Shown one piece after another: positions 1-64,000 of a DNA stretch of 64,000 nt. The stretch covers positions 24,696 through 88,695 of the forward strand of contig JAGALS010000059.1 of NCBI GenBank assembly GCA_017625065.1. The letters are read 5' to 3'. The number at the start of each line of letters is the position of its first letter. Positions within the stretch are counted from its first letter, which is position 1. Source of the DNA: Clostridia bacterium (GTDB taxonomy: Bacteria > Bacillota > Clostridia > Oscillospirales > CAG-272). Both the position numbers and the translations under genes were made by a program. The notes beneath the pieces were generated by a model. It searched no databases, was not told where the DNA came from, and saw nothing but the letters and a program-made list of their open reading frames with translations.

Positions 1-389
1 TGTCCTTTTTGACCAGCTTTGATCTGTATGACGTGAAGCAACCAAATATCCAGCTTTACGGCACGAAGGGCAACCTCTACGTGCCCGATCCGAATTGCTT
101 TGGTGCGCAAAAGGGAATGAAATTCCTGAACGGCGAGACAAAACAGGAGGAGGAGATCGCCCTTGCGTTTGATTACAGCGAAAATTCCCGTTGCCTCGGC
201 CTTGCAGATCTTGCCGCGGCGATCGAGCAAAAAAGAGCGCCACGTACCTCGTATTTGCAGACCTATCACGTGCTTGAGGTGATGACGGGCGTGATGAAGA
301 GCGCCGAAACGGGCAAGCCTTATGAGATGACCACCCACTTCGAGCGCGAAGCGCCCATGGACTCCACGCTTCCTCACGGCACACTGTAA
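1..389 (+). CDS. Gfo/Idh/MocA-family oxidoreductase, C-terminal fragment (5' end outside window)
   Basis: The ORF is open to the window edge. The C-terminal sequence resembles this family by recall, and a hairpin terminator follows. Confidence 0.5.
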   Translation, partial: SFLTSFDLYDVKQPNIQLYGTKGNLYVPDPNCFGAQKGMKFLNGETKQEEEIALAFDYSENSRCLGLADLAAAIEQKRAPRTSYLQTYHVLEVMTGVMKSAETGKPYEMTTHFEREAPMDSTLPHGTL

Positions 390-432
390 TCAAGCAAACG
401 AGCTTGGGCGTATTGTGCGAATCCATTCAAAC

Positions 433-466
433 AAAAAATCGACAAGCATCTGCTTGTCGATTTTTT
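433..466. terminator. Bidirectional intrinsic terminator between convergent genes
   Basis: AAAAAATC-GACAAGC-atct-GCTTGTC-GATTTTTT hairpin with an A-run before and a T-run after. Confidence 0.7.
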
Positions 467-499
467 GTTTGGCAAAGGATTTTGCGCCTCGTTTCGATG

Positions 500-3226
500 T
501 TAAAGCGTGACCGCCCTGCCGTTCCAAAGCTTGACGGTGATACCGTCAGCCGAGCCGTCCTTGCAGGTCAGGCGCACCGTCTTTTCCTCGCCCGCCTTCA
601 GCATAAAGAAGTTGTCGCTAAGGAAGAATCGCTTTGCATCGTCCGTCATATCCAAGGTTACGGGGAAGGCGGGGACGCTCGAAAGATTTTTGACGCGAAC
701 GTCCGCATATTGATACGTGCCGTCTGTTCCGCTGCTCACCACGGCTGCCTCGATCGTTGCTTGCTGCGCCGAAACGATGCTGGGCTTGAGCCAAGGACCG
801 TTATCAAAACGTAGATTTTGATTTGGCAAGCGCCGATGCTGCGCGTAAAGCTCAGCATCATTGAACAAAGAGGTGCATTTGTTGAAATAGACCGATCGTG
901 CTACCGTCTCGGTGCCTCTTGACAGGTCCGCGCACACAAGGAAGCAGGTGTCGGTAAAGCTATCGTCAAGCGTGAAGGAGCCGAAATCGACGGTCTCGCT
1001 GTAATCGCAGGAATATTCCGCAAAGACGCTGAGATCGGGACGGTACACCGTCAGCGTGATCTTCGTGTCCGAAAGGTCTTCTCCGTTCTGGTTGAAAACC
1101 GTTACACAAAGGGGCATCGTTTCTCTCGGCGCCAATATCGACCAAGACTGCTGCCAGAAAATGTTGATCGGTCGATACGCGTTCTGGACCGAATAGTAGC
1201 AAAGCGTCGGCAGATCGTTTCCGTCCACCGTCTGGATCGCCGCCGTCGTCCACGGACGCTTGAACACCCACGGCATAATGCCGCCGCAGCGTGGGAAATT
1301 GGCGCGGATCGCCTGGATCATCAGCTGATAATATTCATACGTCTGTACGTGCGATGCCTCGCAAAGATCCTCTAACGTGATCTGTTTCATATCGACGATC
1401 TGTGATATTCTTGCGGTCATACGCGGCACACTCCAAGGAGCGTATTCAGAAAAGTGATTGAGGAGATCGGGATAATTTTGCGAAAATGCCTCGCTGGATA
1501 GGTCGGGCAGCAGATCGACTGCTTCCTTTTCGCTGATCAGCTTTTTGATGCTTTTGAAGTTGGGGAAGCTGTGGATGCCCGATTCGCCAAGGAAGGGGAG
1601 CTGACGGTAAAGATATTGGTACCACGCGGGCTCCATGTCATTATAGACGTGCGCACTGCCGCGGTCGGGGGTCGTGTAATGGAAGATGCGGTCAGGTGCC
1701 AATGTGCGGGCGGTGCGATCCATAATGAACATAGCCGCCGCGTTCTTTTGCGCGTAGGGGTTGAACTCGTTTCCACCGCACAGTAAAACCAGCGAGGGGT
1801 GATTGCGCAGACGGTACAGATTGTATGCGGTCTGCGATTCCAGCACCGGCTGCGGAAAGCTTGGCACGGTCGCGTTGGCGATGAAAAGATCCTGCCAGAC
1901 CATCAAGCCGAGTCGGTCGCAGATCTCGTAAAAGGCATCGGCTTCGGGCATACCGCCGCCGTTCCACACGCGGATCAGCTGCACACCTTGATTTTTTACC
2001 ATACGAAGGCACCATTCATAGCGCTCGGGGGTGATGTCGTAAAGATAGTCTATGGGCATCCAGTTCATACCCTTTACAAAGATCTCCTTGCCGTTGACCG
2101 AGAACAGAAACTTCTCCCACTGTGTGCGATATTTGTTTCCTGCCGTATAATCGGAGGTGAAGGTGCGAACGCCAAATTTGAAGCAATGCTCGTCGCACAC
2201 CTTTCCTTCATAGGAAAGCGTGACCTTAACGTCGTAAAGATGCGGCTCACCAAGGCCGCTTGGATACCAGAGCTTTGGATTTTGGATCTCGATCTTTTTG
2301 CGATAAAATTGAAGCTCGAAAAAGCTTGGGTTCATGCCCATACGGTCATAGTTACATAATGCAACGGCCTCGTCGCTTTCGTATGCCACCCCGTCTTCAT
2401 CCGATATTTCAATGCGTATTTGAACAGACTCGTCTCTAACGCGCCCGGTCAGCCCATGATCGTAGGCGTTATTGTATTGGATGGTTTCGTGATGTGTTCC
2501 AAAAAAGGGGGAAAGCTCCTTGACTCTTCCATCGGCGATCTCGGTCTCAAACATCAGCGTTGCAGAAGTGTCTTTGATGCCTTCGGTATAGAGATAAGAA
2601 CGGCTGATATGCATCCTTGGCACAAGCTCAAGGCGCACACGGTTCCAAAGACCGATCACGGCAAAATGGCCGTTGCTTGTTTGCACGTCGCGCATGATGT
2701 TCCAGGGAACGATCTCGGCAACGTTTCTTTTTTTGGGTCCCCAAACCTTATATTTTTCTTTTTGTTCAAAGGTGCATGCCTTGACTTCAACGACGATCTC
2801 GTTTTCTCCGTTCAAGTCAAGATGATCGATAATATCGCACACGGGTCCGCCAAACATGCCCTCGTGATCGCCGATCAGTACTCCGTTGATCCAAAGCCTT
2901 GCATAGTAAGAAACTCCTTCAAAGCAAAGGAAGGCGTTGCCCTTGAAATCGGGGGCGGAAAGCACAAATCGCTTGCGGTAATACCATACCTTTTCGTCTA
3001 CCCAATCGTATAACTTGCTATTGGTCCCGTGGTAAGGATCGGGCAGGAGCCCTGCGTGATAAAGCGAGTAATAGATGCTTGACGGGATCTCGGTCGTGTG
3101 CTCAAAGCGCAGCTTTTTGACATCCTCCAATGCGGCGTCCTTGTAGCAGAATTCCCACTCACCGTCAAGTGCGATGTGAGATTGATTGTGTCTTTTGTCA
3201 ATGTAATAAGGCTGATTTAAGATCAT
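500..3226 (-). CDS. Glycoside hydrolase family 2 (beta-mannosidase/beta-galactosidase-like)
   Basis: 908-aa ORF. It has the GH2-like sugar-binding segment WINGVLIGDHEGMFGG and the acid/base region LLCGGNEFNP. It is the last gene of a tightly packed minus-strand operon. Confidence 0.8.
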   Translation of the reverse strand: MILNQPYYIDKRHNQSHIALDGEWEFCYKDAALEDVKKLRFEHTTEIPSSIYYSLYHAGLLPDPYHGTNSKLYDWVDEKVWYYRKRFVLSAPDFKGNAFLCFEGVSYYARLWINGVLIGDHEGMFGGPVCDIIDHLDLNGENEIVVEVKACTFEQKEKYKVWGPKKRNVAEIVPWNIMRDVQTSNGHFAVIGLWNRVRLELVPRMHISRSYLYTEGIKDTSATLMFETEIADGRVKELSPFFGTHHETIQYNNAYDHGLTGRVRDESVQIRIEISDEDGVAYESDEAVALCNYDRMGMNPSFFELQFYRKKIEIQNPKLWYPSGLGEPHLYDVKVTLSYEGKVCDEHCFKFGVRTFTSDYTAGNKYRTQWEKFLFSVNGKEIFVKGMNWMPIDYLYDITPERYEWCLRMVKNQGVQLIRVWNGGGMPEADAFYEICDRLGLMVWQDLFIANATVPSFPQPVLESQTAYNLYRLRNHPSLVLLCGGNEFNPYAQKNAAAMFIMDRTARTLAPDRIFHYTTPDRGSAHVYNDMEPAWYQYLYRQLPFLGESGIHSFPNFKSIKKLISEKEAVDLLPDLSSEAFSQNYPDLLNHFSEYAPWSVPRMTARISQIVDMKQITLEDLCEASHVQTYEYYQLMIQAIRANFPRCGGIMPWVFKRPWTTAAIQTVDGNDLPTLCYYSVQNAYRPINIFWQQSWSILAPRETMPLCVTVFNQNGEDLSDTKITLTVYRPDLSVFAEYSCDYSETVDFGSFTLDDSFTDTCFLVCADLSRGTETVARSVYFNKCTSLFNDAELYAQHRRLPNQNLRFDNGPWLKPSIVSAQQATIEAAVVSSGTDGTYQYADVRVKNLSSVPAFPVTLDMTDDAKRFFLSDNFFMLKAGEEKTVRLTCKDGSADGITVKLWNGRAVTL

Positions 3227-3244
3227 ATTTTTGTCCTTCGAAGA

Positions 3245-4252
3245 TTATATTTCAATGGCACAAAGCGGCGCGTCCATCTCAATGCTGTAAAGGTATTCGG
3301 GAATAGCGCTTTCGCTTATTTTGAAGAAGGCAACATTGTTGCCGAATTGGTTGGTGCAAGCGGCAAAGCGCCCACCGCCAAGCAGGGTAAAATCTCTTGG
3401 CTCAACGCCCTTGCAATCGGTGTGGGCGAGAATGGTAAGCCTTTCTCCTTCTGCTTTTAATGTTACAATGGTTGCCGATGCGCGCTCGGTGGCATACAGA
3501 TAAGCACCGTCCCCCGAGAGCTTGATCGCAGCGCCCGCGCCGATCCCGTCGTGGCTTTCGGGTAAGATCGAGACCGTGTTCAAAAGCGTCAGATGTGGCG
3601 CATCCCAGGAAAAGACACTGATGCTGCCGCCCATTTCGTTGATGCAGTAAAGGTATTTTCCGTCCTTTGAAAAAACAGCGTGTCTTGCGCCCGCGCCGTC
3701 GGGAACACGCGCACGGGAGACCTCATTTAGTTCACGGTCGTAAACAAAGATCGTATCTATGCCAAGGTCGCAGCACAAAACAAACCGCTTATCGGGCGAG
3801 AACAGGACGCAGTGCGTATGGGGCGAGAGCTGGCGCTTTGGGTCTACACCTTGCCCCGTGTGTACGGAGAGCCGATCGGGGGATAAAAAGACGCTGCCGC
3901 TGACATAGTTGGGGCAGTAAACGTCGTTGCCGTCAACGGCGATGTGGCAGGAGACCACACCCTTGGTGGAAAGGATTTCGGTTACCCGTTCGCCGCTTTT
4001 CGTGTCATAAGCGGCAATGCCGCTTTCTTCGCTTTCCGCAAAGGGCGCGCGAAGTGTTGCCCACAAAAGGTCATTTTCCATCTGTAAAAACATGGGGGAG
4101 GGCATGGGGATCTTTTGGATCTGCTCTGCCTTTCCGTCCTCGTATAAACGAAGCCGATACGCCCCGCCGTCGCTTGTGCAGCAGGCAACGTAAAAATCAC
4201 ACAGCGCCTTGCGCATCGTTTGGACAAAAAGGGGATTACTGTTGCGTTTCAT
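3245..4252 (-). CDS. Lactonase-family 7-bladed beta-propeller protein (6-phosphogluconolactonase-like)
   Basis: The ORF track gives 3245..4270. I prefer the ATG at 4252 because GGAGGAA lies 6 nt upstream. Repeated beta-propeller-like blades are recognised by recall. Confidence 0.7.
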   Translation of the reverse strand: MKRNSNPLFVQTMRKALCDFYVACCTSDGGAYRLRLYEDGKAEQIQKIPMPSPMFLQMENDLLWATLRAPFAESEESGIAAYDTKSGERVTEILSTKGVVSCHIAVDGNDVYCPNYVSGSVFLSPDRLSVHTGQGVDPKRQLSPHTHCVLFSPDKRFVLCCDLGIDTIFVYDRELNEVSRARVPDGAGARHAVFSKDGKYLYCINEMGGSISVFSWDAPHLTLLNTVSILPESHDGIGAGAAIKLSGDGAYLYATERASATIVTLKAEGERLTILAHTDCKGVEPRDFTLLGGGRFAACTNQFGNNVAFFKISESAIPEYLYSIEMDAPLCAIEI

Positions 4253-4272
4253 AACTTGTTCCTCCATCAATG

Positions 4273-4911
4273 TTACATACCTGTAGCATCGCTTTTCTTG
4301 TCGAACAGCGCGTTATAATCCAGCGCTTTTGCCTTGATGCTAAGGGACTGCTCAATGCATCGGATCACTTGATTTGTGATCACTCTTGTACCGTCCTTGG
4401 TGTAATAGTGTGTCTGGTCGGAATGATACTTCATATGATCATCCTTCAGCAGCGCATACAGATCGTTGATGGCGCCCCCGTTTTTCAGCACGATCTCGCT
4501 TGCCGCTTGGTTGTAGAGCTCGGTCTCCGCGTTGGTTCTGTGGAACTTGTAGGTCTTAAAAAATTCTTCGTTGCAGGGGGTAGAGGTGGCAAAGACCATT
4601 TTTGCGCTCGGGAAAAGTATTTTGATCATATCGCAGATACGCGCAACGTTTTCCTTGTAGATGTCAAGCGGCGTGTGATGCTTGCCGTCGATCATGACCA
4701 AATTATCCCACAGCCCCGCATTCCAATGCACCAGATCCACGTCATCGCCGCAGTTCATTCCCTCTTTCCAATCGGGAATGCTTCTTAAAATGTACGACGT
4801 GAACCGACAATTTTCTTTTGGGTAGTAAATGCTTGCGACGCCGTCAAATGCCATTCTGACGTATTTGTCATAGCCCTGTCTGATGGAATCTCCGATTAAA
4901 ACGATTTTCAT
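4273..4911 (-). CDS. SGNH/GDSL-family hydrolase
   Basis: N-terminal MKIVLIGDSI block I motif (GDS); 212 aa. Confidence 0.8.
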   Translation of the reverse strand: MKIVLIGDSIRQGYDKYVRMAFDGVASIYYPKENCRFTSYILRSIPDWKEGMNCGDDVDLVHWNAGLWDNLVMIDGKHHTPLDIYKENVARICDMIKILFPSAKMVFATSTPCNEEFFKTYKFHRTNAETELYNQAASEIVLKNGGAINDLYALLKDDHMKYHSDQTHYYTKDGTRVITNQVIRCIEQSLSIKAKALDYNALFDKKSDATGM

Positions 4912-4922
4912 TTCTCTCTCCT

Positions 4923-5873
4923 TTACATGCGTTCGATACTGTCCAAAATGCCTTTGAGGTAACCGATCGCGAACAGCCTGCCCAGCGCGTCGTAGCCGGG
5001 GAGGGTAGAGTGCTCTCCCGCCAGCGTCGGCACGTGATCGACACGGATCGGCACGTTTACACCGTTTTCGATGTACGTCCTCATCAATTTTGCCATATCA
5101 AGATCTCCGTTGTCGTGAAAGGTCTCGCGGAAATGGTTCGGCACACCCGTTGTGTTGCGGAAATGGATCAGGTAGATCTTGTCGGCAAAATCCTTGATCG
5201 TTTGTTCCAGATCCTCACCCATGATATGGTAATTCGCCTGGCACATGGTAATGCCAAGGCTGTCGCTTGGCAGGATATCATATACCGCCTTTTTGATGTT
5301 TGCTTTGCTGATCATGATGCGTTCTACGTCTCCAAGACGCGGCACGGGCGGATCGTCGGGGTGAAGCGCCAGCTTGATGCCGTATTTCTCGGCTTCGGGG
5401 ATGACAGCTTTGATAAAATATTCGTAGTTCTGCCACAGTGTATTTGCCGTGATTTTGGCACCCGTTGGCTTAAAATCCGACATATTGAATTCTGTGACAT
5501 GAGCGCCCCCGCGCTCGGGGTAATTCGACGAGGTGCGCAGCCAGCCGATGTGCGCCATCCAATTAAAGCAAATCGTGTCGATGTGAAGCGAGCGCATGAT
5601 GGGGAACATTTTTATGACACGTTCGATGCTTTCATCGCGTTTTGCATCACCTGCTTTGATGTGATCGTGCACTTCGTTCGGCATGGGCTCGATCACCACG
5701 GGCGTGATGCCAAAATCAGTGAAGCGCTTGTATACCGTCTGCCAATGCGAGGCATCACTCAGATCAAAATCCCCATCCTCGGGCAGACGGATCACGCCGC
5801 TTGTAACACCGCATTGCTTGGCAATATCCCAAGTGGCGTCTCGCTCGCTTCGAAAGTAATCTGCAAGTATCAT
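4923..5873 (-). CDS. Mannonate dehydratase-like (UxuA family, xylose-isomerase-like TIM barrel)
   Basis: LHPDDPPVPRLG motif as in UxuA. The start is moved to the ATG at 5873, which forms an ATGA overlap with the upstream gene's stop. The longer track start would overlap the upstream CDS. Confidence 0.65.
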   Translation of the reverse strand: MILADYFRSERDATWDIAKQCGVTSGVIRLPEDGDFDLSDASHWQTVYKRFTDFGITPVVIEPMPNEVHDHIKAGDAKRDESIERVIKMFPIMRSLHIDTICFNWMAHIGWLRTSSNYPERGGAHVTEFNMSDFKPTGAKITANTLWQNYEYFIKAVIPEAEKYGIKLALHPDDPPVPRLGDVERIMISKANIKKAVYDILPSDSLGITMCQANYHIMGEDLEQTIKDFADKIYLIHFRNTTGVPNHFRETFHDNGDLDMAKLMRTYIENGVNVPIRVDHVPTLAGEHSTLPGYDALGRLFAIGYLKGILDSIERM

Positions 5874-8800
5874 AATTGTCCGTTTCCTTCCGTATCGTTG
5901 AGCATTTCTCTCGTGCACGCCGAGAATTCCTCGCTCATAGGTCCGCAAACACCGTTCGTATTAACGGCGCACACACGGTAATAGTAATAAGCGTGCTCTT
6001 TTAGCTCCGTATCCTCGTATCTGCCAACGACGTATTCCTCGGGCAGAACATCCGCGACAAAGGTGGCGTCACTTGGCTCAAAGCCTGCTTGCTCGCTTCT
6101 GTACAGCTTGTAATGGGAAAGATCCTTTTCGACGTTTGCGCCCCAAAGCAGGTACAAATGTCCGGAATTCTCACCCGCGGCGGCGCGCGGTCTTGTGATC
6201 AGTCCCGTGTAGACCGAGCCGATGGAGGCAGGAGCGCCGTTTGTTGAAGCGGGTGTGATCGGCTCCCGCGTCTTAAGTCGCACGGCTTCTTTGCCAAGAC
6301 GGTACGTGATAAAGCCCTTTTTGGCAGGCGTACTCGTCGGTCGCTCGTCGACGGTGGCAGGCTCGGCATCAAGCGCGGCAAAATTTGCTTTATCGCTCTC
6401 TGTGTAAAATCTTGCGATCATACCGTTCCCGTCATCTGCACGCTTCAAGCAAACAAGGCGCAGATCGGGGTCAATGTCCATGAAGCTGTGCGCTCCCTCG
6501 GGCAGATCGCCGTCCTGTGCGGAGATGCTGACCGTTTTCACGGGATTGACAAAGCGCTCCGCCATTTGCGGGATGTTTGCCGCCTTGTACCCACCCTTGT
6601 AGGATGTGATCGAATAGCGGAAGCGGTAGTTCAGATGACTTCCGCCCGGTGTGTGCATTTGCAACCAGTCGTTTGCAACATAGGAGAAGATCTGTGAGCC
6701 CTCTCCCGCATTTCCAAAGTCGGTCTTGTCGGCATGGATGTGATCGAATTCGGTCATATGCGTGTCCCGCATCATCAGCGCCACGCCGAATGTATCGTTT
6801 TCGGAGCAGCACCATTCGTTGACCGCCATATACACGTCGGTGCCGTGTCCCGTTACGTCCTTGGCGTATTCGGCGACCGCGCCGTTGAGGTGGCAAAAGC
6901 GTCGGCAATTTTCCACTTGGAAGGGGAATGCGTAATACAGATATCGGTAATAGCGATTGCAGTTGATCATGTCACTGACGTGGTGCAATTGATCGTCGAT
7001 ATCAATGCGCTTTTCATAATGTGGTAACGTCACATCTTGCACGATCTCCGCCCCCAACTCCGATAGAGACGTTCGGCTTCTTACGCAGGTGTATTCCTTT
7101 TCATAGCACACCTCAAATTCTGCCGCCGAAGGAACGCTAAAGGAGCTGTGATTATCCCGTGTGTAGACGGGCTCGTTGGCGCGGTAGGTGTTTTCAAGAT
7201 CAAGAAGCTCCTTGTCAAGCTCCTTATCATAGATAGAGCATATAGAGCCGTTCTCGCAAAATTGAATTTTGTAATAGGAATTTTCGATCGTGGGGGGCGT
7301 GCTTGTGTGCTGATACACTGAGCTCAACGGGGCAAAATTGCGCTTCGGGATCGAGGCGTATCCAAAAGAGGGGATCTTCACAAGCGCGTATTCGCTTCCG
7401 CTGTCGGATACGACAAGCTCGGTTCGCTGCTGTGCCGTGGGATTGAAAATGGCGAAGCGATCCTCGCTTGCCTTTATGTGTGAGGCGATCGTCTGCAAGG
7501 CAAGCTTGCTCTCGACCTCGGCTGTCTCGGTGGCTTTTTCGATCCAATCGCGGTGCTGCATCCACGTCTCGTAGACTCTTCTGCCGCTGTAGCCGCTGGT
7601 GCCGTATGAATGCTCGTCATTGAAAAGCAGGTGATCCCAAGCCCGACGGAAATCGGTAGCGGGATACGCGTAATCCTTGTCGATCGTTCCCGCAACCGTT
7701 GCCCATTTTTCCGCGTTGGGCAACGCTCTGTCCGCATCAAATTTTTGCGCGATCAGCTCGGGAACGGTAAGCGGATGCTGGTACCAGCCGCCCGTGATAT
7801 CTCCCTTTAATACGGGGATCTGATCGCCAAAGCGCTCTCTCAGTAAGCGGAACGGCTCGTTGGGATCTCCCAGTGTGCGAACCTGCGGGAATTTCCATTT
7901 TTTGTTCCAATCTCGGATCTGGTCGGTCAGGTACAGATTGGGTTCCTGATCATCCCCATAGCAGACAAGCACCCAGAGGTCATACGGAACCTTACGCTCA
8001 AGCAATTCCAAGCGTTTCCAGATTTGATCCTCGATCTCGGAAACGACCAGATCCCTATCCTGTAGCTTAAATGGGCGGTAGCCTATTCTGTGATAAAATC
8101 CGAACGCCTCGACATAATGGGAGCATCCCCAAACGGTCAGCCGTTCTCCCGATTTGCTTTCCCAATCAAACACCATGGGAAGAGAGGATTCCAATCGAAG
8201 GTCAATTCTTGAGCCACCGCCGCCTGCGCCTGTGTGCCAAATATATCTATGCTTGGTCCGATCATAGCTCCACACCGTGGAGGGAAGGGGGTTCCATTGG
8301 TTGGGCGCAAATATGATGTTTTTGTATCCCGCGTTGGCATACGCCTGTACCATCGACCAAGGCAAGCCGTTGTTGTCGATCATGGCAAGCGTTTCGCTTT
8401 CGATGTCCCAATGCTCCTTCAACAGCCGCTTTTCATAAGTGCTTCGGCACATTTGCTCCAAGCCGTAGGTTTGGATATGGTTTCCCGCAATGCCTGTGCA
8501 CATGCCGATCTTCTTTGTTTTGATATAGTCCTTCACAATACGGTCAGCCGCTTCTTTTCCGCGATCCATACCGTAGTTGTTCCAAAACCACGTTCCCTCC
8601 ATGGTATAGCGGTAGCGGTCGTTTTCCTCTCTGTCCTTTGTCTCGTCACAAAGCTCGGCGGCGCTATCGATAAATTGTGAGGTGTTATGGCGTTGGATAT
8701 ATTGGGAATTGTGCAATCCGATATCGGTGTGGGAGGAGACCATGATGTATAACGTCCACTCTCTCGGCTGCTTCCAGGGAGCCTCGGCTTGGATCAAAAT

Positions 8801-9052
8801 GTTTCCCGCCCGATCGGAGATCTGCCAGATGGCATCAAAGGATTCCGATTGAAGGGGCAGCATCACGCTGACCGAGCCCAGCCCACCGCTTAGGGCAAGC
8901 GGATGGTTTTCGACGATCGCGTCTGCTCCTTTGTAAACCGACAAGAACAGATGTGCCGTGGCACTGCATTCATATTGCAATACGATCTTTTGCAGATCCT
9001 CCTTGGAGACCAAGGAGGTTGTACTCACCTTCAGGTTCGAGATCGAGATCAT
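5870..9052 (-). CDS. Large glycoside hydrolase, GH38-like (alpha-mannosidase family) with C-terminal Fn3-like domain
   Basis: 1060-aa ORF with an N-terminal SSHTDIGLHNSQY metal-site-like motif and a C-terminal HYKLYRS...YYYRVCAVNTNG Fn3-like segment. The family call is tentative. Confidence 0.55.
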   Translation of the reverse strand: MISISNLKVSTTSLVSKEDLQKIVLQYECSATAHLFLSVYKGADAIVENHPLALSGGLGSVSVMLPLQSESFDAIWQISDRAGNILIQAEAPWKQPREWTLYIMVSSHTDIGLHNSQYIQRHNTSQFIDSAAELCDETKDREENDRYRYTMEGTWFWNNYGMDRGKEAADRIVKDYIKTKKIGMCTGIAGNHIQTYGLEQMCRSTYEKRLLKEHWDIESETLAMIDNNGLPWSMVQAYANAGYKNIIFAPNQWNPLPSTVWSYDRTKHRYIWHTGAGGGGSRIDLRLESSLPMVFDWESKSGERLTVWGCSHYVEAFGFYHRIGYRPFKLQDRDLVVSEIEDQIWKRLELLERKVPYDLWVLVCYGDDQEPNLYLTDQIRDWNKKWKFPQVRTLGDPNEPFRLLRERFGDQIPVLKGDITGGWYQHPLTVPELIAQKFDADRALPNAEKWATVAGTIDKDYAYPATDFRRAWDHLLFNDEHSYGTSGYSGRRVYETWMQHRDWIEKATETAEVESKLALQTIASHIKASEDRFAIFNPTAQQRTELVVSDSGSEYALVKIPSFGYASIPKRNFAPLSSVYQHTSTPPTIENSYYKIQFCENGSICSIYDKELDKELLDLENTYRANEPVYTRDNHSSFSVPSAAEFEVCYEKEYTCVRSRTSLSELGAEIVQDVTLPHYEKRIDIDDQLHHVSDMINCNRYYRYLYYAFPFQVENCRRFCHLNGAVAEYAKDVTGHGTDVYMAVNEWCCSENDTFGVALMMRDTHMTEFDHIHADKTDFGNAGEGSQIFSYVANDWLQMHTPGGSHLNYRFRYSITSYKGGYKAANIPQMAERFVNPVKTVSISAQDGDLPEGAHSFMDIDPDLRLVCLKRADDGNGMIARFYTESDKANFAALDAEPATVDERPTSTPAKKGFITYRLGKEAVRLKTREPITPASTNGAPASIGSVYTGLITRPRAAAGENSGHLYLLWGANVEKDLSHYKLYRSEQAGFEPSDATFVADVLPEEYVVGRYEDTELKEHAYYYYRVCAVNTNGVCGPMSEEFSACTREMLNDTEGNGQL

Positions 9053-9150
9053 GTAAATTCCTCCTGTTATTTAAATCGCTATCATCATTATAACAAAAAG
9101 CACCAAGAAAAAAACCCATAGCGCAACATAAAAAGTTTGTTATCTGACAC

Positions 9151-9179
9151 TTGACAAGAGGGAGGTGCTTTGGTATAAT
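9151..9179 (+). promoter_or_regulatory. Sigma-70-type promoter for the AraC regulator
   Basis: TTGACA (9151-9156), 17-nt spacer, TATAAT (9174-9179). Confidence 0.6.
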
Positions 9180-9210
9180 GGCGATAAAAGAGGCAAAGGA
9201 GGGGGATGCC

Positions 9211-9963
9211 GTGATCCCTCAAATATCAATTGTAGATATCATTCAATTAAAAAGAGAGCGTTTTTCCTGCAAGACCGAAAATAAGTCCTGTTACGTGCTT
9301 GCTTGCAGGATCGAAGGCGAAGGTTTGTTTTTTTACAATAACGAAGAGCGCCTTGTAAAAAGGGGAGATGTTTTATATATTCCGAAGAGTTCTTCTTATT
9401 TTCAAACGTGCGAGAGGGAAACGATCATCTGCTTTCATCTGAATATGTTAGGACAGCTATCCCCCGACATAGAGGTCTTTTCGACAAAGGACGCAGAAAG
9501 GATATGCGAGCTGTTTGTGAGAGCGGAGCAGCTGTGGAGGCAGCGACCGACCAATTACGAATTTATGTGTATGTCGATCCTTTACGAGATCGTTTCCAAT
9601 ATTCGCATCTGCACAAAGGCGCAGCCACGGCGTTCTGCCACATTATTGAAGCCCGCGATGAAGTATTTGAACGCAAATCTTTTTGACGCGGAGCTATCGC
9701 TGGAGGAAGCATGTCGGGCGGCGCACATCAGCCGAACCTATTTTAATAAGCTGTTTTATCAGGTGTACGGTCAGACCCCCACGCTATATGTCAATCGTCA
9801 GCGCATTGAACGTGCCAAACAGCTTTTGCTCAGCGGCAGCTGCTATAATGAGGAGATCGCCCATCTTTGCGGCTTTAAGGATGTCAAATATTTTTACGTC
9901 CTCTTTAAAAAAATGACAGGTAAGACCACAAAGGAATATAAAAAGGAATTTGAAAATCTTTAA
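9211..9963 (+). CDS. AraC-family transcriptional regulator
   Basis: C-terminal AraC HTH (ISRTYFNKLFYQVYGQTPTLYVNRQRIERAKQLL). The GTG at 9211 is preceded by AAGGAGGGGG. The track start at 9151 lies inside the predicted promoter. Confidence 0.8.
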   Translation: MIPQISIVDIIQLKRERFSCKTENKSCYVLACRIEGEGLFFYNNEERLVKRGDVLYIPKSSSYFQTCERETIICFHLNMLGQLSPDIEVFSTKDAERICELFVRAEQLWRQRPTNYEFMCMSILYEIVSNIRICTKAQPRRSATLLKPAMKYLNANLFDAELSLEEACRAAHISRTYFNKLFYQVYGQTPTLYVNRQRIERAKQLLLSGSCYNEEIAHLCGFKDVKYFYVLFKKMTGKTTKEYKKEFENL

Positions 9964-10032
9964 AAAAGTGGTTGATTGCAGGCAAATGAAAGCGTTATAT
10001 CGGCAAAAAGCAGTTAGTCACACAAGCAAAAT

Positions 10033-10066
10033 AAGAGGCACCGCGCAAGGCGGTGCCTCTTATTTT
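10033..10066 (+). terminator. Intrinsic terminator downstream of the AraC gene
   Basis: AAGAGGCACCGC-gcaag-GCGGTGCCTCTT followed by ATTTT. Confidence 0.75.
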
Positions 10067-10067
10067 G

Positions 10068-10085
10068 TGGTGCGGGTAAGAGGAC
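10068..10085. repeat. 18-bp duplicate of the tRNA-Leu 3' end (TGGTGCGGGTAAGAGGAC)
   Basis: Identical to 10291-10308. In both copies a terminator hairpin sits immediately before the repeat. Confidence 0.85.
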
Positions 10086-10290
10086 GCTTGCCCCACTTGC
10101 TGCGGCGATGCCGCAGACGCTTAAAGAATGCCTTGATGCCTGAACGGCATCATTTTGCAAGCAAAATCGGCATTCTTTTCTGCCGCCGCTTTATGCTGCA
10201 AACGTTCAACAATTGCTCGGGCGGCAGGGTTTTCGCCTTGGCATCCGGACCAAAACAAAAATGGCACCCAATTGGGTGCCATTTTTGTTT

Positions 10291-10377
10291 TGGTGCGGGT
10301 AAGAGGACTTGAACCTCCACGAAGTTGCCCCCACTAGAACCTGAATCTAGCGCGTCTGCCAATTCCGCCATACCCGC
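10291..10377 (-). tRNA. tRNA-Leu (anticodon CAG), CCA encoded
   Basis: The reverse complement folds as a cloverleaf by hand. It has acceptor GCGGGTA/TACCCGC, anticodon stem CTAGA/TCTAG with loop TTCAGGT, a long variable arm and T-loop GGTTCAAGTCC. Confidence 0.93.
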
Positions 10378-10456
10378 GAATGTTATGAGTGGGTGTGGCG
10401 GAATGGGTCCGCGCATACCCGCAAATGAAAGTTGCTCTTGAAATCGCAACGGTAGT

Positions 10457-10485
10457 ATTATACCATAAAGAATCTCGGTTGTCAA
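10457..10485 (-). promoter_or_regulatory. Promoter for tRNA-Leu
   Basis: On the minus strand: TTGACA (10485-10480), 17 nt, TATAAT (10462-10457). Confidence 0.6.
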
Positions 10486-10565
10486 TAGTATTTTGAAAAA
10501 ATATTGCCCAAAAAATCAATGAAATTTTTCTTGCTTTTGCAGCGGAGTCTTGCTTTGAAAAGAGA

Positions 10566-10616
10566 AGAAAAAGCCTCACCGTGTCGCGAAAAATGCAACA
10601 CGGTGAGGCGTTTTTG
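10566..10616. terminator. Intrinsic terminator downstream of typA (usable in both directions)
   Basis: GCCTCACCGTGT ... ACACGGTGAGGC stem flanked by A-runs and T-runs. Confidence 0.75.
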
Positions 10617-10626
10617 TTCAATTTTG

Positions 10627-12465
10627 TTATTTTTGCTGCATTGCGCGGCGGATGCGCATCGTTTCCTTCATACGAAGCTCGGTATTCAAAATCTTTTTGC
10701 GAAGGCGAATGGACTTCGGCGTAACCTCGATCAGCTCGTCGTCGGTGATGAACTCGATCGCCTCTTCAAGCGAGAAGACCACGGGGGGCGTGAGCAGCAG
10801 CTTTTCGTCCGCGCCCTTGGAGCGGATCGCAGTCAGCTTCTTTTCGTCGCAGGGGTTCAGCGCAATGTCGTCGTTCTTGGGGTTCTCGCCCACGATCATA
10901 CCCTCGTAGACCTCGGTCTGGGGACCCACGAACATATTGCCGCGCTCCTGGCAATGGAACAGACCGTAACGGGTCGTAACGCCCGCCTTGGATGCGACAA
11001 GCGCGCCTGTAAAGCGCATCGGGATCTCTCCGCGGTAGGGCTGATAGCTATCAAAAATGGTGTTGATCACGCCCTCACCGTGGGTGGCGGTCATAAACTC
11101 GGAGCGATAGCCGATCAGGCAGCGCGAGGGGATCAGATACTCAATACGGGTACGGTCGCCGACAGGGTTCATTTCAAGCAGATCGCCCTTACGTTGTCCT
11201 AATTTTTCGACAACGGGGCCGACAAATTCCATCGGAACGTCCAAGAGCACCTTCTCCATAGGCTCGCATTTCACGCCGTCGATCTCCTTGAACAGCACAC
11301 GGGGATTGGAGCAGCAAAGCTCGTAGCCCTCACGGCGCATATTCTCGATCAGGATCGAAAGGTGCATTTCGCCGCGCCCTGCGACCTGGAACTCATCCGT
11401 GGTCTCGCCGTCCGAAACGCGCAGCGACATATCGCGCAACGTTTCGCGGTAAAGGCGCTCACGGAGCTGACGGGAGGTGACAAATTTGCCTTCCTTGCCC
11501 GCAAGAGGGCTGGTGTTGACGGCAAAGGTCATTTCCATCGTGGGCTCGCTGACCTTCACGAATTCCAAAGGCTCGGGGCAGGTGGTGGAGGTCACGGTAT
11601 CACCAATGGTGATGTCGCCGGCGCCCGAGAAGCAAACGATATCGCCCATTTTGGCACTTTCCACGGGCACACGGGTAAGACCGTCGATCTGATAGATCGA
11701 AACGATCTTGGTGAGCTTGGGAGTCTCGTCGGAGTGGTAGTTGCAGACCATTGCGTTCTGGTTCTGCTTCAGCACGCCGCGCTCGATGCGACCGATACCG
11801 ATGCGACCCACGTAATCATTGTAGTCGATTGAGGAAACAAGAAGCTGCAGCTCGCCCTCCTCGTCGCCCTCGGGCGCAGGGATATAATCAAGAATGGTGT
11901 CAAAGACAGGGGTGAGATCCACGCCCTCCTCGTCAGCCGAGCGCGATGCGGTGCCGGCACGACCCGAGCAGTAAAGCATCGGGCTATCCAGCTGCTCATC
12001 GGTGGCGTTGAGGTCCATCAAAAGCTCAAGCACCTCGTCCTCGACCTCGCCAAGACGTGCATCGGGCTTGTCGATCTTGTTTATGACCACGATCACGCGA
12101 TGGTTGAGCTCCAAAGCCTTTTGCAGCACGAAGCGCGTCTGGGGCATGGGACCCTCGGCGGCATCCACCAAAAGGATAACGCCGTTGACCATCTTCAGAA
12201 TGCGCTCCACCTCACCGCCAAAGTCGGCGTGTCCGGGGGTGTCAACAATATTGATCTTTACATCCTTGTAATGAACCGCGGTGTTCTTTGCAAGAATGGT
12301 GATGCCTCTTTCCTTTTCAATGTCGCCCGAGTCCATCACGCGGGTGACGGTCTCTTGATTTTCACGGTAGATGCCGCCTTGCTTGAGCAGCTGATCCACC
12401 AGGGTGGTCTTGCCGTGGTCAACGTGCGCGATGATGGCAACGTTGCGAAGATCCTCTCTTACCAT
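10627..12465 (-). CDS. typA: Translational GTPase TypA/BipA
   Basis: AIIAHVDHGKTTL and DTPGHADF G-motifs, with the EF-G-like domain order. The start is set at MVREDLRN (ATG 12465), which has a GAGAGG RBS. Confidence 0.93.
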   Translation of the reverse strand: MVREDLRNVAIIAHVDHGKTTLVDQLLKQGGIYRENQETVTRVMDSGDIEKERGITILAKNTAVHYKDVKINIVDTPGHADFGGEVERILKMVNGVILLVDAAEGPMPQTRFVLQKALELNHRVIVVINKIDKPDARLGEVEDEVLELLMDLNATDEQLDSPMLYCSGRAGTASRSADEEGVDLTPVFDTILDYIPAPEGDEEGELQLLVSSIDYNDYVGRIGIGRIERGVLKQNQNAMVCNYHSDETPKLTKIVSIYQIDGLTRVPVESAKMGDIVCFSGAGDITIGDTVTSTTCPEPLEFVKVSEPTMEMTFAVNTSPLAGKEGKFVTSRQLRERLYRETLRDMSLRVSDGETTDEFQVAGRGEMHLSILIENMRREGYELCCSNPRVLFKEIDGVKCEPMEKVLLDVPMEFVGPVVEKLGQRKGDLLEMNPVGDRTRIEYLIPSRCLIGYRSEFMTATHGEGVINTIFDSYQPYRGEIPMRFTGALVASKAGVTTRYGLFHCQERGNMFVGPQTEVYEGMIVGENPKNDDIALNPCDEKKLTAIRSKGADEKLLLTPPVVFSLEEAIEFITDDELIEVTPKSIRLRKKILNTELRMKETMRIRRAMQQK

Positions 12466-12509
12466 ATTTTTACCTCTCATTTTCAACGTAAGCATAACAT
12501 AACTTCATT

Positions 12510-12538
12510 ATTATATCACTTTTTTTGTCGTTTGCCAA
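12510..12538 (-). promoter_or_regulatory. Candidate typA promoter
   Basis: On the minus strand: TTGGCA, 17 nt, TATAAT. Confidence 0.5.
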
Positions 12539-12646
12539 TAGGAAGAGCGACGATTTTTGAAAAAAGAGTGCATATTTTCTTGTGGTGTTTGACAAAAGGA
12601 GATAAATGTAAATAAAAAAGGATTTGAAATGAGAAAGATTAATTTG

Positions 12647-12850
12647 TTATTTTTTGTTCTCACGCTCGAAAATATAATCAAGGGAGACGCTGTAATAATC
12701 GGCTAACTTGACAAGATGCTCTAAAGGAATGTTTTGAAAGCCGCGCTCATATCTGGAATAAACAGTTTGTTGAATGCCCAAAAGAGAAGCAATGTCTTCT
12801 TGCTTTAAGTCGTGATCTTCGCGTAAATCGCGCAATCTCTTCAAATACAT
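12647..12850 (-). CDS. XRE-family HTH transcriptional regulator (67 aa)
   Basis: Typical Cro/C1 HTH (LKQEDIASLLGIQQTVYSRYERG); lies in an AT-rich island. Confidence 0.8.
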   Translation of the reverse strand: MYLKRLRDLREDHDLKQEDIASLLGIQQTVYSRYERGFQNIPLEHLVKLADYYSVSLDYIFERENKK

Positions 12851-12861
12851 AAATTTCCTCC

Positions 12862-12881
12862 ATAGTACATGATGGTACTAT
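12862..12881. promoter_or_regulatory. Operator-like palindrome O1 (ATAGTAC-N6-GTACTAT)
   Basis: Perfect 7-bp arms. It abuts the -35 of the plus-strand promoter and the RBS region of the minus-strand XRE gene. Confidence 0.6.
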
Positions 12882-12909
12882 TGACAATAACACAAAAAAA
12901 CGCTATAAT
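12881..12909 (+). promoter_or_regulatory. Consensus sigma-70 promoter for the second XRE-like gene
   Basis: TTGACA (12881-12886), 17 nt, TATAAT (12904-12909). Confidence 0.65.
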
Positions 12910-12916
12910 GTAAATA

Positions 12917-12934
12917 TAGTACCAAAGAGTACTA
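12917..12934. promoter_or_regulatory. Operator-like palindrome O2 (TAGTAC-N6-GTACTA)
   Basis: Uses the same half-site as O1 and lies between the -10 element and the RBS of the plus-strand gene. Confidence 0.6.
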
Positions 12935-12950
12935 GAAAGGAAGGGAAAGT

Positions 12951-13202
12951 ATGAAATTGAAAATTAAAGAAGATGTTTTTGCGTTTTGCCAAAACATAAA
13001 ACAATTAAGAAAAATGTATTGCTTGTCTCAAAAAGAGATGGCGGATAAATTAAAAATATCGAAAGGAGAACTTGAAAGAATAGAGAACGGTTTCTTGCCG
13101 GAGTCTGTTACCGTGGAATTGCTATTCCAAGTTCAAAAGAATTTTGCAGTTCGTCCCCAAGAGTTGTTTGAGGATTTAAAAAGTAAAGCGCCCATCAAGT
13201 AG
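12951..13202 (+). CDS. XRE-like HTH protein (83 aa)
   Basis: HTH-like LSQKEMADKLKISKGELERIENG with a good RBS (GAAAGGAAGG). Confidence 0.7.
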   Translation: MKLKIKEDVFAFCQNIKQLRKMYCLSQKEMADKLKISKGELERIENGFLPESVTVELLFQVQKNFAVRPQELFEDLKSKAPIK

Positions 13203-13298
13203 ATGAACGCTTTTTGCAAAAATCAATTTTAAATTTTTAAAAAAATAGAATATTTTTGTTGGAATTTGGAAAATTATTGGATTTAATTTGGAAATGCG

Positions 13299-15296
13299 TC
13301 AAATATCCGCATCTTTGATATATTTACTGCCGTTTTCTGCGATGAAGACCTTACGCTCGGCAAGGTTGTCGCCCATCAATACGTCAAACATATACTCGGT
13401 GCGCTCCACGTCCGCGGGCTCCACCGAGATCAGACGTCTTGTGGCGGGGTTCATGGTGGTTTGCCACATCATTTCGGGTTCGTTTTCACCAAGACCCTTG
13501 GAGCGCTGCAGGGTGTACTTTTTGCCCTCCAGCTTTTTGAGGATCTCTGCCTTCTCAAATTCATCGTAAGCAAAGAAGGTCTCGTCCTTTGTGGTGATCT
13601 CAAACAGGGGGGATTCGGCAATAAAGACTTTCTTTTCCTTGAGTAGTGTGGGCAGCAGTCGGTAAAAGAGTGTCAGCAACAGGGTGCGGATCTGGAAGCC
13701 GTCCTCGTCGGCATCGGTACAGATGATGATCTTCGACCATCGGAGTTGATTCAGATCAAATTTGTTCAGATCCCCCTTGATCTTACCCTCGATCTCCACG
13801 CCGCAGCCGATCACGCGCAAGAGGTCCGTGATGATGTCGTTTTTGAAGATGCGGTCGTAGGTCGCCTTCACACAGTTCAGCGTCTTACCGCGAACGGGGA
13901 TGATCGCTTGGAATTCGGCGGCGCGTCCCAATTTACACGAGGACAGTGCCGAATCGCCCTCCACGATATAGAGCTCGCGTACGTCGGGATCCTTGGAACG
14001 GCAGTTGACAAACTTTTCCACGCGGTTGGCAATGTCAATGGTGCCTGTCAGCTTTTTCTTGATCTCAATTCTTGCTTTGTCGGCGTTTTCGCGAGAGCGC
14101 TTGTTGATCAGCACCTGATTGGCAAAGACTTCTGCCTCGACGGGGTGCTCGGTCAGATAGAAGTTAAGCTGCTCGCGAATGAATTCGCGTAATGCGGTTT
14201 CGATGAAACTGTTGGAAATTGATTTCTTTGTCTGATTTTCATAAGAGGTCATCGTGGAAAAGCTGTTGATGATAAGGAACAGACAGTCCTGCACGTCCTC
14301 GAACGTGATGCCTTTTTCTCCCTTTTTGTATTTGCCGTGATTTTTTAAATAGTTGTCCAGCACGTACTTGAATGCATCGCGCACTGCCTTATCGGGTGAA
14401 CCACCATATTCCAGATAACTTGAGTTGTGATAATATTCACACGCCGTTACGGTGTTGGAAACGCAGAAATAAACATCTGCCTTGAATTTGTATTCGGGGC
14501 GATCCTTTTTGTCACGGCCACGTGTTTCCAAATGCCAGGTGGCAAGGTCGGTACGGGCAGAATCGCCCACACGTTCATTGATATAACTGTGAATACCGTG
14601 CTCGTAATAAAAGGTTGTTTCTTCAAATTTTCCGTCGCTCTGCTCTAACCGCAGTACGAACTTGATGCCTGCGTTGACCACTGACTGACGGTACATAATG
14701 TCAGAAAAGAAGGCGTGGGGGATCTCAACATCGGTAAAGACTTCGCGGTCAGGTCGCCAACGGATCACCGTGCCCGTGCGGCGTTCCTTTTTTTCTAAAG
14801 GACGGGAGGTCAGTTCGGTGACTGGCTCACCTTTTTTAAAGGAGATGCTATGCTCTTGTTTCCCGTCGTAGGAGCGCACGTCCATATATTCGGAGGAGTA
14901 TTGCGTCGCGCATGCACCAAGACCGTTGAGACCGAGCGAATATTCGTAAGCGCTGCCTTCGTCGTTGTTGTTGTATTTACCTCCGGCGTAAAGCTCGCAG
15001 AAGATCAGATCCCAGTTCCAGCGATTTTCTTTTTTGTTAAAGCCCAGCGGCACACCACGGCCGTGGTCGTCCACCTCAATGGAGAAATCCTTGAAGACAG
15101 TGACGGTGATGATATCGCCATAGCCCTCACGTGCCTCGTCCACCGAGTTGGAAAGGATTTCGAAAAAGGAATGCTGACAACCGACCAACGTGTCGGTGCC
15201 AAAAATAACGCTTGGCCTTAAGCGCACACGGTCGGCGCCCTTCAGGGCTGTAATACTCGCATTACCGTAGGATTTTGATGTGTTTTTTTCAGCCAT
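13299..15296 (-). CDS. Type IIA DNA topoisomerase subunit B (divergent GyrB/ParE-like)
   Basis: GHKL ATPase motifs (EILSNSVDEA, GLNGLGA), Toprim EGDSA, and the DADEDG acidic cluster. No A-subunit gene lies next to it. Confidence 0.88.
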   Translation of the reverse strand: MAEKNTSKSYGNASITALKGADRVRLRPSVIFGTDTLVGCQHSFFEILSNSVDEAREGYGDIITVTVFKDFSIEVDDHGRGVPLGFNKKENRWNWDLIFCELYAGGKYNNNDEGSAYEYSLGLNGLGACATQYSSEYMDVRSYDGKQEHSISFKKGEPVTELTSRPLEKKERRTGTVIRWRPDREVFTDVEIPHAFFSDIMYRQSVVNAGIKFVLRLEQSDGKFEETTFYYEHGIHSYINERVGDSARTDLATWHLETRGRDKKDRPEYKFKADVYFCVSNTVTACEYYHNSSYLEYGGSPDKAVRDAFKYVLDNYLKNHGKYKKGEKGITFEDVQDCLFLIINSFSTMTSYENQTKKSISNSFIETALREFIREQLNFYLTEHPVEAEVFANQVLINKRSRENADKARIEIKKKLTGTIDIANRVEKFVNCRSKDPDVRELYIVEGDSALSSCKLGRAAEFQAIIPVRGKTLNCVKATYDRIFKNDIITDLLRVIGCGVEIEGKIKGDLNKFDLNQLRWSKIIICTDADEDGFQIRTLLLTLFYRLLPTLLKEKKVFIAESPLFEITTKDETFFAYDEFEKAEILKKLEGKKYTLQRSKGLGENEPEMMWQTTMNPATRRLISVEPADVERTEYMFDVLMGDNLAERKVFIAENGSKYIKDADI

Positions 15297-15417
15297 TTTG
15301 ATCTCCCTAAATCATACATTTTGTGTCTGTCTATCACTTTATTATACCATATATTGCGGATTTTGTAAAGTACAGCGAACATTTTTTTGAACAAAAAACA
15401 AAAAATCGCGAAAATGC

Positions 15418-15446
15418 TTGCACGAAAGGAAGCAAATGGGTATAAT
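15418..15446 (+). promoter_or_regulatory. Candidate murD promoter
   Basis: TTGCAC, 17 nt, TATAAT. Confidence 0.5.
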
Positions 15447-15483
15447 ATACTATGGATAATCTTATTTCATATGAGGTGTCCAA

Positions 15484-16785
15484 ATGTGTGAATTTGAAAA
15501 GGGCTTGTCGGTCGCCGTTTTGGGCTTTGGTCGCGCAGGTCGCGCCGCCGCGGATTTTTTGCTCGCGCGCGGAGCAAAGATTACCGTGTATGCGGAGCAA
15601 GTGCCCGAAAGGGGACTTGCCGACTACCGCGCGCAGGGTGTTGATTTCTGTTTTGGGGAGTTTCCAAGCTGCTTTAAAGAGCGACTTTTGGTGCGCTCGC
15701 CCGGCATCCGCCCCGACGTTCCTGCCATTTTGCGCTCTCTTGCGAACGGAGCGATGCTGACAAGCGAGACCGAGCTCTTTTTTGAACACTGTCCCGCCCG
15801 TGTTATCGGTGTAACGGGCAGTGACGGCAAGACCACTACCGCCAATCTGATCGCCGCGCTGCTTCGCGGTGCAGGACATACCGTACACCTTGGCGGTAAC
15901 AACGGCACACCGCTTTTGCCGACGGTCGATCGGATGAAAAAAAGCGATTTTGCCGTGGTGGAGCTCTCCAGCTTTCAGCTCATGACCCTTGACCGTTCCC
16001 CAGAGATCGCCGTGATCACCAATATCACGCCAAATCACTTGAATTGGCACACCGACATGAACGAATATATCGCCGCAAAGTGCCGCATTTTTAAAAGTGG
16101 CACACAACGGCTGATCTTAAACGAAAATAGCGACATTTTGCAAGAAATTGCGAAACGGGTATCGATTTCTGTGACTTTTTTCTCGGCAAACGAATGTGAA
16201 CTGTGCCTTTTTGAAGCGGGAACAGAACAACGCTTGTCCGTTCCCGATACCTTTTTGCTACCCGGACAGCATAATCGCGAAAACCTTGCCGCCGCCTATG
16301 CCGCGGTAAGGGGATTTGTCACGCCGAAAGTGATGCAAACGGCGCTTACGGATTTTCGCGGCGTGCCGCACCGTTTGCAATATATCGATACCGTTGCGGG
16401 GGTAAATTACTATAATAGCTCGATCGACACCTCTCCCACGCGTACCGTTGCCGCGCTTTCTGCGATCGGAGGTCACCCCTTGGTGATCGTCGGGGGAAGA
16501 GGGAAGGGGGTATCCTTCGCACCTGTTGCAGATGCCCTTGCCGCGCACGCGCGTGCGGTGTTTCTCTACGGAGAAGCCGCAAGCGAGATCGAAACTGCAG
16601 TTGCCGGCAGAGTGCCGACACACCGCTTTACGGAATTTTCGTTGGCTTTCGATGCCGCCGCCCGAATGGCAAAAAGCGGCGATACGGTGCTATTATCTCC
16701 CGCTTGTACCGCCTTCGACCAATTCCGCGATTTTGAACAGCGTGGTGACTTTTTTTGCACATTAGTCAAGAATTTAAAGCAATAA
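15484..16785 (+). CDS. murD: UDP-N-acetylmuramoylalanine--D-glutamate ligase
   Basis: N-terminal Rossmann motif GFGRAGRA and Mur ligase P-loop GVTGSDGKTTT; 433 aa. Confidence 0.9.
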   Translation: MCEFEKGLSVAVLGFGRAGRAAADFLLARGAKITVYAEQVPERGLADYRAQGVDFCFGEFPSCFKERLLVRSPGIRPDVPAILRSLANGAMLTSETELFFEHCPARVIGVTGSDGKTTTANLIAALLRGAGHTVHLGGNNGTPLLPTVDRMKKSDFAVVELSSFQLMTLDRSPEIAVITNITPNHLNWHTDMNEYIAAKCRIFKSGTQRLILNENSDILQEIAKRVSISVTFFSANECELCLFEAGTEQRLSVPDTFLLPGQHNRENLAAAYAAVRGFVTPKVMQTALTDFRGVPHRLQYIDTVAGVNYYNSSIDTSPTRTVAALSAIGGHPLVIVGGRGKGVSFAPVADALAAHARAVFLYGEAASEIETAVAGRVPTHRFTEFSLAFDAAARMAKSGDTVLLSPACTAFDQFRDFEQRGDFFCTLVKNLKQ

Positions 16786-16819
16786 ATTCGTTGCTTTAAG
16801 AAAACAGAAAGGAACTGAA

Positions 16820-17863
16820 ATGTTGGAACTGCGCGAACTGATCCCCGCGATGGCGGGGCTGATGAGCATCACGGGGTATGAGACCTATGATGCCGACAAA
16901 CTGACCTCCTTGATGCAGGGCTTTGACGAAGAGATCACCGACGCCGTGGGCAATCGCGTTTTTATTCGTCGTTGCGGCCGTGAAAACGCCCCCAAAATTT
17001 TGATCGACACCCATTTTGATGAGATCGGCATGTACGTATCCGAGATCTGCGAGCAGGGCTTTCTCAAGGTCGAGCCCGTGGGCGGCTTGGACACCCGCAC
17101 ACTTCCTTCCGCAGACGTGAGGATCTACGGCAAAGAGGTGCTGGAGGGCGTGGTCGCTTCTACGCCGCCTCATCTGAAGAAAAAAGAGGAAGAAGAAAAG
17201 GTGACCCCCGTGCGCGAGCTGTTGGTCGATACGGGATACCCTACAGACGAGCTGAAAGAGCTTGTGCGTGTCGGCACGCCCGTCGGCTTTGCACCGCGCT
17301 ATACGTGGCTGCAAAACGACCGTCTTGTGGGCAAGGGACTTGATAATAAAGCGTGCTGCGCCATTGCGGCGCACGCCCTGCGTGACATTCCCGCAGCCGA
17401 GCTTGCGGGCGATGTGTATCTGCTCTTTGCCGTGCATGAGGAGACCGACCGCGTGGGCGGCACAGCCGTTGGCGGTTTTGCGATCGACCCCGATTACGCG
17501 ATGGTGATCGACGTCAATATCGGACATGCCCCGGGTAGCAAGGAAATCGGCACGGTTGAAATGGCAAAGGGCCCCTCGATCTGCCGCAGCGCCATCACCG
17601 ACCGCACCTTGACGAAGATGACCGAGGCACTTTGTGATAAAAATGAGATACCGTGGCAGCGCTGTGTTGACGCAGTCTCCACGGGAACCGATACCGTTTC
17701 GCTTCATTTGGTGGGAAAAGGGATTCCAGTTGTGGACGTTGGACTGCCTTTGCGCGCGATGCACACGTACGTGGAGCTGTTGGATATGGCCGATGCCGAG
17801 CATCTGGCGGCACTGGTCCGCGCCTTTGTGTGCGATAAAGAGATCGGGGAGGTGTTCCAATGA
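16820..17863 (+). CDS. M42-family metallopeptidase (TET/FrvX/YsdC-like), paralog 1
   Basis: HFDEIGMY motif and the VHEETDRVGG catalytic region. Confidence 0.85.
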   Translation: MLELRELIPAMAGLMSITGYETYDADKLTSLMQGFDEEITDAVGNRVFIRRCGRENAPKILIDTHFDEIGMYVSEICEQGFLKVEPVGGLDTRTLPSADVRIYGKEVLEGVVASTPPHLKKKEEEEKVTPVRELLVDTGYPTDELKELVRVGTPVGFAPRYTWLQNDRLVGKGLDNKACCAIAAHALRDIPAAELAGDVYLLFAVHEETDRVGGTAVGGFAIDPDYAMVIDVNIGHAPGSKEIGTVEMAKGPSICRSAITDRTLTKMTEALCDKNEIPWQRCVDAVSTGTDTVSLHLVGKGIPVVDVGLPLRAMHTYVELLDMADAEHLAALVRAFVCDKEIGEVFQ

Positions 17864-18918
17864 AAAGCGGCATTGAGCTGATCGAAAAATTAGCATTGTG
17901 CTTTGGACCGACCTCCTGCGAGGGCGAGGTCGAAGCAGCCATTCGTGAGGAGCTTGCGGGCACCTCCGCTGTGCTTGCAACCGACCGTATGGGAAACCTT
18001 ACAGCACACCTTCCGGGTAAAGAAAATTGCCCACGTATCCTGCTTTCCGCGCACATGGACGAGGTGGGCTTCATGATCACCCACATTGAAGATAAGGGTT
18101 ATCTTCGCTTTGATACGCTGGGCGGTATCAACACGGGGGTGCTTTCGGGCAGAGCCGTCACACTTGGGGATGAGACCAAACGCATCAGTGGCGTGATCGC
18201 GGCAAAGGGCATCCATCAGCAAAGCGCAAAGGAGCGCGAAAAGCTGCCGAAGCTCGAAGATCTTTATATCGATATCGGTACAAGCAGTCGCGAGGAGACC
18301 GAAGCATTGCTCTCTCTTGGAGATTTCGGCACCTTCGACACCCCCTTCAGCTGTTTTGGCAAGGACGGGGCGTATATCAAAGGTAAAGCGCTTGACGACC
18401 GTATGGGGTGCGCCATTCTCATTGAGGTGTTGCGCGCGCTTGACGGCAAGGATCTGCCGCTGGATCTGTGGTTTGGCTTTACCGTGCGGGAAGAGATCGG
18501 CAAATCGGGCGCAGCGGTGAGCGCAAACCGCATTGCCCCTGACTGTGCCATTGTTCTGGAGGCCACAGCGATCGCCGACGTGGCGGGTGTCGATCCCGCT
18601 TGCCGTGTGGCGACGGTGGGGGAGGGCGGCGTGATCTCGCTTCTCGATCGCTCCACCATTTACGACCGTGAACTTGTGGACTTTGCGCTTGCAACCGGCA
18701 AAAAGCATGACATTCCCGTACAGGTCAAGCGCTACGTTTCGGGCGGTAACGACGCCGCGCACATTCAGCGCAGTGGCATCGGCGTGCGGTGCTTGGCGCT
18801 TTCCGCACCCACTCGCTATCTGCACGCGCCCGTGTCTGTCGCGTCGATCAAGGATTATGAAAGTATGGTCGCACTTGTCATCGCAATGCTGTGCGATTGG
18901 AAGGAAGGAAACAAATGA
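17860..18918 (+). CDS. M42-family metallopeptidase, paralog 2
   Basis: HMDEVGFMI, DDRMGCA and TVREEIG motifs. It overlaps paralog 1 by 4 nt. Confidence 0.85.
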   Translation: MKSGIELIEKLALCFGPTSCEGEVEAAIREELAGTSAVLATDRMGNLTAHLPGKENCPRILLSAHMDEVGFMITHIEDKGYLRFDTLGGINTGVLSGRAVTLGDETKRISGVIAAKGIHQQSAKEREKLPKLEDLYIDIGTSSREETEALLSLGDFGTFDTPFSCFGKDGAYIKGKALDDRMGCAILIEVLRALDGKDLPLDLWFGFTVREEIGKSGAAVSANRIAPDCAIVLEATAIADVAGVDPACRVATVGEGGVISLLDRSTIYDRELVDFALATGKKHDIPVQVKRYVSGGNDAAHIQRSGIGVRCLALSAPTRYLHAPVSVASIKDYESMVALVIAMLCDWKEGNK

Positions 18919-19916
18919 TCAATACGTTAAAAAAATTATTGCCCAAAACGCCGTCGGTATCGGGGCGCGAAAGTGGCATTCGGGATATCATTACGGGGCT
19001 GATGCGTCCGCTTGTCGATCAGATCAGCACCGATGCGATGGGCAACCTCATTTGCCTCAAAAAGGGAAGCGGCGATGCCCCCCGCAAGGTGATGCTGTGC
19101 GCGCATATGGACGAGATCGGCTTTATTGTAACCTTTATTGAGGAAAACGGCTATCTGCGCGTCGCCCCCGTTGGCGGTATTCACTATGGCGCCGCCGCCT
19201 TTAGCGAGGTGGTGTTTGAAAACGGTGTGCGCGGTCTGCTCGTGCCCGAGGCGGACGTACCCGCAAAGGAAGCGCCCAAGGCTGAAAAATGCTATGTGGA
19301 TATCGGTGCAACCGGCAGAAAGGAGGCCGAGCGCCGTATGAAGATCGGCGATTGCTGCGCTCTTGTGCCGCATCTCACACGTCTTACCGCCAACCGCGTC
19401 GCGGGTCGCCCCTTGGACGACCGCATCGGCTGTGCTGCTTTGGTGAAGATTGCCGAGACGCTGAAAAGCCCTGTGGACGATATGTATTATGTCTTTTCCG
19501 TGCAGGAGGAGGTCGGCTGCCGCGGTGCGCGTCCTGCCGCCTTCGCCATCTCGCCCGATCTCGCGCTCATTTATGACGTGACGGGCACGGGTGACGAGCA
19601 GGGTGCAAAGCCGATGACGGTCAAGCTCGGAGAAGGTGTTGCCATTAAGATCAAGGATAATTCCGTTATTTGCAACCGCGAGCTTGTCGATGCGCTGCTG
19701 GAGTGTGCCAAGGCAAACGGGATCGCCGCGCAATGCGAGATCCTGACCTATGGCGGCACCGATACCTCGTCCGTGCAGATGACGGGCTTTGGCTGCAAGG
19801 CGGGTGCTTTGTCGATCCCGTCGCGCTATATTCATTCGGGTGTGGAGCTTGTCGATCTGCGCGATGTCAATGCCGCCGTGGAGCTGACGGTCGCCTATCT
19901 TGGAGGTGCAAAATGA
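18915..19916 (+). CDS. M42-family metallopeptidase, paralog 3
   Basis: HMDEIGFIV, DDRIGCA and SVQEEVG motifs. The start is set at the ATG at 18915, an ATGA overlap with paralog 2. Confidence 0.85.
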   Translation: MINTLKKLLPKTPSVSGRESGIRDIITGLMRPLVDQISTDAMGNLICLKKGSGDAPRKVMLCAHMDEIGFIVTFIEENGYLRVAPVGGIHYGAAAFSEVVFENGVRGLLVPEADVPAKEAPKAEKCYVDIGATGRKEAERRMKIGDCCALVPHLTRLTANRVAGRPLDDRIGCAALVKIAETLKSPVDDMYYVFSVQEEVGCRGARPAAFAISPDLALIYDVTGTGDEQGAKPMTVKLGEGVAIKIKDNSVICNRELVDALLECAKANGIAAQCEILTYGGTDTSSVQMTGFGCKAGALSIPSRYIHSGVELVDLRDVNAAVELTVAYLGGAK

Positions 19917-21181
19917 TCGAATTTTCAAAGGAACTGCTTGCCCTTGCCGATGAGGCAGAGGCGGCGCTCGCAAGTGAGTTTGACTATATCAAAAAGATCT
20001 CATATGAGAACACCGCGCGCGTGATGGCGGCATTTGCCGAGCATCGCGTGGATGCCGCGTGCTTTGCCCCCACCACGGGCTACGGCTACGACGATCGGGG
20101 CAGGGACGTGCTGGATCGCATCTTTGCCGACGTGATGGGCGCCGAGGCGGCGTTTGTCCGCCATAACATCGTCAACGGTACACACGCCCTGACGATCGGT
20201 CTGTTTGGGCTGTTGCGCCCGGGCGACATTTTGTTTTCGCTCACGGGTAAGCCCTACGACACGCTGGAAGAGGTCATTGGCATTTCGGGTGAGCGTGGCA
20301 ACGGCTCGCTTGCCGATTACGGCGTTACTTATCGCGACGTGGAGATGATCGACGGCAAAACGCTTGATTTCGAGGGGATCGGCGCGTTTTTGCGCTCCGA
20401 GGAAGGCGCGCGCGTCAAGGTCTGTTTCCTGCAACGCTCCAAGGGCTACCTTAATCGCAGAACACTGACGGTGGACGAGATCGGCGAGGCGACACACTTT
20501 GTGAAATCGATCCGCCCTGACGTCTTTGTGGTGGTCGATAACTGCTACGGCGAATTTACCGAAACACGTGAGCCGCCCGCGGTCGGCGTTGATCTTGCCA
20601 TCGGATCGCTGATCAAAAATCCCGGTGGCGGTATGGCGGAAACGGGCGGTTACCTTGCGGGCAGCGCCCGTGCGGTGGAGCTTTGCTCCTATCGCCTCAC
20701 TTGCCCCGGTATCGGGCTTGAGGTCGGTGCCACGTTGGGGCAAAATAAACATATGTTCCGCGGTATCTTCTACGCGCCTCATACCGTAGCCGAAGCACTG
20801 AAAACGGCGCATTTTGCCGCATACGTATTTGAAAAACTTGGATTTGCCGTCGAGCCCGCACCCACCGAGCATCGCTCCGATATCATTCAGACCGTTATCA
20901 CGGGCTCAGCCGAAGGGCTTTGTGCCTTTTGCCGCGGTATTCAAGCGGGCTCGCCCGTGGATGCCTACGTCACCCCCGAGCCCTGGGCGATGCCGGGCTA
21001 TCGCGATCAGGTCATTATGGCGGCGGGCACCTTTGTGCAGGGCGCGTCAATTGAGTTGTCTGCCGACGGGCCGCTCCGCCCCCCTTATACTGCCTTTTTC
21101 CAAGGCGGGCTGACCTTTGAAAGCGGCCGCATCGGCGTGCTTTCTGCCGCCGCCGAGGTGCTGCGCTCGTGCGGTAAATAA
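19913..21181 (+). CDS. Methionine gamma-lyase-family (YnbB / aluminium-resistance-like) PLP protein
   Basis: The sequence from MIEFSKELLAL... matches the YnbB-like family by recall. The start is an ATGA overlap with the upstream gene. The longer track ORF (19670) is an out-of-gene extension. Confidence 0.75.
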   Translation: MIEFSKELLALADEAEAALASEFDYIKKISYENTARVMAAFAEHRVDAACFAPTTGYGYDDRGRDVLDRIFADVMGAEAAFVRHNIVNGTHALTIGLFGLLRPGDILFSLTGKPYDTLEEVIGISGERGNGSLADYGVTYRDVEMIDGKTLDFEGIGAFLRSEEGARVKVCFLQRSKGYLNRRTLTVDEIGEATHFVKSIRPDVFVVVDNCYGEFTETREPPAVGVDLAIGSLIKNPGGGMAETGGYLAGSARAVELCSYRLTCPGIGLEVGATLGQNKHMFRGIFYAPHTVAEALKTAHFAAYVFEKLGFAVEPAPTEHRSDIIQTVITGSAEGLCAFCRGIQAGSPVDAYVTPEPWAMPGYRDQVIMAAGTFVQGASIELSADGPLRPPYTAFFQGGLTFESGRIGVLSAAAEVLRSCGK

Positions 21182-21206
21182 GAACATAAGAAAGAAGGAA
21201 CATAAA

Positions 21207-21743
21207 ATGAAAAAAAGCCTTACAAGGATCTTCACTGTGCTGCTTTTGCTGACACTTGCCCTTACGGCGATTGCTTGCTCGGATGACGGTATCCCCGACG
21301 ATATGCAAAACGTGGCGATCGACAACGCAAATTTTGATCTGTTCGTGCCCAAGAGCTGGATCTCGCAAAAGGAAAGCGGTATTTCGGGCGCGCGCGTTTC
21401 CAACGAGGATATCTCCAACGTGACCGTGACCGTATATCTGCCCGACCGCCCCTTGACGGTGGACGAGTATTGGAACGGCTTTTGTCTGCCTTCCTATCAA
21501 AACGGCGTGCTGAAGGATTTTTCTCTGCTTGCAGAGCAGTGTGGCGATACCGTCCTTGGCGGCAAAAACGCCAAGACGTATGTGTTTATTTATACCCTTG
21601 ACGGCAAGGCGTATGAGGTCATGCAGATCATTGCGCAAAAGGACGATCAGCTCTATACGCTGACCTATACCGCCGAATCGACGAATTACAGCACTCACCT
21701 TGAAACGGTGGAAAGCATCCGCCAGAACTTCCGTTTCCGCTGA
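21207..21743 (+). CDS. Lipoprotein, function unknown
   Basis: Signal peptide plus lipobox (LLLLTLALTAIAC) after the ATG at 21207, with RBS AAGAAGGAA. Confidence 0.7.
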   Translation: MKKSLTRIFTVLLLLTLALTAIACSDDGIPDDMQNVAIDNANFDLFVPKSWISQKESGISGARVSNEDISNVTVTVYLPDRPLTVDEYWNGFCLPSYQNGVLKDFSLLAEQCGDTVLGGKNAKTYVFIYTLDGKAYEVMQIIAQKDDQLYTLTYTAESTNYSTHLETVESIRQNFRFR

Positions 21744-21744
21744 T

Positions 21745-22908
21745 ATGATGAAGCAAATTTATCTTGACAACAGCGCCACCACGGCGCTCTCGCCCGCGGT
21801 CAAGTCCGCGATGTGCGAGGCGATGGAGATCTTTGGCAACCCCTCGTCACTCCACGAGCTGGGGCAGCGCGGCGCCGCGCTGTTGCGCGAGAGCCGCAAT
21901 GCCGTTGCAGAAGCGCTTGGTGAGCGTTATTTAAAGGAAGGACAGCTCATTTTCACAGGCTCTGGCACCGAGGCAACCACGCTTGCCTTGCTCGGCACCG
22001 CCCGCGCCAAGGAGCGCCGCGAGGCGCATACCATTCTCACCACCGATTCCGAGCACCCTTCGGTCGAGCAGAATCTGCGCATCCTTGAAAAAGAGGGCTT
22101 TACCGTCGTGCGCGTTTCGACGCGCGGCGGTGTGCTTGATATGGATACGGTGCGCGCCAACTGCAATAAGGATCTCTTTTTGGTAACGATGATGCTGGTC
22201 AATAACGAAACGGGTGCCCGTTACCCCGTCGAGCAGGTCTTTGCCGCCGCACGGGCAGGGAACCCCAACTGCATCTGCCATTGTGATGCGGTGCAGGGCT
22301 TTTTGAAGGTGCCGATGACGGCGAAATCGCTCGGCGCAGACCTTATTACCATCAGCGCGCATAAGATCCACGGCCCCAAGGGCGTGGGTGCGCTTTACAT
22401 CGCGCCCCATCTGCTCACAAAACGCGCCATAGTCCCCGTGCTGGCGGGCGGCGGTCAGGAATTCGGGCTTCGCTCAGGTACGGAAAACACGATCGGCATC
22501 GCGGGCTTTGCCGCCGCCGCAAGGGAAGGACGCAGCACCGTTGCGCGCGACGTTTCGCATATGGCGGCGCTTTCCGATCGGCTCATTGCGGGCCTTGCGG
22601 GCAGCGAAATACGGGTCAATCTCCCCACCACGCGCGCGCCGCACATCGTCAATATCACACTGCCGCAGATCAAAAGCGAAACGATGCTCCACCATCTTTC
22701 ATCAAAAGGTATTTCGGTCTCCAGTGGCTCGGCTTGCTCCTCGCACGCCAAAAATCCAAGCAGCACACTGCTTGCCTTTGGACTCACTCCCACCGAAGCA
22801 GACTGTTCGCTGCGCGTGAGCTTTTCTGCCGAGAACACCGACTCCGATGTCGATGCGCTGATCGCCGCGCTTTCTGACGGCTTACAGCGCCTCATCCGCA
22901 TTCGTTAA
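21745..22908 (+). CDS. Cysteine desulfurase (NifS/IscS-like, class V aminotransferase)
   Basis: PLP-lysine motif SAHKIHGPKG and active-site loop SSGSACSS. Confidence 0.88.
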   Translation: MMKQIYLDNSATTALSPAVKSAMCEAMEIFGNPSSLHELGQRGAALLRESRNAVAEALGERYLKEGQLIFTGSGTEATTLALLGTARAKERREAHTILTTDSEHPSVEQNLRILEKEGFTVVRVSTRGGVLDMDTVRANCNKDLFLVTMMLVNNETGARYPVEQVFAAARAGNPNCICHCDAVQGFLKVPMTAKSLGADLITISAHKIHGPKGVGALYIAPHLLTKRAIVPVLAGGGQEFGLRSGTENTIGIAGFAAAAREGRSTVARDVSHMAALSDRLIAGLAGSEIRVNLPTTRAPHIVNITLPQIKSETMLHHLSSKGISVSSGSACSSHAKNPSSTLLAFGLTPTEADCSLRVSFSAENTDSDVDALIAALSDGLQRLIRIR

Positions 22909-22911
22909 ACA

Positions 22912-22942
22912 AAAAAGAACGCGCCGCGGCGCGTTCTTTTTT
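22912..22942 (+). terminator. Intrinsic terminator
   Basis: GAACGCGCCGCGGCGCGTTC palindrome followed by TTTTTT. Confidence 0.8.
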
Positions 22943-23010
22943 GTTTGTCATATCTTTTCGCAGCCCCTCATACAATTTAGCGATACCGACAAAAACGGAG
23001 GGGGAAAACT

Positions 23011-24489
23011 ATGGCAGAGCGTTCCATTTATCAAGACATAGCCGAGCGTACAGGCGGCGATATTTACATTGGTGTTGTGGGCCCCGTGCGAAGCGGGAAG
23101 TCCACCTTTATCACCCGTTTTATGCAGGAGCTGGTGCTTCCGAATATCGAAGCGGAGGCGGTGCGTGAGCGGGCACGGGACGAAATGCCGCAAAGTGCCG
23201 CAGGCAAGACCGTGATGACGACCGAGCCGAAATTCGTGCCCGACGAGGGGGTCGCGCTCACACTTGACGAGGGCGTTGCGATGCGCGTGAAAATGATCGA
23301 CTGCGTGGGCTATATGATCCCCGAAGCGATGGGCGGCGAGGAAAACGGCGCGGCGCGTATGGTGCATACCCCGTGGCAGGAGGAGCCGATGCCCTTTGCC
23401 GATGCGGCGGAGTACGGCACGCGCAAGGTCATCGGCGAGCACGCGACCATCGGGATGCTGATCACGTCCGACGGTACAGTGGGCGAAATTCCGCGCACAT
23501 CTTATGAAGAAGCCGAAGAGCGCATCGTGCAGGAGCTGAAGCAAATGGGCAAGCCCTTTGCCGTGGTGCTGAACGCAAGCGACCCAACGCGTGGGGAATC
23601 GGTGGCGCTTGCCGAAGAATTGGAACAAAAATACGGCGTACCCGTGGCGCTTGTGAATTGCCTTTCGCTCACGGCAGAGGATATCCGCGGGATCCTTTCG
23701 ATGATCCTTGGCGAATTTCCCGTAACGGGCATTGGTATCAAGCTGCCCGATTGGTCGAAGGCGCTCACACAGGAGCATCCCGTGCGCCGTTCGCTCACGG
23801 AGGATATCTGCCGTCTTGCCGCGCAGGTCACTCGTATGGGCGAGGTTGGCAAGGTCTTTTCGGCACTTGCCGAAAACCCTTATATAGAAGCGATCAAGAC
23901 CGAGGAAATGAATATGGGTAATGGCAGAGTGTGCCTAGGGCTCGAGCTGACGCCCACACTGTATTACGACGTTCTGTCCGAGCTTGCGGGCGAGGAGATC
24001 CGCGAGGACGGGGCGCTGTTCCGCCTTGTGCGCGAGCTTGCCGAGGTGCGCGACAAATACCGCCGCGTGGAAGAAGCGTTGGAGAGTGCCGACCAAAACG
24101 GCTATGGCATCGTGATGCCCAAGGTGGAGGATCTGCGGCTCGAAAAGCCCTCGATCGTCAAGCAATCGGGCGGCTACGGTGTGCGTTTTTCGGCGGCGGC
24201 GCAGTCGATCCATATGATCCGTGCCGACATCCGTACCGAGATCAATCCCATTGTCGGCACCGAGCAGCAGTCCGAGGAATTTGTGCGCAATATCCTTGCC
24301 GAATTTGAAAATGATCCAAAAGCGCTTTGGGAATCGAATATGTTCGGCAAGAGCCTTTACGAAATGGTCAACGAGGGGCTGCACCAAAAGCTGGAGCATA
24401 TGCCCGAGGAGGCACGCAAAAAGCTTTCCGAGACCTTGGAGCGCATCATCAATGAGGGAACAAACGGTTTGATTTGCATTTTGTTGTAA
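23011..24489 (+). CDS. spoIVA: Stage IV sporulation protein A
   Basis: The N-terminus MAERSIYQDIAERTGGDIYIGVVGPVRSGKSTF (Walker A) and the 492-aa length are characteristic of SpoIVA. Confidence 0.93.
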   Translation: MAERSIYQDIAERTGGDIYIGVVGPVRSGKSTFITRFMQELVLPNIEAEAVRERARDEMPQSAAGKTVMTTEPKFVPDEGVALTLDEGVAMRVKMIDCVGYMIPEAMGGEENGAARMVHTPWQEEPMPFADAAEYGTRKVIGEHATIGMLITSDGTVGEIPRTSYEEAEERIVQELKQMGKPFAVVLNASDPTRGESVALAEELEQKYGVPVALVNCLSLTAEDIRGILSMILGEFPVTGIGIKLPDWSKALTQEHPVRRSLTEDICRLAAQVTRMGEVGKVFSALAENPYIEAIKTEEMNMGNGRVCLGLELTPTLYYDVLSELAGEEIREDGALFRLVRELAEVRDKYRRVEEALESADQNGYGIVMPKVEDLRLEKPSIVKQSGGYGVRFSAAAQSIHMIRADIRTEINPIVGTEQQSEEFVRNILAEFENDPKALWESNMFGKSLYEMVNEGLHQKLEHMPEEARKKLSETLERIINEGTNGLICILL

Positions 24490-24507
24490 GGACGAGGGAA
24501 AGAGGGG

Positions 24508-24548
24508 GGAGAGGAGCTTTTACAAAAGCTCCTCTCCTCCTCTTTTGT
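24508..24548 (+). terminator. Intrinsic terminator after spoIVA
   Basis: GAGAGGAGCTT-ttacaa-AAGCTCCTCTC followed by a T-rich run. Confidence 0.7.
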
Positions 24549-24737
24549 CTGTCGTTTGCGGCACAAACGACACCCTTTTACCCCCATACCGTAGAACCTT
24601 CAAAAGGGGAATGGGTATTCGCACAAATCCCGATATATCTGCGTCATCCTAGGCAAAGCTTTTCTTTTTTGCTTAAACGGTTCCATTTGCTTCGTAAATC
24701 GGCAAACTTCGGAGTTAGTACAACATCTCATCTCGGC

Positions 24738-25019
24738 GTGTCATCCTGAGCGAAGGGCGTAGCCCGTAGTCGAAGTTTTGCGTAGCGGAGCGAGCGAAGC
24801 AAAACCGAGGAGCGATAGCGACGATGGGATCTTGAATGGAATACCAATAGCTTTCGTGTGCAGAGAAACAAGTGCTAAAAAGTAACACCGAGCAAAAAAG
24901 CTATTGTGTATCTTTCGTAGATCCCGCTGCGGCTGATGCCTTGCGCTTTTGCTTGCTACGCTAACGCTTCGACCCGCAAAAGTTCGACTACGGGCTACGC
25001 CCTTCGCTCAGGATGACAC
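24738..25019. repeat. 282-bp long imperfect hairpin with 45-bp terminal inverted repeats (MITE-like or structured-RNA-like)
   Basis: 24738-24782 is the reverse complement of 24975-25019 with 1 mismatch in 45. Additional internal arms are complementary (GGGATCT/AGATCCC and others). Confidence 0.7.
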
Positions 25020-25044
25020 ACTGATTTAGGATGATGCATAACCC

Positions 25045-25069
25045 GTAGGGACAGGCGTCCTCGACTGTC
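25045..25069 (+). repeat. REP-like hairpin, GTAG-type (GTAG-GGACAG-GCGTCCTCGA-CTGTC)
   Basis: One of four copies in the window (25045, 43330, 43393, 60706). Confidence 0.7.
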
Positions 25070-25120
25070 TGCATAAGTCTTCCCTTGTAGAGGGTTGTTG
25101 TCGCATAGCGACAACCGGAA

Positions 25121-25141
25121 GACCACGAAGTGGTGGATGAG
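25121..25141 (+). repeat. Conserved hairpin module GACCACGAAGTGGTGGATGAG
   Basis: Identical 21-mer at 37259-37279. Both copies are preceded by a different perfect hairpin. Confidence 0.7.
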
Positions 25142-25313
25142 TAGTAGTATCCCCGATGAATAAAGGCACAACACGAAATTCCATATCCGTTTGGATATTT
25201 TTCAAGACTTTTGGTGAAAACGTGTGCTATAATAACGGCATAGTTGCTTTGTAAACACTTTTACAAAAAACTGTAATATTACGAAAATAAGGAGCATTTA
25301 CATAAAAAACACA

Positions 25314-25571
25314 TTGATTCGCTTATGGAACGGAGAATTGGAACCGTGTAGTGAAAAAGAATATCGCTATGAGGAAGTGATTCAATTATCCCGATATTTA
25401 GACCGTCATCACAACGATATTTTGGTTCAGCTTAATGATGAAGGAAAAGAAATTCTTGAAAAATTTGAGGATTGCTATGCAGAATTAAAACGTATCGTAC
25501 GTGAAGATGCTTTTATTAAGGGATTTTCGCTGGGAGTCAGATTGGTGGCAGAGGGATTGGTTGAAAAATAA
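25314..25571 (+). CDS. Small conserved hypothetical protein (85 aa)
   Basis: TTG start with AAGGAG 17 nt upstream (a long spacing). The sequence resembles small proteins I recall from clostridial mobile elements. It has its own extended -10 (TGCTATAAT) and a strong terminator. Confidence 0.5.
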   Translation: MIRLWNGELEPCSEKEYRYEEVIQLSRYLDRHHNDILVQLNDEGKEILEKFEDCYAELKRIVREDAFIKGFSLGVRLVAEGLVEK

Positions 25572-25626
25572 GGAAAAAAGTGTGGGTTAGAACCTTTGCA
25601 AAGGTTCTAACCCACACTTGCTTTTA
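25572..25626. terminator. Bidirectional intrinsic terminator (about 20-bp stem)
   Basis: AAGTGTGGGTTAGAACCTTT-gc-AAAGGTTCTAACCCACACTT with flanking A-runs and T-runs. Confidence 0.85.
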
Positions 25627-26487
25627 TTGTAATAACTCAGAAATAATATCCGAAAGCGCCACAAACTGCGAAACGTCCAATCGCTCGCCACGGATATCCG
25701 CGCGGTGTCCTGCCTTCACGACCGCCTCGGTGCAGGCGTCCTTGCCAAGTGTGGGAAAACCCGCCGAGAGGGCGTTTGGCAGCGTCTTGCGCCGTTGTTC
25801 AAAGGCGGCCTTCACCGTGCGGCGGAAGATCTCCTCGTCCTTTGGGACGTAAGGCTTTTGCTCGTGGAGCTTGATGCGTACCACGGCGGAATTGACCGAA
25901 GGGGGCGGCATAAAATTGCCTGCCGACACGGTGAACAGCCGCTGTGCCGTGCCGTAATAATTGAGCATCGCGGTGATCGCGCCGTAAGCGGCGCTGCCCG
26001 CCTTTGCGGTGAGCCTGTCCGCGACCTCGGATTGGATCATCACCGTGATATAGCGGAAGGGAAGTCCGCTTTCCAGCAGCTTCATCAAAATGGGGGTCGT
26101 GATATAGTAGGGGAGATTTGCGCATACCGAAACGCTTCCCGACTCAAAATAAGGGGCAAGCAACGTGTCAAGATCGGCCTTCATCACGTCCTCATTCAAA
26201 ACGGTCACGTTTTTGAACTCATCTAACGTATAGGAAAGGGCGGGGATCAGTCCGCGGTCGATCTCAAGCGCCAGCACCTGCTTGTATCGCGCGCAAAGCT
26301 CGCGCGTCAGCGTGCCAATGCCCGGGCCGATCTCCAGAATGCTTTCGTCGGCGCTATCGGTGCAAGAGTCGGCAATGTCACCAACGATCATAGGGTTGGT
26401 GAGAAAGTTTTGTCCAAACTCCTTGCGAAAGCGCAGTCCAAAGGCTTCCATAATATTTTTAACGGTTCGAATATCACAAAGGTTCAT
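25624..26487 (-). CDS. rsmA: 16S rRNA (adenine1518/1519-N6)-dimethyltransferase
   Basis: GQNFL, LEIGPGIGTLT and NLPYYI motifs. The start is set at MNLCDIRT (26487). Confidence 0.9.
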   Translation of the reverse strand: MNLCDIRTVKNIMEAFGLRFRKEFGQNFLTNPMIVGDIADSCTDSADESILEIGPGIGTLTRELCARYKQVLALEIDRGLIPALSYTLDEFKNVTVLNEDVMKADLDTLLAPYFESGSVSVCANLPYYITTPILMKLLESGLPFRYITVMIQSEVADRLTAKAGSAAYGAITAMLNYYGTAQRLFTVSAGNFMPPPSVNSAVVRIKLHEQKPYVPKDEEIFRRTVKAAFEQRRKTLPNALSAGFPTLGKDACTEAVVKAGHRADIRGERLDVSQFVALSDIISELLQ

Positions 26488-26590
26488 AAATGCCTCACAG
26501 TTTTCAGGATACCTTATCATACCACGCTTTCGCGTTTTTGTCAATGAAAGTGCGAGTTTCATCAATTTTTTGCTTTTTCTTTTTCATTGG

Positions 26591-26619
26591 TTGACAATAA
26601 GGTTTTTGTGTGATAAGAT
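26591..26619 (+). promoter_or_regulatory. Candidate promoter for the URO-D-family gene
   Basis: TTGACA, 17 nt, TAAGAT. Confidence 0.55.
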
Positions 26620-26661
26620 GCAATTGAACAACAAAATGCTACAATGAAAAGGAGAAATCAG

Positions 26662-27690
26662 ATGATCTGGACACCCGCGAAACGCGCGATCTGCGCGCTG
26701 GGTTTAGGGCAGCCCGATGAGGTGCCGACCTTTGAGCTTGAATATCAGCTTTCCGAGGAAATGTTCGGCTACCCGCTTGCCGATGCGCGTCTTGGTCGCT
26801 CCGTGATCGGAACGCTGAGCGAAAAGGAGCTTGAGCGGGCAGCATACGATCTTGCGGATAAATACGCCCGTGTGTTTGGATCGAATACCGCGTACGACAT
26901 CGGCGGTGCCGCGCTTTCGGGCGATCCCGAAAAGGATGGGCGAGAGGGGCTTGATTACGCGATCGTTCCGCTTTATAACCCGATGTGGAACCATCCCGAT
27001 CACCCTGCCAGCGTCGCGTTCAGACACCGCCTGCGCGAGCATTTTGGTGATACCCGTTTGCTTGCCTGCCACGGTGACGGCACCTTTGCGATCCCGTCGG
27101 GGTCTGATATGTACGAGTTTGTCTATCGCATCGCCGACGACCCCGAAGGGGTCTTGGAGGAGGCAGAGCGCAAGGCACAGCGCGCCATCGAGAGAAACAA
27201 GCGGCAAAGAGAGGCAGGAGTGGACGTCGCGCTGCTTTGCTCCGACTATTGCTATAATTCGGGTCCCTTTCTCTCGCCCGCAATGTTTGATGAATACATC
27301 ACGCCTTTTCTTGCAAAAATCTGCAAAGCAGGCAGAGAGGACGGACTTTACGTCATCAAGCACACCGACGGCAATATTATGCCCATCATCGACTCCTTGG
27401 TGGAGGCAGGCCCCCATGCGTTGCACTCTCTGGATCCTATGGCGGGCGTGGATATCCGCGAGGTCAAGCGTCTGTACGGCGACAAGGTTGCCCTGTGCGG
27501 CAACGTGCATTGCGCGGCGCTCCAGACGGGCACGGACGAGGAGGTCATCGCCAGCGCGGAATATTGCCTCACCTACGGCAAAGCGGGCGGTGGCTACATT
27601 TTCGCCACCAGCAACATCCCCTTCAAAGGCATGCCCCCGCACCGCTATGATATGATCCTGGACATTTGGAAGAGAATGAGAAAATACTGA
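26662..27690 (+). CDS. Uroporphyrinogen decarboxylase (URO-D)-family protein (MtaA/CmuA-like methyltransferase family)
   Basis: URO-D-like C-terminal half (HTDGNIMPIIDSLVEAGPHALHSLDP). The ATG at 26662 follows AAAAGGAGAA. Confidence 0.75.
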   Translation: MIWTPAKRAICALGLGQPDEVPTFELEYQLSEEMFGYPLADARLGRSVIGTLSEKELERAAYDLADKYARVFGSNTAYDIGGAALSGDPEKDGREGLDYAIVPLYNPMWNHPDHPASVAFRHRLREHFGDTRLLACHGDGTFAIPSGSDMYEFVYRIADDPEGVLEEAERKAQRAIERNKRQREAGVDVALLCSDYCYNSGPFLSPAMFDEYITPFLAKICKAGREDGLYVIKHTDGNIMPIIDSLVEAGPHALHSLDPMAGVDIREVKRLYGDKVALCGNVHCAALQTGTDEEVIASAEYCLTYGKAGGGYIFATSNIPFKGMPPHRYDMILDIWKRMRKY

Positions 27691-28019
27691 TACGTGTTGG
27701 GTTATTTTCGCCAATGGTGAAAGAATTGTTGTAAAAATGAAAGAAAGCCCTGCTATCGGAACCGTCTATACCGGGACCCCCGGAACGGAACCTGAAACAA
27801 GACTTCCTACTAACAGTATATCACAAAACAGCAAAAAGTCAACCCCTAATGCAAGAAGTGAAAAAAGAGTCGGACAGGCGAAGTGAACTCTCTTAAAATA
27901 AGAGAGAAGCGCCCACCCATTACGGCGTATCCGGCCCCGTAGGTAACCGGATCAAAAGCGCTTCTCCCAATAGTAGTATATCACAAACAGCCTCGACTGT
28001 CAACTCCGAAGGGCGCCAA

Positions 28020-28228
28020 CCAATCACGGCGCAGCCGTGTATATCATCAATTCCGCAGGTGGATGCACACTGGCGCGTGATGATATACAAAGGCGGCATT
28101 GCCGCCTTTGATGATATACAGCCCTTCGGGCTGATGATATCCACGACTGCGTCGTGATGATATGCCAAGCCTGCGGCTTGGATGAACGAAAAAGGACTTT
28201 CGCAAAAGCGAAAGTCCTTTTTCGTTGG
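28020..28228 (+). repeat. Modular hairpin-array repeat, copy A (ends in a terminator hairpin)
   Basis: A string of short perfect hairpins separated by TATATCATCA / TGATGATAT(A/C)C linkers. It shares both ends with copy B. Confidence 0.85.
28188..28226. terminator. Bidirectional intrinsic terminator (3' end of repeat copy A, just downstream of the isomerase gene)
   Basis: AAAGGACTTTCGC-aaaa-GCGAAAGTCCTTT with A-runs and T-runs. Confidence 0.8.
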
Positions 28229-28262
28229 TGTATAGAAGAAACAGATACCGATCAGGCAAGTA

Positions 28263-29096
28263 TCACGATATACGCTCGGGTGTTTTTCCGTTGAAGATCG
28301 CAGTTGCGTTTTTCACGAAATCCGCAAAGGTCAGATCTCTGCTGCGCGAAATCGTTTTGGGGGCGGTTAAGCCGATCTCATACATCCATACCCCTTGATA
28401 ATTGACTTGCTGAAGCGCGGAGAGCAGCGCCTGCCAATCAACTTGTCCCTCGCCGGGGAGCCAATGCTTTTCGTCAACGAAATCGTAATCGGACACGTGC
28501 ATTGTTACGATCTTGTCCGATAACTGATTTACGAAGTTGGTGTTGCTTTCGCTTAAAAGATGATTGGTGTCAAAGCAAACGCGGAGCTTATCGTTGGCGG
28601 AGATCAGCTGCTGTATCTCTTGTGCCGTGTTACCAAGGCAGGTTCTCGGCAGATCCTCAACGGCGATGACCGCGCCGTTGCGGTGAGCGATCTCTGCAAG
28701 CTGATCCAACGTTTGCATGGAATATTTGAGGCGATCGCTTCGATCATTCGGTGCAATGGGCTCTGCGCTAGGATGAACGACGAATTTATCAACGCCGACA
28801 TCGGCGGCTTTTTCGATCAGCGAGGTGTATAGCTTTATGGAATTTTCGCGGAGCTCCGGATTTAAGGAAGCAATGTCTATGATCCTGAACGGACAGAAGG
28901 GCAAGTGATAGGACCAGAGATCGATATGATAACGGTCGGATAATTTTTGTACTTCCTTATAGTCAGTTGAGTTGCATTGGTCCAGCGGCAGGGCGATTTC
29001 GATGGCAGCAATTTGGTTTTGCTCTAATTTTTCAAAATTTTCCGCCGTCAGTGCAAATCCGCAGCTGGAAAGACCGATCTTATACATTTTAAGCAT
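28263..29096 (-). CDS. Sugar phosphate isomerase/epimerase (xylose isomerase-like TIM barrel)
   Basis: 277 aa with the family-typical pattern (VHPS..., CFDTNH, HVSD). Confidence 0.8.
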   Translation of the reverse strand: MLKMYKIGLSSCGFALTAENFEKLEQNQIAAIEIALPLDQCNSTDYKEVQKLSDRYHIDLWSYHLPFCPFRIIDIASLNPELRENSIKLYTSLIEKAADVGVDKFVVHPSAEPIAPNDRSDRLKYSMQTLDQLAEIAHRNGAVIAVEDLPRTCLGNTAQEIQQLISANDKLRVCFDTNHLLSESNTNFVNQLSDKIVTMHVSDYDFVDEKHWLPGEGQVDWQALLSALQQVNYQGVWMYEIGLTAPKTISRSRDLTFADFVKNATAIFNGKTPERIS

Positions 29097-29365
29097 CTCC
29101 TTTGGGGTTACGTATTTCTACATAACTATAACAAAAGAATGGGCGTTTGTCAAGAGTGACGCCTTGAAAAATAAGGCAGAAGCCGAGAAAAAGCTGCGCC
29201 ATACCGTGGAGCTGTTCCGCAAAGCGTTGACAATGATGCAATAAAGGGTGTAATGATAACGAGTATACGAACCGCCGGTGGGCTGAAGGAATTCTTTCCG
29301 TAGAGGACAGAAGCAGTTTGATAGGGAACAAGCGGTAAGTGATTCAGCTAAAGGAGAGTGCTTTT

Positions 29366-29662
29366 TTGGGGAACCTATTCGCCGCGCTGCGGGCGAACTA
29401 CGAGGGCGACAAGGTGTTTACCAAGAAGGAGGTCGCCGCGGCGATCTTGACCGTTGATGCTTTGCAGAAGATGCCTGCGAAGGAGCGCAGCGAGCTTTCT
29501 ACGTATTTATGGAGAGGGTACAACGAGCGCCTGAACGAGCAGGGCTTTGGCTACCCAATCACGGCGCAGCCGTGTATAGCATCAATTCCGCAGGAATTGC
29601 ATATCATCAAGGCAACGCCTTGTATCTCATCAAGCCGCAGGTGGATGCACGCTGGCGCGTGA
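29366..29662 (+). CDS. Doubtful small ORF or gene remnant running into repeat copy B
   Basis: TTG at 29366 follows AAGGAGAG. The N-terminal ~65 codons look protein-like, but the C-terminal third is a translation of the hairpin array. Confidence 0.25.
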   Translation: MGNLFAALRANYEGDKVFTKKEVAAAILTVDALQKMPAKERSELSTYLWRGYNERLNEQGFGYPITAQPCIASIPQELHIIKATPCISSSRRWMHAGA

Positions 29663-29778
29663 TGATATACAGCCCGAAGGGCTGATGATATCCACGACTG
29701 CGTCGTGATGATATGCCAAGCCTGCGGCTTGGATGAACGAAAAAGGCTTTCGCAAAAGCGAAAGCCCTTTTTCGTTGG
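29555..29778 (+). repeat. Modular hairpin-array repeat, copy B (ends in a terminator hairpin)
   Basis: Same ends as copy A, with internal modules gained or lost relative to it. Confidence 0.85.
29739..29776. terminator. Bidirectional intrinsic terminator (3' end of repeat copy B, just downstream of the SGNH gene)
   Basis: GGCTTTCGC-aaaa-GCGAAAGCC with A-runs and T-runs. Confidence 0.8.
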
Positions 29779-29787
29779 CGAGCGTCT

Positions 29788-30489
29788 TTAACGAAGATCG
29801 AACCCCAATATGCTTTTTGCGGCGTCCAGCCACAATTTCGCAAGGAAGCCGTGCATTGCCTCGGTGGGATGAATTCCATCCCACAGCCAATATGCATAAG
29901 GGTCGATATCACATCCGTTTTCGGCAAGGGTATGCACATTTTCCTTTACGAGCGTTTCCAGCGGCTTTTGAACCGGTATAAAGGTCGCACCGTAGTCATC
30001 CGCGATCTTTTTTATCATCTGCTGCTTTGATCTAAACACAGACATAAAATCATCATAATGCTCCTTGCATTTGCCAACAGGAAGGAAAAACGGCTCGATA
30101 AGTATCAGCTTCAAGCTCGGGTTTTGCGCCATTGATAGGTCGAGAAGCTCTCTGTAAGTCTTATCAAAATGAGCCAAGTGTGCCGCAGCACCGTCAGGAT
30201 AATATCCGTCACGATTTCCCTCACCGTTAATTCCAAGCAAAACACTTAGCACATCGGGATGCTCGTTTAATACGTCGAGTTCCCAACGCAGCCGTGCTTT
30301 GTCTACTGAATCTCCGCTCACGCCTCGATTTATCAAGAAATAGCGACCCGGATAGCTCAATCCAAGATGTGAGGCAATATTAAAAACGTAGGAGTGGCCT
30401 ATCTGATGATTTAAATCCCAACGGGACTCTGCCTTTTTATAGCGATTACCATCGGTTATTGAATCTCCCTGAAAAAGAATACGAATCAT
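29788..30489 (-). CDS. SGNH/GDSL-family hydrolase
   Basis: MIRILFQGDSITDG block I. The start is at 30489 with RBS GAGGAGAG. Confidence 0.8.
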   Translation of the reverse strand: MIRILFQGDSITDGNRYKKAESRWDLNHQIGHSYVFNIASHLGLSYPGRYFLINRGVSGDSVDKARLRWELDVLNEHPDVLSVLLGINGEGNRDGYYPDGAAAHLAHFDKTYRELLDLSMAQNPSLKLILIEPFFLPVGKCKEHYDDFMSVFRSKQQMIKKIADDYGATFIPVQKPLETLVKENVHTLAENGCDIDPYAYWLWDGIHPTEAMHGFLAKLWLDAAKSILGFDLR

Positions 30490-30561
30490 TTTTCTCTCCT
30501 CTTTTTTGTGTGCAAATTCATTTTTTGATCCCAATTTCCCGCGAGTCCTTCACACCATAAA

Positions 30562-30603
30562 GAAAAAGTCAAAACCAAACCGCAAGGGCATGATTTTGAC
30601 TTT
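30562..30603 (-). terminator. Terminator downstream of tRNA-Val
   Basis: On the minus strand: GTCAAAA ... TTTTGAC followed by TTTTT. Confidence 0.6.
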
Positions 30604-30606
30604 TAT

Positions 30607-30683
30607 TGGTGGAGACAACTGGAATCGAACCAGTGACCCCTTGCATGTCAAGCAAGTACTCTAACCAGCTGAGCTATGCCTCC
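30607..30683 (-). tRNA. tRNA-Val (anticodon GAC), CCA encoded
   Basis: Hand-folded cloverleaf with acceptor GGAGGCA/TGTCTCC, anticodon stem CTTGC/GCAAG with loop TTGACAT, and T-loop GGTTCGATTCC. Confidence 0.92.
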
Positions 30684-30700
30684 ATATCGCAACGGATGAT

Positions 30701-30729
30701 ATTATAACACAAACCAAAACAAAAAGCAA
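30701..30729 (-). promoter_or_regulatory. Promoter for tRNA-Val
   Basis: On the minus strand: TTGCTT, 17 nt, TATAAT. Confidence 0.55.
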
Positions 30730-30861
30730 CCCCTTTTTCAAAATTTTTCAAAAAAATTGAAAAAACACAGAAAAGCAGAGCGTTCACAAAATATTCACAA
30801 AACTTTTTTGCGAAAAATCCCCCTTTTTTATATAAATTATGATAAAATTACATTAAAGTGG

Positions 30862-30902
30862 GGGAGAAGGTTTGATTCGCAAAATCAAACGCTTTTTCTC
30901 CC
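30862..30902 (+). promoter_or_regulatory. Leader hairpin upstream of the decarboxylase operon
   Basis: GGGAGAA...(GTTTGATT-cgcaa-AATCAAAC)...TTCTCCC nested stem, 28 nt before the start codon, with no clear U-tract. Confidence 0.4.
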
Positions 30903-30929
30903 TGTTAAACCGTATGAACGGAGGGTATT

Positions 30930-32246
30930 ATGAAAGAAAACAGCACAGCCGGCATCACGCGTCTCACGTCTTTTTTTGATGAGGGCACCTTTGTGGAGCT
31001 TGGGGCATACATCAGACGTCCCGGCAATGAAGAGACCCTTGAGGGTGTGGTGTGCGGATACGGTTCGATTGGCGGACGTCTTGTCTTTGCGTTCGCGCAG
31101 GACAGCACCTCAATGAAGGGCGCACTCGACGGCAGACATGCCGAAAAGATCGTCCGTACCTATGAAAAAGCACTTGCGGTCGGCGCGCCGATCGTTGGAT
31201 TTTTTGATTGCGCGGGCGCGGTCGTCTTCGACGGCGCGGCGGCGCTTGCGGGATACGGCACACTGTTGCGTACCGTTTCGGGCGCATCGGGCAAGATTCC
31301 GCAGATCGCCGTGATCAGCGGCACTTGCGCGGGCACGATGGCATCTGTCGCGGCACTGTTCGATCTGACCGTGACGGTCAAGGAAAAGAGCCGCTTGTAC
31401 GTATCCTCTCCCACATTGGTCGATGAGGAGATCGGTACCGCCGAGTATGCCTTTGCAAACGGCAATGCCGCGATCCTTGCAGACGGGGAGGGCGAAGCGC
31501 TGACGGCAGTGCGAAGGCTGCTTTCTTACCTGCCCGACAATGCCGAGCACGGCATTCCTGCGCTCGCTACTGCCGATGACCCCGGCCGCGCGCTTGCGAT
31601 CGGCTCTCGCTGCACCGCAAGGGAGGCGCTTGACGCCGCTGTGGATGCGGGCAGCTTTTATGAGGTGCTTGGCGGCTATGGCGATGCCGTGATCGCGGGG
31701 CTTGCCTCGATGGGCGGTGTTTCCGCCGTCGCGCTTGCCATGGACGGTGAGCTGACCCTTGCTTCTATTGTTAAAATGCGCCGCATGATCGCGTTTGCAG
31801 ATGCCTTTGGCCTGCCCGTCGTCACCCTTGTGAATGCAAGCGGTGTTGCGGTGTCTGCCACCGATGAGGGCGCGCTTGCCGCGGAGCTTGCCGCCCTTGC
31901 CAAGGTGCAAGCGCGTGCAAAAGCACCTCGCGTGACCGCTATCGTCGGTGACGCCGTGGGCGCGGGCTTCATTTTTGGTGGCTCCCGTGCGCTTGGTGCC
32001 GACCTTGTGTTGGCGTTGCCCGATGCCGAGATCGCCGCACTCAACGCAAGCGCCGCTGTGGCATTCCTTTGGAATGACCGCATCACCCCCGAGCTCACGC
32101 GCGAGGCGCTGGAAAAGGAATGGCGAAAGACCTGCGCTACTGCCGAGTCCGCCGCCGCCACGGGCGAGGTCGACGACATCGTTGCCCCTGCCGAGCTGCG
32201 CGCACGCCTGATCGCCGCGCTCTTTATGCTGGCGAACAAGAGGTGA
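30930..32246 (+). CDS. Acyl-CoA carboxyltransferase-domain protein (MmdA/GcdA/PccB-like, divergent and short)
   Basis: Two carboxyltransferase half-domains are recognisable (VCGYGSIGGRLVFAFAQD..., VTLVNASG...). At 438 aa it is shorter than canonical homologs of about 510 aa. Confidence 0.75.
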   Translation: MKENSTAGITRLTSFFDEGTFVELGAYIRRPGNEETLEGVVCGYGSIGGRLVFAFAQDSTSMKGALDGRHAEKIVRTYEKALAVGAPIVGFFDCAGAVVFDGAAALAGYGTLLRTVSGASGKIPQIAVISGTCAGTMASVAALFDLTVTVKEKSRLYVSSPTLVDEEIGTAEYAFANGNAAILADGEGEALTAVRRLLSYLPDNAEHGIPALATADDPGRALAIGSRCTAREALDAAVDAGSFYEVLGGYGDAVIAGLASMGGVSAVALAMDGELTLASIVKMRRMIAFADAFGLPVVTLVNASGVAVSATDEGALAAELAALAKVQARAKAPRVTAIVGDAVGAGFIFGGSRALGADLVLALPDAEIAALNASAAVAFLWNDRITPELTREALEKEWRKTCATAESAAATGEVDDIVAPAELRARLIAALFMLANKR

Positions 32247-32247
32247 T

Positions 32248-32610
32248 ATGATGATCAATACTGCACTTGCTATGAGCTTTGGCGAGCGTGCCGCATATGC
32301 GGGCAAGGTCTTTCTCATCGGCGTTTTGACCGTCTTTGCCGCGTTGGTCGTTTTGTTTCTCGTTTTAGTACTGTTCCGCAAATTTGTTGCTTACTTTAAC
32401 GGCGAGGATCTGGAGGTCGAGGCAAAGGAACCGGCACCCACGCCTATCGCGACTCCCGTGCCTGTGGCACAAGCCGCAAGCGACGATGCGCTGATCGCCG
32501 TGATCACCGCAGCCGTGGCGGCAGCACTTGCCGAGGAAAACGGTGGAGCCGTTCCGGGATTCCGCGTCGTTTCCTTCCAAAAGATCTCTACTGTATCAAA
32601 TAGAAAATAA
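32248..32610 (+). CDS. OadG-family small membrane subunit (Na+-decarboxylase gamma/delta-like)
   Basis: N-terminal TM helix and an Ala/Pro-rich tail, in the position between carboxyltransferase and biotin carrier. Confidence 0.65.
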   Translation: MMINTALAMSFGERAAYAGKVFLIGVLTVFAALVVLFLVLVLFRKFVAYFNGEDLEVEAKEPAPTPIATPVPVAQAASDDALIAVITAAVAAALAEENGGAVPGFRVVSFQKISTVSNRK

Positions 32611-32626
32611 GAAAGGGTAAAAGAAC

Positions 32627-33031
32627 ATGAAAAGCTATCGTATTACCGTAAACGGTGTTGCATATAACGTAACTGTTGAAGAAACCGGCGCAACGGCTCC
32701 CGCCGCAGCCCCCACCCCCGTAGCGGCTCCCGCTCCCGTAGCAGCGCCTGCTCCCGTTGCAGCGCCCGCCCCCGCGGTTGCTCCCGCGGCTGCTCCTGCT
32801 CCCGCAGGCCCCGCAGGCGCGACCACTGTGAATGCGCCTATGCCCGGTACCATCGTCCGCGTGAACGTGAAGCCGGGCGATGCCGTCAAGAAGGGTGATG
32901 TGCTTGCCGTGCTTGAGGCAATGAAGATGGAAAATGACATTTGCTCTCCCGCAGACGGAACGGTTGCCACCGTTGCCGTATCCCAGGGCGCTTCTGTTGC
33001 CACCGACGAGGTGCTGGTGACCCTGAACTAA
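32627..33031 (+). CDS. Biotin carboxyl carrier protein (biotinyl domain with Ala/Pro linker)
   Basis: EAMKMEN biotinylation motif and a long (AP)n linker. Confidence 0.88.
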
Positions 33032-33044
33032 AAAGGGGAGTGCC

Positions 33045-34226
33045 ATGTTAGAAAGTATTCAAAATTTCCTGGACAGCACGGGCTTTTCCTTGCTTTTCGG
33101 GCAGGACGGTAGCTGGCGGACCGTTTTGATGTTCCTCATCTCCGCTGTGCTTGTCTATCTTGCGGTGGTGAAGAAGTATGAGCCGCTGCTGCTCTTGCCG
33201 ATCGCCATCGGTATGCTGCTCACGAATCTGCCCGGCGCGGAGCTTTTCCATCCCGAAATGTTCCTCACGGCAGGGGATATCAGCTACAGCGACGTTTTGC
33301 ATAACGGAGGCCTGATTGACTTCCTTTATATCGGCGTCAAGCTCGGTATTTATCCTTGTCTTATTTTCATCGGCATCGGCGCGATGACCGATTTCAGCCC
33401 CTTGATCGCCAATCCCAAGAGCCTGCTCATTGGTGCGGGCGCGCAGCTTGGCGTGTTCGTGGCGTTTGCCTTAGCGCTCATAACGGGCTTGTTCACGCCG
33501 CAGGAGGCGGCAGCCATCGGTATCATCGGTGGCGCGGATGGCCCCACGGCGGTGCTGACCGCCAAGACGCTGGCACCTCAGCTGCTTGGAGCCATCGCCA
33601 TTGCGGCGTATAGCTATATGGCGCTGATCCCCATGATCCAGCCCCCGTTTATGAAACTGCTCACGACCAAAAAGGAGCGCGCCATCCGCATGGATACGCT
33701 CCGTCAGGTCTCCAAGCTTGAAAAGGTCTGCTTCCCGATCCTTGTGACCGTGGTGGTTTGGCTGATCGTGCCTGCCGCCGTGCCCTTGATCGGCTGCTTG
33801 ATGTTCGGTAACCTGCTCAATGTCAGCGGTGTGACCGACCGCCTCTCCAAGACCGCGCAAAATGAGATGATCAATATCATCACGATCCTGCTCGGTGTGT
33901 CGGTGGGCGCTACCGCAACGGCAGAGAACTTCCTCAGCGTGCAGACGCTTGCCATCATCGGCTGCGGTCTTGCCGCCTTCTGCGTTTCTACTGTTGGCGG
34001 ACTGCTCACAGCAAAGATCATGTGCTACGCGACCAAGGGGAAGATCAACCCCCTCATCGGTTCTGCGGGTGTTTCCGCTGTGCCGATGGCGGCGCGCGTT
34101 TCCCAGAAGGTCGGACAAGAGACCGACCCCACAAACTTCCTTTTGATGCATGCAATGGGTCCCAACGTGGCGGGCGTCATTGGCTCCGCCGTAGCGGCAG
34201 GCGTGTTCCTGTCGTGGATGTGGTAA
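33045..34226 (+). CDS. Sodium ion-translocating decarboxylase beta subunit (OadB/MmdB/GcdB family)
   Basis: Polytopic membrane protein of 393 aa with family-typical sequence (GGADGPT, MGPNVAG). Confidence 0.9.
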   Translation: MLESIQNFLDSTGFSLLFGQDGSWRTVLMFLISAVLVYLAVVKKYEPLLLLPIAIGMLLTNLPGAELFHPEMFLTAGDISYSDVLHNGGLIDFLYIGVKLGIYPCLIFIGIGAMTDFSPLIANPKSLLIGAGAQLGVFVAFALALITGLFTPQEAAAIGIIGGADGPTAVLTAKTLAPQLLGAIAIAAYSYMALIPMIQPPFMKLLTTKKERAIRMDTLRQVSKLEKVCFPILVTVVVWLIVPAAVPLIGCLMFGNLLNVSGVTDRLSKTAQNEMINIITILLGVSVGATATAENFLSVQTLAIIGCGLAAFCVSTVGGLLTAKIMCYATKGKINPLIGSAGVSAVPMAARVSQKVGQETDPTNFLLMHAMGPNVAGVIGSAVAAGVFLSWMW

Positions 34227-34244
34227 TTTGAATGAGGTGAAACT

Positions 34245-35642
34245 ATGTCTAAAGTAAAGCTTACAGAAACCGTACTCCGCGATTCGCATCAGTCCCTGAT
34301 CGCGACGCGTATGACAACCGAGGAAATGCTGCCCATCCTTGAGAAGATGGATGCCATCGGCTACCACTCTCTTGAGGCGTGGGGCGGTGCGACCTTTGAT
34401 TCCTGCCTGCGCTTCTTGCACGAGGACCCTTGGGACCGTCTGCGCAAGATCCGCGACAAGGTGAAAAACACCAAGCTGCAAATGCTGTTCCGCGGTCAGA
34501 ACATTCTCGGATATCGCCATTATTCCGATGACGTCGTCGAATATTTCGTACAAAAGTCGATCTCGAACGGCATTGATATCATCCGTATTTTCGATGCACT
34601 CAACGACCCCCGCAACCTGCAAACTGCGGTCAATGCCACCAAGCGCGAGCAAGGACACGCGCAGGTCGCGTTCTCCTACACGACGGGCCCTTGCTACACC
34701 TTGGAGTATTATGCAAACTACGCCAAGCAGCTTGAGGAAATGGGAGCCGATTCGATCTGTATCAAGGATATGGCGGGCCTGCTCAAGCCCTTCGAGGCAT
34801 ATGAGCTTGTCAAGACTCTGAAATCTTCTACGAGCCTGCCCGTTCAGCTGCATACCCACGCCACCGCAGGTCTTGCTTCTATGACGTTGCTCAAGGCGAT
34901 CGAGGCGGGTGTCGATATCGTGGATACCGCGATCTCCCCCTTGTCGATGGGTACCTCTCAGCCCCCCACAGAGCCGCTGGTCGCAACCCTCGCGGGCACC
35001 GAGTGGGATACGGGCATTTCGCTGGAAGCGCTCGATGAGATCACCCGTTATTTCGATCCGTTGCGTGAGAAGTATCTTGCAAGCGGTCAGCTCAACCCCA
35101 AGGCGCTGAAGGTCGACGTCAATGCGCTTCTTTATCAGGTTCCCGGCGGTATGCTTTCCAACCTGATGAATCAGCTTGCCGAGGCAGGGAAGGCAGACCT
35201 TCTGCCCGAGGTGCTTGCCGAGGTGCCGCGCGTGCGCGCCGACGTGGGCTATCCCCCCTTGGTCACGCCTTCCTCGCAGATCGTGGGTACGCAGGCGGTG
35301 TTTAACGTGTTGATGGGCGAGCGCTATAAGACCTGTACCAAGGAATTCAAGGGTATCGTCCGTGGCGAATACGGCAAAACGCCGATGCCCATTGATCCCG
35401 AATTTACAAAGAAGATCATCGGCGATGAGGAGCCGATCACCTGCCGCCCCGCGGACCGTCTTGAGCCCGAGCTGGATGCGCTGCGCGAAAAGATCGCAGG
35501 GTATATCGAGCAGGACGAGGACGTGCTGTCCTACGCGCTGTTCGAGCAGGTCGCCGTCAAGTTTTTTGAGGCACGTAAGGCAAAAAAGTACGGCATTGAT
35601 GCCACCTCTGCCGACGCCGCCCTTGGCGTGCACAGTGTTTAA
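34245..35642 (+). CDS. Oxaloacetate decarboxylase alpha / pyruvate carboxylase B / transcarboxylase 5S-type carboxyltransferase (no biotinyl domain)
   Basis: HMGL-like TIM barrel start LRDSHQSL. At 465 aa it ends before any AMKM motif. Confidence 0.88.
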   Translation: MSKVKLTETVLRDSHQSLIATRMTTEEMLPILEKMDAIGYHSLEAWGGATFDSCLRFLHEDPWDRLRKIRDKVKNTKLQMLFRGQNILGYRHYSDDVVEYFVQKSISNGIDIIRIFDALNDPRNLQTAVNATKREQGHAQVAFSYTTGPCYTLEYYANYAKQLEEMGADSICIKDMAGLLKPFEAYELVKTLKSSTSLPVQLHTHATAGLASMTLLKAIEAGVDIVDTAISPLSMGTSQPPTEPLVATLAGTEWDTGISLEALDEITRYFDPLREKYLASGQLNPKALKVDVNALLYQVPGGMLSNLMNQLAEAGKADLLPEVLAEVPRVRADVGYPPLVTPSSQIVGTQAVFNVLMGERYKTCTKEFKGIVRGEYGKTPMPIDPEFTKKIIGDEEPITCRPADRLEPELDALREKIAGYIEQDEDVLSYALFEQVAVKFFEARKAKKYGIDATSADAALGVHSV

Positions 35643-35650
35643 TAATCAAA

Positions 35651-35684
35651 AAAAGCGGAGATGCCAAACGGCATCTCCGCTTTT
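35651..35684 (+). terminator. Intrinsic terminator (copy 1 of an identical 34-bp hairpin)
   Basis: AAAAGCGGAGATGCC-aaac-GGCATCTCCGCTTTT. Confidence 0.85.
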
Positions 35685-35752
35685 GATTTTTCTATTGATT
35701 TTATCACGAAATATGTTATAATACAATTAAACACTCTTTTAGGGAGGAAACT

Positions 35753-36886
35753 ATGAAGCAATACGATATCGCGGCATACATCTGGCCCGCTTATACGGGC
35801 GATGAATTGCGCACAAGAATGTTTTGGCCCGAAGGATACGGCGAGTGGCAAAGCGTGAAGAGCGCTACGGCAAAGTTTGAAGGGCACACCTGGCCAAGAA
35901 AGCCGCTGTGGGGCTATGTCAACGAGGCAGACCCTGCCGTGATGGAAATGGAGATCAATGAGGCGAAGCGCCACGGCGTGAACGTGTTCATTTACGATTG
36001 GTATTGGTATGACGGTCGCCCCTTCCTTGAAAACTGCCTCAACGACGGCTTTTTAAAGGCGAAAAACTGCTCGGATATGAAATTTTATATCATGTGGGCA
36101 AATCACGATGCTAACAACGTATGGAACAAGGAAATTTCCGATACGGAAGCTTGCAACACCGTGATCTGGAAGGGCGGATGCGACGCGGACGAATTTCGCA
36201 CACTCTCCAGGCGCGTTTGCGATCGGTACTTTGGCCTTGATAATTACTATAAGATCGACGGCTGTCCCGTGTGGATGATCTATGAGCTTTCCACCTTTGT
36301 CAAGGGTCTTGGCGGTGCGGAGCAAGCGGCAGCCGCGCTTGACGAATTCAGAGATTACGTCAAGTCCAAGGGCTTCCCGGGGGTACATATTCAGTTCACG
36401 GGTCGCAAAAAGGATGTACCGAACCTCAGCGGCGTTGACGGCGAGCGGATGACCACCAAATTTGAGGAGCTTGCAGAAAAGCTTCGCATCGACAGCTTTA
36501 CGCACTATCAGTTCGTGCATTATCTGAACATTGACCGTGATTACGTTGACATTACAAAGGATGCAAAGGCGTTCCGCGACAGGATCGACGAAACCATCAA
36601 AATTCCGTATTTCGCCCACGTTTCCTGCGGTTGGGATAACAACCCCAGGTTCAAAAATTTCAGACACGGTATCGTCAAAAACAACACACCCGAAAATTTT
36701 GAAGCGGCACTGCGCGATGCGAAGGAATACGCCGATGCCCACCCCGAAAATCCGCCCCTCATTACGATCAATTCGTGGAACGAGTGGACAGAAACAAGCT
36801 ACCTGCAGCCCGACGACCTCTATGGCTACGGCTACCTCGAAGCGATCAAACGGGTATTCGTCGACGAGGTGGAAAAGGGGGAATGA
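35753..36886 (+). CDS. GH99-like / WbsX-family glycoside hydrolase-like protein
   Basis: The N-terminal pattern YIWPAY...EW...WGY and a TIM-barrel-like sequence match by recall. Confidence 0.6.
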   Translation: MKQYDIAAYIWPAYTGDELRTRMFWPEGYGEWQSVKSATAKFEGHTWPRKPLWGYVNEADPAVMEMEINEAKRHGVNVFIYDWYWYDGRPFLENCLNDGFLKAKNCSDMKFYIMWANHDANNVWNKEISDTEACNTVIWKGGCDADEFRTLSRRVCDRYFGLDNYYKIDGCPVWMIYELSTFVKGLGGAEQAAAALDEFRDYVKSKGFPGVHIQFTGRKKDVPNLSGVDGERMTTKFEELAEKLRIDSFTHYQFVHYLNIDRDYVDITKDAKAFRDRIDETIKIPYFAHVSCGWDNNPRFKNFRHGIVKNNTPENFEAALRDAKEYADAHPENPPLITINSWNEWTETSYLQPDDLYGYGYLEAIKRVFVDEVEKGE

Positions 36887-36890
36887 AGGT

Positions 36891-37100
36891 GTGACACAGG
36901 CAGAGGAAAGATTGGAACTGCTGGCGCTTGGGCTGCATTTATTCGGGATGGAGGAGCAGGATATCGTTATCACTCTAATGGGAGTGTGGGGAAACCCGAG
37001 ACAAGTGGAAACACTACTCGACTATCTGGTGACGCACGAGGGAGCCACAACGGCGGAGATCTCGGACGCAGTGGTGGAGATCGTGCAAACGGTCAAGTAA
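36891..37100 (+). CDS. Small hypothetical protein (69 aa, GTG start)
   Basis: In-frame GTG after GGGGGA. I recognised no family. Confidence 0.3.
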   Translation: MTQAEERLELLALGLHLFGMEEQDIVITLMGVWGNPRQVETLLDYLVTHEGATTAEISDAVVEIVQTVK

Positions 37101-37131
37101 AATTTCAACGTAAGCACTTATCGCAAGAACC

Positions 37132-37165
37132 AAAAGCGGAGATGCCAAACGGCATCTCCGCTTTT
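37132..37165 (+). terminator. Intrinsic terminator (copy 2 of the identical 34-bp hairpin)
   Basis: Same 34-mer as 35651-35684. Confidence 0.85.
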
Positions 37166-37258
37166 GGTTCTTGTAACAGTTTCGGTAGTGTCGGTGATGA
37201 CAAAAAATCATCCGAGCAAAGTGAGAAACAAGAAGCCTTCTCCTGTGGGAGAAGGGGG

Positions 37259-37279
37259 ACCACGAAGTGGTGGATGAGG
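37259..37279 (+). repeat. Conserved hairpin module GACCACGAAGTGGTGGATGAG (copy 2) within a hairpin cluster
   Basis: Flanked by CCTTCTCC-tgtg-GGAGAAGG, CAGTCG-acaag-CGACTG and CCTTCCCC-act-GGGGAAGG hairpins (37235-37350). Confidence 0.7.
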
Positions 37280-37639
37280 AGTTATCTTGTGTTAAGGACA
37301 CCTCATCCGTCAGTCGACAAGCGACTGCCACCTTCCCCCACTGGGGAAGGCGAAAAAATAGCGAATTTACCTAAAAGTGTTCTCGCCACAAAGGCGGCTT
37401 AACTCAGGATAAATTCGCTATTATTAGTATAAAAGATCTGCTTGTGTTTGTCAACCGGCAAGATAAATGGCTTTTCTATATCAATAAGCGCCAAATCCTC
37501 TTAAATTTGAGCTTGAGAAGCTTTCCAACCAAAAGAAGGGGCTTTTTGCCATTAAAAAGACATATGATTTTTCGGTTTTGCCTTGCTTTCTCTTCACTCT
37601 TATGTTATAATGGTTGCAATGCTTTTTCGAGGTGTCCCT

Positions 37640-38893
37640 ATGCAAAATAACAAACGCGTGAAGCTCGCGTGCTATACCACAAACGTCACCATGGCGGTGG
37701 TCGGCAACCTGTCGCCCGTGCTCTTTATGACCTTTCGCTCGCTCTACGGGATTTCTTATTCCTTGCTCGGTCTTCTGGTCCTGATCAATTTCGTCACGCA
37801 GCTCACCATTGATCTGATCTTTTCCTTCTTTTCGTATAAATTCAATATCCAAAAAGCGGTCAAGCTCACCCCCGTGATCTCGGTGTTCGGACTGCTCATC
37901 TATGCGCTCTGGCCCTTCCTCTTGCCAAACCACGTGTACGTCGGCTTGGTGATCGGCACTGTCATCTTTTCGGTGTCAAGCGGATTTGCCGAGGTGCTGA
38001 TCAGCCCCGTGATCGCGGCGCTGCCAAGCGACAATCCCGACCACGAAATGAGCAAGCTCCATTCGATCTATGCCTGGGGCGTGGTATTCGTGATCGTGGT
38101 CAGCACGCTCTTTTTGCTAGTGTTTGGTGATGCGCGTTGGCAATGGCTCGCGCTCTTCTTTGCACTTGTTCCGCTGCTTGCGGCACTGCTCTTTGCAGGC
38201 GCGAAGCTGCCCGAGCTTGAAAAGCCCGAAAGGGCATCGGGCCTCAAAGCGATCTTCAGTCAAAAAGCCCTGTGGCTTTGTGCGTTGGCGATCTTTCTCG
38301 GCGGTGCCGCCGAATGTACCATGGCACAATGGAGCTCGGGTTACATTGAGACCGCCCTCGGCATCCCCAAGGTTTGGGGCGACATCTGCGGCGTTGCGGT
38401 CTTCTCGGTGATGCTCGGACTTGGACGAACCCTCTATGCCAAATACGGCAAGTCTGCCGAGCGGGTATTGCTGCTTGGCGCGATCGGAGCTGCCATCTGC
38501 TATCTCACGGCGGCGATCGTTCCCGTGCCGATCGTAGGACTTCTCGCGTGTGCCTTTACGGGATTTTGCGTTTCGATGCTGTGGCCCGGTAGCTTGATCG
38601 TTGCCGCCGAGCGCATCCCGACGGGCGGCGTTGTGATGTATGCTATGATGGCGGCAGGCGGCGACTTTGGCGCGTCGGTCGCACCTCAGCTTGTCGGTAT
38701 CATCACCGACGCGGTGTCGGCGAGCGACTTTGCGGGGAACCTCGCATCCAAGCTGTCACTATCCGTCGAGCAGATCGGTATGAAATGCGGTATTTTGATT
38801 GGCTTCCTTTTCTCACTTGCGGCGATCGTGGTCTATACGATCCTTGTAAGGACAAAACGAAACATAAGCAAACAAAAAAACGAAAACGAATAA
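37640..38893 (+). CDS. MFS transporter
   Basis: About 12 TM segments by eye. The start is at the ATG at 37640 after GAGGTG. Confidence 0.85.
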   Translation: MQNNKRVKLACYTTNVTMAVVGNLSPVLFMTFRSLYGISYSLLGLLVLINFVTQLTIDLIFSFFSYKFNIQKAVKLTPVISVFGLLIYALWPFLLPNHVYVGLVIGTVIFSVSSGFAEVLISPVIAALPSDNPDHEMSKLHSIYAWGVVFVIVVSTLFLLVFGDARWQWLALFFALVPLLAALLFAGAKLPELEKPERASGLKAIFSQKALWLCALAIFLGGAAECTMAQWSSGYIETALGIPKVWGDICGVAVFSVMLGLGRTLYAKYGKSAERVLLLGAIGAAICYLTAAIVPVPIVGLLACAFTGFCVSMLWPGSLIVAAERIPTGGVVMYAMMAAGGDFGASVAPQLVGIITDAVSASDFAGNLASKLSLSVEQIGMKCGILIGFLFSLAAIVVYTILVRTKRNISKQKNENE

Positions 38894-38933
38894 AAGAAGC
38901 GGCAGATGCATCGTGCATCTGCCGCTTCTTTTG
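38894..38933 (+). terminator. Intrinsic terminator after the MFS gene
   Basis: AAGAAGCGGCAGATGCA-tcg-TGCATCTGCCGCTTCTT followed by TT. Confidence 0.85.
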
Positions 38934-39014
38934 TGCCAAACAAACTTTTTAGAAATTTGTCGAAATGTCAAAGCGAAAATTGGAAAATATTGATGAAAAT
39001 TTGGAATAAACGCG

Positions 39015-40130
39015 TTATTTTTTTGTTTTGTTGAAAAGTTTGCGGTAAATATCCCGCATTTCGGTTTTGGTGAGGATATACGGACTATTGACGTAATTTC
39101 CCGCTTTTTCGATCAGCGACACGCGCTGCTCGATCTCTTCGTCGGTGAAGGAAAGCTCCACGGCGGCAAGCGCGGGGAGATAGGTCTTTATCACCTTTGG
39201 CGTTGCGCCGATGGCTGCAGCGAAGCGCGCGATGCGCGCCTTGCCTACCTCGGTCTTTTCGTTGTAGTCAATATATTCGCCCGCAAACGCCGCGCAGGCG
39301 CGTCCGTGCGGAACGCCGTCCAGCATTGTCAGGCTATATCCCATCGGGTGGGGAAAGCCCGTGCCCGTCACGCTGATCGCCATTCCCGCCGCCGTCGCGG
39401 CAACCGAAAGATCGTCGCGCATCTCGGGGGTGAATTCGTCGGGGTATTGCGAGAGCACATCCCAAAGCTTTTCCGCCGCAAACAGAGCCGCCGCCTCGGA
39501 AAACGCGCTGCTCTTCGGGGAAAGATAGGACTCCAGCGCGTGTGCAAAAGCATCCAACGCGGTGCTGATCGTGGTGGCATAGGGCAGAGAATCGGTATAT
39601 AGGGGGTCCACGAAGGCGGTGCGAGGCCAGGAGTTGGCGCACTTAAAGGTCTTTTTCTTATCGCCCTCAGGCAAGGTCAGCACGCTGTAGGGGTTGACCT
39701 CGCTGCCCGTGCCCGCCGTTGTGGGGATGGCGATGATGGGCAGGGAAGGCTTCGTGCGCTTTCCCTCGTTATAAATATCCATCGGTTCGATCCCTTGATT
39801 GCTAGCAAAGGCTGCGATCGCCTTTGCGGCATCTAAGGGCGAGCCGCCGCCGATGCCGATCACAAAGTCGGCGTGGCACTCGGCGGCGAGCTTGCCGCCC
39901 TGATAGCAGGTCAGCAGCGGGGGATTTTCGGTGATCTGATCGAATACGGTATAAGTGATCCCCGAAGCATTGAGCAGGGCGGTCACGTCGTCAAGCGCGC
40001 CGCAAAGCTTTGCGCTTTTCTTGCCCGTGACGATCAGGGCAGAGTGTCCGATCCGCAAAAATTCGGGGTGCTTGACAAGTGCGCCGCGTTCCGCGAAAAC
40101 GCGGGTGGGTAAATAAAAGGATGCGTTCAT
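39015..40130 (-). CDS. Iron-containing alcohol dehydrogenase
   Basis: GGGSPLDAAKAIA motif and a His-rich metal site. The start is at 40130 (MNASFYLP) with RBS GGAGAC. Confidence 0.88.
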   Translation of the reverse strand: MNASFYLPTRVFAERGALVKHPEFLRIGHSALIVTGKKSAKLCGALDDVTALLNASGITYTVFDQITENPPLLTCYQGGKLAAECHADFVIGIGGGSPLDAAKAIAAFASNQGIEPMDIYNEGKRTKPSLPIIAIPTTAGTGSEVNPYSVLTLPEGDKKKTFKCANSWPRTAFVDPLYTDSLPYATTISTALDAFAHALESYLSPKSSAFSEAAALFAAEKLWDVLSQYPDEFTPEMRDDLSVAATAAGMAISVTGTGFPHPMGYSLTMLDGVPHGRACAAFAGEYIDYNEKTEVGKARIARFAAAIGATPKVIKTYLPALAAVELSFTDEEIEQRVSLIEKAGNYVNSPYILTKTEMRDIYRKLFNKTKK

Positions 40131-40294
40131 ATCTGTCTCCGTTTCCTTTGTGCAAAGCACAGCTTTCTTGCTTTTATTATACCTGATCGGGGCGCTGAAA
40201 GCAAGAATTTTTTTACAAAGCGGTGCTTTGGGAAAAAATACGGCAAAATCGCAAAAAAATTGAATAAAAATTCGTGAAAAATGCGAAAAAACCT

Positions 40295-40323
40295 TTGCAT
40301 TTTATTAAATAATATGATATAAT
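40295..40323 (+). promoter_or_regulatory. Candidate cdaA promoter
   Basis: TTGCAT, 17 nt, TATAAT. Confidence 0.55.
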
Positions 40324-40416
40324 ATTAAAAAATGGGGTGTTTGTGCCCCTTCGAGTCGTTATTTTGCAATTTTTTTAGCTTTCAATGCATTTTTGCATGA
40401 TGAATATAGAGGTACT

Positions 40417-41259
40417 ATGAAAGAATTATTTGACAGGCTGTTTTCGGGCGGCTTTGCATTTACATATTTTACTGACCCCTTCAAGGGGTTCAGTTGGTGG
40501 GATGCGCTGGATATTCTGGCGCTTGCGGTGATCTTTTTTGCGCTGTATCTGTTCGTGCGTGACCGCCGCGCGGGCAAGCTGATGGCGGGCATCGTTTTGC
40601 TTGTCGGTGTCTATGCTCTCAGCGAGGTGCTGAATATGTACGCCCTGCAATATCTGTTTGGCTCCTTCTTCGGCTACGGCATCATCGCGCTCGCGATCAT
40701 TTTCCAGCCCGAGATCCGCGCCGCAATGGAGCGCATCGGCTCCGTGCCCTTCCGTGGTCTCAAGACCATCGGTGTCGAGCATCGCTTTATGACTCTGCCC
40801 CCTGCAAGCGTGGATGCAGTGGTCGAGGCGGTCAAGGATATGTCCTTTTCCAAGACCGGCGCGCTGATCGTCATCGAGCGCACCACAAGGATCGGCGAGT
40901 ATATCCGCACGGGCACAACGCTCAATGCCGAGCTCACCCCCGAGCTGCTGCGCGCCGTATTCTTTGACAAGGCACCCTTGCACGACGGTGCCGTGATCGT
41001 GCGCGGCGGCAGAATTTATGCCGCGGGCTGCTATCTGCCCCTTTCCGAAAAGTCGGATATCTTCAAGGGGCTTGGCACGCGTCACCGCGCCGCGATCGGC
41101 CTTTCGGAGCAAAGCGACTCTGTGATCATCGTGGTCTCGGAGGAAACGGGAACCATCTCTATCGCCTACAAGGGCGAGCTGTTTCGCGAATTTACGTCGG
41201 TCTCTCTGCGCCGCAAGCTCTTTGAGCTGCTTGGCAAGCAGGATGACGCGGCAGTCTGA
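40417..41259 (+). CDS. cdaA: Diadenylate cyclase CdaA
   Basis: Three N-terminal TM helices plus a DAC domain (DGAVIV, GTRHRAA, VSEETG). Confidence 0.9.
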   Translation: MKELFDRLFSGGFAFTYFTDPFKGFSWWDALDILALAVIFFALYLFVRDRRAGKLMAGIVLLVGVYALSEVLNMYALQYLFGSFFGYGIIALAIIFQPEIRAAMERIGSVPFRGLKTIGVEHRFMTLPPASVDAVVEAVKDMSFSKTGALIVIERTTRIGEYIRTGTTLNAELTPELLRAVFFDKAPLHDGAVIVRGGRIYAAGCYLPLSEKSDIFKGLGTRHRAAIGLSEQSDSVIIVVSEETGTISIAYKGELFREFTSVSLRRKLFELLGKQDDAAV

Positions 41260-41276
41260 TACAAGGAAGTTTGGAT

Positions 41277-41678
41277 ATGAATCATAAGCATATGGATACG
41301 ACGGGCGAATTGGAGCAGCAGGGCAGCGAATACACCGTCAAAAACAGCTATCTTTCCACCGTGATCGCCGCGGTGATATGCCTTTTGCTTGCCCTTTTGG
41401 TTTGGATCGTTGTGATGAGCAGACCCGATTCCGACTACTTGTCTGTTTGCGTGGTCGATCAGCAGGCGGGCTATACCTATGAGGTCTCTGCAGATATGAT
41501 CAAGGTCGAGGGCAAGGTTAGTGACCTGCGCCACGCCGATGCGATCGGCATTCGTTTGCCCGAGAACGCGGGCGAAGGGGAATACAAGCTGTCCGAGGGT
41601 CAGCTTGAGCTGGAGCTGCCCGACGGCGTTCAGCTTTCCGTTGACATTGATCTCACGGTTACGGTCAAGGCAAAATGA
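41277..41678 (+). CDS. Membrane-anchored protein in the CdaR position (possible single YbbR-like domain)
   Basis: One TM helix plus a beta-rich ectodomain of about 80 aa. It follows cdaA as cdaR does in Bacilli, but it is far shorter than canonical CdaR. Confidence 0.45.
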   Translation: MNHKHMDTTGELEQQGSEYTVKNSYLSTVIAAVICLLLALLVWIVVMSRPDSDYLSVCVVDQQAGYTYEVSADMIKVEGKVSDLRHADAIGIRLPENAGEGEYKLSEGQLELELPDGVQLSVDIDLTVTVKAK

Positions 41679-43278
41679 TGCAAATAAAATGCCTTTTGCT
41701 TTCCGGGATACGCGCCCCCTTCGACGCGCCCGAGGGCGAGATCATCAAAATAGCAAAAGCGAAAATGAAGCGCGCGTGCCTTTCGGTCACGGGGCTTCAT
41801 TTTCGCCTTTATAAAAAGTCTTTTGATGCAAGACGTAAAAACGCCATCCTGCAGGTCTGCTCGGTGCTTGCCGAATACGATCAGCCGATCGCGGTAAGTG
41901 AGGCGGCATTGCAAAAGGCAGAGGCTCGCCCCTTTGCCGAGGAGCTGCCTGTGGTGACACAGGGCACACAGCCCCTTGTTGCCCGTCCGCTTGTGGTGGG
42001 TATGGGCCCTGCGGGACTGTTTGCCGCATTGATGCTTGCCGAGCAGGGCTATCGCCCCATTCTGATCGATCGCGGCGACAGCATTGAAGCACGTGCAGCC
42101 GCCACTGAGCGCTTTCGAACCGAGGGCGTGTTGGACACTGAATCGAACATTCAGTTCGGCGCGGGCGGTGCAGGAACTTTTTCGGACGGAAAGCTCGTCA
42201 CGCGCGTGAACGACCCCCTTTGCAATTACGTGCTGCGCCGCCTTTGCGAGTTTGGCGCGCCCGAGGAGGTGCTGATCAAGGCAAAGCCACACGTCGGCAC
42301 GGATATTCTGCGACGGGTCGTGGACGGAATGCTGAACCGCATCGCGGAGCTTGGCGGCAGTGTGCAGTATCGCACCTGCCTTTGGATTATGCTCTTGAAA
42401 ACGGTACTGTACGCGCGCAAACAAACGTGGGCGAGATCGAGGCGGGTGTGCTGGTGCTTGCCATCGGGCATAGCGCAAGGGATACCTTTGAGGTGTTGAT
42501 GAAGCACCCCTTGTGCCTTGAGCCAAAACCCTTTTCAGTGGGTGTGCGTATCGAGCATCTGCGCGCTGACATCGACCGCGCGCTTTACGGCGACGCGGCA
42601 GGGCACCCCGCGCTCGGCCCCGCCGAGTACGCGCTCTCGGATACCACGGGTGAGCGCGGTGTTTATACTTTCTGTATGTGCCCGGGTGGCGAGGTCGTCA
42701 CCGCCGCCTCCGAGCAGGGGGGCGTTGTGGTCAACGGTATGAGCTACCACGCCCGTGACGGGCGCAACTCCAATGCCGCCGTGGCGGTTTCTGTGAACCC
42801 GAGCGACGTTGGCGGCGATATCCGTTCCGCGATCGCTTTTCAGCGAGGGCTGGAGCAAGCCGCATATGCCGCGGGCGGCGGAGATTTTTACGCGCCCGTG
42901 CAGACTGTTGGAGATTTTCTTGAAAACAAGCAGGGAACCGAGCCTTCCCGCATTCAGCCCACCTACGGTGGGGGGCACGTGCGCACGGCGGATCTGCACA
43001 CGGTGCTGCCGCCCTTTGTGACGAACACCTTGGCGGCGGGACTTCGATCCTTTGACCGAAAGCTCGGCGGCTTTGCCGTACCCGATGCGGTCCTGACGGG
43101 TGTTGAAACGCGCACCTCTTCGCCCTTACGCATTCTGCGCGGCGAGGCGCGCACCGCCGTTGGCGAGGATCTGATCTATCCCGCAGGCGAGGGCGCGGGA
43201 TATGCGGGCGGCATCACGAGCGCAGCCATCGACGGACTGCGCACCGCACTTGCCATCATCGCCCGCTTTCACCAATAA
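41675..43278 (+). pseudogene. FAD-dependent protein (COG2509-like NAD(P)/FAD oxidoreductase), disrupted by a frameshift near 42377-42390
   Basis: The N-terminal part (41675 frame) has GMGPAGLFAA. The C-terminal part (42220 frame) continues the same family (VLAIGHSARDTF..., CPGGEVV...). The two frames overlap and differ by -1. Confidence 0.75.
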
Positions 43279-43329
43279 GCTACGCCTTGCGGTGCTTTTT
43301 TGATCAACAAAAAGGGGACGTACCGCCTT

Positions 43330-43355
43330 GTAGGGACAGGCGTCCTCGACTGTCC
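43330..43355 (+). repeat. REP-like GTAG hairpin (GTAG-GGACAG-GCGTCCTCGA-CTGTCC)
   Basis: Full copy in the intergenic region. Confidence 0.7.
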
Positions 43356-43392
43356 GAGATCCGTGACCAATAAAGAAACGGAGCACCAACCT

Positions 43393-43411
43393 GTAGGGAC
43401 AGGCGTCCTCG
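43393..43411 (+). repeat. REP-like GTAG element, 3'-truncated copy
   Basis: GTAGGGACAGGCGTCCTCG, then the sequence diverges. Confidence 0.6.
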
Positions 43412-43582
43412 TAAGGAGCGAAGCGACACAATAGCGAGCCTGCGAGCATCCGGTCCGCCCAAGCTTGGCGGTATTTGCGTAGCAAATTGACGGTGTCGAG
43501 CCGTCAAGACAAACTTGAGCAAATTCGCCGGCGGCGAGTTTGTTCCGCGACCAACCAAAGCTGACGTGCAAAAGGAGAACCT

Positions 43583-44032
43583 ATGAAAACCAAAGCAACC
43601 GTTGTCGAGATCATTGATCAAAATGTTGCCGTCGTGTCGGTCGAGCGCCGCGCGGCTTGTGACGGCTGTCACAAGGCGGTAGACGGCAAGGGTTGCTCGG
43701 TCTGCACGCTTCTTGGCAGTAAGGGCGAAACGCGTGCCCTTGCCAAAAATACCGTGGGTGCCGCGCTTGGAGATACCGTCGAGGTCGAAAGCCGCACACG
43801 CCGCATCATCGGCTACGCGGCGCTTGTTTTCTTGCTGCCCGTGGCACTCGCGATCGTTGGATATTTGCTTGGCTCCAAGCTCTCTCTTGGCGAAGGCGTG
43901 TCGCTTTTGCTTGCCCTTGGCGGGCTTCTGATCTCGTTTTTGCTGATCTTTTTGTACTCCAAGCTTGTGGTCTCGCGACGGCTTGATATCGAGATCGTCG
44001 CGATCGTCAAAGAAGCAGAACAGCAAGAGTGA
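43583..44032 (+). CDS. RseC/MucC-family (SoxR-reducing system) protein
   Basis: N-terminal Cys cluster (CDGCHK...CSVC) and two C-terminal TM helices. Confidence 0.8.
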   Translation: MKTKATVVEIIDQNVAVVSVERRAACDGCHKAVDGKGCSVCTLLGSKGETRALAKNTVGAALGDTVEVESRTRRIIGYAALVFLLPVALAIVGYLLGSKLSLGEGVSLLLALGGLLISFLLIFLYSKLVVSRRLDIEIVAIVKEAEQQE

Positions 44033-44064
44033 TCGGGCGCGCCCTATGATAGAAAGGAACTCAA

Positions 44065-46260
44065 ATGGAACATAAAAAACACGAAAAAATATGGGCCTTG
44101 CGCGAAGGGACATCCGCACCCACCGAGCAGCAGATCGCCTCGCTTGCAAGCGAGGTCGGTGTGTCGCCCCTTTGCGCGCGGCTGCTGTTTTGCCGCGGAC
44201 ATCGCACCAAAGAGGCGGTGGATCGCTTTTTGCGCTGTGAGGATACAATGCTCCACAGTCCCTTTTTGCTGTGCGATATCGAGCCTGCTGTTGCGCGCAT
44301 CCGCCGCGCGGTGGAATCGCACGAAAAGATCGTTATTTACGGCGATTATGATGTGGACGGCGTGACGGCTGTCAGCTTACTTTACCTTTATTTGTCGGGG
44401 CTTGGTGCTGACGTGGATTATTATATCCCCAGCCGCGCACAGGAGGGCTACGGCCTTTCCACCGCCGCCATCGACCGTCTTGCCGCGACGGGGGTTACCT
44501 GCATTATCACGGTGGACACGGGTATTACCGCCAACGCCGAGGTCGACTATGCCGCATCTCTTGGGATCGATATGGTCATCACCGACCACCACGAATGCCG
44601 CGAGACACTGCCGAATGCTGTGGCGGTGGTCAATCCTCACCGTCCCGATTGCCCCTATCCCTTTAAGGAGCTTGCGGGCGTTGGCGTGATCTTTAAGGTC
44701 GTGATGGCTTACGAATGCACGATCGGTAGAGAAAAGGGCGAGAGCGAGATCGATGGCGTGCGCCGCGTGGCGCGCGAATACGCCGATCTTGTGACCATCG
44801 GTACGATCGCCGACGTGATGCCCATTACCGATGAAAACCGCCTCATCGTGGCACTTGGCTTGCAGCGCATCGAGCACGATCCGCGCCTTGGGCTGTCGGC
44901 GCTTATTGAAGAAGCCTCCGCGGGTAACCGCGCCGCGGGGGATACGCGTCCCGTGAAAAAGAAGAAAATCACATCCACCTTCATCGGCTTTGGGCTTGCG
45001 CCCCGCATCAATGCGGCAGGCCGTATGAGCGAAGCATCCCACGCCGTGGAGCTTTTGCTCTCCAAAACGCCCGACGAAGCGCGCGCGCTTGCCGCTGAGC
45101 TTTGTGAGATCAACCGTCAGCGCCAAGCGGAGGAGAACAGCATCGCGGAGCAGGTCTATCGCCGCATTGACGAGAATTTTGACCTTGATAACACCCACGT
45201 TCTTGTGTTGGAGGACGACGGCTGGCGGCAGGGCATCATCGGGATCGTTTCGTCGCGCGTGACCGAGCGATACGGCCTTCCCTCAATTCTCATTTCCTTT
45301 GACGGCAGCACGCAGGGCTTCCACGATCCCGACGATCAGGGCAAGGGCTCGGGTCGCTCGATCAAGGGGATAAATCTCTTTGAGGCGCTGACCGCGTGCG
45401 AGGATCTGCTCGTCAAATTCGGCGGCCACGAGCTTGCCGCGGGTCTGACCGTCACGCGCAAAAATTTGGACGCATTCCGCGAGCGCATCAATGCTTATGC
45501 CGCAACGCATCTGCCCCCCGAGGGGCTTGCCGCCCATCTGGAGGCAGACCTTGAGCTATCGCTTTCTGATGTAAATCTTCCGTTCGCCGAGGAGCTGAGC
45601 AGACTTGAGCCCTTTGGCGTTTCCAACCCCACGCCGCAGTTTATTTTCCGCGATCTTCGCATCGACCGCATCACCGAGCTTGGCGGCGGCAAGCATTTGA
45701 AGCTGCTTGTCTCGTCGGGCGATATATCGCTTTATGCGCTGTTGTTCTCAACGCCGCGTTCCCGTTTTGATTTTTACGAAGGGGATCGCATCGACCTGCT
45801 TTGCACCGTCGACGTCAACGAGTTCCGCGACGTGAAAAGTGTGCAGCTGATCGTGCAGGACGTCAAGCCCTCGGCTGGGTATGCGATGGAGTACGATCGG
45901 CTTGTTGCTCGCTACGGCGAGGTGCGGCAGGGGGCATCCTTCACCGAGGATGAGGAGATCCTGCCCGAGCGTGAGGATTTTGTGCAGGTCTATACCGTGT
46001 TGCGCCGTGAGTTCCGTGGCGGCAGGGATGCCTTCTCGATGCGCGATCTGCTTGCACTTGTGAATGCGGGCGCCGCGCACTCGATCAACTATGTGCGCCT
46101 GAAATACATTCTGGAGGTCTTCCACGAGCTTCAGATCTGCGGTGTCGAGGAGTACGAAAGCGACCGCTATCGCTTTGATATTTATTTCAACGCCTCGCGT
46201 ACCAATATTGAAAAATCATCTATTCTGAAAAAGCTGAAAAGTCAATGCCAAAGGGGGTAA
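44065..46260 (+). CDS. recJ: Single-stranded-DNA-specific exonuclease RecJ
   Basis: DHH motifs (YGDYDVDG, TVDTG, ITDHHE) and a DHHA1 region. Confidence 0.92.
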   Translation: MEHKKHEKIWALREGTSAPTEQQIASLASEVGVSPLCARLLFCRGHRTKEAVDRFLRCEDTMLHSPFLLCDIEPAVARIRRAVESHEKIVIYGDYDVDGVTAVSLLYLYLSGLGADVDYYIPSRAQEGYGLSTAAIDRLAATGVTCIITVDTGITANAEVDYAASLGIDMVITDHHECRETLPNAVAVVNPHRPDCPYPFKELAGVGVIFKVVMAYECTIGREKGESEIDGVRRVAREYADLVTIGTIADVMPITDENRLIVALGLQRIEHDPRLGLSALIEEASAGNRAAGDTRPVKKKKITSTFIGFGLAPRINAAGRMSEASHAVELLLSKTPDEARALAAELCEINRQRQAEENSIAEQVYRRIDENFDLDNTHVLVLEDDGWRQGIIGIVSSRVTERYGLPSILISFDGSTQGFHDPDDQGKGSGRSIKGINLFEALTACEDLLVKFGGHELAAGLTVTRKNLDAFRERINAYAATHLPPEGLAAHLEADLELSLSDVNLPFAEELSRLEPFGVSNPTPQFIFRDLRIDRITELGGGKHLKLLVSSGDISLYALLFSTPRSRFDFYEGDRIDLLCTVDVNEFRDVKSVQLIVQDVKPSAGYAMEYDRLVARYGEVRQGASFTEDEEILPEREDFVQVYTVLRREFRGGRDAFSMRDLLALVNAGAAHSINYVRLKYILEVFHELQICGVEEYESDRYRFDIYFNASRTNIEKSSILKKLKSQCQRG

Positions 46261-46264
46261 TACC

Positions 46265-48487
46265 GTGGCACGAGAGATCCATACAGACATCATCCGATTG
46301 CTTGAGATCTTAGACGCATCGGGCAATCACTATAACATAGAAAAGATCAAAATGGCGTATGAATACGCCGCTGAGCTGCACGAAGGTCAGCGCCGCAAAA
46401 GCGGTGAGGCGTATATTTCCCACCCCATCGCCGTCGCTGAGATCGTCGCCTCCTTGGGGCTTGATTCCGACTCGATCTGCTCGGCGCTGCTGCACGATAC
46501 GGTGGAGGACTGCGCCGATAAGACCAACCTGAGGGAGATCGAAAAGCGCTTTGGCGCTGACGTAGCGCTCATTGTGGACGGCCTTACGAAGATCGTCACG
46601 CTTCAGGTCGAGGATAAGGAAGAAGCGCACATCGAGACCTTACGCAAGATGCTGCTTGCGATGTCCCGTGACGTGCGCGTCATCTTCATCAAGCTTTGCG
46701 ACCGCCTGCACAATATGCGCACCTTAGGTGCCAGGTCCGACGAAAAGCAGCGCACCACCGCGCTTGAAACGATGCACGTCTATGCACCCCTTGCGCACCG
46801 ACTTGGTATGCAGCGCATCAAGCAGGAGCTTGAAAATCTCAGCCTTTTGTATCTTGACCCCTACGGCTACGCCGAGGTCAAGGAGGATATTGAGAAAAAG
46901 TACGGACAGCACACCGATTTTGTCGAGCACATCCGCAAGGAGGTCGACGACAAAATGCGGGAAAACAATATCCCCTTCACGCTGGAGGGAAGAATCAAAT
47001 CGGTATACAGTATCTACAAGAAAATGTATACCCAGAACAAGAGCTTTGACGAGATCTACGACTTTTACGCCCTGCGTATCATCGTGGACACCGAGCTCGA
47101 ATGCTACACGGCGCTCGGTCTTATCCACGAAATGTATCACTCAATGCCGGGCCGCTTCAAGGACTATATCTCCACCCCCAAGCCCAACCTCTATCGCTCG
47201 CTGCACACCACCGTGATCGGTCGCTACGGCATCCCCTTTGAGGTGCAGATCCGTACCAAGGAGATGCACCATATCGCCGAATACGGTATCGCCGCCCACT
47301 GGAAATACAAGTCGGGCGCCAGCAGCAAGGAGGAAATGGACAAGCGCCTTGCGTGGGTGTCTCAATTGCTGGAAAACGAGAACGAAACACGCGACCACGA
47401 CGAGTTTATGAAGGCGTTCAAGACCGATATCTTCCAGGACGAGATCTTTGTCTTCACTCCCAAGGGCGATGTGATCACGCTGCCGCAGGGCGCGACGGTG
47501 ATCGATTTCGCCTACGCCATTCACTCGGCGGTGGGCAATAAGATGGTGGGAGCCAAGATCAACGGTATGATCGTGCCCATCGACCGCGTGCCGCGCAACG
47601 GCGAGATCGTCGAGATCATCACCTCAAATTCGGGCAAGGGCCCGAGCCGCGACTGGTTCAATATTGTCAAAACAGGCGAGGCAAGAGGCAAGATCCGTCA
47701 ATGGTTCCGCAAGGAAAAGCGCCCCGAAAACATTGCCTTTGGCAAGAACTCGGTGGAGATGGAATTCAAAAAATTCGGCAGACCGACAAACGAAAGTCAG
47801 CGCCAGGAGATCGTGGGTGCGCTTGCCGCGCGCATCGGCTATGCTACAGCGGACGATCTGTATAACACCATCGGCTACGGCGGACTTTCGGTTTCCAAGA
47901 TCGCCGCGAAGCTAAAAGAAGAGTTCGACAAGGTCATCAAGCCCGAGGCAGAGCCCGCCCCTTACGTTCCGCTTGAAGCGGAGCAGATCAAGACCGCCCC
48001 CACCCCCCGTCACATTCGCCGCAACAGCGGCATCGTGGTGGACGGTGAAACGGGCTGTCAGGTCAAATTTGCCAAGTGCTGTAACCCTTTGCCGGGTGAC
48101 AAGGTCATCGGCTTTATCACACGCGGATTTGGCATTTCGATCCACAAGGTCGATTGCCCCAATGTGGAAATGGGTATGAAAAAGGTCGAGGATGCGGACC
48201 GTTGGGTCGAGGCGCACTGGGAGCAGAGCAGTAAGGAAAATCTTTCGGTTTATGAAGCGCTCGTGCAGATGCACGTCTACGCGGGGCTGACCATCCTTGC
48301 TGATATCACGATGGCGCTTGCGGATATGAAGGTCCTGCTTTTGTCGATCAATACCAGAAAGAAAAACGACGGTCATATGATCATTGACCTGAAGATCAGC
48401 TGTAAAAACGTCGAGCACTATCATTCCATCGTCTCGCGCCTCAAGGGGCTGCGTGACGTGATCGACGTGGTAAGAGGTTATTCATGA
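46265..48487 (+). CDS. relA: Bifunctional (p)ppGpp synthetase/hydrolase Rel
   Basis: HD hydrolase (ALLHDTVED), synthetase (YRSLHTTV), and TGS and ACT regions. GTG start after GGGGG. Confidence 0.93.
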   Translation: MAREIHTDIIRLLEILDASGNHYNIEKIKMAYEYAAELHEGQRRKSGEAYISHPIAVAEIVASLGLDSDSICSALLHDTVEDCADKTNLREIEKRFGADVALIVDGLTKIVTLQVEDKEEAHIETLRKMLLAMSRDVRVIFIKLCDRLHNMRTLGARSDEKQRTTALETMHVYAPLAHRLGMQRIKQELENLSLLYLDPYGYAEVKEDIEKKYGQHTDFVEHIRKEVDDKMRENNIPFTLEGRIKSVYSIYKKMYTQNKSFDEIYDFYALRIIVDTELECYTALGLIHEMYHSMPGRFKDYISTPKPNLYRSLHTTVIGRYGIPFEVQIRTKEMHHIAEYGIAAHWKYKSGASSKEEMDKRLAWVSQLLENENETRDHDEFMKAFKTDIFQDEIFVFTPKGDVITLPQGATVIDFAYAIHSAVGNKMVGAKINGMIVPIDRVPRNGEIVEIITSNSGKGPSRDWFNIVKTGEARGKIRQWFRKEKRPENIAFGKNSVEMEFKKFGRPTNESQRQEIVGALAARIGYATADDLYNTIGYGGLSVSKIAAKLKEEFDKVIKPEAEPAPYVPLEAEQIKTAPTPRHIRRNSGIVVDGETGCQVKFAKCCNPLPGDKVIGFITRGFGISIHKVDCPNVEMGMKKVEDADRWVEAHWEQSSKENLSVYEALVQMHVYAGLTILADITMALADMKVLLLSINTRKKNDGHMIIDLKISCKNVEHYHSIVSRLKGLRDVIDVVRGYS

Positions 48488-48954
48488 TTGCAGTATTACA
48501 GCGCGCCGCCTCAGCCGCGGTGCAAGTAGAAGAAAAGACGGTCGGGGAGATCGGTCAAGGGCTTCTGATCCTTTTGGGCGTAGCACAAGAGGACAGCAAG
48601 GAGGATGCCGAGCTGCTTGCCAAAAAGATCCTCGCTTGTCGCATCTTTTCCGATGAGAACGATAAAATGAATCTTTCTGTGCGCGACGTGCAGGGCGGCG
48701 TGTTGGTCGTTTCCAATTTCACGCTGCTTGCGAACTACGCGCACGGCAACCGCCCCGATTATATGCGGGCGGCAAAGCCCCAAGAGGCGAATGCATTGTA
48801 CGAATATTTCGTCGAGCTCATTCGCCGTGACGGCACAGAGGTCGCCACGGGCGAATTTGGCGCGGATATGCGCGTGCATCTTGTGGGCGACGGACCCGTC
48901 ACGATCGTGATGGACAGTAACGAACTGAAAAAGAAGAAGGAGAATCATGTATGA
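48484..48954 (+). CDS. dtd: D-aminoacyl-tRNA deacylase
   Basis: MIAVLQRA... and SNFTL motifs, with the conserved position after relA. Confidence 0.92.
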   Translation: MIAVLQRAASAAVQVEEKTVGEIGQGLLILLGVAQEDSKEDAELLAKKILACRIFSDENDKMNLSVRDVQGGVLVVSNFTLLANYAHGNRPDYMRAAKPQEANALYEYFVELIRRDGTEVATGEFGADMRVHLVGDGPVTIVMDSNELKKKKENHV

Positions 48955-50438
48955 AGCTGCACATCAACGGAGAGATAAATGAATACTATGTGCAGACGCT
49001 TTGCATGATCTTTTTCCCGGGCGAAAAGTTTTCGGGCGAAGCGGAGGAGGGGGAGCCCATCCTCTATCTTGACGTGACCGAAAACGAAGAGGGGATCACG
49101 GCGGCGGCACGCCTTTGTTATCAGGGCAAGGAGACCTCTGCCACAAAGCTGCAGCCCCATTCCGATGAGTTTACCAAGGATCGCGCGCGCAAGATCGTGA
49201 TCGGACGGGCACTGCTTTCGGCGGTGGGCGAAATGCTGCACTACCGTCCCTCTTGGGGAATGCTGACGGGCGTGCGCCCCTCGAAGGTGGCGACCGAACT
49301 GCTGCTGAAGGGCTACAGCAAGACCCGCGCAAGAAAGCATCTGAGCACCAACTATATGGTGATCCCCAAAAAAGCGGCGCTTGCCGTGGACGTTGCCCTG
49401 CGCGAGCAGCAGATCATCGGCACACCCGACAAACGCGATTGCAGCGTCTATATTTCGATCCCGTTTTGCCCCACAAGGTGCTCGTATTGCTCCTTTGTGT
49501 CCTATACCTCAAAGCGCTTGCTCTCGCTGATCCCCGATTATCTTACGCTGCTTTGCGAGGAGATCCGCGCGAAATTCCAAACCATCAAGGAGCTTGGACT
49601 GCGCGTGGTGACCGTTTATATCGGCGGCGGCACCCCCACCATTCTGGATGCGATGCAGCTGCGCGCCCTGCTTTCGGTGATAGACGAATGTACCGATGTG
49701 TCGGCGTTGCGTGAATTTACGCTCGAATCGGGCCGTCCCGATACCATCGATGCCGAGAAAATGGCGATCGCCAAGGCGTATGGTGTGACGCGCGTTTGCG
49801 TGAACCCCCAGACACTTTGCGAGGAGGTGCTGCAGGGCGTTGGACGGTGCCATTCGGTGAAGGATTTTTACAACGCCTATGATATTGCGCGCAAAAGCGG
49901 CATAGATTGTATCAACACCGATCTGATCGTCGGCTTGCCGGGCGACACCTTCAACACCTTTGCAAGGACCTATGACGAGATCCTGCAGCTTGCCCCCGAG
50001 AACATCACCGTGCACACCTTCTGCGTGAAGAAGGCGGCGGAGATCCTGCGAGAGGGCAGGCGTGTATATAATCTGCGCGGCGGCGATGCGGGCAAATGCG
50101 TGGACTACTCTCAGATCCGCGCCGCCGATATGGGTTATCTGCCATACTATATGTACCGTCAGAAGAATATGGTGGGTAATTTTGAAAACGTCGGCTTTGC
50201 AAAAGAGGGGACCGAGTGCCTTTACAACATCTATATGATGGAGGAGGTCCATTCGATCTTTGCCGCGGGTGCGGGGGCTGTGACCAAGCTTGTGGAGTAT
50301 GCACCTGCCGAAAGCGGTAAAAAGTCGGTCATTCGCCGTTTGTTCAACGACAAATATCCGTATGAATATCTGAATTCGGACGGCGGTAAGGCACAGGCAG
50401 ATCAGATCGTGCAGTTTTACAGGGAACGGGACTTCTGA
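48951..50438 (+). CDS. hemZ: Radical SAM coproporphyrinogen-dehydrogenase-like protein HemZ
   Basis: CPTRCSYCSF CxxxCxxC motif, 495 aa, and the conserved dtd-hemZ order. Confidence 0.8.
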   Translation: MKLHINGEINEYYVQTLCMIFFPGEKFSGEAEEGEPILYLDVTENEEGITAAARLCYQGKETSATKLQPHSDEFTKDRARKIVIGRALLSAVGEMLHYRPSWGMLTGVRPSKVATELLLKGYSKTRARKHLSTNYMVIPKKAALAVDVALREQQIIGTPDKRDCSVYISIPFCPTRCSYCSFVSYTSKRLLSLIPDYLTLLCEEIRAKFQTIKELGLRVVTVYIGGGTPTILDAMQLRALLSVIDECTDVSALREFTLESGRPDTIDAEKMAIAKAYGVTRVCVNPQTLCEEVLQGVGRCHSVKDFYNAYDIARKSGIDCINTDLIVGLPGDTFNTFARTYDEILQLAPENITVHTFCVKKAAEILREGRRVYNLRGGDAGKCVDYSQIRAADMGYLPYYMYRQKNMVGNFENVGFAKEGTECLYNIYMMEEVHSIFAAGAGAVTKLVEYAPAESGKKSVIRRLFNDKYPYEYLNSDGGKAQADQIVQFYRERDF

Positions 50439-50466
50439 GGCGCGCTCCCTGAACGGAGGGATCGCT

Positions 50467-52089
50467 TTGCCAGAGAGCCTTGGCTCATTTGAAAAGAAGA
50501 AGCTGTTTGGCGGCGTGGCGGTGCTGATGCCCGCCACGCTTTTCACCAAGATCATCGGGCTTTTTTACAAAATTCCGCTGATCGCCATTGTCGGTGTGTC
50601 GGGTATGGCGTATTTTCTTGCCGCCTATCACATCTATTCCTTACTCTTTGTTCTGTCCGCCACGGGGCTGCCGACGGCGCTTTCCTTGCAGGTCGCGAGG
50701 GCGGTGGCATCGGGACAGAGCCGCGCCGTGCGCCGCATCTTCACGGTGGCGCTCGCACTGTTTTTGGCGCTTGGAACGGCGGGAACGGCATTGCTTTTAC
50801 TGTTTGCCCCCGCGCTTGCCGCGCGGCTTGCTATGGCAGATGCCGCGGCATCGATCATCGCCATCGCCCCCGCGCTTTTGCTTTCCGCCTTTATCGGTGC
50901 CGCAAAGGGCTATTTTCAAGGGCATCATCGTATGCTCCCGACAGCACTTTCCGAGGTGCTGGAGGCAGCAGGGAAGCTCGGCTTTGGGCTGTTCTTTGCG
51001 CTTTTTGCGAAGGGGCAGGGGCTTCCCACACCGATGGTCGCGGCATACGCGATCTTTGGTATCACCGCGGGGCTCTTGCTTGCCGCATTGCTGCTTTGCA
51101 TTCTTTTGTTACACGATGCGATCAAGCGGCGCGGCGAGGCGAGAGCAGGAGATTTGCCAAAGCGCAGAGCCGTTCTTTCAGAGCTTGTGCGTGTGGCGCT
51201 TCCCGTAACGGTCAGCGCCTCGGTGATGAGCCTTGTTTCGCTGATCGACACCGCCCTGATTTCAGGCCGCTTGCAGGCGGCTGGCTTTGCGCCAACGGTC
51301 GCAAACGCGATGTACAGCAGCTACGGCAACCTTGCCGTGCCGCTTTATAACCTGGTGCCCTCGCTGCTCTCGCCCATCACGCTTGCGCTCATGCCTCTGC
51401 TTGGTGCGGCGCTCTCAAGAGGGGAGAGCGAAGGAGGTAAGGTCGCGCTATCGTCGGCATTGCGCCTATCTGCTCTGGTTTCGATCCCGTCGGCGTTGGG
51501 GCTTGGCGTTTTTGCCCGTCCGATCCTGTCGCTCATTTATGCGGGACAACAGGAGGCGGTCGCGCTTGCCGCGCCGCTGCTGTCCTTGCTCGCACTTTCC
51601 GTGGTGCCTGCCGCGATGATCACGCTCACGGGCGCCGCACTGCAAGCGACGGGACATACCGTGATCCCTATGCTTGCTATGGGTGCGGGTGCGCTTGTCA
51701 AGCTTTTGCTTGAGGTGCTGTTGCTGCCCGTGTCGGGCATCCACATCTACGCGGCACCCCTCAGCACCCTTGGCTGCAATCTGGTCGTTTTGCTGATCGA
51801 GGCGATCGCGCTCTCGCGTGCGCTGCCCTTTGGCTTTTTCAAGGGCAAGGATCTGTTCCGTCCCTTATTTGCCGCCCTACTCGGCGTTTTTTCGGGCGGA
51901 GCGCTGTATTTTGCCTTGCTTCGCTTCGGTATAGACAGCGCGCTAATGATGTTACCCGTACTACTCTTGACCGTTTTGGTGTTCGCTTTTTGCGCGCTTT
52001 GGATGGGCGCGATCGAGCAGGAGGACCTATATGCCCTGCCGGCAGGGGATAAGCTATGCCGAATTCTACAAAAATGTAAATGGAAGTAA
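50467..52089 (+). CDS. MOP-superfamily flippase (SpoVB / MurJ-like polysaccharide biosynthesis protein)
   Basis: About 14 TM helices. TTG start; the exact start is uncertain. Confidence 0.75.
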   Translation: MPESLGSFEKKKLFGGVAVLMPATLFTKIIGLFYKIPLIAIVGVSGMAYFLAAYHIYSLLFVLSATGLPTALSLQVARAVASGQSRAVRRIFTVALALFLALGTAGTALLLLFAPALAARLAMADAAASIIAIAPALLLSAFIGAAKGYFQGHHRMLPTALSEVLEAAGKLGFGLFFALFAKGQGLPTPMVAAYAIFGITAGLLLAALLLCILLLHDAIKRRGEARAGDLPKRRAVLSELVRVALPVTVSASVMSLVSLIDTALISGRLQAAGFAPTVANAMYSSYGNLAVPLYNLVPSLLSPITLALMPLLGAALSRGESEGGKVALSSALRLSALVSIPSALGLGVFARPILSLIYAGQQEAVALAAPLLSLLALSVVPAAMITLTGAALQATGHTVIPMLAMGAGALVKLLLEVLLLPVSGIHIYAAPLSTLGCNLVVLLIEAIALSRALPFGFFKGKDLFRPLFAALLGVFSGGALYFALLRFGIDSALMMLPVLLLTVLVFAFCALWMGAIEQEDLYALPAGDKLCRILQKCKWK

Positions 52090-52093
52090 CTTT

Positions 52094-52912
52094 ATGACAA
52101 GAGATGAAAAATTAGAGAAAATTTTGCAAAAACAGGCATACGATGCCCGTGATCTGGTTACCATAGTAGAGCTGCTTCGCTTGCCGGGCGGTTGTCCTTG
52201 GGATATGGAGCAAACGCACAAAAGCATCCGCAACGATTTTATCGAGGAGACCTATGAGGTCATCGAGGCGATCGACAACGAAGACCCCGCGCTGCTGCGC
52301 GAGGAGCTCGGCGACGTGCTCTTGCAGGTGGCGATGCACGCACGGATGGAGGAGGAAGCAGGGCGCTGTACCTTTGACGACGTGGCAAACGACATTTGCA
52401 AGAAAATGATCCATCGCCACCCCCACGTGTTTGGCGAGGTCAAGGCGGAGACCACCGCCCAGGTGCTTTCCAATTGGGAAACCATCAAAAGTGAGGAGAA
52501 AAACCGTGAGACCGTCACCGACAAGCTTCGTGCCATTCCGCGTCAGTATCCCGCATTGATGCGCGCCGCCAAGGTCGGCAAAAAGGCGAAGATGATGGAC
52601 TTTCCCGACGTAGCATCTGTTGCCGATAAGGTGGGCGAGGAGCTTTGCGAGGTCAGGGAAGCGCTTACGGGTGAAAATAAGGATCACCTTGCCGAGGAGA
52701 TCGGTGATCTATTGCTTTCCGTTGCAAGCCTTGCAAGAAAAGCAGGGGTCGACCCCGAGCTTGCGCTCACGCGCGCGACCGACAAATTTATCGACCGTTT
52801 TTCTGCCGTAGAAGCCGCCGCTGCGGAGCTTGGTGTCAATTTAGATCAAATGAGCGACGCAGAAAAAGATGTTTTGTGGGAAAATGCCAAAAAAATTGCC
52901 CAAAAAGCGTGA
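52094..52912 (+). CDS. mazG: Nucleoside triphosphate pyrophosphohydrolase MazG
   Basis: Tandem MazG EEXXE motifs (EETYEVIEAI, EELGDVLLQV, EELCEVREAL, EEIGDLLLSV). Confidence 0.88.
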   Translation: MTRDEKLEKILQKQAYDARDLVTIVELLRLPGGCPWDMEQTHKSIRNDFIEETYEVIEAIDNEDPALLREELGDVLLQVAMHARMEEEAGRCTFDDVANDICKKMIHRHPHVFGEVKAETTAQVLSNWETIKSEEKNRETVTDKLRAIPRQYPALMRAAKVGKKAKMMDFPDVASVADKVGEELCEVREALTGENKDHLAEEIGDLLLSVASLARKAGVDPELALTRATDKFIDRFSAVEAAAAELGVNLDQMSDAEKDVLWENAKKIAQKA

Positions 52913-52940
52913 TTTTTGCAAATTTTTACCGTTTTCCCCC

Positions 52941-52969
52941 TTGCAATTTATTTCCATATATGGTAAAAT
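52941..52969 (+). promoter_or_regulatory. Candidate hup promoter
   Basis: TTGCAA, 17 nt, TAAAAT. Confidence 0.55.
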
Positions 52970-53035
52970 AAAAACAGTGGTGGGTATCAACCCATTGCAA
53001 GTCTTTCAAAATTTTCGAAAGGATGTGTAACACAC

Positions 53036-53308
53036 ATGAACAAAGCAGAGTTGATCAATGCAATCGTAGCAAAGAGCGAAATGTCCAAGAAGGATGCCGA
53101 CGTGGCATTAACCGCAGTTATTGACTCCATTAAGGATGCCCTGAAGGCAGGCGAAAAGGTTCAGATCGTTGGCTTCGGCACGTTCTCCGTTAAGGAAAGA
53201 GCTGCCCGCACCGGCAAGAACCCCGCAACCGGCGAGACCATTCAGATCGCAGCAAGCAAGGTTCCCGCTTTTGCCGCAGGCAAGGCTCTGAAGGACGAGA
53301 TCCAATAA
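53036..53308 (+). CDS. hup: DNA-binding protein HU
   Basis: MNKAELI...GFGTFSVKERAARTGKNPATGE. Confidence 0.93.
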   Translation: MNKAELINAIVAKSEMSKKDADVALTAVIDSIKDALKAGEKVQIVGFGTFSVKERAARTGKNPATGETIQIAASKVPAFAAGKALKDEIQ

Positions 53309-53322
53309 TAGACCAATCAAAA

Positions 53323-53360
53323 ATGCGGCGAGGGCGAATTGCTTTCGCCGCATGTTTTTT
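53323..53360 (+). terminator. Intrinsic terminator after hup
   Basis: ATGCGGCGA ... TCGCCGCAT followed by GTTTTTT. Confidence 0.8.
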
Positions 53361-53372
53361 CTGTGAGGAATT

Positions 53373-53615
53373 ATGAGATTAGATAAGTATTTAAAGGTGT
53401 CGCGTATCATCAAGCGCCGTACCGTGGCAAACGATGCCTGCGATGCCGCCCACGTGACGGTCAACGGCAGGCCCGCCAAGGCATCGTACGACGTCAAGGA
53501 AGGCGATGTGATCGAGGTGGCATTCGGCAACCGCACACTGAGGGTACGGGTGCTTTCCGTGAAGGAGATCGTGGGCAAGGCGGATGCCGCAGGGCTTTAC
53601 GAAGTCATAGATTAA
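53373..53615 (+). CDS. S4-domain RNA-binding protein (YabO/Hsp15-like)
   Basis: MRLDKYLKVSRIIKRRT S4 motif. Confidence 0.85.
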   Translation: MRLDKYLKVSRIIKRRTVANDACDAAHVTVNGRPAKASYDVKEGDVIEVAFGNRTLRVRVLSVKEIVGKADAAGLYEVID

Positions 53616-53658
53616 CGCCCCCTGTCATATACTTTACCAAAAACGGTGGAGGTATGAT

Positions 53659-53940
53659 ATGACAGAAAAAGGGAACGAACAAGAAAAAAAGCACGCCCTT
53701 TCGATGGGCGCGCGGCGGCATATTTCGATCTCGGGCGTGACCGAGGTCGAAAGCTTTGACGAGCAAACGGTGATCCTGTCTACGGACTGCGGCGAAATGA
53801 CACTGGAGGGCGAGGGCTTGCACATCGGTACGTTGGATATCGCCCGCGGCGTGGTAGAGGTCGACGGCAAGGTGAATGGCTTGTATTACAGCGACAGCGC
53901 ACCCGCAAGACGGGGGCTTCGCGCGAAGCTCTTTGGCTGA
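53659..53940 (+). CDS. yabP: Sporulation protein YabP
   Basis: YabP-like sequence (ISISGVTEVESFDEQ...L.GEGL.I) with conserved synteny. Confidence 0.88.
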   Translation: MTEKGNEQEKKHALSMGARRHISISGVTEVESFDEQTVILSTDCGEMTLEGEGLHIGTLDIARGVVEVDGKVNGLYYSDSAPARRGLRAKLFG

Positions 53941-54755
53941 TGGAGATCTACCCCGAGCTTCAATTTGCGATGCTGCTTGGCGCCTTTCTTGGTGGGGTCT
54001 GCCTTGGGGGCGTGTGGGAGCTGTTTTGTGCATCTCGCATTCTTTTTGGGGCTTACGAGCCGCCTCCCTTTATGCGAGCGCGCTATGCTTGCTTGCTGCC
54101 ACTCTTGCGCCGTCCCGTGCCATTTGAGCGAAAAGGGGTCAGTCGGCGGCTGTGGCGCTCGATCGTGATCGGGCTTTGCGACGTTTTGTTTTGCCTGCTG
54201 TTTGCGGTATTTATCATTTTGCTTTTGTATCGCTATAACGACGGGGCATTCCGCTTTTCGGTCCCTATGCTATCGCTGGTTGGCTTTGCGCTTTTTCGCA
54301 CGGTCTCGTCGCGCTGGCTATCGCTTGCCGAGGCGTATCTCGCGTACGGCATTGCCGCGGCATCGCTCTATCTTGCGGCATTGCTCGCACTCCCACCCAA
54401 GGGGATGAAATATTTGTTTGGGCGCTTCGTGCTTCGCCCGGCACGAGAGGCTTATCGGCGTTTGGCGCTTCGCTGTATGCGACGGCGCTCGGCAGAGCTT
54501 TGCGCGATGCAGTTGAAATGGGCGGAATGTGGCTTTGAGGGCGAATGCCCCAAAGCTCCCAAAAAGAAAGGAAGGATGCGTTATGAAAAGAAAGACCGAG
54601 GGCAGGACAACACCCATGCAATGGGCGATCCGCATCCTCATTCTGGTCATATTCGTGGCGGCTCTCGCCATCGGCGCAAATCGCTTGATGGAATGGAATC
54701 GGCTTCGCCAGCAGGCAGAAGAGCTTCAGCAGGAAAAAGAGTCGTATCAAAATAG
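53940..54755 (+). CDS. yabQ: Spore cortex biosynthesis protein YabQ (C-terminal extent uncertain)
   Basis: Membrane protein following yabP. The last ~170 nt of the ORF overlap the next gene in another frame. Confidence 0.65.
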   Translation: MEIYPELQFAMLLGAFLGGVCLGGVWELFCASRILFGAYEPPPFMRARYACLLPLLRRPVPFERKGVSRRLWRSIVIGLCDVLFCLLFAVFIILLLYRYNDGAFRFSVPMLSLVGFALFRTVSSRWLSLAEAYLAYGIAAASLYLAALLALPPKGMKYLFGRFVLRPAREAYRRLALRCMRRRSAELCAMQLKWAECGFEGECPKAPKKKGRMRYEKKDRGQDNTHAMGDPHPHSGHIRGGSRHRRKSLDGMESASPAGRRASAGKRVVSK

Positions 54756-54768
54756 CGAAGGGAAATAA
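54583..54768 (+). CDS. Short DivIC/FtsB-like septum formation initiator (61 aa)
   Basis: Strong RBS (AAAGGAAGG), a TM helix plus a short coiled coil (LRQQAEELQQEKE), and the yabP-yabQ-divIC order. Confidence 0.5.
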   Translation: MKRKTEGRTTPMQWAIRILILVIFVAALAIGANRLMEWNRLRQQAEELQQEKESYQNSEGK

Positions 54769-54863
54769 CGTGCACCGTGTATAAATTCCCCCCAAAACGC
54801 AAAAAATGGAAAAGGGCGGATAGAGCTTTTGTCTATCGCACTTAAAAAAAGGGGGAAGAAGAT

Positions 54864-55073
54864 ATGTCACGTATGCTTACCGATCTTGTGGGACAGCGCT
54901 GCATCATCAAAAACGACATGGAGGAATACCTCACGGGGAACGCGGATATTACCTGCCACGTGCTGGCAACCGATGATGAATGGATCAAGGTCGCTTATGT
55001 GGACGAGGATGGCAACCGTGTTGCCCGTCTGGAGCGAATTGATACCCTTAGCAGTGTGATCATTTATGACTAA
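54864..55073 (+). CDS. Small hypothetical protein (69 aa)
   Basis: Good RBS (GGGGGAAGAAG) and a terminator directly after it. Confidence 0.55.
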   Translation: MSRMLTDLVGQRCIIKNDMEEYLTGNADITCHVLATDDEWIKVAYVDEDGNRVARLERIDTLSSVIIYD

Positions 55074-55113
55074 AAAAGGAGCCGTTTTGCAACGCAAAAC
55101 GGCTCCTTTTTTT
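55073..55113. terminator. Bidirectional intrinsic terminator
   Basis: AAGGAGCCGTTTTGC-aac-GCAAAACGGCTCCTT with A-runs and T-runs. Confidence 0.85.
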
Positions 55114-55732
55114 ATGCCAATATTCCGTCCAGAAAGATCTTGATGCCAATGGCGATCAGGATCACACCGCCAAGGATGGTGGCTTTTTCGGCGAGCTTTG
55201 TGCCGAATTTACGCCCGATCAGCACGCCCGCAAAGCAAAGCACAAGCGTGACAAGCGCGATGATCGCAGCGGAAAGCAGCGCTTCCCACCACAAATACCC
55301 CGCAATCTGCAGCCCGACCGAGAGCGCATCGATCGAGGTGGCGACACCCTGCACCAACAGCCCCGCAAGGCTCGTGCGGACCATCGCGCAAGCGGGAGCC
55401 GCGGCGACACCGCTTTCCTTTTCCAATCTCTTCTTTTCGCGCATTTCCTGGATCCCCTCGATCAGCATTTTACCGCCGATGAAAAGCAAAAGTCCAAGGG
55501 CAACGTAGGGGATAAATCGGTTCAAGGTTTTAAATTGCTGTGCCATCAGGGTGACCAGAAGCCAGCCAAAGAGGGGCATTGCCGCCTGAAACAGGGCAAA
55601 GATGCCCGCGATCGAAAAGGCGCGCCGCTTCGTGCCGCACGGCTCGGCAAGGCCGTTGGTCAGCGACACCGAAAAGGCATCCATTGCAAGACCGACACCA
55701 AGCCCCGCCGCGTTGAGGATCAGATCAAACAT
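55112..55732 (-). CDS. mntP: Manganese efflux pump MntP
   Basis: GLAMDAFSVS and SIDALSVG DUF204 repeats. The start is at 55732 after AAAGGAG. The longer track ORF translates the riboswitch. Confidence 0.88.
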   Translation of the reverse strand: MFDLILNAAGLGVGLAMDAFSVSLTNGLAEPCGTKRRAFSIAGIFALFQAAMPLFGWLLVTLMAQQFKTLNRFIPYVALGLLLFIGGKMLIEGIQEMREKKRLEKESGVAAAPACAMVRTSLAGLLVQGVATSIDALSVGLQIAGYLWWEALLSAAIIALVTLVLCFAGVLIGRKFGTKLAEKATILGGVILIAIGIKIFLDGILA

Positions 55733-55751
55733 AATGTCTCCTTTAAGCAAA

Positions 55752-55875
55752 CAAAAAAACCCACGTATGGCGTACTGCCACACATGAGTCTCGTAATTTA
55801 ATGCAAGCCAGAGCGAATGCCCAGTATGTTGACTTGCCACGCGGGGAACCGCGCTTACTACTCCCTCAAAAGGAA
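55752..55875 (-). promoter_or_regulatory. yybP-ykoY (Mn2+) riboswitch with terminator expression platform
   Basis: On the minus strand: GGGAGTAG (55865-55858), GTCAACATAC (55833-55824), GAGAC, then the GTGTGGC-agtac-GCCATAC hairpin followed by TTTTTTT (55786-55753). Confidence 0.8.
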
Positions 55876-55882
55876 CGCACCT

Positions 55883-55911
55883 ATTGTAGCACAGGGAGCG
55901 CTATTTGTCAA
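55883..55911 (-). promoter_or_regulatory. Promoter driving the riboswitch and mntP
   Basis: On the minus strand: TTGACA, 17 nt, TACAAT. Confidence 0.6.
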
Positions 55912-56023
55912 TGCTATTTGGAAAAATTAGGAAATGCTAACTTTTTTGTAGAGTTCTTTCCGCCATTTTTGTATAGCAATCCGTCAAATTGTGCATACAT
56001 TTTTATAGAAAGGGCGGGGGAGT

Positions 56024-56869
56024 ATGATGAGGAAGCACGAGCATTTTTTCAGTGTAGCGGTAACGTTGTGTACCGCCTTTTTGGTGGGGCTTGGGATGCA
56101 TATTTTTATTTATCCCAACGATTTTGCCCCAAGCGGCGTGGATGGACTTGCCGCGATGCTGCAAAAGCTCACAGGAGTGAACGCAGGGCTTTTTACGCTT
56201 GCCATCAATTTGCCGCTGCTTGTCGCGGCGTGGTTTGTTTTAAAAAAGCGATACGTGCTGCTCACGGTGCTTTATACCGTGTCGCTGTCGCTTTGCTTGC
56301 TGCTTTTTGAGTGGGTGGGGATGTATCAGTATATCGCCACGACCGATCGCATCCTTCCCGCGCTTTTCGGGGGCGTTGCGCAAGGACTCACGGGCATTAT
56401 GCTGCGCATCGGCGCCTCGTCGGGGGGCGTGGACGTGATGGGGAGTATGATCCAGAAAAGGATCCCTCACAAGGACGTCGAAAGGATCATTTCGCTGATC
56501 AGCGTGGTGATCATTGCAATATCTTTTCTTGTGTACGGCAATCTGCAAAGTGTGCTGCTGTCCGTGATCGAAATTTTTGTGTGCGAGCGCGTGACGGCAA
56601 AGATATTACGCAGCAGCCGTAACGCGGTCAAATTTGAGATCGTGACCGAGCACTCGGATGCGATCAAGGAGGATATTTTGCACCGTGTCGGGCACGGCGC
56701 GACCGTTCTGGAGGGGCACGGGCTGTATACCGAAAAGCACAAGCAATTGATCCTTTGTGTCGTCAATTATAGGCAAATTCCCGCCTTTTTAAAGGTGATC
56801 TCCAAGTATCCCGACACCTTTGTATACTATTCGGACGTCATGGGCGTACGGGGCGCGTTTGACCGATGA
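56024..56869 (+). CDS. YitT-family membrane protein (DUF2179 C-terminal domain)
   Basis: The N-terminal TM region with the FAPSGVDG motif is typical of YitT. Confidence 0.85.
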   Translation: MMRKHEHFFSVAVTLCTAFLVGLGMHIFIYPNDFAPSGVDGLAAMLQKLTGVNAGLFTLAINLPLLVAAWFVLKKRYVLLTVLYTVSLSLCLLLFEWVGMYQYIATTDRILPALFGGVAQGLTGIMLRIGASSGGVDVMGSMIQKRIPHKDVERIISLISVVIIAISFLVYGNLQSVLLSVIEIFVCERVTAKILRSSRNAVKFEIVTEHSDAIKEDILHRVGHGATVLEGHGLYTEKHKQLILCVVNYRQIPAFLKVISKYPDTFVYYSDVMGVRGAFDR

Positions 56870-56942
56870 TAAAAATTCATTTGATATATCTAAACTTCAT
56901 TTATTGCTTCTTTGCGCTACAGGGGGGTAAATTTTTAAGGCT

Positions 56943-57935
56943 TTAGGATTCAGAATCTTCTAATTTCGCCAATTCCGCCTTCAGTTCAGCTATTTTAGCC
57001 AATAATTCTTCGCGGTCTATTTGGGTATGATGACCAGCGATTGTGGCAATAGCATTTTTTGCATCCGATTCAGGAATACCGCCGAAAGGTAATCCTTTGC
57101 AATTTGTTCCAAAGATCAATTTGTTGTTTTGTTTGGTGTATCCTTTAATTTTGCCTCCCGGGAACGGAAAAGTATGTGTTAAATCCCAATCCCCAAAGTT
57201 CTGCCCGAATACGACTTGGTTAACCGAAATCAATGTAACATCGGGATTAAGCAAGTCAAAAAGTTCATTAAACAAAGACGTGTTTTGGATAAGTGCTTTT
57301 TGGCTAGTGGTTAAGGGTCCAAAGGTCGGATCTGTTGCAATAGCGGTGTATATGTCGATATGAATGGCTGTGTTGGATTTATCACCGTATTTACCGCCAT
57401 AAGAACAATTTAAAACACTCATTAACCTGTTGTATTTATCAAACCAATTATATGGATTATCGTAAAAATAACGATTGAGAGTAGTGTAAAGCGCATCAAT
57501 GGCGTCGGAACCTGAAAAATCAACAATCTTAAAACGAGGTAGGGCGGGCAGCTGCGGAAACTCCTTCAACGATGGATTAAGAGCAATAGTTAAAATCCGT
57601 TTGGGAGATCGTTGGTATTTTTCAATGTCACCAAACCATACAACGGGAATGGAAGGAGAAACAACAAAAGGAAGATCTTTTTTGCTTATAAAATCATCCA
57701 CGTATTTTTGAAGCAAGTTTTTTAAAGCGTCGGTATAAATGGGAGGGGTGGCGGTTGCACACGAGATCGTTGCAGGTGCATTAATTTCTTGTAAAATCCC
57801 TTTTTCGATTGCCCAAGGATAGAGAAAGATTTTTTCCAAGCCTTGGAATTTGACCTTAATTTGCATTTGACCGTAGTCCTCAAAAGGGCCTACCGAAGTG
57901 CCTACACCAAAACTATTATGCTGAAAATATCTCAT
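56943..57935 (-). CDS. Hypothetical protein in a low-GC islet; N-terminal PcrA/UvrD-C-terminal-like Tudor segment, central MUG/UDG-like 'ALNPS' region, C-terminal coiled coil
   Basis: Clean 330-aa ORF with RBS AGGAGA and TGCTATAAT upstream. The domain ideas rest only on short motif resemblance. Confidence 0.8.
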   Translation of the reverse strand: MRYFQHNSFGVGTSVGPFEDYGQMQIKVKFQGLEKIFLYPWAIEKGILQEINAPATISCATATPPIYTDALKNLLQKYVDDFISKKDLPFVVSPSIPVVWFGDIEKYQRSPKRILTIALNPSLKEFPQLPALPRFKIVDFSGSDAIDALYTTLNRYFYDNPYNWFDKYNRLMSVLNCSYGGKYGDKSNTAIHIDIYTAIATDPTFGPLTTSQKALIQNTSLFNELFDLLNPDVTLISVNQVVFGQNFGDWDLTHTFPFPGGKIKGYTKQNNKLIFGTNCKGLPFGGIPESDAKNAIATIAGHHTQIDREELLAKIAELKAELAKLEDSES

Positions 57936-57970
57936 AACTTCTCCTAAAATTCAAATTATAGCAAAATCAA

Positions 57971-58004
57971 CGAAAAGGGCCATCGCGTGCGATAGCCCTT
58001 TTTC
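57971..58004 (-). terminator. Intrinsic terminator ending the microcompartment operon
   Basis: On the minus strand: AAGGGCTATCG-cac-CGATGGCCCTT followed by TTCG/T-rich sequence, 3 nt after the last stop codon. Confidence 0.65.
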
Positions 58005-58006
58005 AA

Positions 58007-58270
58007 TTAAAGCAGATAATAGGGAAGCTCGCTGCCAAGCCCGATCTTCTCCACGGCAGCCTTTTCGCTGTGTCCTGTGACCTTTTCGACCACCTCGGGC
58101 GCGATCTTGCTGACAACTGCTGCCTTAACGGGTGCAGCTTTTGCGGCAGATTGCTTGGGGGCGGACTTTGTGCTAGCGGCTTTCTTTGCTACCGCGGCGG
58201 TAGCTGTCTTTGCGGGAGTTTGTGTGGGCTTTGCCACACGCTTTTGGATGCTGTCTTTACCGAGTGACAT
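58007..58270 (-). CDS. Small Ala/Lys/Pro-rich, probably disordered protein (87 aa); candidate ParA partner
   Basis: The ATG at 58270 has AAAGGAG 9 nt upstream. It overlaps the ParA gene's 3' end by 14 nt. The core is low-complexity (AKPTQTPAKTATAAVAKKAASTKSAPKQSAAKAAPVKAA), followed by a short structured-looking tail (VVEKV...AVEKIGLGSELPYYLL). Confidence 0.7.
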   Translation of the reverse strand: MSLGKDSIQKRVAKPTQTPAKTATAAVAKKAASTKSAPKQSAAKAAPVKAAVVSKIAPEVVEKVTGHSEKAAVEKIGLGSELPYYLL

Positions 58271-59048
58271 ATTTCTTGATCTCCTTTGCAAGTTCCATAT
58301 ATTCTTTTGCCGCACGGCTGTTTTTCTTGTAAGCCATAACGGGCTTGCTCACGTCCTGCGACCATTCCACGGTGCTGTCGATGCGAATGATGGTCTCAAA
58401 GAGCCGCACGTTTTCAAGCGAGGAAAGGGTATCAACCGTCTGCTTGAAGTAGTTCTTGCGCTCGTTTGCCTTGGTGATGGCAATGCCAAGGAGGTTAAGG
58501 TTGGGCGCGACCTGCTTGATCTGTTCGTAAAACTCAAACATATTGGCAATGCCAAAGAGCCCCCAGGGCGAGGATTCCACGGGAATGACAAGGTGATCGC
58601 TGGCACACATAATGTTCATCACCCAACAGCCAAGTGTGGGGGGCGCATCGATCAGTATGTAGTCATATTTACCGCTTGCCTTGATGCGGTCAAGACCTTT
58701 TTTCAGAATGAACTCGCGCTGCCACTTGGTGAACAGATCGAACTCAATGCTACTCATCAGAGTGGAGGAGGGGATCACATCCAGCCCCTTGTACTCGGTG
58801 TTTACAATAAAATCAGTCAGATCCTTTTGATCCACAACGCCGCGATAGAGGTTGCGATCGCTTTTTGCGAACGCGAGAGAGGTCTCGTCGTCAAAAAAGG
58901 AAAGCGTGAGGTTCATTTGCATATCGCCGTCGATCAGCAGAACCTTTTTTCCGAGCGTGGAAAGCGCGTAGCCGACGTTGGCGCAGGTGGTAGACTTACC
59001 GCTGCCGCCCTTGTTGTTTGCAAAACAGATGGTTTTTGTGATTGCCAT
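58257..59048 (-). CDS. ParA/Soj/MinD-family ATPase
   Basis: Deviant Walker A NNKGGSGKST and the DAPP Walker B region; 263 aa. It starts 15 nt after the EutP/PduV gene. Confidence 0.9.
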   Translation of the reverse strand: MAITKTICFANNKGGSGKSTTCANVGYALSTLGKKVLLIDGDMQMNLTLSFFDDETSLAFAKSDRNLYRGVVDQKDLTDFIVNTEYKGLDVIPSSTLMSSIEFDLFTKWQREFILKKGLDRIKASGKYDYILIDAPPTLGCWVMNIMCASDHLVIPVESSPWGLFGIANMFEFYEQIKQVAPNLNLLGIAITKANERKNYFKQTVDTLSSLENVRLFETIIRIDSTVEWSQDVSKPVMAYKKNSRAAKEYMELAKEIKKYVTR

Positions 59049-59063
59049 AGCTTAACATCCTTT

Positions 59064-59492
59064 TCATTGATTTAAATAATCGATGATATCATTCAGGCCC
59101 TCGCCTGTATAAGAGGAAACGTAAAACAGCTTTTTACACCCGCAATTTCGCAGCCAAAGCTCGGCAAGCGGCACGTTGGCATCGGGCTTGTCGATCCCCG
59201 TAATGATGCCCACCACCTCGCGGTTGACGTGGTGAGTGCAATTGGGGGGGAAGACGCAGAACGGCTCGTTTGCGCTGATGACAAGTCCGATCACGTCCGC
59301 CTCATAGGAATAGACCGCAAGCGCCGCGCTGAGCGTATGCACCTCGGTATATTCGCCGGGCGTGTCGATGATGGTGTCGGTATAGTTGATGTATTGGGTT
59401 TTGCAGTAATGCAGTTGCTCGCCCTTGAGAGCTTGTGTCAGCGTGGTCTTTCCCGCCGCGACACGCCCCATCAGGATCATTTTTTTCATCAT
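59064..59492 (-). CDS. EutP/PduV-family microcompartment GTPase
   Basis: P-loop GRVAAGKTTL and DTPGEY, strongly PduV-like. Confidence 0.88.
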   Translation of the reverse strand: MMKKMILMGRVAAGKTTLTQALKGEQLHYCKTQYINYTDTIIDTPGEYTEVHTLSAALAVYSYEADVIGLVISANEPFCVFPPNCTHHVNREVVGIITGIDKPDANVPLAELWLRNCGCKKLFYVSSYTGEGLNDIIDYLNQ

Positions 59493-59493
59493 T

Positions 59494-59889
59494 TTACGTG
59501 CGCGTCACGTCACATACCGAAAACTTCAAGGTGTTTTTGAAGTAGGTCGTGATCGCTTCAAAGGAAGCCTCGACCTCATCCACCGTTCCCGTGATGATCA
59601 GCGTGCCCGAAAAACGGTCCACAAAGCCAAGCTCCGCGCCCGATGCCTTCAGGGCAATGTCGGCGGTGATGACCGCAGTCTCGGCGGGCGAGATGGTCAA
59701 AACACCGATGGCGGCGCGTTGATAATCGAGCTTTGGATCAAGTCCCATCTTCTGATAAAGGATGGGGTCGGGATTTGCAATAACGTGCGCAAGTGTGATC
59801 TGCCGTCCGGGGACAAGCTCCTGCACGATGCGCATTTTATCTCTCATTTCCATAGATTCCATAATGATCTCCTTGTTTTGTGCGGTCAA
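59494..59889 (-). CDS. Circularly permuted BMC shell protein, PduU/EutS type
   Basis: VPGRQITLAHVIANP...GFVDRFSG...VCDVTRT matches PduU closely by recall. Confidence 0.85.
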   Translation of the reverse strand: MTAQNKEIIMESMEMRDKMRIVQELVPGRQITLAHVIANPDPILYQKMGLDPKLDYQRAAIGVLTISPAETAVITADIALKASGAELGFVDRFSGTLIITGTVDEVEASFEAITTYFKNTLKFSVCDVTRT

Positions 59890-60677
59890 CCGCCGATCTG
59901 CACGTGCAGTCGGGGAGCCGCAAGGCGCGCCGCTGCCGCAAGGCGCTCCATATCCTCATTTGTGGGCGGTGTGATGTGTAAGAGCGAGTATTCACGTCCA
60001 AGTCCTGCGTATTTATCCTGCCCCAAGCGATGATAGGGAAGCAGATGCAGCTCGTTTACACGGGGGAGTGAGCTTGCAAAGGCGGCGATCGCCGCGATCT
60101 CCTCGCTCGTCGCGTTAAAGGTCGGTACAACGGGCACGCGGATGATCAGCTCCTTCGCGTTTTCCGCAATGTATCGCGCGTTTTCCAGTATCGCGTCATT
60201 GGGCTTTCCGCAAAAGGCGCGGTGCTTTTCGCTGTCCACGTGCTTGATGTCCATCAGGAAGTGATCCACGTGGGGGAGGAGTCTGTCCACCACCTCGCGC
60301 GAGGCAAATGCCGTTGTTTCGATCGCGGTGTCGTAGCCGTATTCGTGCACGGCACGGAGCAGCGCTTCGGAAAACTCGGGTTGCGCCATACACTCGCCAC
60401 CCGAAAGGGTGACACCACCGCCGCTGCGCTGGTAGTAAACAGCATCCTTGATGATCTCATCCATCACCTCGGCAACCGTCACGTCCTTGCCGACAATGCG
60501 CGTTTTACCGCCCTGTGTCAGCTCTTGCTGCTTGTATTCCTGCGATTCGGGGTTGCAGCACCAACGGCAACGCAGATAGCAGCCCTTCAAAAAGACGATG
60601 GTGCGAATGCCGGGGCCGTCGTGAATGGAGTAACGCTGTATGTCAAAAATGCGGCCCGTTTGCTCGTAAATATTCAT
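59886..60677 (-). CDS. Glycyl-radical enzyme activating protein (radical SAM)
   Basis: HDGPGIRTIVFLKGCYLRCRWCCNPE. The start is at 60677 (AAAGGAG RBS); the track start at 60743 would overlap the GRE gene. Confidence 0.9.
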   Translation of the reverse strand: MNIYEQTGRIFDIQRYSIHDGPGIRTIVFLKGCYLRCRWCCNPESQEYKQQELTQGGKTRIVGKDVTVAEVMDEIIKDAVYYQRSGGGVTLSGGECMAQPEFSEALLRAVHEYGYDTAIETTAFASREVVDRLLPHVDHFLMDIKHVDSEKHRAFCGKPNDAILENARYIAENAKELIIRVPVVPTFNATSEEIAAIAAFASSLPRVNELHLLPYHRLGQDKYAGLGREYSLLHITPPTNEDMERLAAAARLAAPRLHVQIGG

Positions 60678-60705
60678 AAAAGCATTACTCCTTTCATCAT
60701 TTTTC

Positions 60706-60731
60706 GTAGGGGGCGACGTCCTCGACGCCCC
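60706..60731 (+). repeat. REP-like GTAG hairpin with a covarying stem (GTAG-GGGGCG-ACGTCCTCGA-CGCCCC)
   Basis: Lies in the 56-nt spacer between the GRE and activase genes. Confidence 0.65.
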
Positions 60732-60733
60732 GA

Positions 60734-63265
60734 TTATTGCCACCCTTGCTCGGTACGGGCAATGATATCGTCCTGCAGCGAGCGCAACAGGGTGGTGAAC
60801 AGAGCACTGTAGCCTGCCACACGAACCACAAGGTTCTTATATTTTTCGGGGTTCTTTTGCGCATCGATCAAGGTCTCGCGGGAAACCACGTTGTACTGTA
60901 CGTGCATACCCTTCTGATCGAAATAGCCGCGCAGATATGCCACAAATTTTTCAAGGCTTGCCATCGAGGAAAGCGCCGAGGGGTGGAACTTTTGGTTGAA
61001 CAGTGTGCCGTTGGAGGCAATGCCGTGATCCAGTCGCGCCACCGAGTTCGCAGTTGCCGTCGGACCCTTCGTGTCGCGTCCCGAAGCGGGACCGACGCCG
61101 TCGGCAATAGGGGTAAAGGCAAGACGACCGTCGGGGGTAGCACCCGTCTGGTAACCGAGCGGCACGTTTGCCGAAACGGGATAGAGTCCCGCCTGGAAGC
61201 TGCCGCCGCGGGGGTTGGTGTACTTTTCAAGCACCTTGGTGTAGGTGTTGCCCACCTCACGGGCAAAGGCGTCAACTTCGGGGATATCGTTACCGTATTT
61301 GGGCAACGCCTCGATCATCTTGAGGATCTCGGCATAGCGCGCTTTCTTTTTCTCGTCGACCGTTTCGGCGTTGGTGAGGTTGCGGTAGACCGCGCGGATG
61401 ACGTCATCACTGACGTTCGCACCGCCGAGCATCAGCTCTTGCGTGATCTGTGTGGTCAGCTCCAAAGCCTTTTTGGGAAGAATACCCTTGCCGAAGTTGT
61501 CGGCAAGCGCTTGCTTCAGTTCTGCCATCGTGACCTTCTTTTCATCGAAAACAAGGGTCTTGACGGCAAGCAGCGCGTCGGTCATGTTCGCAATGCCAAA
61601 GCCCTGCGGACCTGTGAAGTTGTAATGCGCGCCACCTTCCTGAATACTCATACCGCGCTCGATGCAATCGTCGCAAAGGCAGGATTCAAAGGGCAGGGGA
61701 CAGCGCACGCTGTGGGCATAGTCCACGGCGTTGTCGGCATGCACCATCATTTCGATCATATGGGTCTGCTGCTTCTTGTAAGCGTCAAAGAACTCCTCAA
61801 ACGAGGACATCTGCTCGACCTCGCCCGTACGCAGGCCGATCTGCTTGCCCTTGTCCATACCGTTGGAAAAGACCAGCTCAAGCGGACGGCACATATTGAA
61901 GAATGCCGCGTCGTGCCAGCCGTCGGTCTTTGCGCCCTTCTGGGGCTCGACACAGCCGATGATGCAGTAATCACGGGCATCCTCAAGGGTCAGACCTCTT
62001 GCCATGATCGAGGGGATGATGACCTCGTCGTTGTAGAATGCGGGCACGCCAAGTCCCTCGCGCGTGACCGATGCCGCCTTGATCAGGAGATCGTGGGGCG
62101 AGCAGTTCCATACGCGGATCGAAAGAGAGGGCTGGGGAAGGCGCACGTGCATCGTCGCTTCCATACACATATAGGAAAGATCGTTGGTGACGTCCACGCC
62201 CTGCTCGTTCTGACCGCCGACGATCAGGTTTTGGAACAGACCATAGCCCGCAAAGCCTTCAGCAGAGGCGGCGTCGCGGACCTTGTTGAGGTCGTTGAGC
62301 TTGACCCAGATGCAGTCCAGATATTCCTGCGCCTGCTCGTGGGTGAGCTTGCCCTCGTCAATGTCCTTTTTGAACAGAGGATACATATATTGGTCAAATC
62401 GACCGGGAGAGATCGAGTGACCGCTGGATTCACATTGCAACAGCTGCTGTATAAACCAGAACGCCTGGCACGCCTCATAGAAATTACGCGCGGGCTTTGC
62501 GGGCACACGTGTACAGTTTTCGGCGATAGTCAGCAGCTCCGCACGGCGTGCGGGATCTGCACAATACGATGCCTCACGGCGCGCAAGATCGGCATAACGG
62601 GCGGCGTAAGCGATCACCGCCTCGCAGCTTTCGATCACCGCTTCCTGGAATTGCTTGCGGCGCTGATAATCGCCGTTGCCGATGTGCAGCTTTGCCATCG
62701 CGGCCTTTGCCTCGGCGATGATAGCCTCAAGACCCTCGTTGATCACTTTCGCGTAGTTGACGTTGATGTGACCGACGCCGTTGTAAAAATAGTTACCGAC
62801 GGTGAAGACACCGTGGTTGAGGAACACGTCAAGCACGTCGGGGTCCATACCGGAGGCTGCAAGATCGCAAACCGTCTTACCTTTCCAGTAAGGATGGACC
62901 TTTTTCAGGCGTTCCACGGTTTCATTGGAAATGTAAAAGGGGTCTGCTTCGCGCGTGGCGAGTGTGCCGAATTCGGGTTCCAGCCACTCAAAGGAATACT
63001 CGGGGAAGGTCTGGCAGCCTCTGGGCGCGATCGAGTTACTGCCCACGATCAGCTCGTCGGGGCGGATCACGATCGGAATATTTTCAAGAATATGACGGAA
63101 AGCAGCGCTACGGCGCTTGATAATGGGCAAAGACTCGGTCTGCTTGTAGCTTTCGGTCACAAGCTCGGCGCGATCTGCCTCGATCTCGGGCATCTTGGCA
63201 AAGAGATGCTCGATCAATCGGTCGATACGCGGGCTCTTTTTAATGACAAATTTCAATTCTCCCAT
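60734..63265 (-). CDS. Glycyl radical enzyme, PFL-fold; diol-dehydratase-like active site
   Basis: RVAGYSA glycyl loop (Gly818), GCVEP Cys loop (Cys438/Glu440), His166 and Asp452. Confidence 0.92.
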   Translation of the reverse strand: MGELKFVIKKSPRIDRLIEHLFAKMPEIEADRAELVTESYKQTESLPIIKRRSAAFRHILENIPIVIRPDELIVGSNSIAPRGCQTFPEYSFEWLEPEFGTLATREADPFYISNETVERLKKVHPYWKGKTVCDLAASGMDPDVLDVFLNHGVFTVGNYFYNGVGHINVNYAKVINEGLEAIIAEAKAAMAKLHIGNGDYQRRKQFQEAVIESCEAVIAYAARYADLARREASYCADPARRAELLTIAENCTRVPAKPARNFYEACQAFWFIQQLLQCESSGHSISPGRFDQYMYPLFKKDIDEGKLTHEQAQEYLDCIWVKLNDLNKVRDAASAEGFAGYGLFQNLIVGGQNEQGVDVTNDLSYMCMEATMHVRLPQPSLSIRVWNCSPHDLLIKAASVTREGLGVPAFYNDEVIIPSIMARGLTLEDARDYCIIGCVEPQKGAKTDGWHDAAFFNMCRPLELVFSNGMDKGKQIGLRTGEVEQMSSFEEFFDAYKKQQTHMIEMMVHADNAVDYAHSVRCPLPFESCLCDDCIERGMSIQEGGAHYNFTGPQGFGIANMTDALLAVKTLVFDEKKVTMAELKQALADNFGKGILPKKALELTTQITQELMLGGANVSDDVIRAVYRNLTNAETVDEKKKARYAEILKMIEALPKYGNDIPEVDAFAREVGNTYTKVLEKYTNPRGGSFQAGLYPVSANVPLGYQTGATPDGRLAFTPIADGVGPASGRDTKGPTATANSVARLDHGIASNGTLFNQKFHPSALSSMASLEKFVAYLRGYFDQKGMHVQYNVVSRETLIDAQKNPEKYKNLVVRVAGYSALFTTLLRSLQDDIIARTEQGWQ

Positions 63266-63283
63266 AATATCGCGTCCTTCTTA

Positions 63284-63829
63284 TCAGATCTGTTTCCAAA
63301 GCAGCTCGTGGGGGGCTGCGATCACGGAATTGCCCGTGAACATGCCCTGTGCCTTGGCGTAATCGGAGCCTGCCTCAACGGCGGCGTTGACGTCACCGAT
63401 CTCACCGGTGAGCAACACCATCCCCTTGCCGCCCATGCCGCGCGAAACGCGCAGCTCGAAGATCTCGACCCTTGCGGTCTTGACGGCAACGTCTGCCGCC
63501 TTGATGGCACTCGCGGCGGAGTAGGTCTCGATCACACCGAGCGAGCCTTTTTTCTCCGCAGTCTGCGTGCCGAAAAGTGCCGTGATGACCTGCTCGTCGA
63601 TGCGACCCATGATCGAAGCATCGACAAGGCGCTCCTCAAAGCGCTCCTTGATGTGCTCGACGGCGGCGGTCACGTTGGAGATCGTGCCCGTCAGGATCAT
63701 TTCATATTTACCGGGGCAGGCGGGATGCGCCGAGATCAGCGTGATATCCGCGCTTTTCAGCGCGGCATCGGTCGCCTCAATGCCCTTTGCTATGCTTTTT
63801 AATTCAACAACGCCAATCGTTTGATACAT
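63284..63829 (-). CDS. Tandem-domain BMC-T shell protein, PduT type
   Basis: Two BMC domains in 181 aa. Cys38 in HPACPGK sits at the position of the PduT Fe-S ligand. Confidence 0.88.
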   Translation of the reverse strand: MYQTIGVVELKSIAKGIEATDAALKSADITLISAHPACPGKYEMILTGTISNVTAAVEHIKERFEERLVDASIMGRIDEQVITALFGTQTAEKKGSLGVIETYSAASAIKAADVAVKTARVEIFELRVSRGMGGKGMVLLTGEIGDVNAAVEAGSDYAKAQGMFTGNSVIAAPHELLWKQI

Positions 63830-63866
63830 GTCTTATACCTGCTTTTATAAAATATGGTAGAAATCT

Positions 63867-64000
63867 TTATTTGGCTTCAATGATGATCTTTTTATCGTCC
63901 ACAAGGGTAACCGTGCCGCAAATGCTCGCGTGCTGGGGCAGGGAAAGCCCCGCGGCGCACTCGGCAATGGCGGTGTTTCGCGTGACCGTATCGCCTTTTT
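63867..64000 (-). CDS. 3' end of an upstream operon gene (identity unknown; 5' end outside window)
   Basis: Hand translation gives ...KGDTVTRNTAIAECAAGLSLPQHASICGTVTLVDDKKIIIEAK*. It is open to the window edge. Confidence 0.4.
   Translation of the reverse strand, partial: KGDTVTRNTAIAECAAGLSLPQHASICGTVTLVDDKKIIIEAK

Follow-up and report, generated by a model that had tools for sequence, protein, structure and literature searches.

Two hairpin arrays in a Clostridia genome belong to a widespread modular repeat family found at transcription-unit boundaries

Background

Two similar arrays of small hairpins are found in a 64-kb stretch of Clostridia DNA (the whole of which is referred to here as the window), and they raise the question of whether they represent a local duplication or copies of a wider family, and what function such an element might serve. 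The analysis described below indicated that copies A and B are members of a widespread modular hairpin-repeat family of gut Clostridia, which apparently has not been described before. Our leading, though tentative, reading of the family is that it is a new REP/BIME-like boundary element acting as single-stranded DNA (ssDNA).

Organization of the two copies

An earlier note on this DNA had described two copies with shared ends, whole-module differences and one flipped loop, all of which is true of copies A (28020-28228) and B (29555-29778) (Table 1). Both begin with CCAATCACGGCGCAGCCGTG, and they have in common a right part of 87 nt, with 97% identity, that is followed by the terminator. The flipped loop is seen in a hairpin that reads CAGCCC-TTC-GGGCTG in copy A and CAGCCC-GAA-GGGCTG in copy B (29670-29684). 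Copy A equals copy B less 47 nt, the missing stretch being located between CCGCAGG direct repeats (29588-29594 and 29635-29641); the sequence ATTCCGCAGG, previously taken for a hairpin unit of copy A, is instead the junction of this deletion. Copy A also has one module more, consisting of the extra hairpin and its linker, between two TGATGATATAC repeats. The modular build was thus confirmed, with whole units gained or lost between the copies. The earlier note had called every stem perfect; the central hairpin of copy A has one A.C mismatch. The terminator stems do differ between copies, but not by a clean compensated indel: that of copy B shows a 1-nt deletion and a T>C change, leaving one C bulged.

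A search of the window with TGATGATATNC, allowing at most 1 mismatch, gave 21 matches where 3.2 were expected; 11 of the 21 lie inside the two copies, as do all 9 of the 9 exact matches. Folding z-scores of the copies ranged from -7.3 to -12.5 on either strand. A family profile made solely from 44 arrays of other genomes recovered copy B at full length (E = 1.3e-49, 64-kb window search) and copy A as three pieces, with no further match in the 64 kb.

Each copy is joined to a two-way intrinsic terminator, a G+C-rich stem-loop with a T-run and here also with an A-run in front. The terminator of copy A closes the minus-strand isomerase gene (28263-29096), and that of copy B closes the minus-strand GDSL hydrolase gene (29788-30534). 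Copy B is followed on the minus strand by the isomerase unit, whose promoter is separated from the copy by approximately 400 nt of apparent gene remnants. The copies punctuate three successive minus-strand units, in the order GDSL hydrolase, copy B, isomerase, copy A and geneless promoters. The notion of an accessory segment bracketed by arrays is not upheld, as the copies just trail two successive minus-strand genes, like arrays elsewhere. Homologues of the isomerase (at most 62% identity) in 23 metagenome loci were accompanied by arrays in none, so the element is not tied to the isomerase gene. The outward promoter next to copy A stands where the family usually has a promoter and has no ORF behind it; a second copy of this promoter is located at 27815-27842. 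The interval 27690-28188, in which no terminator had been seen, does contain a weak terminator-like site on the + strand (27705-27723), directly after the URO-D-family gene.

Table 1. Positions in the window of the two arrays, their parts and the adjoining transcription signals.
Feature	Position	Strand	Remarks
Outward promoter	27975..28003	-	TTGACA-17-TATACT, TG before -10 box; just past copy A left end
Copy A	28020..28184	+	variant array, linker pattern L R R R R
Copy A hp0	28025-28039
Copy A L1 linker	28041-28049
Copy A deletion junction ATTCCGCAGG	28050-28059
Copy A central hairpin	28066-28079		one A.C mismatch
Copy A R linkers	at 28078, 28109, 28132, 28155
Copy A extra hairpin	28088-28110
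Copy A flipped-loop hairpin	28119-28133
Copy A hairpin	28142-28156
Copy A last hairpin	28165-28181
Two-way intrinsic terminator joined to copy A	28185..28226	.	perfect 19-bp stem, A-run before, T-run after
Isomerase gene promoter	29125..29153	-	TTGACA-17-TATAGT
Copy B	29555..29735	+	canonical array, linker pattern L L L R R R
Copy B hp0; L1	29560-29574; 29576-29584
Copy B hp1; L2	29583-29599; 29601-29609
Copy B hp2; L3	29608-29622; 29624-29632
Copy B half-hairpin X	29631-29641
Copy B central hairpin; R1	29648-29661; 29660-29668
Copy B hairpin; R2	29670-29684; 29683-29691
Copy B hairpin; R3	29693-29707; 29706-29714
Copy B last hairpin	29716-29732		contains X'
Two-way intrinsic terminator joined to copy B	29736..29776	.

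Distribution and architecture of the family

The repeat is more than a local duplication, since the same architecture was found in >100 Clostridia MAG species, the carriers being mainly Acutalibacteraceae, Oscillospiraceae and Christensenellaceae. Its unit is a 4-8 bp hairpin in a CA...TG frame plus the linker ATATCATCA. In the canonical form, to which copy B corresponds, three ATATCATCA linkers are followed by three TGATGATAT linkers and lastly by the two-way terminator, each pair of linkers being separated by a variable hairpin. The canonical element therefore consists of two facing arms of 3-4 units each, with ATATCATCA reading on the top strand in the left arm and on the bottom strand in the right arm. 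Forty-seven arrays follow this LLLRRR pattern, and others have a single arm of 5-10 units. The terminator arrangement, with A-run and T-run both kept, is present in nearly all members. MITEs have terminal inverted repeats with target-site duplications and show presence/absence polymorphism; here the two arms repeat a single type of module in inverted orientation, and no flanking direct repeats were noticed.

Several copies can occur in one genome: four MAGs have copies on different contigs, and approximately 11 loci have 2-3 copies within one 8-kb block. Many arrays are located at contig ends, which suggests that MAG assemblies are probably broken by the multicopy repeat. The arrays also give rise to spurious ORF calls.

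As the earlier note had supposed, the element corresponds to no Rfam family, the gathering score being reached in the window by two tRNAs only; at a permissive threshold, the best sub-threshold match in 27600-30000 was unrelated (E = 0.23). BLASTN of copy B against phage and plasmid records gave no match, an exact 33-mer from the window copies had 0 matches in metagenomes, and none of three window proteins had an identical recorded entry. A looser three-linker pattern matched 120 loci in a viral scan, 0 of them true arrays, and these matches are noise, apparently from coding repeats. The literature on the linker sequence and on REP-like repeats in Clostridia yielded nothing relevant. Among the 24 window ORFs scanned against Pfam there was no HUH, RAYT, transposase or integrase gene. 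Clustering of ORFs within 4 kb of arrays revealed no recurring enzyme, the top cluster being spurious ORFs over arrays and tRNAs.

Hairpins and strand polarity

Across 186 distinct hairpins the stems vary while the linkers stay fixed, with 1049 Watson-Crick pairs versus 21 others, as predicted earlier; the stems are under selection for pairing. The loops are strongly polar. On the ATATCATCA strand there are 61 GNA triloops and 17 GNRA tetraloops, compared with 4 and 0, respectively, on the opposite strand. A C-G pair closes the loop in approximately 146 of the 186 hairpins, and triloops make up 61% of the loops, mostly as C-GNA-G. G.T and A.C mismatches stand at 6:1 in the left arm but at 1:9 in the right (Fisher p = 0.004), and the A.C mismatch in the central hairpin of copy A agrees with this polarity. 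Since both the loop polarity and the tolerance of G.T reverse at the centre, the element is made of two arms that face each other.

A strand-specific hairpin with a C-G-closed GNA triloop is what characterizes the ssDNA mini-hairpin signals, along with recognition by a primase or a single-strand-specific polymerase; such a hairpin is found here. The d(C-GNA-G) mini-hairpins serve as ssDNA signals at the G4 origin, RSF1010 ssiA and the N4 promoters, and are exceptionally stable as DNA, whereas their RNA versions are much weaker (PMC13037366; PMC3201870). This difference supports the ssDNA reading, as do the conserved stem pairing, the strand polarity, the occurrence of several copies in some genomes and the change by way of short repeats. 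Against it, all of the hairpins are palindromic, so that either strand, or RNA from either, would fold as well.

A K-turn or C/D box (UGAUGA) was considered and rejected, as there is no partner strand. A CRISPR-like array was dropped on account of the very short unit and the palindromic spacers, and DnaA boxes or DnaA-trios because polarity and sequence are wrong.

Linkers and long-range pairing

The earlier note had modelled the element as a single structured RNA of the + strand, an sRNA or 3' UTR, whose complementary linkers zip into a rod from which the hairpins protrude. Minimum-free-energy folds do pair both halves (z -7 to -12), a terminator follows on the + strand, and a top-strand gene ends at the left of 11 of 61 arrays, copy A among them. 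However, the linkers depart from their consensus 58 times, and just 2 of these changes are matched by a compensating one in the nested partner; the common variants of L3 and of R1 are independent of one another (p = 1.0). That left and right linkers are complementary follows from both halves being one and the same module, oppositely oriented. The - strand folds just as well, and in most arrays the left side carries a divergent gene start and no forward promoter. A single + strand transcript also fits poorly with the reversal of loop and mismatch polarity at the centre, where the polarity changes from the + strand (left half) to the - strand (right half). The rod is largely refuted by the covariation test, and we consider an RNA of this kind very unlikely.

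An unexpected long-range pairing was found instead. X and X' form a helix of 10-11 bp across the right arm, and this helix covaries. It is not accounted for by the ssDNA reading.

The linkers are spaced 19-31 nt apart, and this variable spacing implies that the sites are not phased on the duplex, which is consistent with the ssDNA reading. An array of sites for a protein that binds duplex DNA, similar to iterons or operators and regulating the adjacent promoter, could explain a conserved 9-bp motif in direct and inverted copies adjoining a -35 box. With sites 19-31 bp apart, many arrays without an adjacent promoter, and intervening sequences that stay palindromic while they change, which such binding does not require, this possibility seems hardly credible.

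Position relative to genes and promoters

The right end of the array is fused to the two-way terminator closing a bottom-strand gene, in about half of the cases a tRNA operon. Of 78 arrays, 39 have a tRNA gene on the opposite strand 54-67 nt past their last linker (35 of the 64 with enough flank), and none has one at the other end. At the left end, AATCAA often serves as the -35 box (TTGATT) for the bottom-strand promoter that follows; TTGATT-N16-18-TAnnnT begins 13-16 nt past L1 in 20 arrays. The units flanking the arrays are mostly co-directional. Arrays lie behind the same tRNA operons in different species (for example Gln-His-Arg-Gly in loci L057, L110 and L130), but with scrambled modules. 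This suggests a host function anchored to the site and not a selfish mobile repeat, which counts against the ssDNA reading. Two candidates were rejected in this context: arm-type integrase sites at tRNA genes, as an integrase is absent and the hairpins covary, and type III toxin-antitoxin repeats, as the order is wrong.

The order of terminator, array and promoter between mostly co-directional units raises a serious rival, namely an RNA-level two-way transcription insulator. Read-through from either side would transcribe an arm in its sense direction first, owing to the inward-facing arms, and the stable hairpins together with G-free, C-containing linkers (UAUAUCAUCA) would offer a platform on which Rho or an RNase, for instance, could load or act. 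Read-through of the tRNA operon would thereby be kept from the next gene, and antisense transcripts from the tRNA operon. The tolerance of G.T (G.U in RNA) on the sense strand, the 17 GNRA tetraloops among the sense-strand loops, and the retention of both terminator runs, implying termination both ways, are in agreement with this. On the other hand, most loops are triloops, chiefly C-GNA-G, which are weak in RNA (PMC13037366), and little RNA is expected from an array behind a strong terminator. Heavily structured RNA is a poor substrate for Rho, and the array RNA would be of that kind. Moreover, the X:X' helix is left without explanation, and the one-armed arrays in operons and the array of phage contig L003 are transcribed antisense. 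In L003 all genes are on the + strand and the sense strand of the array is the - strand, opposed to all of them, which favours the ssDNA reading. We regard the insulator as unlikely, although it is far from negligible: loops of the GNRA type, like the constant linkage to a terminator, suit an RNA role just as well as an ssDNA one.

A second rival is a host signal for ssDNA initiation or restart downstream of heavily transcribed tRNA operons, at which C-GNA-G hairpins would exclude SSB and mark sites of priming or replisome reloading on the exposed strand, the two arms serving forks from either side. Similar hairpins mark the G4 origin and RSF1010 ssiA, and the RSF1010 ssi sites are on opposite strands (PMC13037366). 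The two array-bearing phage contigs encode primase-helicases within a few kb, although these are the only phage cases. The bottom strand, which is the sense strand of the terminator-side arm, is G-rich in 43 of 62 loci (p = 0.003), as expected of a lagging-strand template, but this result is confounded by gene orientation, and the window has the opposite orientation. In addition, the sense strand of one-armed arrays lies on the presumed leading-strand template. The trinucleotides known for Firmicute primases are CTA or TTA, and the linker contains neither. This explanation appears quite doubtful.

A putative mechanism

In the ssDNA reading, either replication or the supercoiling that arises between a pair of active transcription units would open the duplex, whereupon the strand-specific C-GNA-G mini-hairpins could fold and present the short G-free linkers to a putative trans-acting protein. 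Slippage or recombination between repeated motifs of 7-11 nt may lead to loss and gain of whole modules, and template switching within hairpins to loop flips; DNA-level hairpin processes, which the earlier note had already invoked, are a sensible source of both. Given this position, the upstream terminator would also be insulated from the downstream promoter. No enzyme or binding protein for such a system was found among the 24 window ORFs.

In approximately 0.8 Mb of array-bearing loci, PF05635 was the only recurring neighbour gene family, and there was no recurring integrase. In 15 of 119 loci, the promoter embedded in the array is immediately followed by a gene for a PF05635 protein. A bolder proposal is that the arrays are a new class of chromosomal ssDNA signal at transcription-unit boundaries, above all those behind tRNA operons, read by a dedicated protein, possibly PF05635 (an Avd-like four-helix-bundle), with X:X' switching between two folds; we judge this combination improbable.

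Comparison with known systems

REP and BIME sequences of Proteobacteria, with REPINs and their RAYT transposases, are the closest parallels considered. They are present in many copies; like the arrays, they are short extragenic palindromes in mosaic clusters with conserved linkers, have polar units in both orientations within one cluster, occur behind genes between co-directional or convergent units, and vary by whole units; their hairpins are preserved through compensatory substitutions, and inverted pairs of larger size exist, as in REPINs (PMC2817692, PMC3116915, PMC3337134, PMC3733652). REPs are defined by a palindrome that bears a tetranucleotide tag, GTAG or CGTC, at one end (PMC3733652), and BIMEs by regularly spaced units of alternating orientation within a cluster (PMC2817692). 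RAYT-associated families also have a RAYT (HUH Y1) gene, flanked by the repeats, somewhere in the genome. The GTAG/CGTC tag is absent here, the tag being ATATCATCA with stems framed by CA...TG, and 3-4 units in one direction are followed by 3-4 in the other instead of alternating. The stem sequences are also far more variable, the arrays are fused to an intrinsic terminator with a strong bias to the ends of tRNA operons, no RAYT or other HUH gene was found near arrays, and the hosts are Clostridia, which the 2013 REP survey does not mention.

The signals of the G4 origin, RSF1010 ssiA and ssiB and the N4 early promoter resemble the present hairpins in their 5-7 bp stems, C-G-closed GNA triloop and one-strand reading, and RSF1010 carries a pair of them, one on each strand (PMC13037366). 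Each of these signals is a lone site in an origin or promoter of a phage or plasmid, whereas the arrays have 7-8 hairpins per element with a conserved linker, are chromosomal and can occur in several copies per genome. Integron attC sites share conservation of structure over sequence, strand-selective folding as ssDNA, and location at gene 3' ends in strings. However, an attC site is one imperfect hairpin with R''/L''-L'/R' boxes and a GTTRRRY core; the consensus here lacks this core, the hairpins are many, small and perfect, terminators and promoters stand between the genes, and no integrase is nearby. The pneumococcal BOX element is a modular intergenic repeat with a variable number of internal units and possible effects on the expression of neighbours. 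BOX modules are long conserved sequences, whereas the arrays, although similarly modular and intergenic, consist of variable hairpins and a 9-nt linker and have no similarity to BOX in sequence or host.

Significance

The element is carried by >100 species of gut and rumen Clostridia, most of them uncultured, and neither Rfam nor the REP surveys compared include it. Its grammar is unusually strict, with two arms that face each other, C-GNA-G hairpins of defined polarity, a fixed linker and a long-range helix that covaries, and this makes it directly testable. It also offers a compact natural terminator-insulator-promoter part. If PF05635 proteins do read the arrays, this would be the first function of PF05635 outside diversity-generating retroelements, and gut Clostridia would possess a built-in terminator-insulator-promoter cassette. 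If the arrays are boundary elements, they would explain how very strong tRNA transcription is kept separate from neighbouring genes.

Two array copies in the window

The two hairpin-array copies, A and B, lie in the same orientation and share their first 40 nt and an 87-nt right part (97% identity), and each carries an attached terminator. With at most one mismatch allowed, the window has 21 matches to TGATGATATNC, where 3.2 were expected, and all nine exact matches fell within the two copies. Folding of both strands, as the earlier note had proposed, gave z-scores of -7.3 to -12.5 for the two copies, a far better fold than that of shuffled sequence in every case; the copies are real. Their interiors differ by loss and gain of modules and by a flipped loop, much as first described, and the differences have simple origins. 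The 47 nt between two CCGCAGG direct repeats of copy B are missing from copy A, copy A has an extra hairpin-plus-linker unit flanked by two TGATGATATAC repeats, one hairpin has an inverted loop (TTC versus GAA), and a 1-nt deletion with a T>C change leaves a bulged C in the copy B terminator. Arrays change by whole modules, via short direct repeats. Within apparent gene remnants begins a 107-aa plus-strand ORF (29339-29662) that has a good ribosome-binding site and no Pfam match. No stop codon interrupts it ahead of copy B, which it enters directly and which may have replaced its 3' end.

Features around the arrays (window features in minus-strand order)
Feature	Location	Strand	Remark
tRNA	30610-30683	-	first in order
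GDSL hydrolase	29788-30534	-	followed by terminator and copy B
Copy B	29555-29778	+	same orientation as copy A
Apparent gene remnants			~400 nt, between copy B and isomerase promoter
Isomerase promoter	29153-29125	-	
Isomerase gene	28263-29096	-	followed by terminator and copy A
Copy A	28020-28228	+	same orientation as copy B
Promoter	27975-28003	-	TTGACA-17-TATACT, beyond copy A
Second promoter copy	27815-27842	-	TTGACT-16-TATACT
URO-D-family gene		+	convergent end, last in order
PF05635 gene, locus L157	3624-3968		behind array promoter
PF05635 gene, locus L139	1093-1425		behind array promoter
PF05635 gene, locus L142	6788-7129		behind array promoter
PF05635 gene, 12 other loci			behind array promoter

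The order of units on the minus strand indicates that copies A and B punctuate successive units, and other loci have a comparable 2-3 arrays per 8 kb among the matches listed. The 1.3-kb segment between the copies bore no marks of a mobile cassette, and isomerase homologues at 23 metagenome loci are without arrays, which argues against the earlier view of the copies as the bracket of an accessory segment. A search for a transposase or HUH gene, also suggested earlier, found no transposase, integrase or HUH enzyme among the 24 window ORFs scanned. The two promoters beyond copy A are near-consensus, lie within a 23-nt direct repeat and are directed at the 3' end of the URO-D-family gene; no ORF lies downstream of them, and the ~90 nt behind the second fold modestly (z = -2.1).

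Elsewhere in the window, a 34-nt direct repeat (10052-10085 and 10275-10308, 85% identity, copies 223 nt apart) covers a terminator tail and the 3' end of a minus-strand tRNA gene (10294-10377), and looks like an att-type scar of an element once integrated at this tRNA. A region of about 2.8 kb (16800-19650, GC 0.56-0.59) has only ORFs that are short or of odd composition, and a 394-aa minus-strand ORF (16796-17980) had no Pfam match.

Family and distribution

A genome scan gave at least 119 blocks with arrays, nearly all of those listed coming from Clostridia MAGs of animal guts; carriers among the matches listed were Acutalibacteraceae, Oscillospiraceae, unclassified Eubacteriales, Christensenellaceae and Ruminococcus. 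The search of related genomes called for earlier thus revealed a family, not a local duplication. Among the matches listed, both linker orientations were present in 91 arrays and in the commonest pattern (47 arrays) three ATATCATCA linkers precede three TGATGATAT linkers, which makes copy B canonical and copy A a variant. From 44 arrays, all of other genomes, a profile was made that matched copy B at full length on the plus strand (E = 1.3e-49) and copy A in three pieces, and found no other array in the 64 kb. Viral contigs of four kinds also contained true homologues, recovered with a two-linker pattern. No Rfam family matched the array, blastn against phage and plasmid records gave no match, and a survey of REP families mentions neither Clostridia nor Firmicutes. 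The element is modular, widespread and apparently undescribed, with DNA-type variation, as the earlier note had supposed. At many loci (e.g. L059, L071, L079, L170) only a few hundred bases or less separate the array from a contig end, as expected of a multicopy repeat that breaks metagenome assemblies.

Anatomy and polarity of the array

In window plus orientation, the array starts with AAATCA and hairpin 0, followed by linker L1 and hairpin 1 (usually ATTCC-GNA-GGAAT), L2 and hairpin 2, and L3, a segment X and an A/T-rich spacer with ATAC or ATGC at its end. After a central hairpin, often ACGC-nnnn-GCGT, the right half runs R1, hairpin, R2, hairpin, R3, then (G/A)CC, the last hairpin and GGATAAAAAAA, and closes with a long terminator stem and T-run. 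Stems start with CA and end with TG, and since these bases belong to the stem the unpaired linker is only ~8 nt. Stem sequences vary widely between arrays, and pairing was kept under the stem test proposed earlier, with 1049 Watson-Crick pairs versus 21 others in 186 distinct hairpins. At L131 (826-1030) and L123 (2134-2404), one-armed arrays immediately precede a ribosome-binding site and start codon; their 9-10 units comprise 3-4 hairpin types that recur in constant order, a sign of tandem amplification.

The ATATCATCA-reading strand carries 61 GNA triloops and 17 GNRA tetraloops, versus 4 and 0 on the opposite strand, and C-G nearly always closes the loop. In top-strand reading, the ratio of G.T to A.C mismatches is 6:1 for the left arm and 1:9 for the right (p = 0.004). 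Both polarities place the sense strand on top in the left arm and on the bottom in the right, so the element is two arms facing each other and probably not one structured RNA. Facing arms of opposite sense account for the complementary linkers, and linker pairing is not needed. The linker-zipped rod of the earlier note did not hold up: departures from the linker consensus were compensated in the nested partner in only 2 of 58 cases, and the frequent L3 variant ATCTCATCA and R1 variant TGATGAGAT occurred independently. In minimum-free-energy folds the rod arises as a by-product of the quasi-palindrome.

A long-range helix

X, the 10-11 nt right after L3, is complementary to X', the loop and 3' arm of the last hairpin, ~100 nt off. 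At least six sequence classes covary, among them AAGCCGCAG with CTGCGGCTT, TTGCGAAAG with CTTTCGCAA, AGCCGACAG with CTGTCGGCT, TTACGGAG with CTCCGTAA, and AGTCGCAG with CTGCGACT. Mean complementarity was 9.95/11 versus 7.71 ± 0.25 with permuted partners; across 42 distinct arrays 97.3% of cells paired versus 79.4% in shuffles (0/500), and 4 of 7 pairs changed on both sides. The competing local hairpin reached 94.9%. Every array kept at least one of the two helices, and seven kept X:X' alone.

Genomic context and level of action

The terminator end is always the right end. Among the matches listed, 39 of 78 oriented arrays have an opposite-strand tRNA gene 54-67 nt beyond the last linker, a distance at which it directly adjoins the terminator, and none has a tRNA on the left; of the 64 with enough flank, 35 adjoin such a tRNA, and in 11 a bottom-strand protein gene ends there. 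The tRNAs are of all kinds. Identical terminators follow tRNA-Glu, tRNA-Leu and tRNA-Trp in different species, so the terminator travels with the array, and behind one Gln-His-Arg-Gly tRNA operon (L057, L110, L130; different species) the modules are quite different. To the left of 38 of 61 arrays listed, a bottom-strand gene begins. In 20 of the arrays listed, a TTGATT-17-TATAAT promoter takes its -35 box from the conserved end AATCAA, and a Shine-Dalgarno site and start codon come after it at a constant offset of 61-64 nt regardless of the gene. Directly behind this promoter, 15 of 119 loci among the matches listed have a PF05635 four-helix-bundle gene (E = 2e-18), the only recurring family among ORFs within 4 kb of arrays. 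Across species these proteins share 80-90% identity, with truncated copies at some loci (L070, L080, L121). PF05635 takes its Pfam name from a 23S rRNA intervening sequence and resembles Avd of diversity-generating retroelements (PMC10053308).

This place between terminator and promoter, like the inward-facing arms, would be well explained by the main rival reading, a two-way insulator at the RNA level, which leaves unaccounted for the loop type and the one-armed arrays transcribed antisense. We favour action as single-stranded DNA. In DNA, C-GNA-G mini-hairpins have extraordinary stability, far above that of their RNA counterparts, and they serve as single-strand signals in the G4 origin, RSF1010 ssiA and N4 promoters (PMC13037366; PMC3201870). 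Triloops make up 61% of loops, polarity flips within the element, and on phage contig L003 all genes lie on one strand and the array's sense strand is the other; together these suggest that the array would act as single-stranded DNA. The phage contig L003, noted at 7660-8800, carries genes for helicase, primase, RusA, terminase and portal; iteron-like repeats come after the primase gene, and a one-armed five-module array with terminator lies immediately ahead of the gene for the small terminase. A further possibility is a priming or restart signal; in 43 of 62 loci among the matches listed the bottom strand is the G-rich one, a result confounded by gene orientation.

Of known systems, REP/BIME elements are closest in kind, but the array has neither their tag nor their arrangement, and no RAYT was found among the 24 window ORFs or the genes near arrays. 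The array belongs to the extragenic-palindrome kind, with a strict, unusual grammar and a long-range helix.

Follow-up and report, generated by a model that had tools for sequence, protein, structure and literature searches.

Why does an operon that appears to encode a sodium-pumping oxaloacetate decarboxylase begin with a second, shortened carboxyltransferase of the acyl-CoA type? In the window, the 64,000-nucleotide stretch of DNA analysed here, genes for a short acyl-CoA-type carboxyltransferase (CT), an OadG-like anchor, a biotin carrier, OadB and a 5S/OadA-type carboxyltransferase form one forward-strand run at positions 30930-35642, with intergenic gaps of 1-18 nt in the ORF list (Table 1). 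A sequence-only reading had proposed these five ORFs in this order, which matches the ORF coordinates and our profile assignments exactly, and the motifs it quoted were all found: QDSTSMKGAL (CT residues 57-66), GTCAGTMAS (131-139) and EAMKMEN in the carrier. The profile matches also confirmed the anatomy it described, with two different carboxyltransferases, a single carrier and a single Na+ pump module. The operon leader matched no Rfam family.

Table 1. Features of the operon and its borders, in window coordinates.
Feature	Position	Strand	Basis or remark
tRNA gene	30610-30683	-	upstream border of operon
Putative promoter region, A/T-rich	about 30700-30860		5' of leader hairpin
Leader hairpin	30862..30902	+	sequence reading; between putative promoter region and ribosome-binding site
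Ribosome-binding site GGAGGG	30921-30926		3' of leader hairpin
Short CT, 438 aa	30930..32246	+	PF01039
OadG-like anchor, 120 aa	32248..32610	+	PF04277 OAD_gamma
Biotin carrier (OadD/MmdC/1.3S-like), 134 aa	32627..33031	+	PF00364
OadB-type Na+-translocating carboxybiotin decarboxylase, membrane beta subunit, 393 aa	33045..34226	+	PF03977, TIGR01109
5S/OadA-type oxaloacetate-pyruvate carboxyltransferase, 465 aa	34245..35642	+	NF008985
Intrinsic terminator	35651..35684	+	15-pair stem, T tail; 9 nt past last stop

OadB scored 516 bits against PF03977 and 478 bits against TIGR01109 (cut-off 190.6), and the 5S protein scored 782 bits against NF008985 'oxaloacetate decarboxylase subunit alpha' (cut-off 718); the profile search found neither a biotinyl domain nor an association domain in the 5S protein. 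In alignments its metal-site motifs, R12-D13-x-H15-Q16-S17, K174-D175-M176 and H203-T204-H205, are invariant. The carrier (79 bits to PF00364, 128 bits to NF047903 MmdC) matches positions 480-594, in the C-terminal part, of the full-length OadA model PRK14040, and consists of a conserved N-terminal peptide, MKxYxVTVNGxxYxVxVEE, an Ala/Pro linker and the biotinyl domain. It is the sole biotin-domain match of the window's genome, in which BirA is present. The OadG-like protein (51 bits to PF04277) combines an N-terminal transmembrane helix and a Pro/Ala linker with a C-terminal ITAA...FRVVSF tail conserved in an alignment of 37 sequences. Identity across loci ranges from 62 to 83% for OadB and from 67 to 87% for 5S. 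Because these four proteins score as expected, the 5S metal ligands are invariant and BirA is present, the oxaloacetate decarboxylase looks like a complete and functional set of parts.

The same gene order was found in 80 of 80 related loci, each from a distinct species, wherever the contig was long enough; the arrangement is therefore not due to chance. The five-gene operon is common in uncultured gut Clostridia, and the short CT occurs in about 28% of the 301 genomes of the order. It is arranged either in the five-gene operon or with the genes split into CT-carrier-5S plus OadG-OadB, and in type II loci CT-carrier-5S stands with no OadG/OadB beside it. As a unit, the CT-carrier-5S triad is evolutionarily stable. 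Sister genomes of the same family carry a G-carrier-B-5S operon that lacks the CT, so the pump does not need it.

The CT itself had been suspected of altered catalysis, a suspicion that our analysis supports and extends. It scored 228 bits against PF01039 and 249 bits against TIGR01117 mmdA, far under the latter's 999-bit cut-off. The window's CT retains 65 of 134 canonical invariant columns, and just 33 are retained in at least 90% of family members, with 10 of 73 retained in the C domain. The C-domain PGxxPG...HGAK motif is missing, 7 of 22 type II members have proline where PccB has Gly419, and the f13 CT has lost the glycine of PGF. Mean identity to the window's proteins is 43.9% for the CT (70 orthologous loci), as against 72.3% for OadB and 78.1% for 5S, and evolution of the CT is about 2.5 times faster than that of its operon partners. 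The family, with at least 558 genome loci, is subject to purifying selection across hundreds of species.

We favour, with a rough probability of 45%, an oxaloacetate pump fed by phosphoenolpyruvate (PEP) carboxykinase in which the CT serves as a 12S-derived core or regulatory subunit. The operon's product would be a Na+-translocating oxaloacetate decarboxylase with a split alpha subunit. Its oxaloacetate would be formed from PEP by the GTP-dependent PEP carboxykinase, an enzyme present in the window's genome and in 19 of 22 genomes of the family; of the remaining three, two carry the ATP-dependent enzyme. The 5S-type subunit, with its intact metal site, would transfer the carboxyl group of oxaloacetate to biotin on the separate carrier, whose N-terminal peptide probably binds the conserved tail of the OadG-like protein, and OadB would decarboxylate the carboxybiotin and export Na+. 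The CT, a putative descendant of the 12S-type acyl-CoA carboxyltransferase of a transcarboxylase, would belong to the complex, in predicted contact with 5S, retained as core or adaptor of a transcarboxylase-like head, possibly an acyl-CoA-sensing subunit. We read it as a core or adaptor because about half of the canonical invariants are lost, its evolution is fast and no methylmalonyl-CoA or malonyl-CoA pathway was detectable in the window's genome and many others. As the usual substrates lack a pathway in these bacteria, we consider the CT more probably a structural remnant of a transcarboxylase than a second active enzyme. Points that run counter to this are the purifying selection on the family, the oxyanion-hole glycines and polar residues that the CT keeps, the pump of the sister genomes, which offers no obvious need for a scaffold, and the triad's composition, which is that of a transcarboxylase.

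Structure prediction lends weak support to the CT-5S contact. The ipSAE score was 0.48 (runs 0.05, 0.48 and 0.52; best control 0.00), in a range, 0.60 or less, that in our calibration held only 7 of 80 solved complexes yet both of the mismatched pairs that passed; overall, 58 of the 80 solved complexes reached the mark, as did 2 of 110 mismatched pairs. Contact agreement between runs was at least 94% and partner pLDDT at least 89, and replacing 5S brought the score to 0.00.

Genus g6 suggests that biotin chemistry is not required for the CT to persist. There the CT, the OadG-like protein and a degenerate 5S are kept as intact ORFs, with the glycine motifs of the CT retained, although two genomes, each 98% complete, yielded no OadB, carrier or BirA. 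This is one derived lineage, which may not represent the wider family.

A possible but somewhat unlikely alternative is that the CT is an active carboxyltransferase acting on acetyl-CoA or propionyl-CoA in a membrane-bound hybrid of transcarboxylase and decarboxylase. Carboxybiotin derived from oxaloacetate would then serve either Na+ pumping by OadB or ATP-free carboxylation of an acyl-CoA; in the opposite direction, the pump could be powered by a carboxy-acyl-CoA. In essence this is what the sequence-only reading proposed. The AlphaFold2 model of the CT (pLDDT 90.8) keeps the complete two-domain 12S/PccB/MmdA fold, with TM scores of 0.89-0.92 to PCC beta and 12S. The central glycines of the oxyanion holes, G135 and G344, are invariant in the family, K282, D358 and further canonical positions are nearly so, and many polar N-domain residues are kept (D17, E23, K73, D93, Q125, D145). 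The G-to-T change at oxyanion hole 1 is not disqualifying on its own, since active AccD4 has Gly-Ala there, and carboxyltransferases work chiefly through backbone amides, so that an enzyme which has lost side chains may still be active. The triad's conservation in both architectures and the weakly predicted CT-5S contact also speak for activity, as does a canonical CT-carrier-5S cluster elsewhere in the order (G082; PF01039, 617 bits), canonical versions being held to make malonyl-CoA in Clostridium thermocellum and Caldicellulosiruptor bescii (PMC5414155, PMC7071700). In three genomes (G206, G255, G298) no biotin carrier other than the operon's was found, and two of these (G206, G255) have fab genes and accD/accA, which need a carrier; sharing of one carrier between systems is plausible.

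Against an active enzyme stand the 69 lost invariants with the missing C-domain motif, the freely variable residue after G135 (S, T, M, L, A, G, N or H), the fast evolution and the coexistence of short and canonical CTs in G244 and G047. Its products also lack a source or sink. Methylmalonyl-CoA, one of the substrates that the sequence-only reading listed for assay, finds no footing: among the order's 301 genomes, mutase and epimerase were found in 1, the mutase there beside a canonical 508-aa MmdA. Malonyl-CoA fares no better: FabF and biotin carboxylase were both not found in 42 of 89 CT-bearing genomes, the window's included, which leaves it without visible source or sink. No fatty-acid synthase was found in the window's genome, which is 88% complete. 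All five tested genomes with fab genes and without biotin carboxylase carry accD/accA; since accD/accA accompany fab genes even in the absence of accB/accC, the short CT is not needed for malonyl-CoA synthesis. The operon and its flanks gave no sign of a glutaconyl-CoA route. Of the earlier idea of a dual-substrate pump or transcarboxylase, then, the two transferases, single carrier, stable triad and weak CT-5S contact stand, but the proposed activities have no metabolic basis.

Less probable still, the CT could act on a non-classical substrate, whether a different thioester or a carboxyl donor or acceptor without CoA, which would give the pump a second fuel or oxaloacetate-derived CO2 a new acceptor. 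The replacements in the CT are family-specific yet conserved (QD...KGA, DSxGA, GxCxG; in 97% of members, G in place of R340), and the N domain, which in canonical carboxyltransferases binds the acyl group, keeps 23 of 53 canonical invariants compared with 10 of 73 in the C domain. The family also persists in genomes without any classical pathway. However, wide variation next to the active site argues against one defined new pocket, flanking genes differ among the 80 loci with no conserved neighbour pointing to a substrate, and g6 keeps the CT where carrier and biotin ligase were not found.

That the CT is a functionless, decaying relic kept merely by its position at the operon head is very improbable: fast evolution, motif loss and the CT-free sister pump fit it, but the ORFs are intact at about 430-455 aa in hundreds of species, 31 residues are invariant among 60 diverse members, the structure model is confident, and the g6 CTs are 63% identical between two species despite saturated synonymous divergence.

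The data show directly which genes are present and how well they are conserved, the fold of the CT, its lost motifs, the relative rates, and which pathway genes did or did not turn up; physical assembly of the complex, the way the flux runs and a CT without catalysis are inferred. The sequence-only reading had counted a non-catalytic scaffold as fatal to its proposal; we now lean slightly towards such a role.

Our literature search found no paper describing the five-gene operon. Its closest HMM relatives for CT (mmdA), carrier (MmdC) and OadG-like protein (MmdD) belong to the Na+-translocating methylmalonyl-CoA decarboxylase MmdABCDE of Veillonella, whose genes follow a similar order and include one for a membrane beta subunit. 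The window's operon differs in its extra 5S subunit, in a CT that falls short of the mmdA model and in the near absence of mutase and epimerase from the order. The transcarboxylase of Propionibacterium, built of a 12S hexamer, 5S dimers and a 1.3S carrier (structures 1ON3, 1DCZ), has the same three kinds of protein, which in the window are likewise encoded side by side; the CT model superimposes on 12S with a TM score of 0.91, and we take the VTVNG..Y.V.V peptide of the carrier to resemble the 1.3S assembly peptide. Unlike that enzyme, the window's unit adds the OadG/OadB pump, its CT is about 70 residues shorter with about half of the canonical invariants, and the methylmalonyl-CoA pathway was not found here.

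The putative malonyl-CoA-forming transcarboxylase cluster of C. thermocellum (Clo1313_1523-1526; PMC5414155) and its FapR-regulated counterpart in C. bescii (B5X54_RS07175-07190; PMC7071700) also combine an acyl-CoA carboxyltransferase, a small protein, a carrier and an 'oxaloacetate decarboxylase' alpha-like protein. By annotation, however, they lack OadB, have methylmalonyl-CoA-type carboxyltransferases and serve fatty-acid synthesis, whereas the window's CT is remodelled and its genome shows no such synthase. The Oad system of Enterococcus faecalis, with a biotin-less OadA, a separate carrier OadD, the pump OadB and a small OadG-like OadH, shares the split alpha subunit but has no 12S-type carboxyltransferase (PMC6193673). 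Its genes lie in a citrate-lyase cluster (PMC6193673), whereas the citrate lyase alpha subunit was not found in the window's genome, where oxaloacetate probably comes from PEP carboxykinase.

The window encodes an operon of five genes that unites parts of a Na+-pumping decarboxylase with parts of a transcarboxylase. It runs from a short acyl-CoA-type carboxyltransferase (hereafter CT) through an OadG-like protein, a separate biotin carrier and the Na+-pump beta subunit OadB to an OadA-type carboxyltransferase (hereafter 5S). Reading of the ORFs together with Pfam and NCBIfam profile searches, on which we based the family assignments, bore out the genes, order and families proposed in the sequence-only reading, and every motif string quoted there was found in the proteins. 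All five ORFs lie on the plus strand with intergenic gaps of 1-18 nt. Between the operon and a tRNA gene upstream on the other strand lie an A/T-rich stretch and a leader hairpin; comparison of the leader with Rfam gave no family match, and neither a riboswitch nor another known RNA was found there.

Features of the window and loci of other contigs and genomes used for comparison
Feature	Position or locus	Strand	Evidence or content
tRNA gene	30610-30683	-	Rfam RF00005, 68 bits; directly upstream of putative operon promoter region
CT, 438 aa	30930-32246	+	PF01039, 228 bits; TIGR01117 (mmdA), 248.8 bits against a cut-off of 998.8
OadG-like protein	32248-32610	+	PF04277, 51 bits
Biotin carrier	32627-33031	+	resembles MmdC; aligns to last ~115 positions of full-length OadA models (480-594)
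OadB	33045-34226	+	PF03977, 516 bits; exceeds TIGR01109 cut-off
5S, OadA-type carboxyltransferase, 465 aa	34245-35642	+	NF008985, 782 bits against a 718-bit cut-off; without biotinyl domain
Operon terminator	35651-35684	+	perfect palindrome, 15-bp stem; strong; reads as terminator on either strand
Second OadB, window's genome	L087, G000:C74:769-1824		orphan gene
BirA biotin ligase, window's genome	G000:C81
Succinate-to-propionate cluster	L094, G300:C48:1-7239		succinate CoA-transferase, mutase large and small parts, MeaB, epimerase, canonical MmdA
fab cluster, window's family	L158, G206:C2:78000-92000		without accB and accC
fab cluster, window's family	L159, G255:C11:1-12000		without accB and accC
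fab cluster	L160, G154:C27		with accB and accC
Genus g6 remnant	L082, G096:C3
Genus g6 remnant	L083, G232:C22 (e.g. L083:1879-6387)
Type II, [Eubacterium] siraeum	L096/L135
Type II, Clostridium facile	L095/L136
Type II, Anaeromassilibacillus senegalensis	L105/L137

Relatives of CT with 430-455 aa number more than 900; almost all belong to uncultured Clostridia of gut and rumen, and their NCBI name is often 'hypothetical protein'. Scanning one genome for each species returned at least 558 CT loci, and in all 80 best of these the order CT-OadG-carrier-OadB-5S, whose spread the sequence-only reading had left to a survey, is conserved as far as the contigs extend. Within the window's order, our family profile matched 89 of 301 genomes, a few of the matches being canonical CTs such as the 508-aa MmdA of genome G300; the operon itself was present in about one in four of the genomes sampled from this order, a major one among gut and rumen Clostridia. 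Short and canonical CTs were told apart by sequence motifs and gene context rather than by profile score: the bit score on our own profile failed as a classifier, with the G300 MmdA at ~326 bits, the level of true short members.

The operon belongs to a series of related architectures. Sister genomes of the same family carry OadG-carrier-OadB-5S without CT (type 0), with OadB ~64% and 5S ~60% identical to the window's proteins. The window's own arrangement is type I, and in type II a CT-carrier-5S locus is accompanied by an OadG-OadB pair elsewhere. Type II occurs in the cultured species [Eubacterium] siraeum DSM 15702, Clostridium facile, Massilioclostridium coli and Anaeromassilibacillus senegalensis, which opens the system to experiment. 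A canonical variant, in genome G082, places a 516-aa CT (PF01039, 617 bits) with a carrier and 5S. On a FastTree phylogeny of CT, canonical CTs, type II (20 rows) and type I (97 rows) each formed one clade, with a few switches between types I and II. Together, the tree and the architectures indicate that the five components travel together and that CT was an addition to one oxaloacetate decarboxylase lineage, not a requirement of the pump.

The pump appears, from its sequences, to be fully functional. OadB (PF03977, TIGR01109) occurs with an OadG-type anchor (PF04277), as expected of a split-alpha Na+-translocating oxaloacetate decarboxylase. In the 5S alignment the motifs RD-HQS, KDM and HTH are invariant, including D13, K174, H203 and H205, which we take to be the metal ligands of OadA and 5S structures. 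Conserved in the carrier is an N-terminal peptide (MKxYxVTVNGxxYxVxVEE); the protein also contains an Ala/Pro linker and the MKM site (EAMKMEN). The OadG-like protein combines a transmembrane helix with a tail, ITAA...FRVVSF, that is likewise conserved. A genome-wide search found a single carrier gene and a single 5S gene, and the genome also encodes BirA. GTP-dependent PEP carboxykinase is present in the window's genome and in 19/22 genomes of its family, and two of the three family genomes without it have the ATP form; in the window's genome neither the ATP form nor citrate lyase alpha was found. The likely route converts PEP by way of oxaloacetate into pyruvate and would generate GTP and a Na+ gradient, a flux and direction that we infer. 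A second OadB paralogue, 46% identical to the operon copy, lies outside the window on a 2-kb contig, and relatives have it too, beside varying neighbours. We rejected it as a dedicated partner of CT because the gene is an orphan whose surroundings vary and because second copies are common in families without CT.

CT retains the fold of an acyl-CoA carboxyltransferase and has lost much of what accompanies it. PF01039 spans residues 10-437, covering the two crotonase-fold domains of the 12S/PccB/MmdA type. At 438 aa, CT lacks ~35 N-terminal and ~25 linker residues of the typical ~510, and its mmdA score falls short of the TIGR01117 cut-off; the canonical MmdA of G300 scores 928 bits on that model. 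The structural model that the sequence-only reading had called for is a confident 12S/PccB-type fold (AlphaFold2; pLDDT 90.8, pTM 0.90), superposing on human PCC beta, 12S and PccB with TM scores of 0.89-0.92 at 29-32% identity.

We mapped canonical positions onto CT through an alignment with 1VRG. At the first oxyanion hole, PccB G182-G183 corresponds to CT G135-T136, and across the CT family the residue after the conserved G135 may be S, T, M, L, A, G, N or H. Active enzymes have Gly-Gly or Gly-Ala here, the latter in AccD4, and the backbone amides of CT could still serve. At the second hole, PccB G419-A420 corresponds to CT A345-G346, following an invariant G344, and D422 to I348. CT has neither the canonical second hole nor the C-domain motif PGxxPG...E.GG..HGAK, residues of which (P304, P308, G309, Q312, H319, G320) are kept in <10% of the family. 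The G419 position is proline in 7/22 type II members, and one group of CT members, f13, has lost the PGF glycine; positions beside the oxyanion holes are free to vary across the family.

The change extends well beyond the active site. Six canonical CTs of the order share 134 invariant columns; the window's CT keeps 65 of them, and for only 33 is the residue retained in 90% or more of the 119 short-family members, with 23/53 retained family-wide in the N domain and 10/73 in the C domain. Mean identity to the window's protein over 70 orthologous loci is 78.1% for 5S, the slowest-evolving operon component, 72.3% for OadB, 55.5% for the carrier and 43.9% for CT. Judged by these alignments, CT is heavily remodelled. 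Some constraint nevertheless shows: 31 residues do not vary among 60 diverse CT members, among them the central glycine of each oxyanion hole and several canonical polar residues. The suspicion, raised from the sequence alone, that CT is altered thus held for the protein as a whole; the glycine-to-threonine change at the first hole is not disqualifying by itself, because AccD4 is active with alanine there.

We then consider what such a protein might contact. With CT as the partner of 5S, carrier residues 1-30 and OadG residues 72-116 in a four-chain prediction, ipSAE was 0.48 (runs 0.05, 0.48 and 0.52; best control 0.00), to be read against a calibration in which 58 of 80 solved complexes attained the mark, as did 2 of 110 mismatched pairs; with values of 0.60 or less, only 7 of the 80 solved complexes and both passing mismatched pairs did so. 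The runs had 94% or more of their contacts in common, pLDDT of the partner was no lower than 89, and ipSAE fell to 0.00 once an unrelated protein replaced 5S. The model lends weak support to a predicted contact between CT and 5S.

Of the readings weighed, the best supported, with a probability of about 0.45, is that the operon encodes a split-alpha Na+-pumping oxaloacetate decarboxylase whose soluble head retains a 12S-derived core, adaptor or regulator subunit, a relic of a transcarboxylase. Should CT prove inactive, it would clearly exemplify how the core of a 12S-type enzyme can become a pseudoenzyme subunit within an ion pump.

The sequence-only reading had instead proposed that CT is an active second acyl-CoA transferase, so that two substrates share one carrier and one Na+ pump. 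Both transferases, the single carrier and the pump are indeed encoded, and an active CT would make oxaloacetate-derived CO2 divisible between energy conservation and ATP-free carboxylation. We consider the proposal rather unlikely. Methylmalonyl-CoA mutase (PF01642) was found in 1/301 genomes of the order, the window's genome not among them; the lone mutase, in G300, lies within a classical succinate-to-propionate cluster beside a canonical MmdA. On that count we rejected a role in methylmalonyl-CoA decarboxylation or the propionate pathway. CT is the sole PF01039 match in the window's genome, where profile searches found no ketoacyl synthase and no biotin carboxylase. FabF and biotin carboxylase were both present in 38 of the 89 profile-match genomes and both not found in 42; the remaining 9 had FabF with no biotin carboxylase found, and in 5/5 of these that were examined accD and accA lie inside the fab cluster. 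Given those accD/accA genes and the 42/89 genomes, malonyl-CoA supply for fatty-acid synthesis was rejected as a general role. Taken together, the rarity of the mutase, the FabF and biotin carboxylase counts and the accD/accA genes give no support to CT acting generally in either classical pathway.

Two genomes of the window's family that contain the five-gene operon, G206 and G255, have fab clusters of the form FabF-(FabZ)-AccD-AccA-AMP-ligase, without accB or accC, and neither genome yielded a biotin-domain protein other than the operon carrier; in genome G154 the cluster takes its usual form, FabF-AccB-AccC-AccD-AccA. The arrangement suggests that AccD/AccA in G206 and G255 may be fed by carboxybiotin that 5S derives from oxaloacetate, giving ATP-free malonyl-CoA. 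More broadly, the carrier might be a shared 'carboxyl bus', with CO2 from oxaloacetate entering through 5S and being split among Na+ export by OadB, an active CT whose acceptor is an acyl-CoA or a novel compound and, in relatives that have lost accB and accC, AccD/AccA. We regard this as doubtful; if true, a large proportion of gut Clostridia would have carboxylation without ATP, malonyl-CoA synthesis included, coupled directly to an ion pump in the membrane.

It is less probable still that CT acts on a substrate other than the classical acyl-CoAs. Conserved flanking genes gave no clue to a substrate, the best flanking clusters (an amidohydrolase and an HTH regulator) occurring in only 11/80 loci.

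Genus g6 of the window's family bears on both catalysis and function. In neither of its genomes, G096 and G232, each 98% complete, were OadB, a small biotin carrier or a biotin ligase found. Both species keep three intact ORFs, for CT, an OadG-like protein (P0161, with the FRVVSF tail) and a strongly degenerate 5S-like protein, with an adjoining aminotransferase. Identities between the two are 63% for CT, 51% for the OadG-like protein, 45% for the 5S-like protein and 89% for the aminotransferase, and are given alone since saturated synonymous sites make dN/dS unusable. The CT glycine motifs persist in g6, so their retention is no proof of biotin-dependent catalysis, and CT is maintained for some other reason, at least in that lineage. 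That CT is a relic without function, as its remodelling might be taken to mean, is very improbable beside these intact ORFs.

For annotation, the operon genes should not be taken as markers of methylmalonyl-CoA decarboxylase or the propionate pathway in gut metagenomes, because so few genomes have the mutase of that pathway. New here is the order-wide contingency that relates CT to fatty-acid synthesis, to biotin carboxylase, to mutase and to OadB. So are the finding that cultured species have the split type II form, the fab clusters lacking accB/accC, and the g6 remnant, kept where carrier, biotin ligase and OadB were not found.

Na+-pumping decarboxylases and transcarboxylase, both textbook examples among biotin enzymes, have been treated as separate machines. 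Our literature search found no biochemical or structural paper on the five-component system. The split enzyme OadA/B/D/H of E. faecalis is already known (PMC6193673), and putative malonyl-CoA-forming transcarboxylase clusters have been mentioned in C. thermocellum (PMC5414155) and C. bescii (PMC7071700); an oxaloacetate decarboxylase that has an acyl-CoA carboxyltransferase in addition is not described in a 2020 review of the PEP-pyruvate-oxaloacetate node (PMC8100219). A Na+-translocating methylmalonyl-CoA decarboxylase needs a supply of methylmalonyl-CoA, whereas the PF01642 search found no mutase in the window's genome. With transcarboxylase (12S, 5S and 1.3S) the operon shares the encoding together of three subunit kinds, a triad that stands alone at its locus in type II genomes. 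Transcarboxylase, however, has no decarboxylating subunit, whereas here OadB lies in the operon itself or, in type II genomes, beside OadG elsewhere.

Follow-up and report, generated by a model that had tools for sequence, protein, structure and literature searches.

The two genes that close a glycyl-radical microcompartment (GRM) operon in the gut clostridial DNA analysed here, a stretch of 64,000 nucleotides referred to below as the window, encode a ParA-type ATPase and a disordered protein of 87 residues. This pair probably positions catabolic microcompartments in a McdAB-like manner, a reading that is drawn by analogy with carboxysome positioning and was put forward in a preliminary description of the window. 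The compartment concerned would process fucose or rhamnose via a glycyl-radical 1,2-propanediol dehydratase. The McdAB-like reading of the pair is supported by the analysis presented below, but the idea itself is not new, since such pairs were already reported from genome comparisons (MacCready et al., 2021; Basalla et al., 2024).

Gene Order and Composition of the Operon

The genes lie on the minus strand in the order that had been given in the preliminary description, as was confirmed by reading the window sequence, and the PduT-like gene is the first of the operon to lie wholly within the window. The features of the operon are as follows:

63284–63829, minus strand: PduT-like tandem-BMC (BMC-T) shell protein, with two PF00936 domains (6e-41) and a full-length match to TIGR02526 (eut_PduT) that is below the cut-off of that model
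60734–63265, minus strand: glycyl radical enzyme (GRE) of the B12-independent 1,2-propanediol dehydratase type, with PFL-like and Gly_radical domains
59886–60743, minus strand: glycyl-radical activating enzyme (radical SAM; TIGR02494 1.5e-89, above cut-off)
59494–59889, minus strand: PduU/EutS-like BMC shell protein (PF00936 8e-12; EutS model NF012012 4.6e-29)
59064–59492, minus strand: small NTPase of the EutP/PduV family (PF10662 1.5e-48; TIGR02528 139.8 bits against a cut-off of 138.35)
58257–59048, minus strand: ParA/Soj-type ATPase of 263 aa without N-terminal HTH extension (AAA_31 6e-52, CbiA 3e-18)
58007–58270, minus strand: disordered partner of 87 aa, a putative McdB-like adaptor, overlapping the end of ParA by 14 nt
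57973–58002, minus strand: intrinsic terminator closing the operon, with a 13-bp stem containing 6 G-C pairs, then a T-run

The signals for co-transcription are directly visible and agree with what had been described. The gap between pduV and the ParA gene measures 15 nt and holds no terminator, as judged from the sequence and a terminator scan; the small ORF overlaps the 3′ end of the ParA gene by 14 nt, with its ATG at 58270 and its stop at 58007; and the strong terminator that had been noticed just past this stop spans 58002–57973, starting 4 nt after it. The gene beyond the terminator is conserved in no relative among 80 related species-level loci, and the flanks of the locus are chromosomal sporulation and housekeeping genes.

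The GRE is the signature enzyme of the compartment, and its best solved structure is the diol dehydratase 5I2A, matched over the full length with 1205 bits. The true start of the activase is probably near 60677, because the gene called on a contig of the same species (L081) encodes 263 aa. The EutP model that matches the small NTPase is named acetate kinase by NCBI. The upstream part of the locus, taken from a related locus (L082), comprises class II aldolase, aldehyde dehydrogenase, alcohol dehydrogenase, copies of BMC-H, PduL, EutN, PduS, PduT, GRE, activase and PduU. Shell genes, a GRE of the diol-dehydratase type, an activase, a class II aldolase and an aldehyde-processing core mark the locus as a GRM of the fucose/rhamnose to 1,2-propanediol type, which we take to be ‘GRM5-like’ in the published classification of GRM loci.

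Conservation of the Pair in Related Genomes

The pair was followed in 80 related species-level genomes, in which ParA is 70–89% identical. ParA is found at the 3′ end of the same locus in all 80, directly after the shell genes, and it immediately follows PduV in every one but L067. The small ORF was found in 78 of the 80 loci, the other two contigs ending too early, and the 14-nt overlap with ParA is identical in 76 loci. Five more distant loci (ParA 64–71%), one of them rearranged (L087), are likewise GRM loci that end with the pair. Whether such a pair recurs with microcompartment genes in relatives had been raised as a check of the proposal, and it accompanies them in all 80 relatives and in the five distant loci, among which it is never seen with ParB, parS or an integrative element. 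The evidence that the arrangement exceeds chance is its conservation in 80/80 relatives, not the single locus of the window.

The pair of the most distant subfamily (L086 and L092; ParA identity 54%) adjoins a rhaM-like gene and has no shell gene within 10 kb, so that physical linkage to shell genes is not universal. A separate idea, that the module persists after loss of the GRE (L067, L068 and L080), was withdrawn because the rearranged locus L087 has its activase upstream of the aldolase; the GRE may thus sit outside the DNA examined.

The ParA-Type ATPase

The ATPase belongs by its sequence to the ParA/MinD (deviant Walker A) superfamily, as it combines the signature lysine with intact aspartates and full-length matches to family models (AAA_31 176.5 bits against a cut-off of 27; CbiA 66.4 against 25.4). 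The deviant Walker A motif that had been read in the preliminary description, KGGSGKST, is present and invariant across 79 ParA sequences:

58989–59012, minus strand: deviant Walker A motif K13-G-G-S-G-K18-S-T20, with signature lysine K13, read from the translation

D42 aligns with the catalytic-site D60 of Myxococcus xanthus ParA, and the Walker B residue D134 is intact within hhhD-xPP. The best matches in the PDB are M. xanthus ParA (8RAY, 2e-31) and Helicobacter pylori Soj (6IUB, 1e-23); the match to McdA of Cyanothece (6NOO; 8e-13 over residues 5–189) is weaker. On the question of McdA or Soj kinship, which had been posed together with the proposal, these PDB sequence matches place the ATPase nearer to chromosomal Soj/ParA than to the sole McdA with a solved structure, and ‘McdAB-like’ therefore denotes a way of working, not common descent.

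Throughout the ParA clade (100% of sequences) a basic residue is found at K193, R197, K198, K202, R222, K241, K242 and R245, and K202 is aligned with K199, through which H. pylori Soj binds DNA; this is consistent with a ParA that may bind the nucleoid. Against this counts that, of the four lysines by which H. pylori Soj contacts DNA, a single one has an exactly aligned basic residue here, the other three facing Ser, Glu and Asn; conserved basic residues are located at most three positions from each of these three sites. At the positions that form the ParB-peptide pocket in M. xanthus ParA, the aligned residues here are mostly hydrophobic.

The scores for MinD models are low (TIGR01968 44 bits against a cut-off of 212.9; TIGR01969 87 against 201.75), no MinD-like C-terminal membrane helix was seen when ParA was inspected by eye, and the PF10609 and ApbC/Mrp models match residues 3–43 only. 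Identity of ParA as MinD or as an Fe-S carrier was rejected on scores far under the family cut-offs and on the absence of a CxxC motif. A broader form of the latter idea, in which the ParA-like protein would be a maturation or Fe-S delivery factor (Mrp/NBP35, CooC or NifH-type) for the activase, PduS and PduT, and the small protein an accessory, is highly improbable. Cysteines 8, 22, 141 and 148 are conserved in the clade, several Fe-S proteins are encoded in the locus and weak partial matches to NifH and NUBPL-type models occur, but these matches cover the P-loop only (residues 3–53) and lie far under the cut-offs, the cysteines form no CxxC, the similarity to ParA/Soj extends over the full length and the conserved terminal motifs of the partner would be left with no role.

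The pair might also act on the compartment in another manner than as a nucleoid ratchet, i.e., as an assembly guide, as a tether to the pole, septum or membrane, or with the partner as a ParA-regulated condensate scaffold, and this we regard as unlikely. Any role directed at the compartment would agree with the linkage to shell genes and with the adaptor-like build of the partner, a disordered protein of low complexity resembles phase-separating proteins, and nucleoid binding by ParA is itself deduced from alignment. However, a ParA that has no MinD-like membrane helix and scores far below MinD models, whose closest solved relatives are DNA-binding chromosomal ParAs and whose C-terminal basic residues are strictly conserved, argues against such roles.

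The Small Partner Protein

The listing of open reading frames gives a version of 102 aa from an upstream GTG; the ATG start is kept in 79/79 relatives, and the Shine-Dalgarno sequence in front of it is present in 78–79 of 79 loci. The elements of the small gene are:

58281–58285, minus strand: Shine-Dalgarno sequence AGGAG of the small gene, located within the coding sequence of ParA, at −15 to −11
58229–58270, minus strand: N-terminal motif MSLGKDSIQKRVAK, residues 1–14, with an AlphaFold2 helix at residues 5–12
58079–58099, minus strand: central element P58-E-V-V-E-K-V64, with an AlphaFold2 helix at residues 58–64
58010–58039, minus strand: C-terminal motif L-G-S-E-L-P-Y-Y-L-L, residues 78–87

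That the small ORF is coding, on which the proposal had been made to depend, is borne out by the conserved start, Shine-Dalgarno sequence and overlap, by synonymous codon variation and by length changes that stay in frame. Invariant residues are written with several codons (six for L(−2), three for P(−5) and three for I8), which indicates that selection acts on the partner protein. An ORF that arose by chance or as a frameshift artefact was ruled out by the same start, Shine-Dalgarno sequence, overlap and synonymous codons, together with the terminal motifs.

The partner has no family match in Pfam, NCBIfam or PHROGs, and a profile search found only 125 cluster representatives among 1.84 billion. 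The low-complexity core and short aromatic tail that had been described are found as such, the whole ORF having 21% Ala, 16% Lys and the ending LPYYLL, and the disorder that had been suspected agrees with AlphaFold2, which finds no fold (mean pLDDT 56, pTM 0.14) and only short helices at the motifs. A ribbon-helix-helix partner was ruled out by this lack of a fold.

Across the family the N-terminal motif has the consensus M-P/S-I/L-G-K-x-S-I-x-K-R-V-A-K, in which M1, G4, K5, S7 and I8 are invariant, R11, V12, A13 and K14 nearly so, and K10 is largely conserved. It is presumed to be a ParA-binding peptide that stimulates the ATPase, because it is analogous to the N-terminal 20 residues of McdB from Halothiobacillus neapolitanus. 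The central element takes the family form PE(V/T)VEKV, with P58 invariant and E59 and V64 nearly invariant. The C-terminal motif, presumed to bind the shell, takes the form [ML]-P-x-[YFHW]-L-L, in which P(−5) and L(−2) are invariant in 79 sequences; position −3 is Tyr in 45 of these, Phe in 19, His in 13 and Trp in 2, and the His found in 13/79 partners is not a classical aromatic residue, which counts against the McdB-like reading. The spacer is composed of 20% A, 16% K, 13% T, 11% P and 10% E, and the total length of the partner varies in frame from 63 to 154 aa across relatives. In two partner variants an FtsK-gamma DNA-binding domain is inserted between the presumed ParA-binding and shell-binding motifs.

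Search for a DNA Partition System

The preliminary description had found neither a ParB gene nor a parS-like repeat near the pair, nor plasmid surroundings, and a domain search together with parS and repeat scans of the window gave the same result. The sole parS match in the window, at position 25, has 3 mismatches and is not above chance, as 42 of 100 shuffles gave an equal one, and no iterons or iterated repeats were found around the pair. With a partner that has neither a domain match nor a folded domain, and with no parS and no iterons, the pair corresponds neither to ParABS nor to a type Ib system. No ParA paralogue is encoded elsewhere in the 64-kb window. A plasmid or chromosome partition system was thus rejected, on the absence of ParB, parS, iterons and a ParA paralogue in the window and on the chromosomal flanks.

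It is likewise very unlikely that the pair is a DNA partition or tethering module, either of type Ib or a degenerate remnant, in which a Lys-rich partner binds DNA and the adjacency to a compartment is incidental. A basic N-terminal tail is a usual feature of the small partners in type Ib plasmid systems, the Lys-rich spacer gives weak histone-H1-like matches and a net charge of up to +16, the FtsK-gamma domain in two variants is a DNA-binding one and the orphan pair lies away from shell genes. Yet in about 90 loci, whose chromosomal contexts differ downstream, the pair closes the compartment operon, the standard partner has no ribbon-helix-helix or HTH fold, parS and iterons are absent, and the invariant C-terminal P-x-aromatic-L-L has no counterpart in centromere-binding proteins, all of which speaks against this reading.

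Proposed Positioning Mechanism

In the mechanism that we propose for the pair, ATP-bound ParA dimers would coat the nucleoid via their conserved basic surface, and the small protein would attach to the compartment shell by its C-terminal [ML]-P-x-[YFHW]-L-L motif. The long disordered spacer of Ala, Lys, Thr, Pro and Glu would allow the N-terminal helix (I/L-G-K-x-S-I-x-K-R-V) to reach the ParA dimer interface, where it would stimulate ATP hydrolysis, so that ParA would be released from DNA. By this local depletion each compartment would move toward higher ParA, and as a result the compartments would be spaced apart, kept on the nucleoid and divided between daughter cells. DNA binding by ParA, the two contacts of the partner and the effect on compartment distribution are all inferred by analogy with known systems.

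A possible contact of the partner with DNA is hinted at by its Lys-rich spacer and by the FtsK-gamma insertions of two variants, and this counts against a plain analogy with McdB. One may therefore ask if the partner is a DNA-contacting adaptor, whose H1-like spacer or FtsK-gamma winged helix ties the compartment to the chromosome, while ParA only remodels or spaces these tethers. We consider this rather unlikely; if true, the pair would combine a DNA-bound cargo complex of the ParB type with a protein-cargo adaptor of the McdB type, and we know of no such hybrid described for any microcompartment.

Significance

McdAB-like positioning of catabolic compartments was still called a suggestion in a 2025 review and a 2026 paper, and reviews still ask for direct studies of the placement and inheritance of catabolic microcompartments. 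The Pdu compartments of Salmonella were unaffected by native ParA, native MinD or transplanted carboxysome McdAB. The pair offers a compact test case, with two genes, three short motifs and natural variants of spacer length; K5, P83 and Y85 are motif residues open to mutation, and the gene set of the locus is fully known and movable into a model host. Compartments of this type convert fucose and rhamnose to propanediol products in Clostridia of the gut and rumen, and their number and inheritance bear on carbohydrate fermentation in the gut. The putative shell-docking peptide, of about ten residues, would serve as a tag for the engineering of synthetic compartments.

Comparison With Known Systems

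A role in moving Pdu compartments was previously suggested for PduV/EutP. Its gene immediately precedes that of ParA in the present operon, and the protein is a member of an unrelated family of small NTPases; it stands beside the ParA module and does not replace it.

Chromosomal ParA/Soj proteins (M. xanthus ParA 8RAY; H. pylori Soj 6IUB–6IUD) are the closest solved structures and have the catalytic motifs in common with the ATPase of the pair. In the partner, the I/L-G-K core is similar to the L-G-R/K core found in the N-terminal ParB peptide, a helix with hydrophobic residues around a central basic one that docks at the ParA dimer interface; the hydrophobic residues are I3, I8 and V12 here and L11, L15, L18 and I19 in M. 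xanthus ParB. In contrast to chromosomal ParABS, the pair lacks a ParB fold, a CTPase or HTH domain and parS, and the proposed cargo is a protein shell, not DNA.

McdA/McdB-like genes in or beside non-carboxysome operons were reported in section 2.9 and Fig. 8f of one study (MacCready et al., 2021; PMC8359340), and Fig. 4 of another names PDU and GRM as compartment types with McdAB-like candidates (Basalla et al., 2024; PMC11321042); the 2020 MBE paper that is cited for those candidates makes no mention of other compartments. According to these portions of the two texts, the non-carboxysome McdB-like candidates have a basic or charged N-terminus, disorder and Tyr or Phe in the last 4–5 residues, while carboxysome McdB has an invariant Trp near the C-terminus (PMC8359340; PMC11321042). 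The present pair shows the same features, namely a ParA by a shell operon, a downstream partner with a basic N-terminus, disorder with biased composition and aromatic residues near the C-terminus (Y84 and Y85 of 87). As in those candidates, a ParA-type ATPase is followed by a small disordered partner, which here ends in PYYLL. The comparison is one of descriptions, and the portions of text concerned do not give the full motif grammar, the conservation over 80 species, the FtsK-gamma variants or the orphan pair.

No sequence similarity to McdB was found in the partner with the Pfam and NCBIfam libraries, which does not decide membership, because McdB proteins share almost no sequence identity. 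The nearest likeness in design is the α-carboxysome McdAB of H. neapolitanus, with which the pair shares a signature-lysine ParA, a partner directly downstream in the compartment operon and near-total disorder. That McdB contacts the ATPase through an N-terminal helix of about 20 residues, by which the ATPase is also released from DNA, and it contacts the compartment through an aromatic motif at the C-terminus. McdA binding requires this helix, in which one Lys is critical, and the helix alone suffices for it; the protein itself does not bind DNA. The present pair differs in that its hosts are strict anaerobes and its proposed cargo is a glycyl-radical compartment with a catabolic role, in that Tyr, Phe or His takes the place of the invariant Trp at the C-terminus, and in that its partner is rich in Lys and in some relatives has a DNA-binding domain.

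The operon and its compartment

When the minus-strand gene run was re-read and its families were assigned by Pfam and NCBIfam, the coordinates and gene details of the preliminary description were confirmed.

Genes at the end of the operon, in order of transcription
63284-63829, minus strand: PduT-like tandem-BMC protein (Pfam and NCBIfam)
60734-63265, minus strand: glycyl radical enzyme, GRE (Pfam and NCBIfam; match to 5I2A)
59886-60743, minus strand: GRE activase (Pfam and NCBIfam)
59494-59889, minus strand: PduU/EutS-like shell protein (Pfam and NCBIfam)
59064-59492, minus strand: EutP/PduV NTPase (Pfam and NCBIfam)
58257-59048, minus strand: ParA, 263 aa, 15 nt past PduV (AAA_31, 6e-52; KGGSGKST)
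58270 (ATG) to 58007 (stop), minus strand: small ORF (the partner), 87 aa, 14-nt overlap with ParA
58002-57973, minus strand: terminator, 13-bp stem and T-run

The GRE is a full-length match to the Roseburia diol dehydratase 5I2A (1205 bits). The upstream part of the locus, cut by the window edge, is supplied by a contig of the same species, which encodes a class II aldolase, an aldehyde dehydrogenase, a zinc alcohol dehydrogenase, six BMC-H proteins, PduL, EutN and a PduS-like protein, ahead of the operon genes from PduT onward. The compartment is a fucose/rhamnose-type glycyl-radical microcompartment (GRM), presumably 'GRM5-like' in the published GRM classification.

Past the terminator lie a 330-aa ORF and then yitT, mntP, yabQ, yabP, an S4-domain gene and HU, so that the operon context is chromosomal. 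The 330-aa ORF (56943-57935, minus strand), which directly follows the operon terminator, has a heptad-repeat-like C-terminus and no family in Pfam, NCBIfam or PHROG. It is found on the same-species contig and is missing from 80 of 80 related loci, therefore the small ORF is the last gene of the operon.

Linkage of the pair to microcompartment loci

With each species represented by one genome, the scan returned 194 ParA relatives, and the best 80 of these were fetched. Their hosts are in every case uncultured members of Clostridia, Oscillospiraceae or Eubacteriales found in the guts of ruminants and humans, and their ParA identity is 70-89%; the gene order PduT, GRE, activase, PduU, PduV, ParA is kept wherever the DNA is long enough, and the genes upstream of PduT are likewise the same. 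In three loci (L067, L068 and L080) the GRE and activase do not lie between PduT and PduU, in L067 PduT directly precedes ParA, and the pair is still terminal.

More distant partners were reached by a profile search followed by contig look-up. In loci L084, L085 and L088-L091 ParA is 64-71% identical and again terminal in GRM loci, while L087 is a rearranged GRM locus, which likewise lacks the GRE and activase between PduT and PduU, with the activase upstream of the aldolase, a DeoR regulator just before ParA and the pair at the 3′ end. Between L087 and the window, ParA identity is 65% and that of the shell proteins and enzymes only 40-55%. The most distant subfamily (L086/L092, assemblies GCA_000701625.1 and GCA_000424365.1; ParA 54% identical) is the only one sited elsewhere, and shell genes are absent within 10 kb of the pair.

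Distant ParA and partner
L086, 9140-10943: between a sugar ABC transporter and uvrC, then a rhaM-like gene
L092, 9157-10981: between a sugar ABC transporter and uvrC, then a rhaM-like gene

The partner of this subfamily reads MTLGKSSIERAA…DELPTFLL. With the exception of L086 and L092, the proposed co-occurrence of the pair with BMC loci is borne out by all 80 relatives and by L084, L085 and L087-L091.

The ParA ATPase

ParA carries the signature lysine K13, as well as K18 and the Walker B aspartate D134; its D42 lies opposite D60 of M. xanthus ParA, whose mutation served to trap the ATP dimer in 8RAY. Whether it sides with McdA or with Soj had been asked in the preliminary description; by sequence matches to solved structures chromosomal ParAs are nearer (M. 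xanthus 8RAY, 2e-31; H. pylori Soj, 1e-23), and the Cyanothece McdA structure matches more weakly (8e-13 only, residues 5-189). Neither parS above chance nor iterons nor a second ParA were found in the window, in agreement with the earlier remark that parS-like repeats are absent near the pair. That the pair is a DNA-partition or DNA-tethering module has in our estimation very little probability.

In the C-terminal third of ParA, eight positions hold a basic residue in 100% of the clade. Of the four DNA-contacting lysines of H. pylori Soj, only K199 lines up with a basic residue here, K202; opposite the remaining three stand Ser, Glu and Asn, with conserved basic residues within three positions of each. 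Since these basic residues are conserved and K202 corresponds to Soj K199, DNA binding by ParA is plausible from its sequence. A role that is directed to the compartment and involves no nucleoid ratchet is a minor possibility.

In the alignment, the pocket for the ParB peptide in M. xanthus ParA (L150, L152, L155 and L192) has L139, C141, M144 and V180 as its counterparts. Cysteines 8, 22, 141 and 148 are conserved across the clade, and C141 lies opposite M. xanthus L152, in the ParB-peptide-binding loop beside Walker B. Apart from these four cysteines, no real argument favours an Fe-S or maturation ATPase, a reading that we regard as highly improbable.

The small partner protein

The small ORF has no match in Pfam, NCBIfam or PHROGs. 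It is found in 78 of the 80 related loci, the two exceptions being contig ends, with the same 14-nt overlap with ParA in 76 and AGGAG 11-15 nt ahead of the ATG in 78-79 of 79. No two of the 79 partner sequences are identical, and four elements are common to all. The N-motif is M-[PS]-[ILV]-G-K-x-S-I-x-[KR]-[RV]-[VA]-[AK]-K, with M1, G4, K5, S7 and I8 invariant. The spacer is highly variable (total protein length 63-154 aa), its composition being Ala 20%, Lys 16%, Thr 13%, Pro 11%, Glu 10% and Val 10%; 77 of the 79 partners have a net positive charge. The central element, …PE[VT]VEKV.G…, is built around an invariant Pro, and the C-motif is [ILV]-G-x-x-[ML]-P-x-[YFHW]-L-[LM], with P(-5) and L(-2) invariant. 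Invariant residues are encoded by up to six synonymous codons, therefore selection acts on the protein. By these sequence criteria the small ORF is evidently a real, selected protein, as had been assumed. At the overlap (58257-58270, minus strand), and at its counterpart in 76 related loci, the DNA reads A-T-[CA]-G-G-T-A-A-[AG], which in one frame gives the invariant Arg263 and stop of ParA and in the other the invariant Gly4-Lys5 of the partner, thus the conservation of the N-motif is partly shared with ParA's last codons.

In one partner subfamily (loci L084, L085, L090 and L091, and proteins P0247-P0290) conservation at the N-terminus extends further, as MPIGKNSIKRVANNGYS.V…APDMENS, which suggests a second conserved contact past the first 14 residues. 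The family is small: the profile search matched 245 of 5.8 billion proteins and 125 cluster representatives out of 1.84 billion. No functional name occurs among the profile matches listed, the handful of names being generic ('hypothetical protein') apart from one evidently spurious automatic label.

The AlphaFold2 model of the partner (58-sequence alignment; mean pLDDT 56, pTM 0.14) shows nothing beyond short helices (residues 5-12, 58-64) and a C-terminal turn, and has no ribbon-helix-helix or other DNA-binding fold. The partner is predicted to be a disordered protein with short linear motifs, in line with the disorder first ascribed to it. Two variants carry an inserted domain.

Partner variants with an FtsK_gamma winged helix (PF09397)
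L088, 10001-10696: 231 aa, 1.5e-16
L089, 6641-7555: 304 aa, 2.4e-13

Both retain the N- and C-motifs, with the FtsK_gamma DNA-binding domain between them, and both stand at the same position after ParA in the same kind of GRM locus. The Lys-rich spacer and the domain in these two natural variants raise the idea that the partner itself contacts DNA, which we consider unlikely.

A probable positioning system and its relation to known systems

The finding is real and its positioning interpretation is well supported: on our analysis the pair is probably a ParA-and-adaptor system of the kind of McdAB, which positions carboxysomes. The N-terminal helix of the partner would be the ParA-binding peptide, by likeness to two known ones, namely the N-terminal 20-residue ParA-binding peptide of H. 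neapolitanus McdB with its critical K7 (here the I/L-G-K is invariant), and the L-G-R/K-G-L peptide of ParB, which resembles the same I/L-G-K core. The C-terminal P-x-aromatic-L-L would be the counterpart of the aromatic motif that takes McdB to carboxysomes, and the variable spacer may serve as a flexible tether.

The McdAB-like concept for non-carboxysome compartments is already published. McdA/McdB-like genes were reported in or beside four other compartment types, with a Tyr among the four residues that close such McdB-like proteins (MacCready et al., 2021; PMC8359340), and in a table of C-termini from PDU and GRM loci Tyr or Phe is conserved within the final five residues (Basalla et al., 2024; PMC11321042). 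ParA was already counted among the ancillary families of compartment loci (Axen et al., 2014). Since the role in catabolic compartments is still called a suggestion both in a review of 2025 and in a Salmonella study of 2026, no positioning system is known to have been characterised experimentally for such a compartment, and the preliminary description was right to say so of catabolic GRMs. The published PDU and GRM McdB-like candidates were compared with the partner by their description. The pair is an unusually well-conserved example of the McdAB-like systems already proposed, and its value is that of a clean experimental entry point rather than of conceptual novelty.
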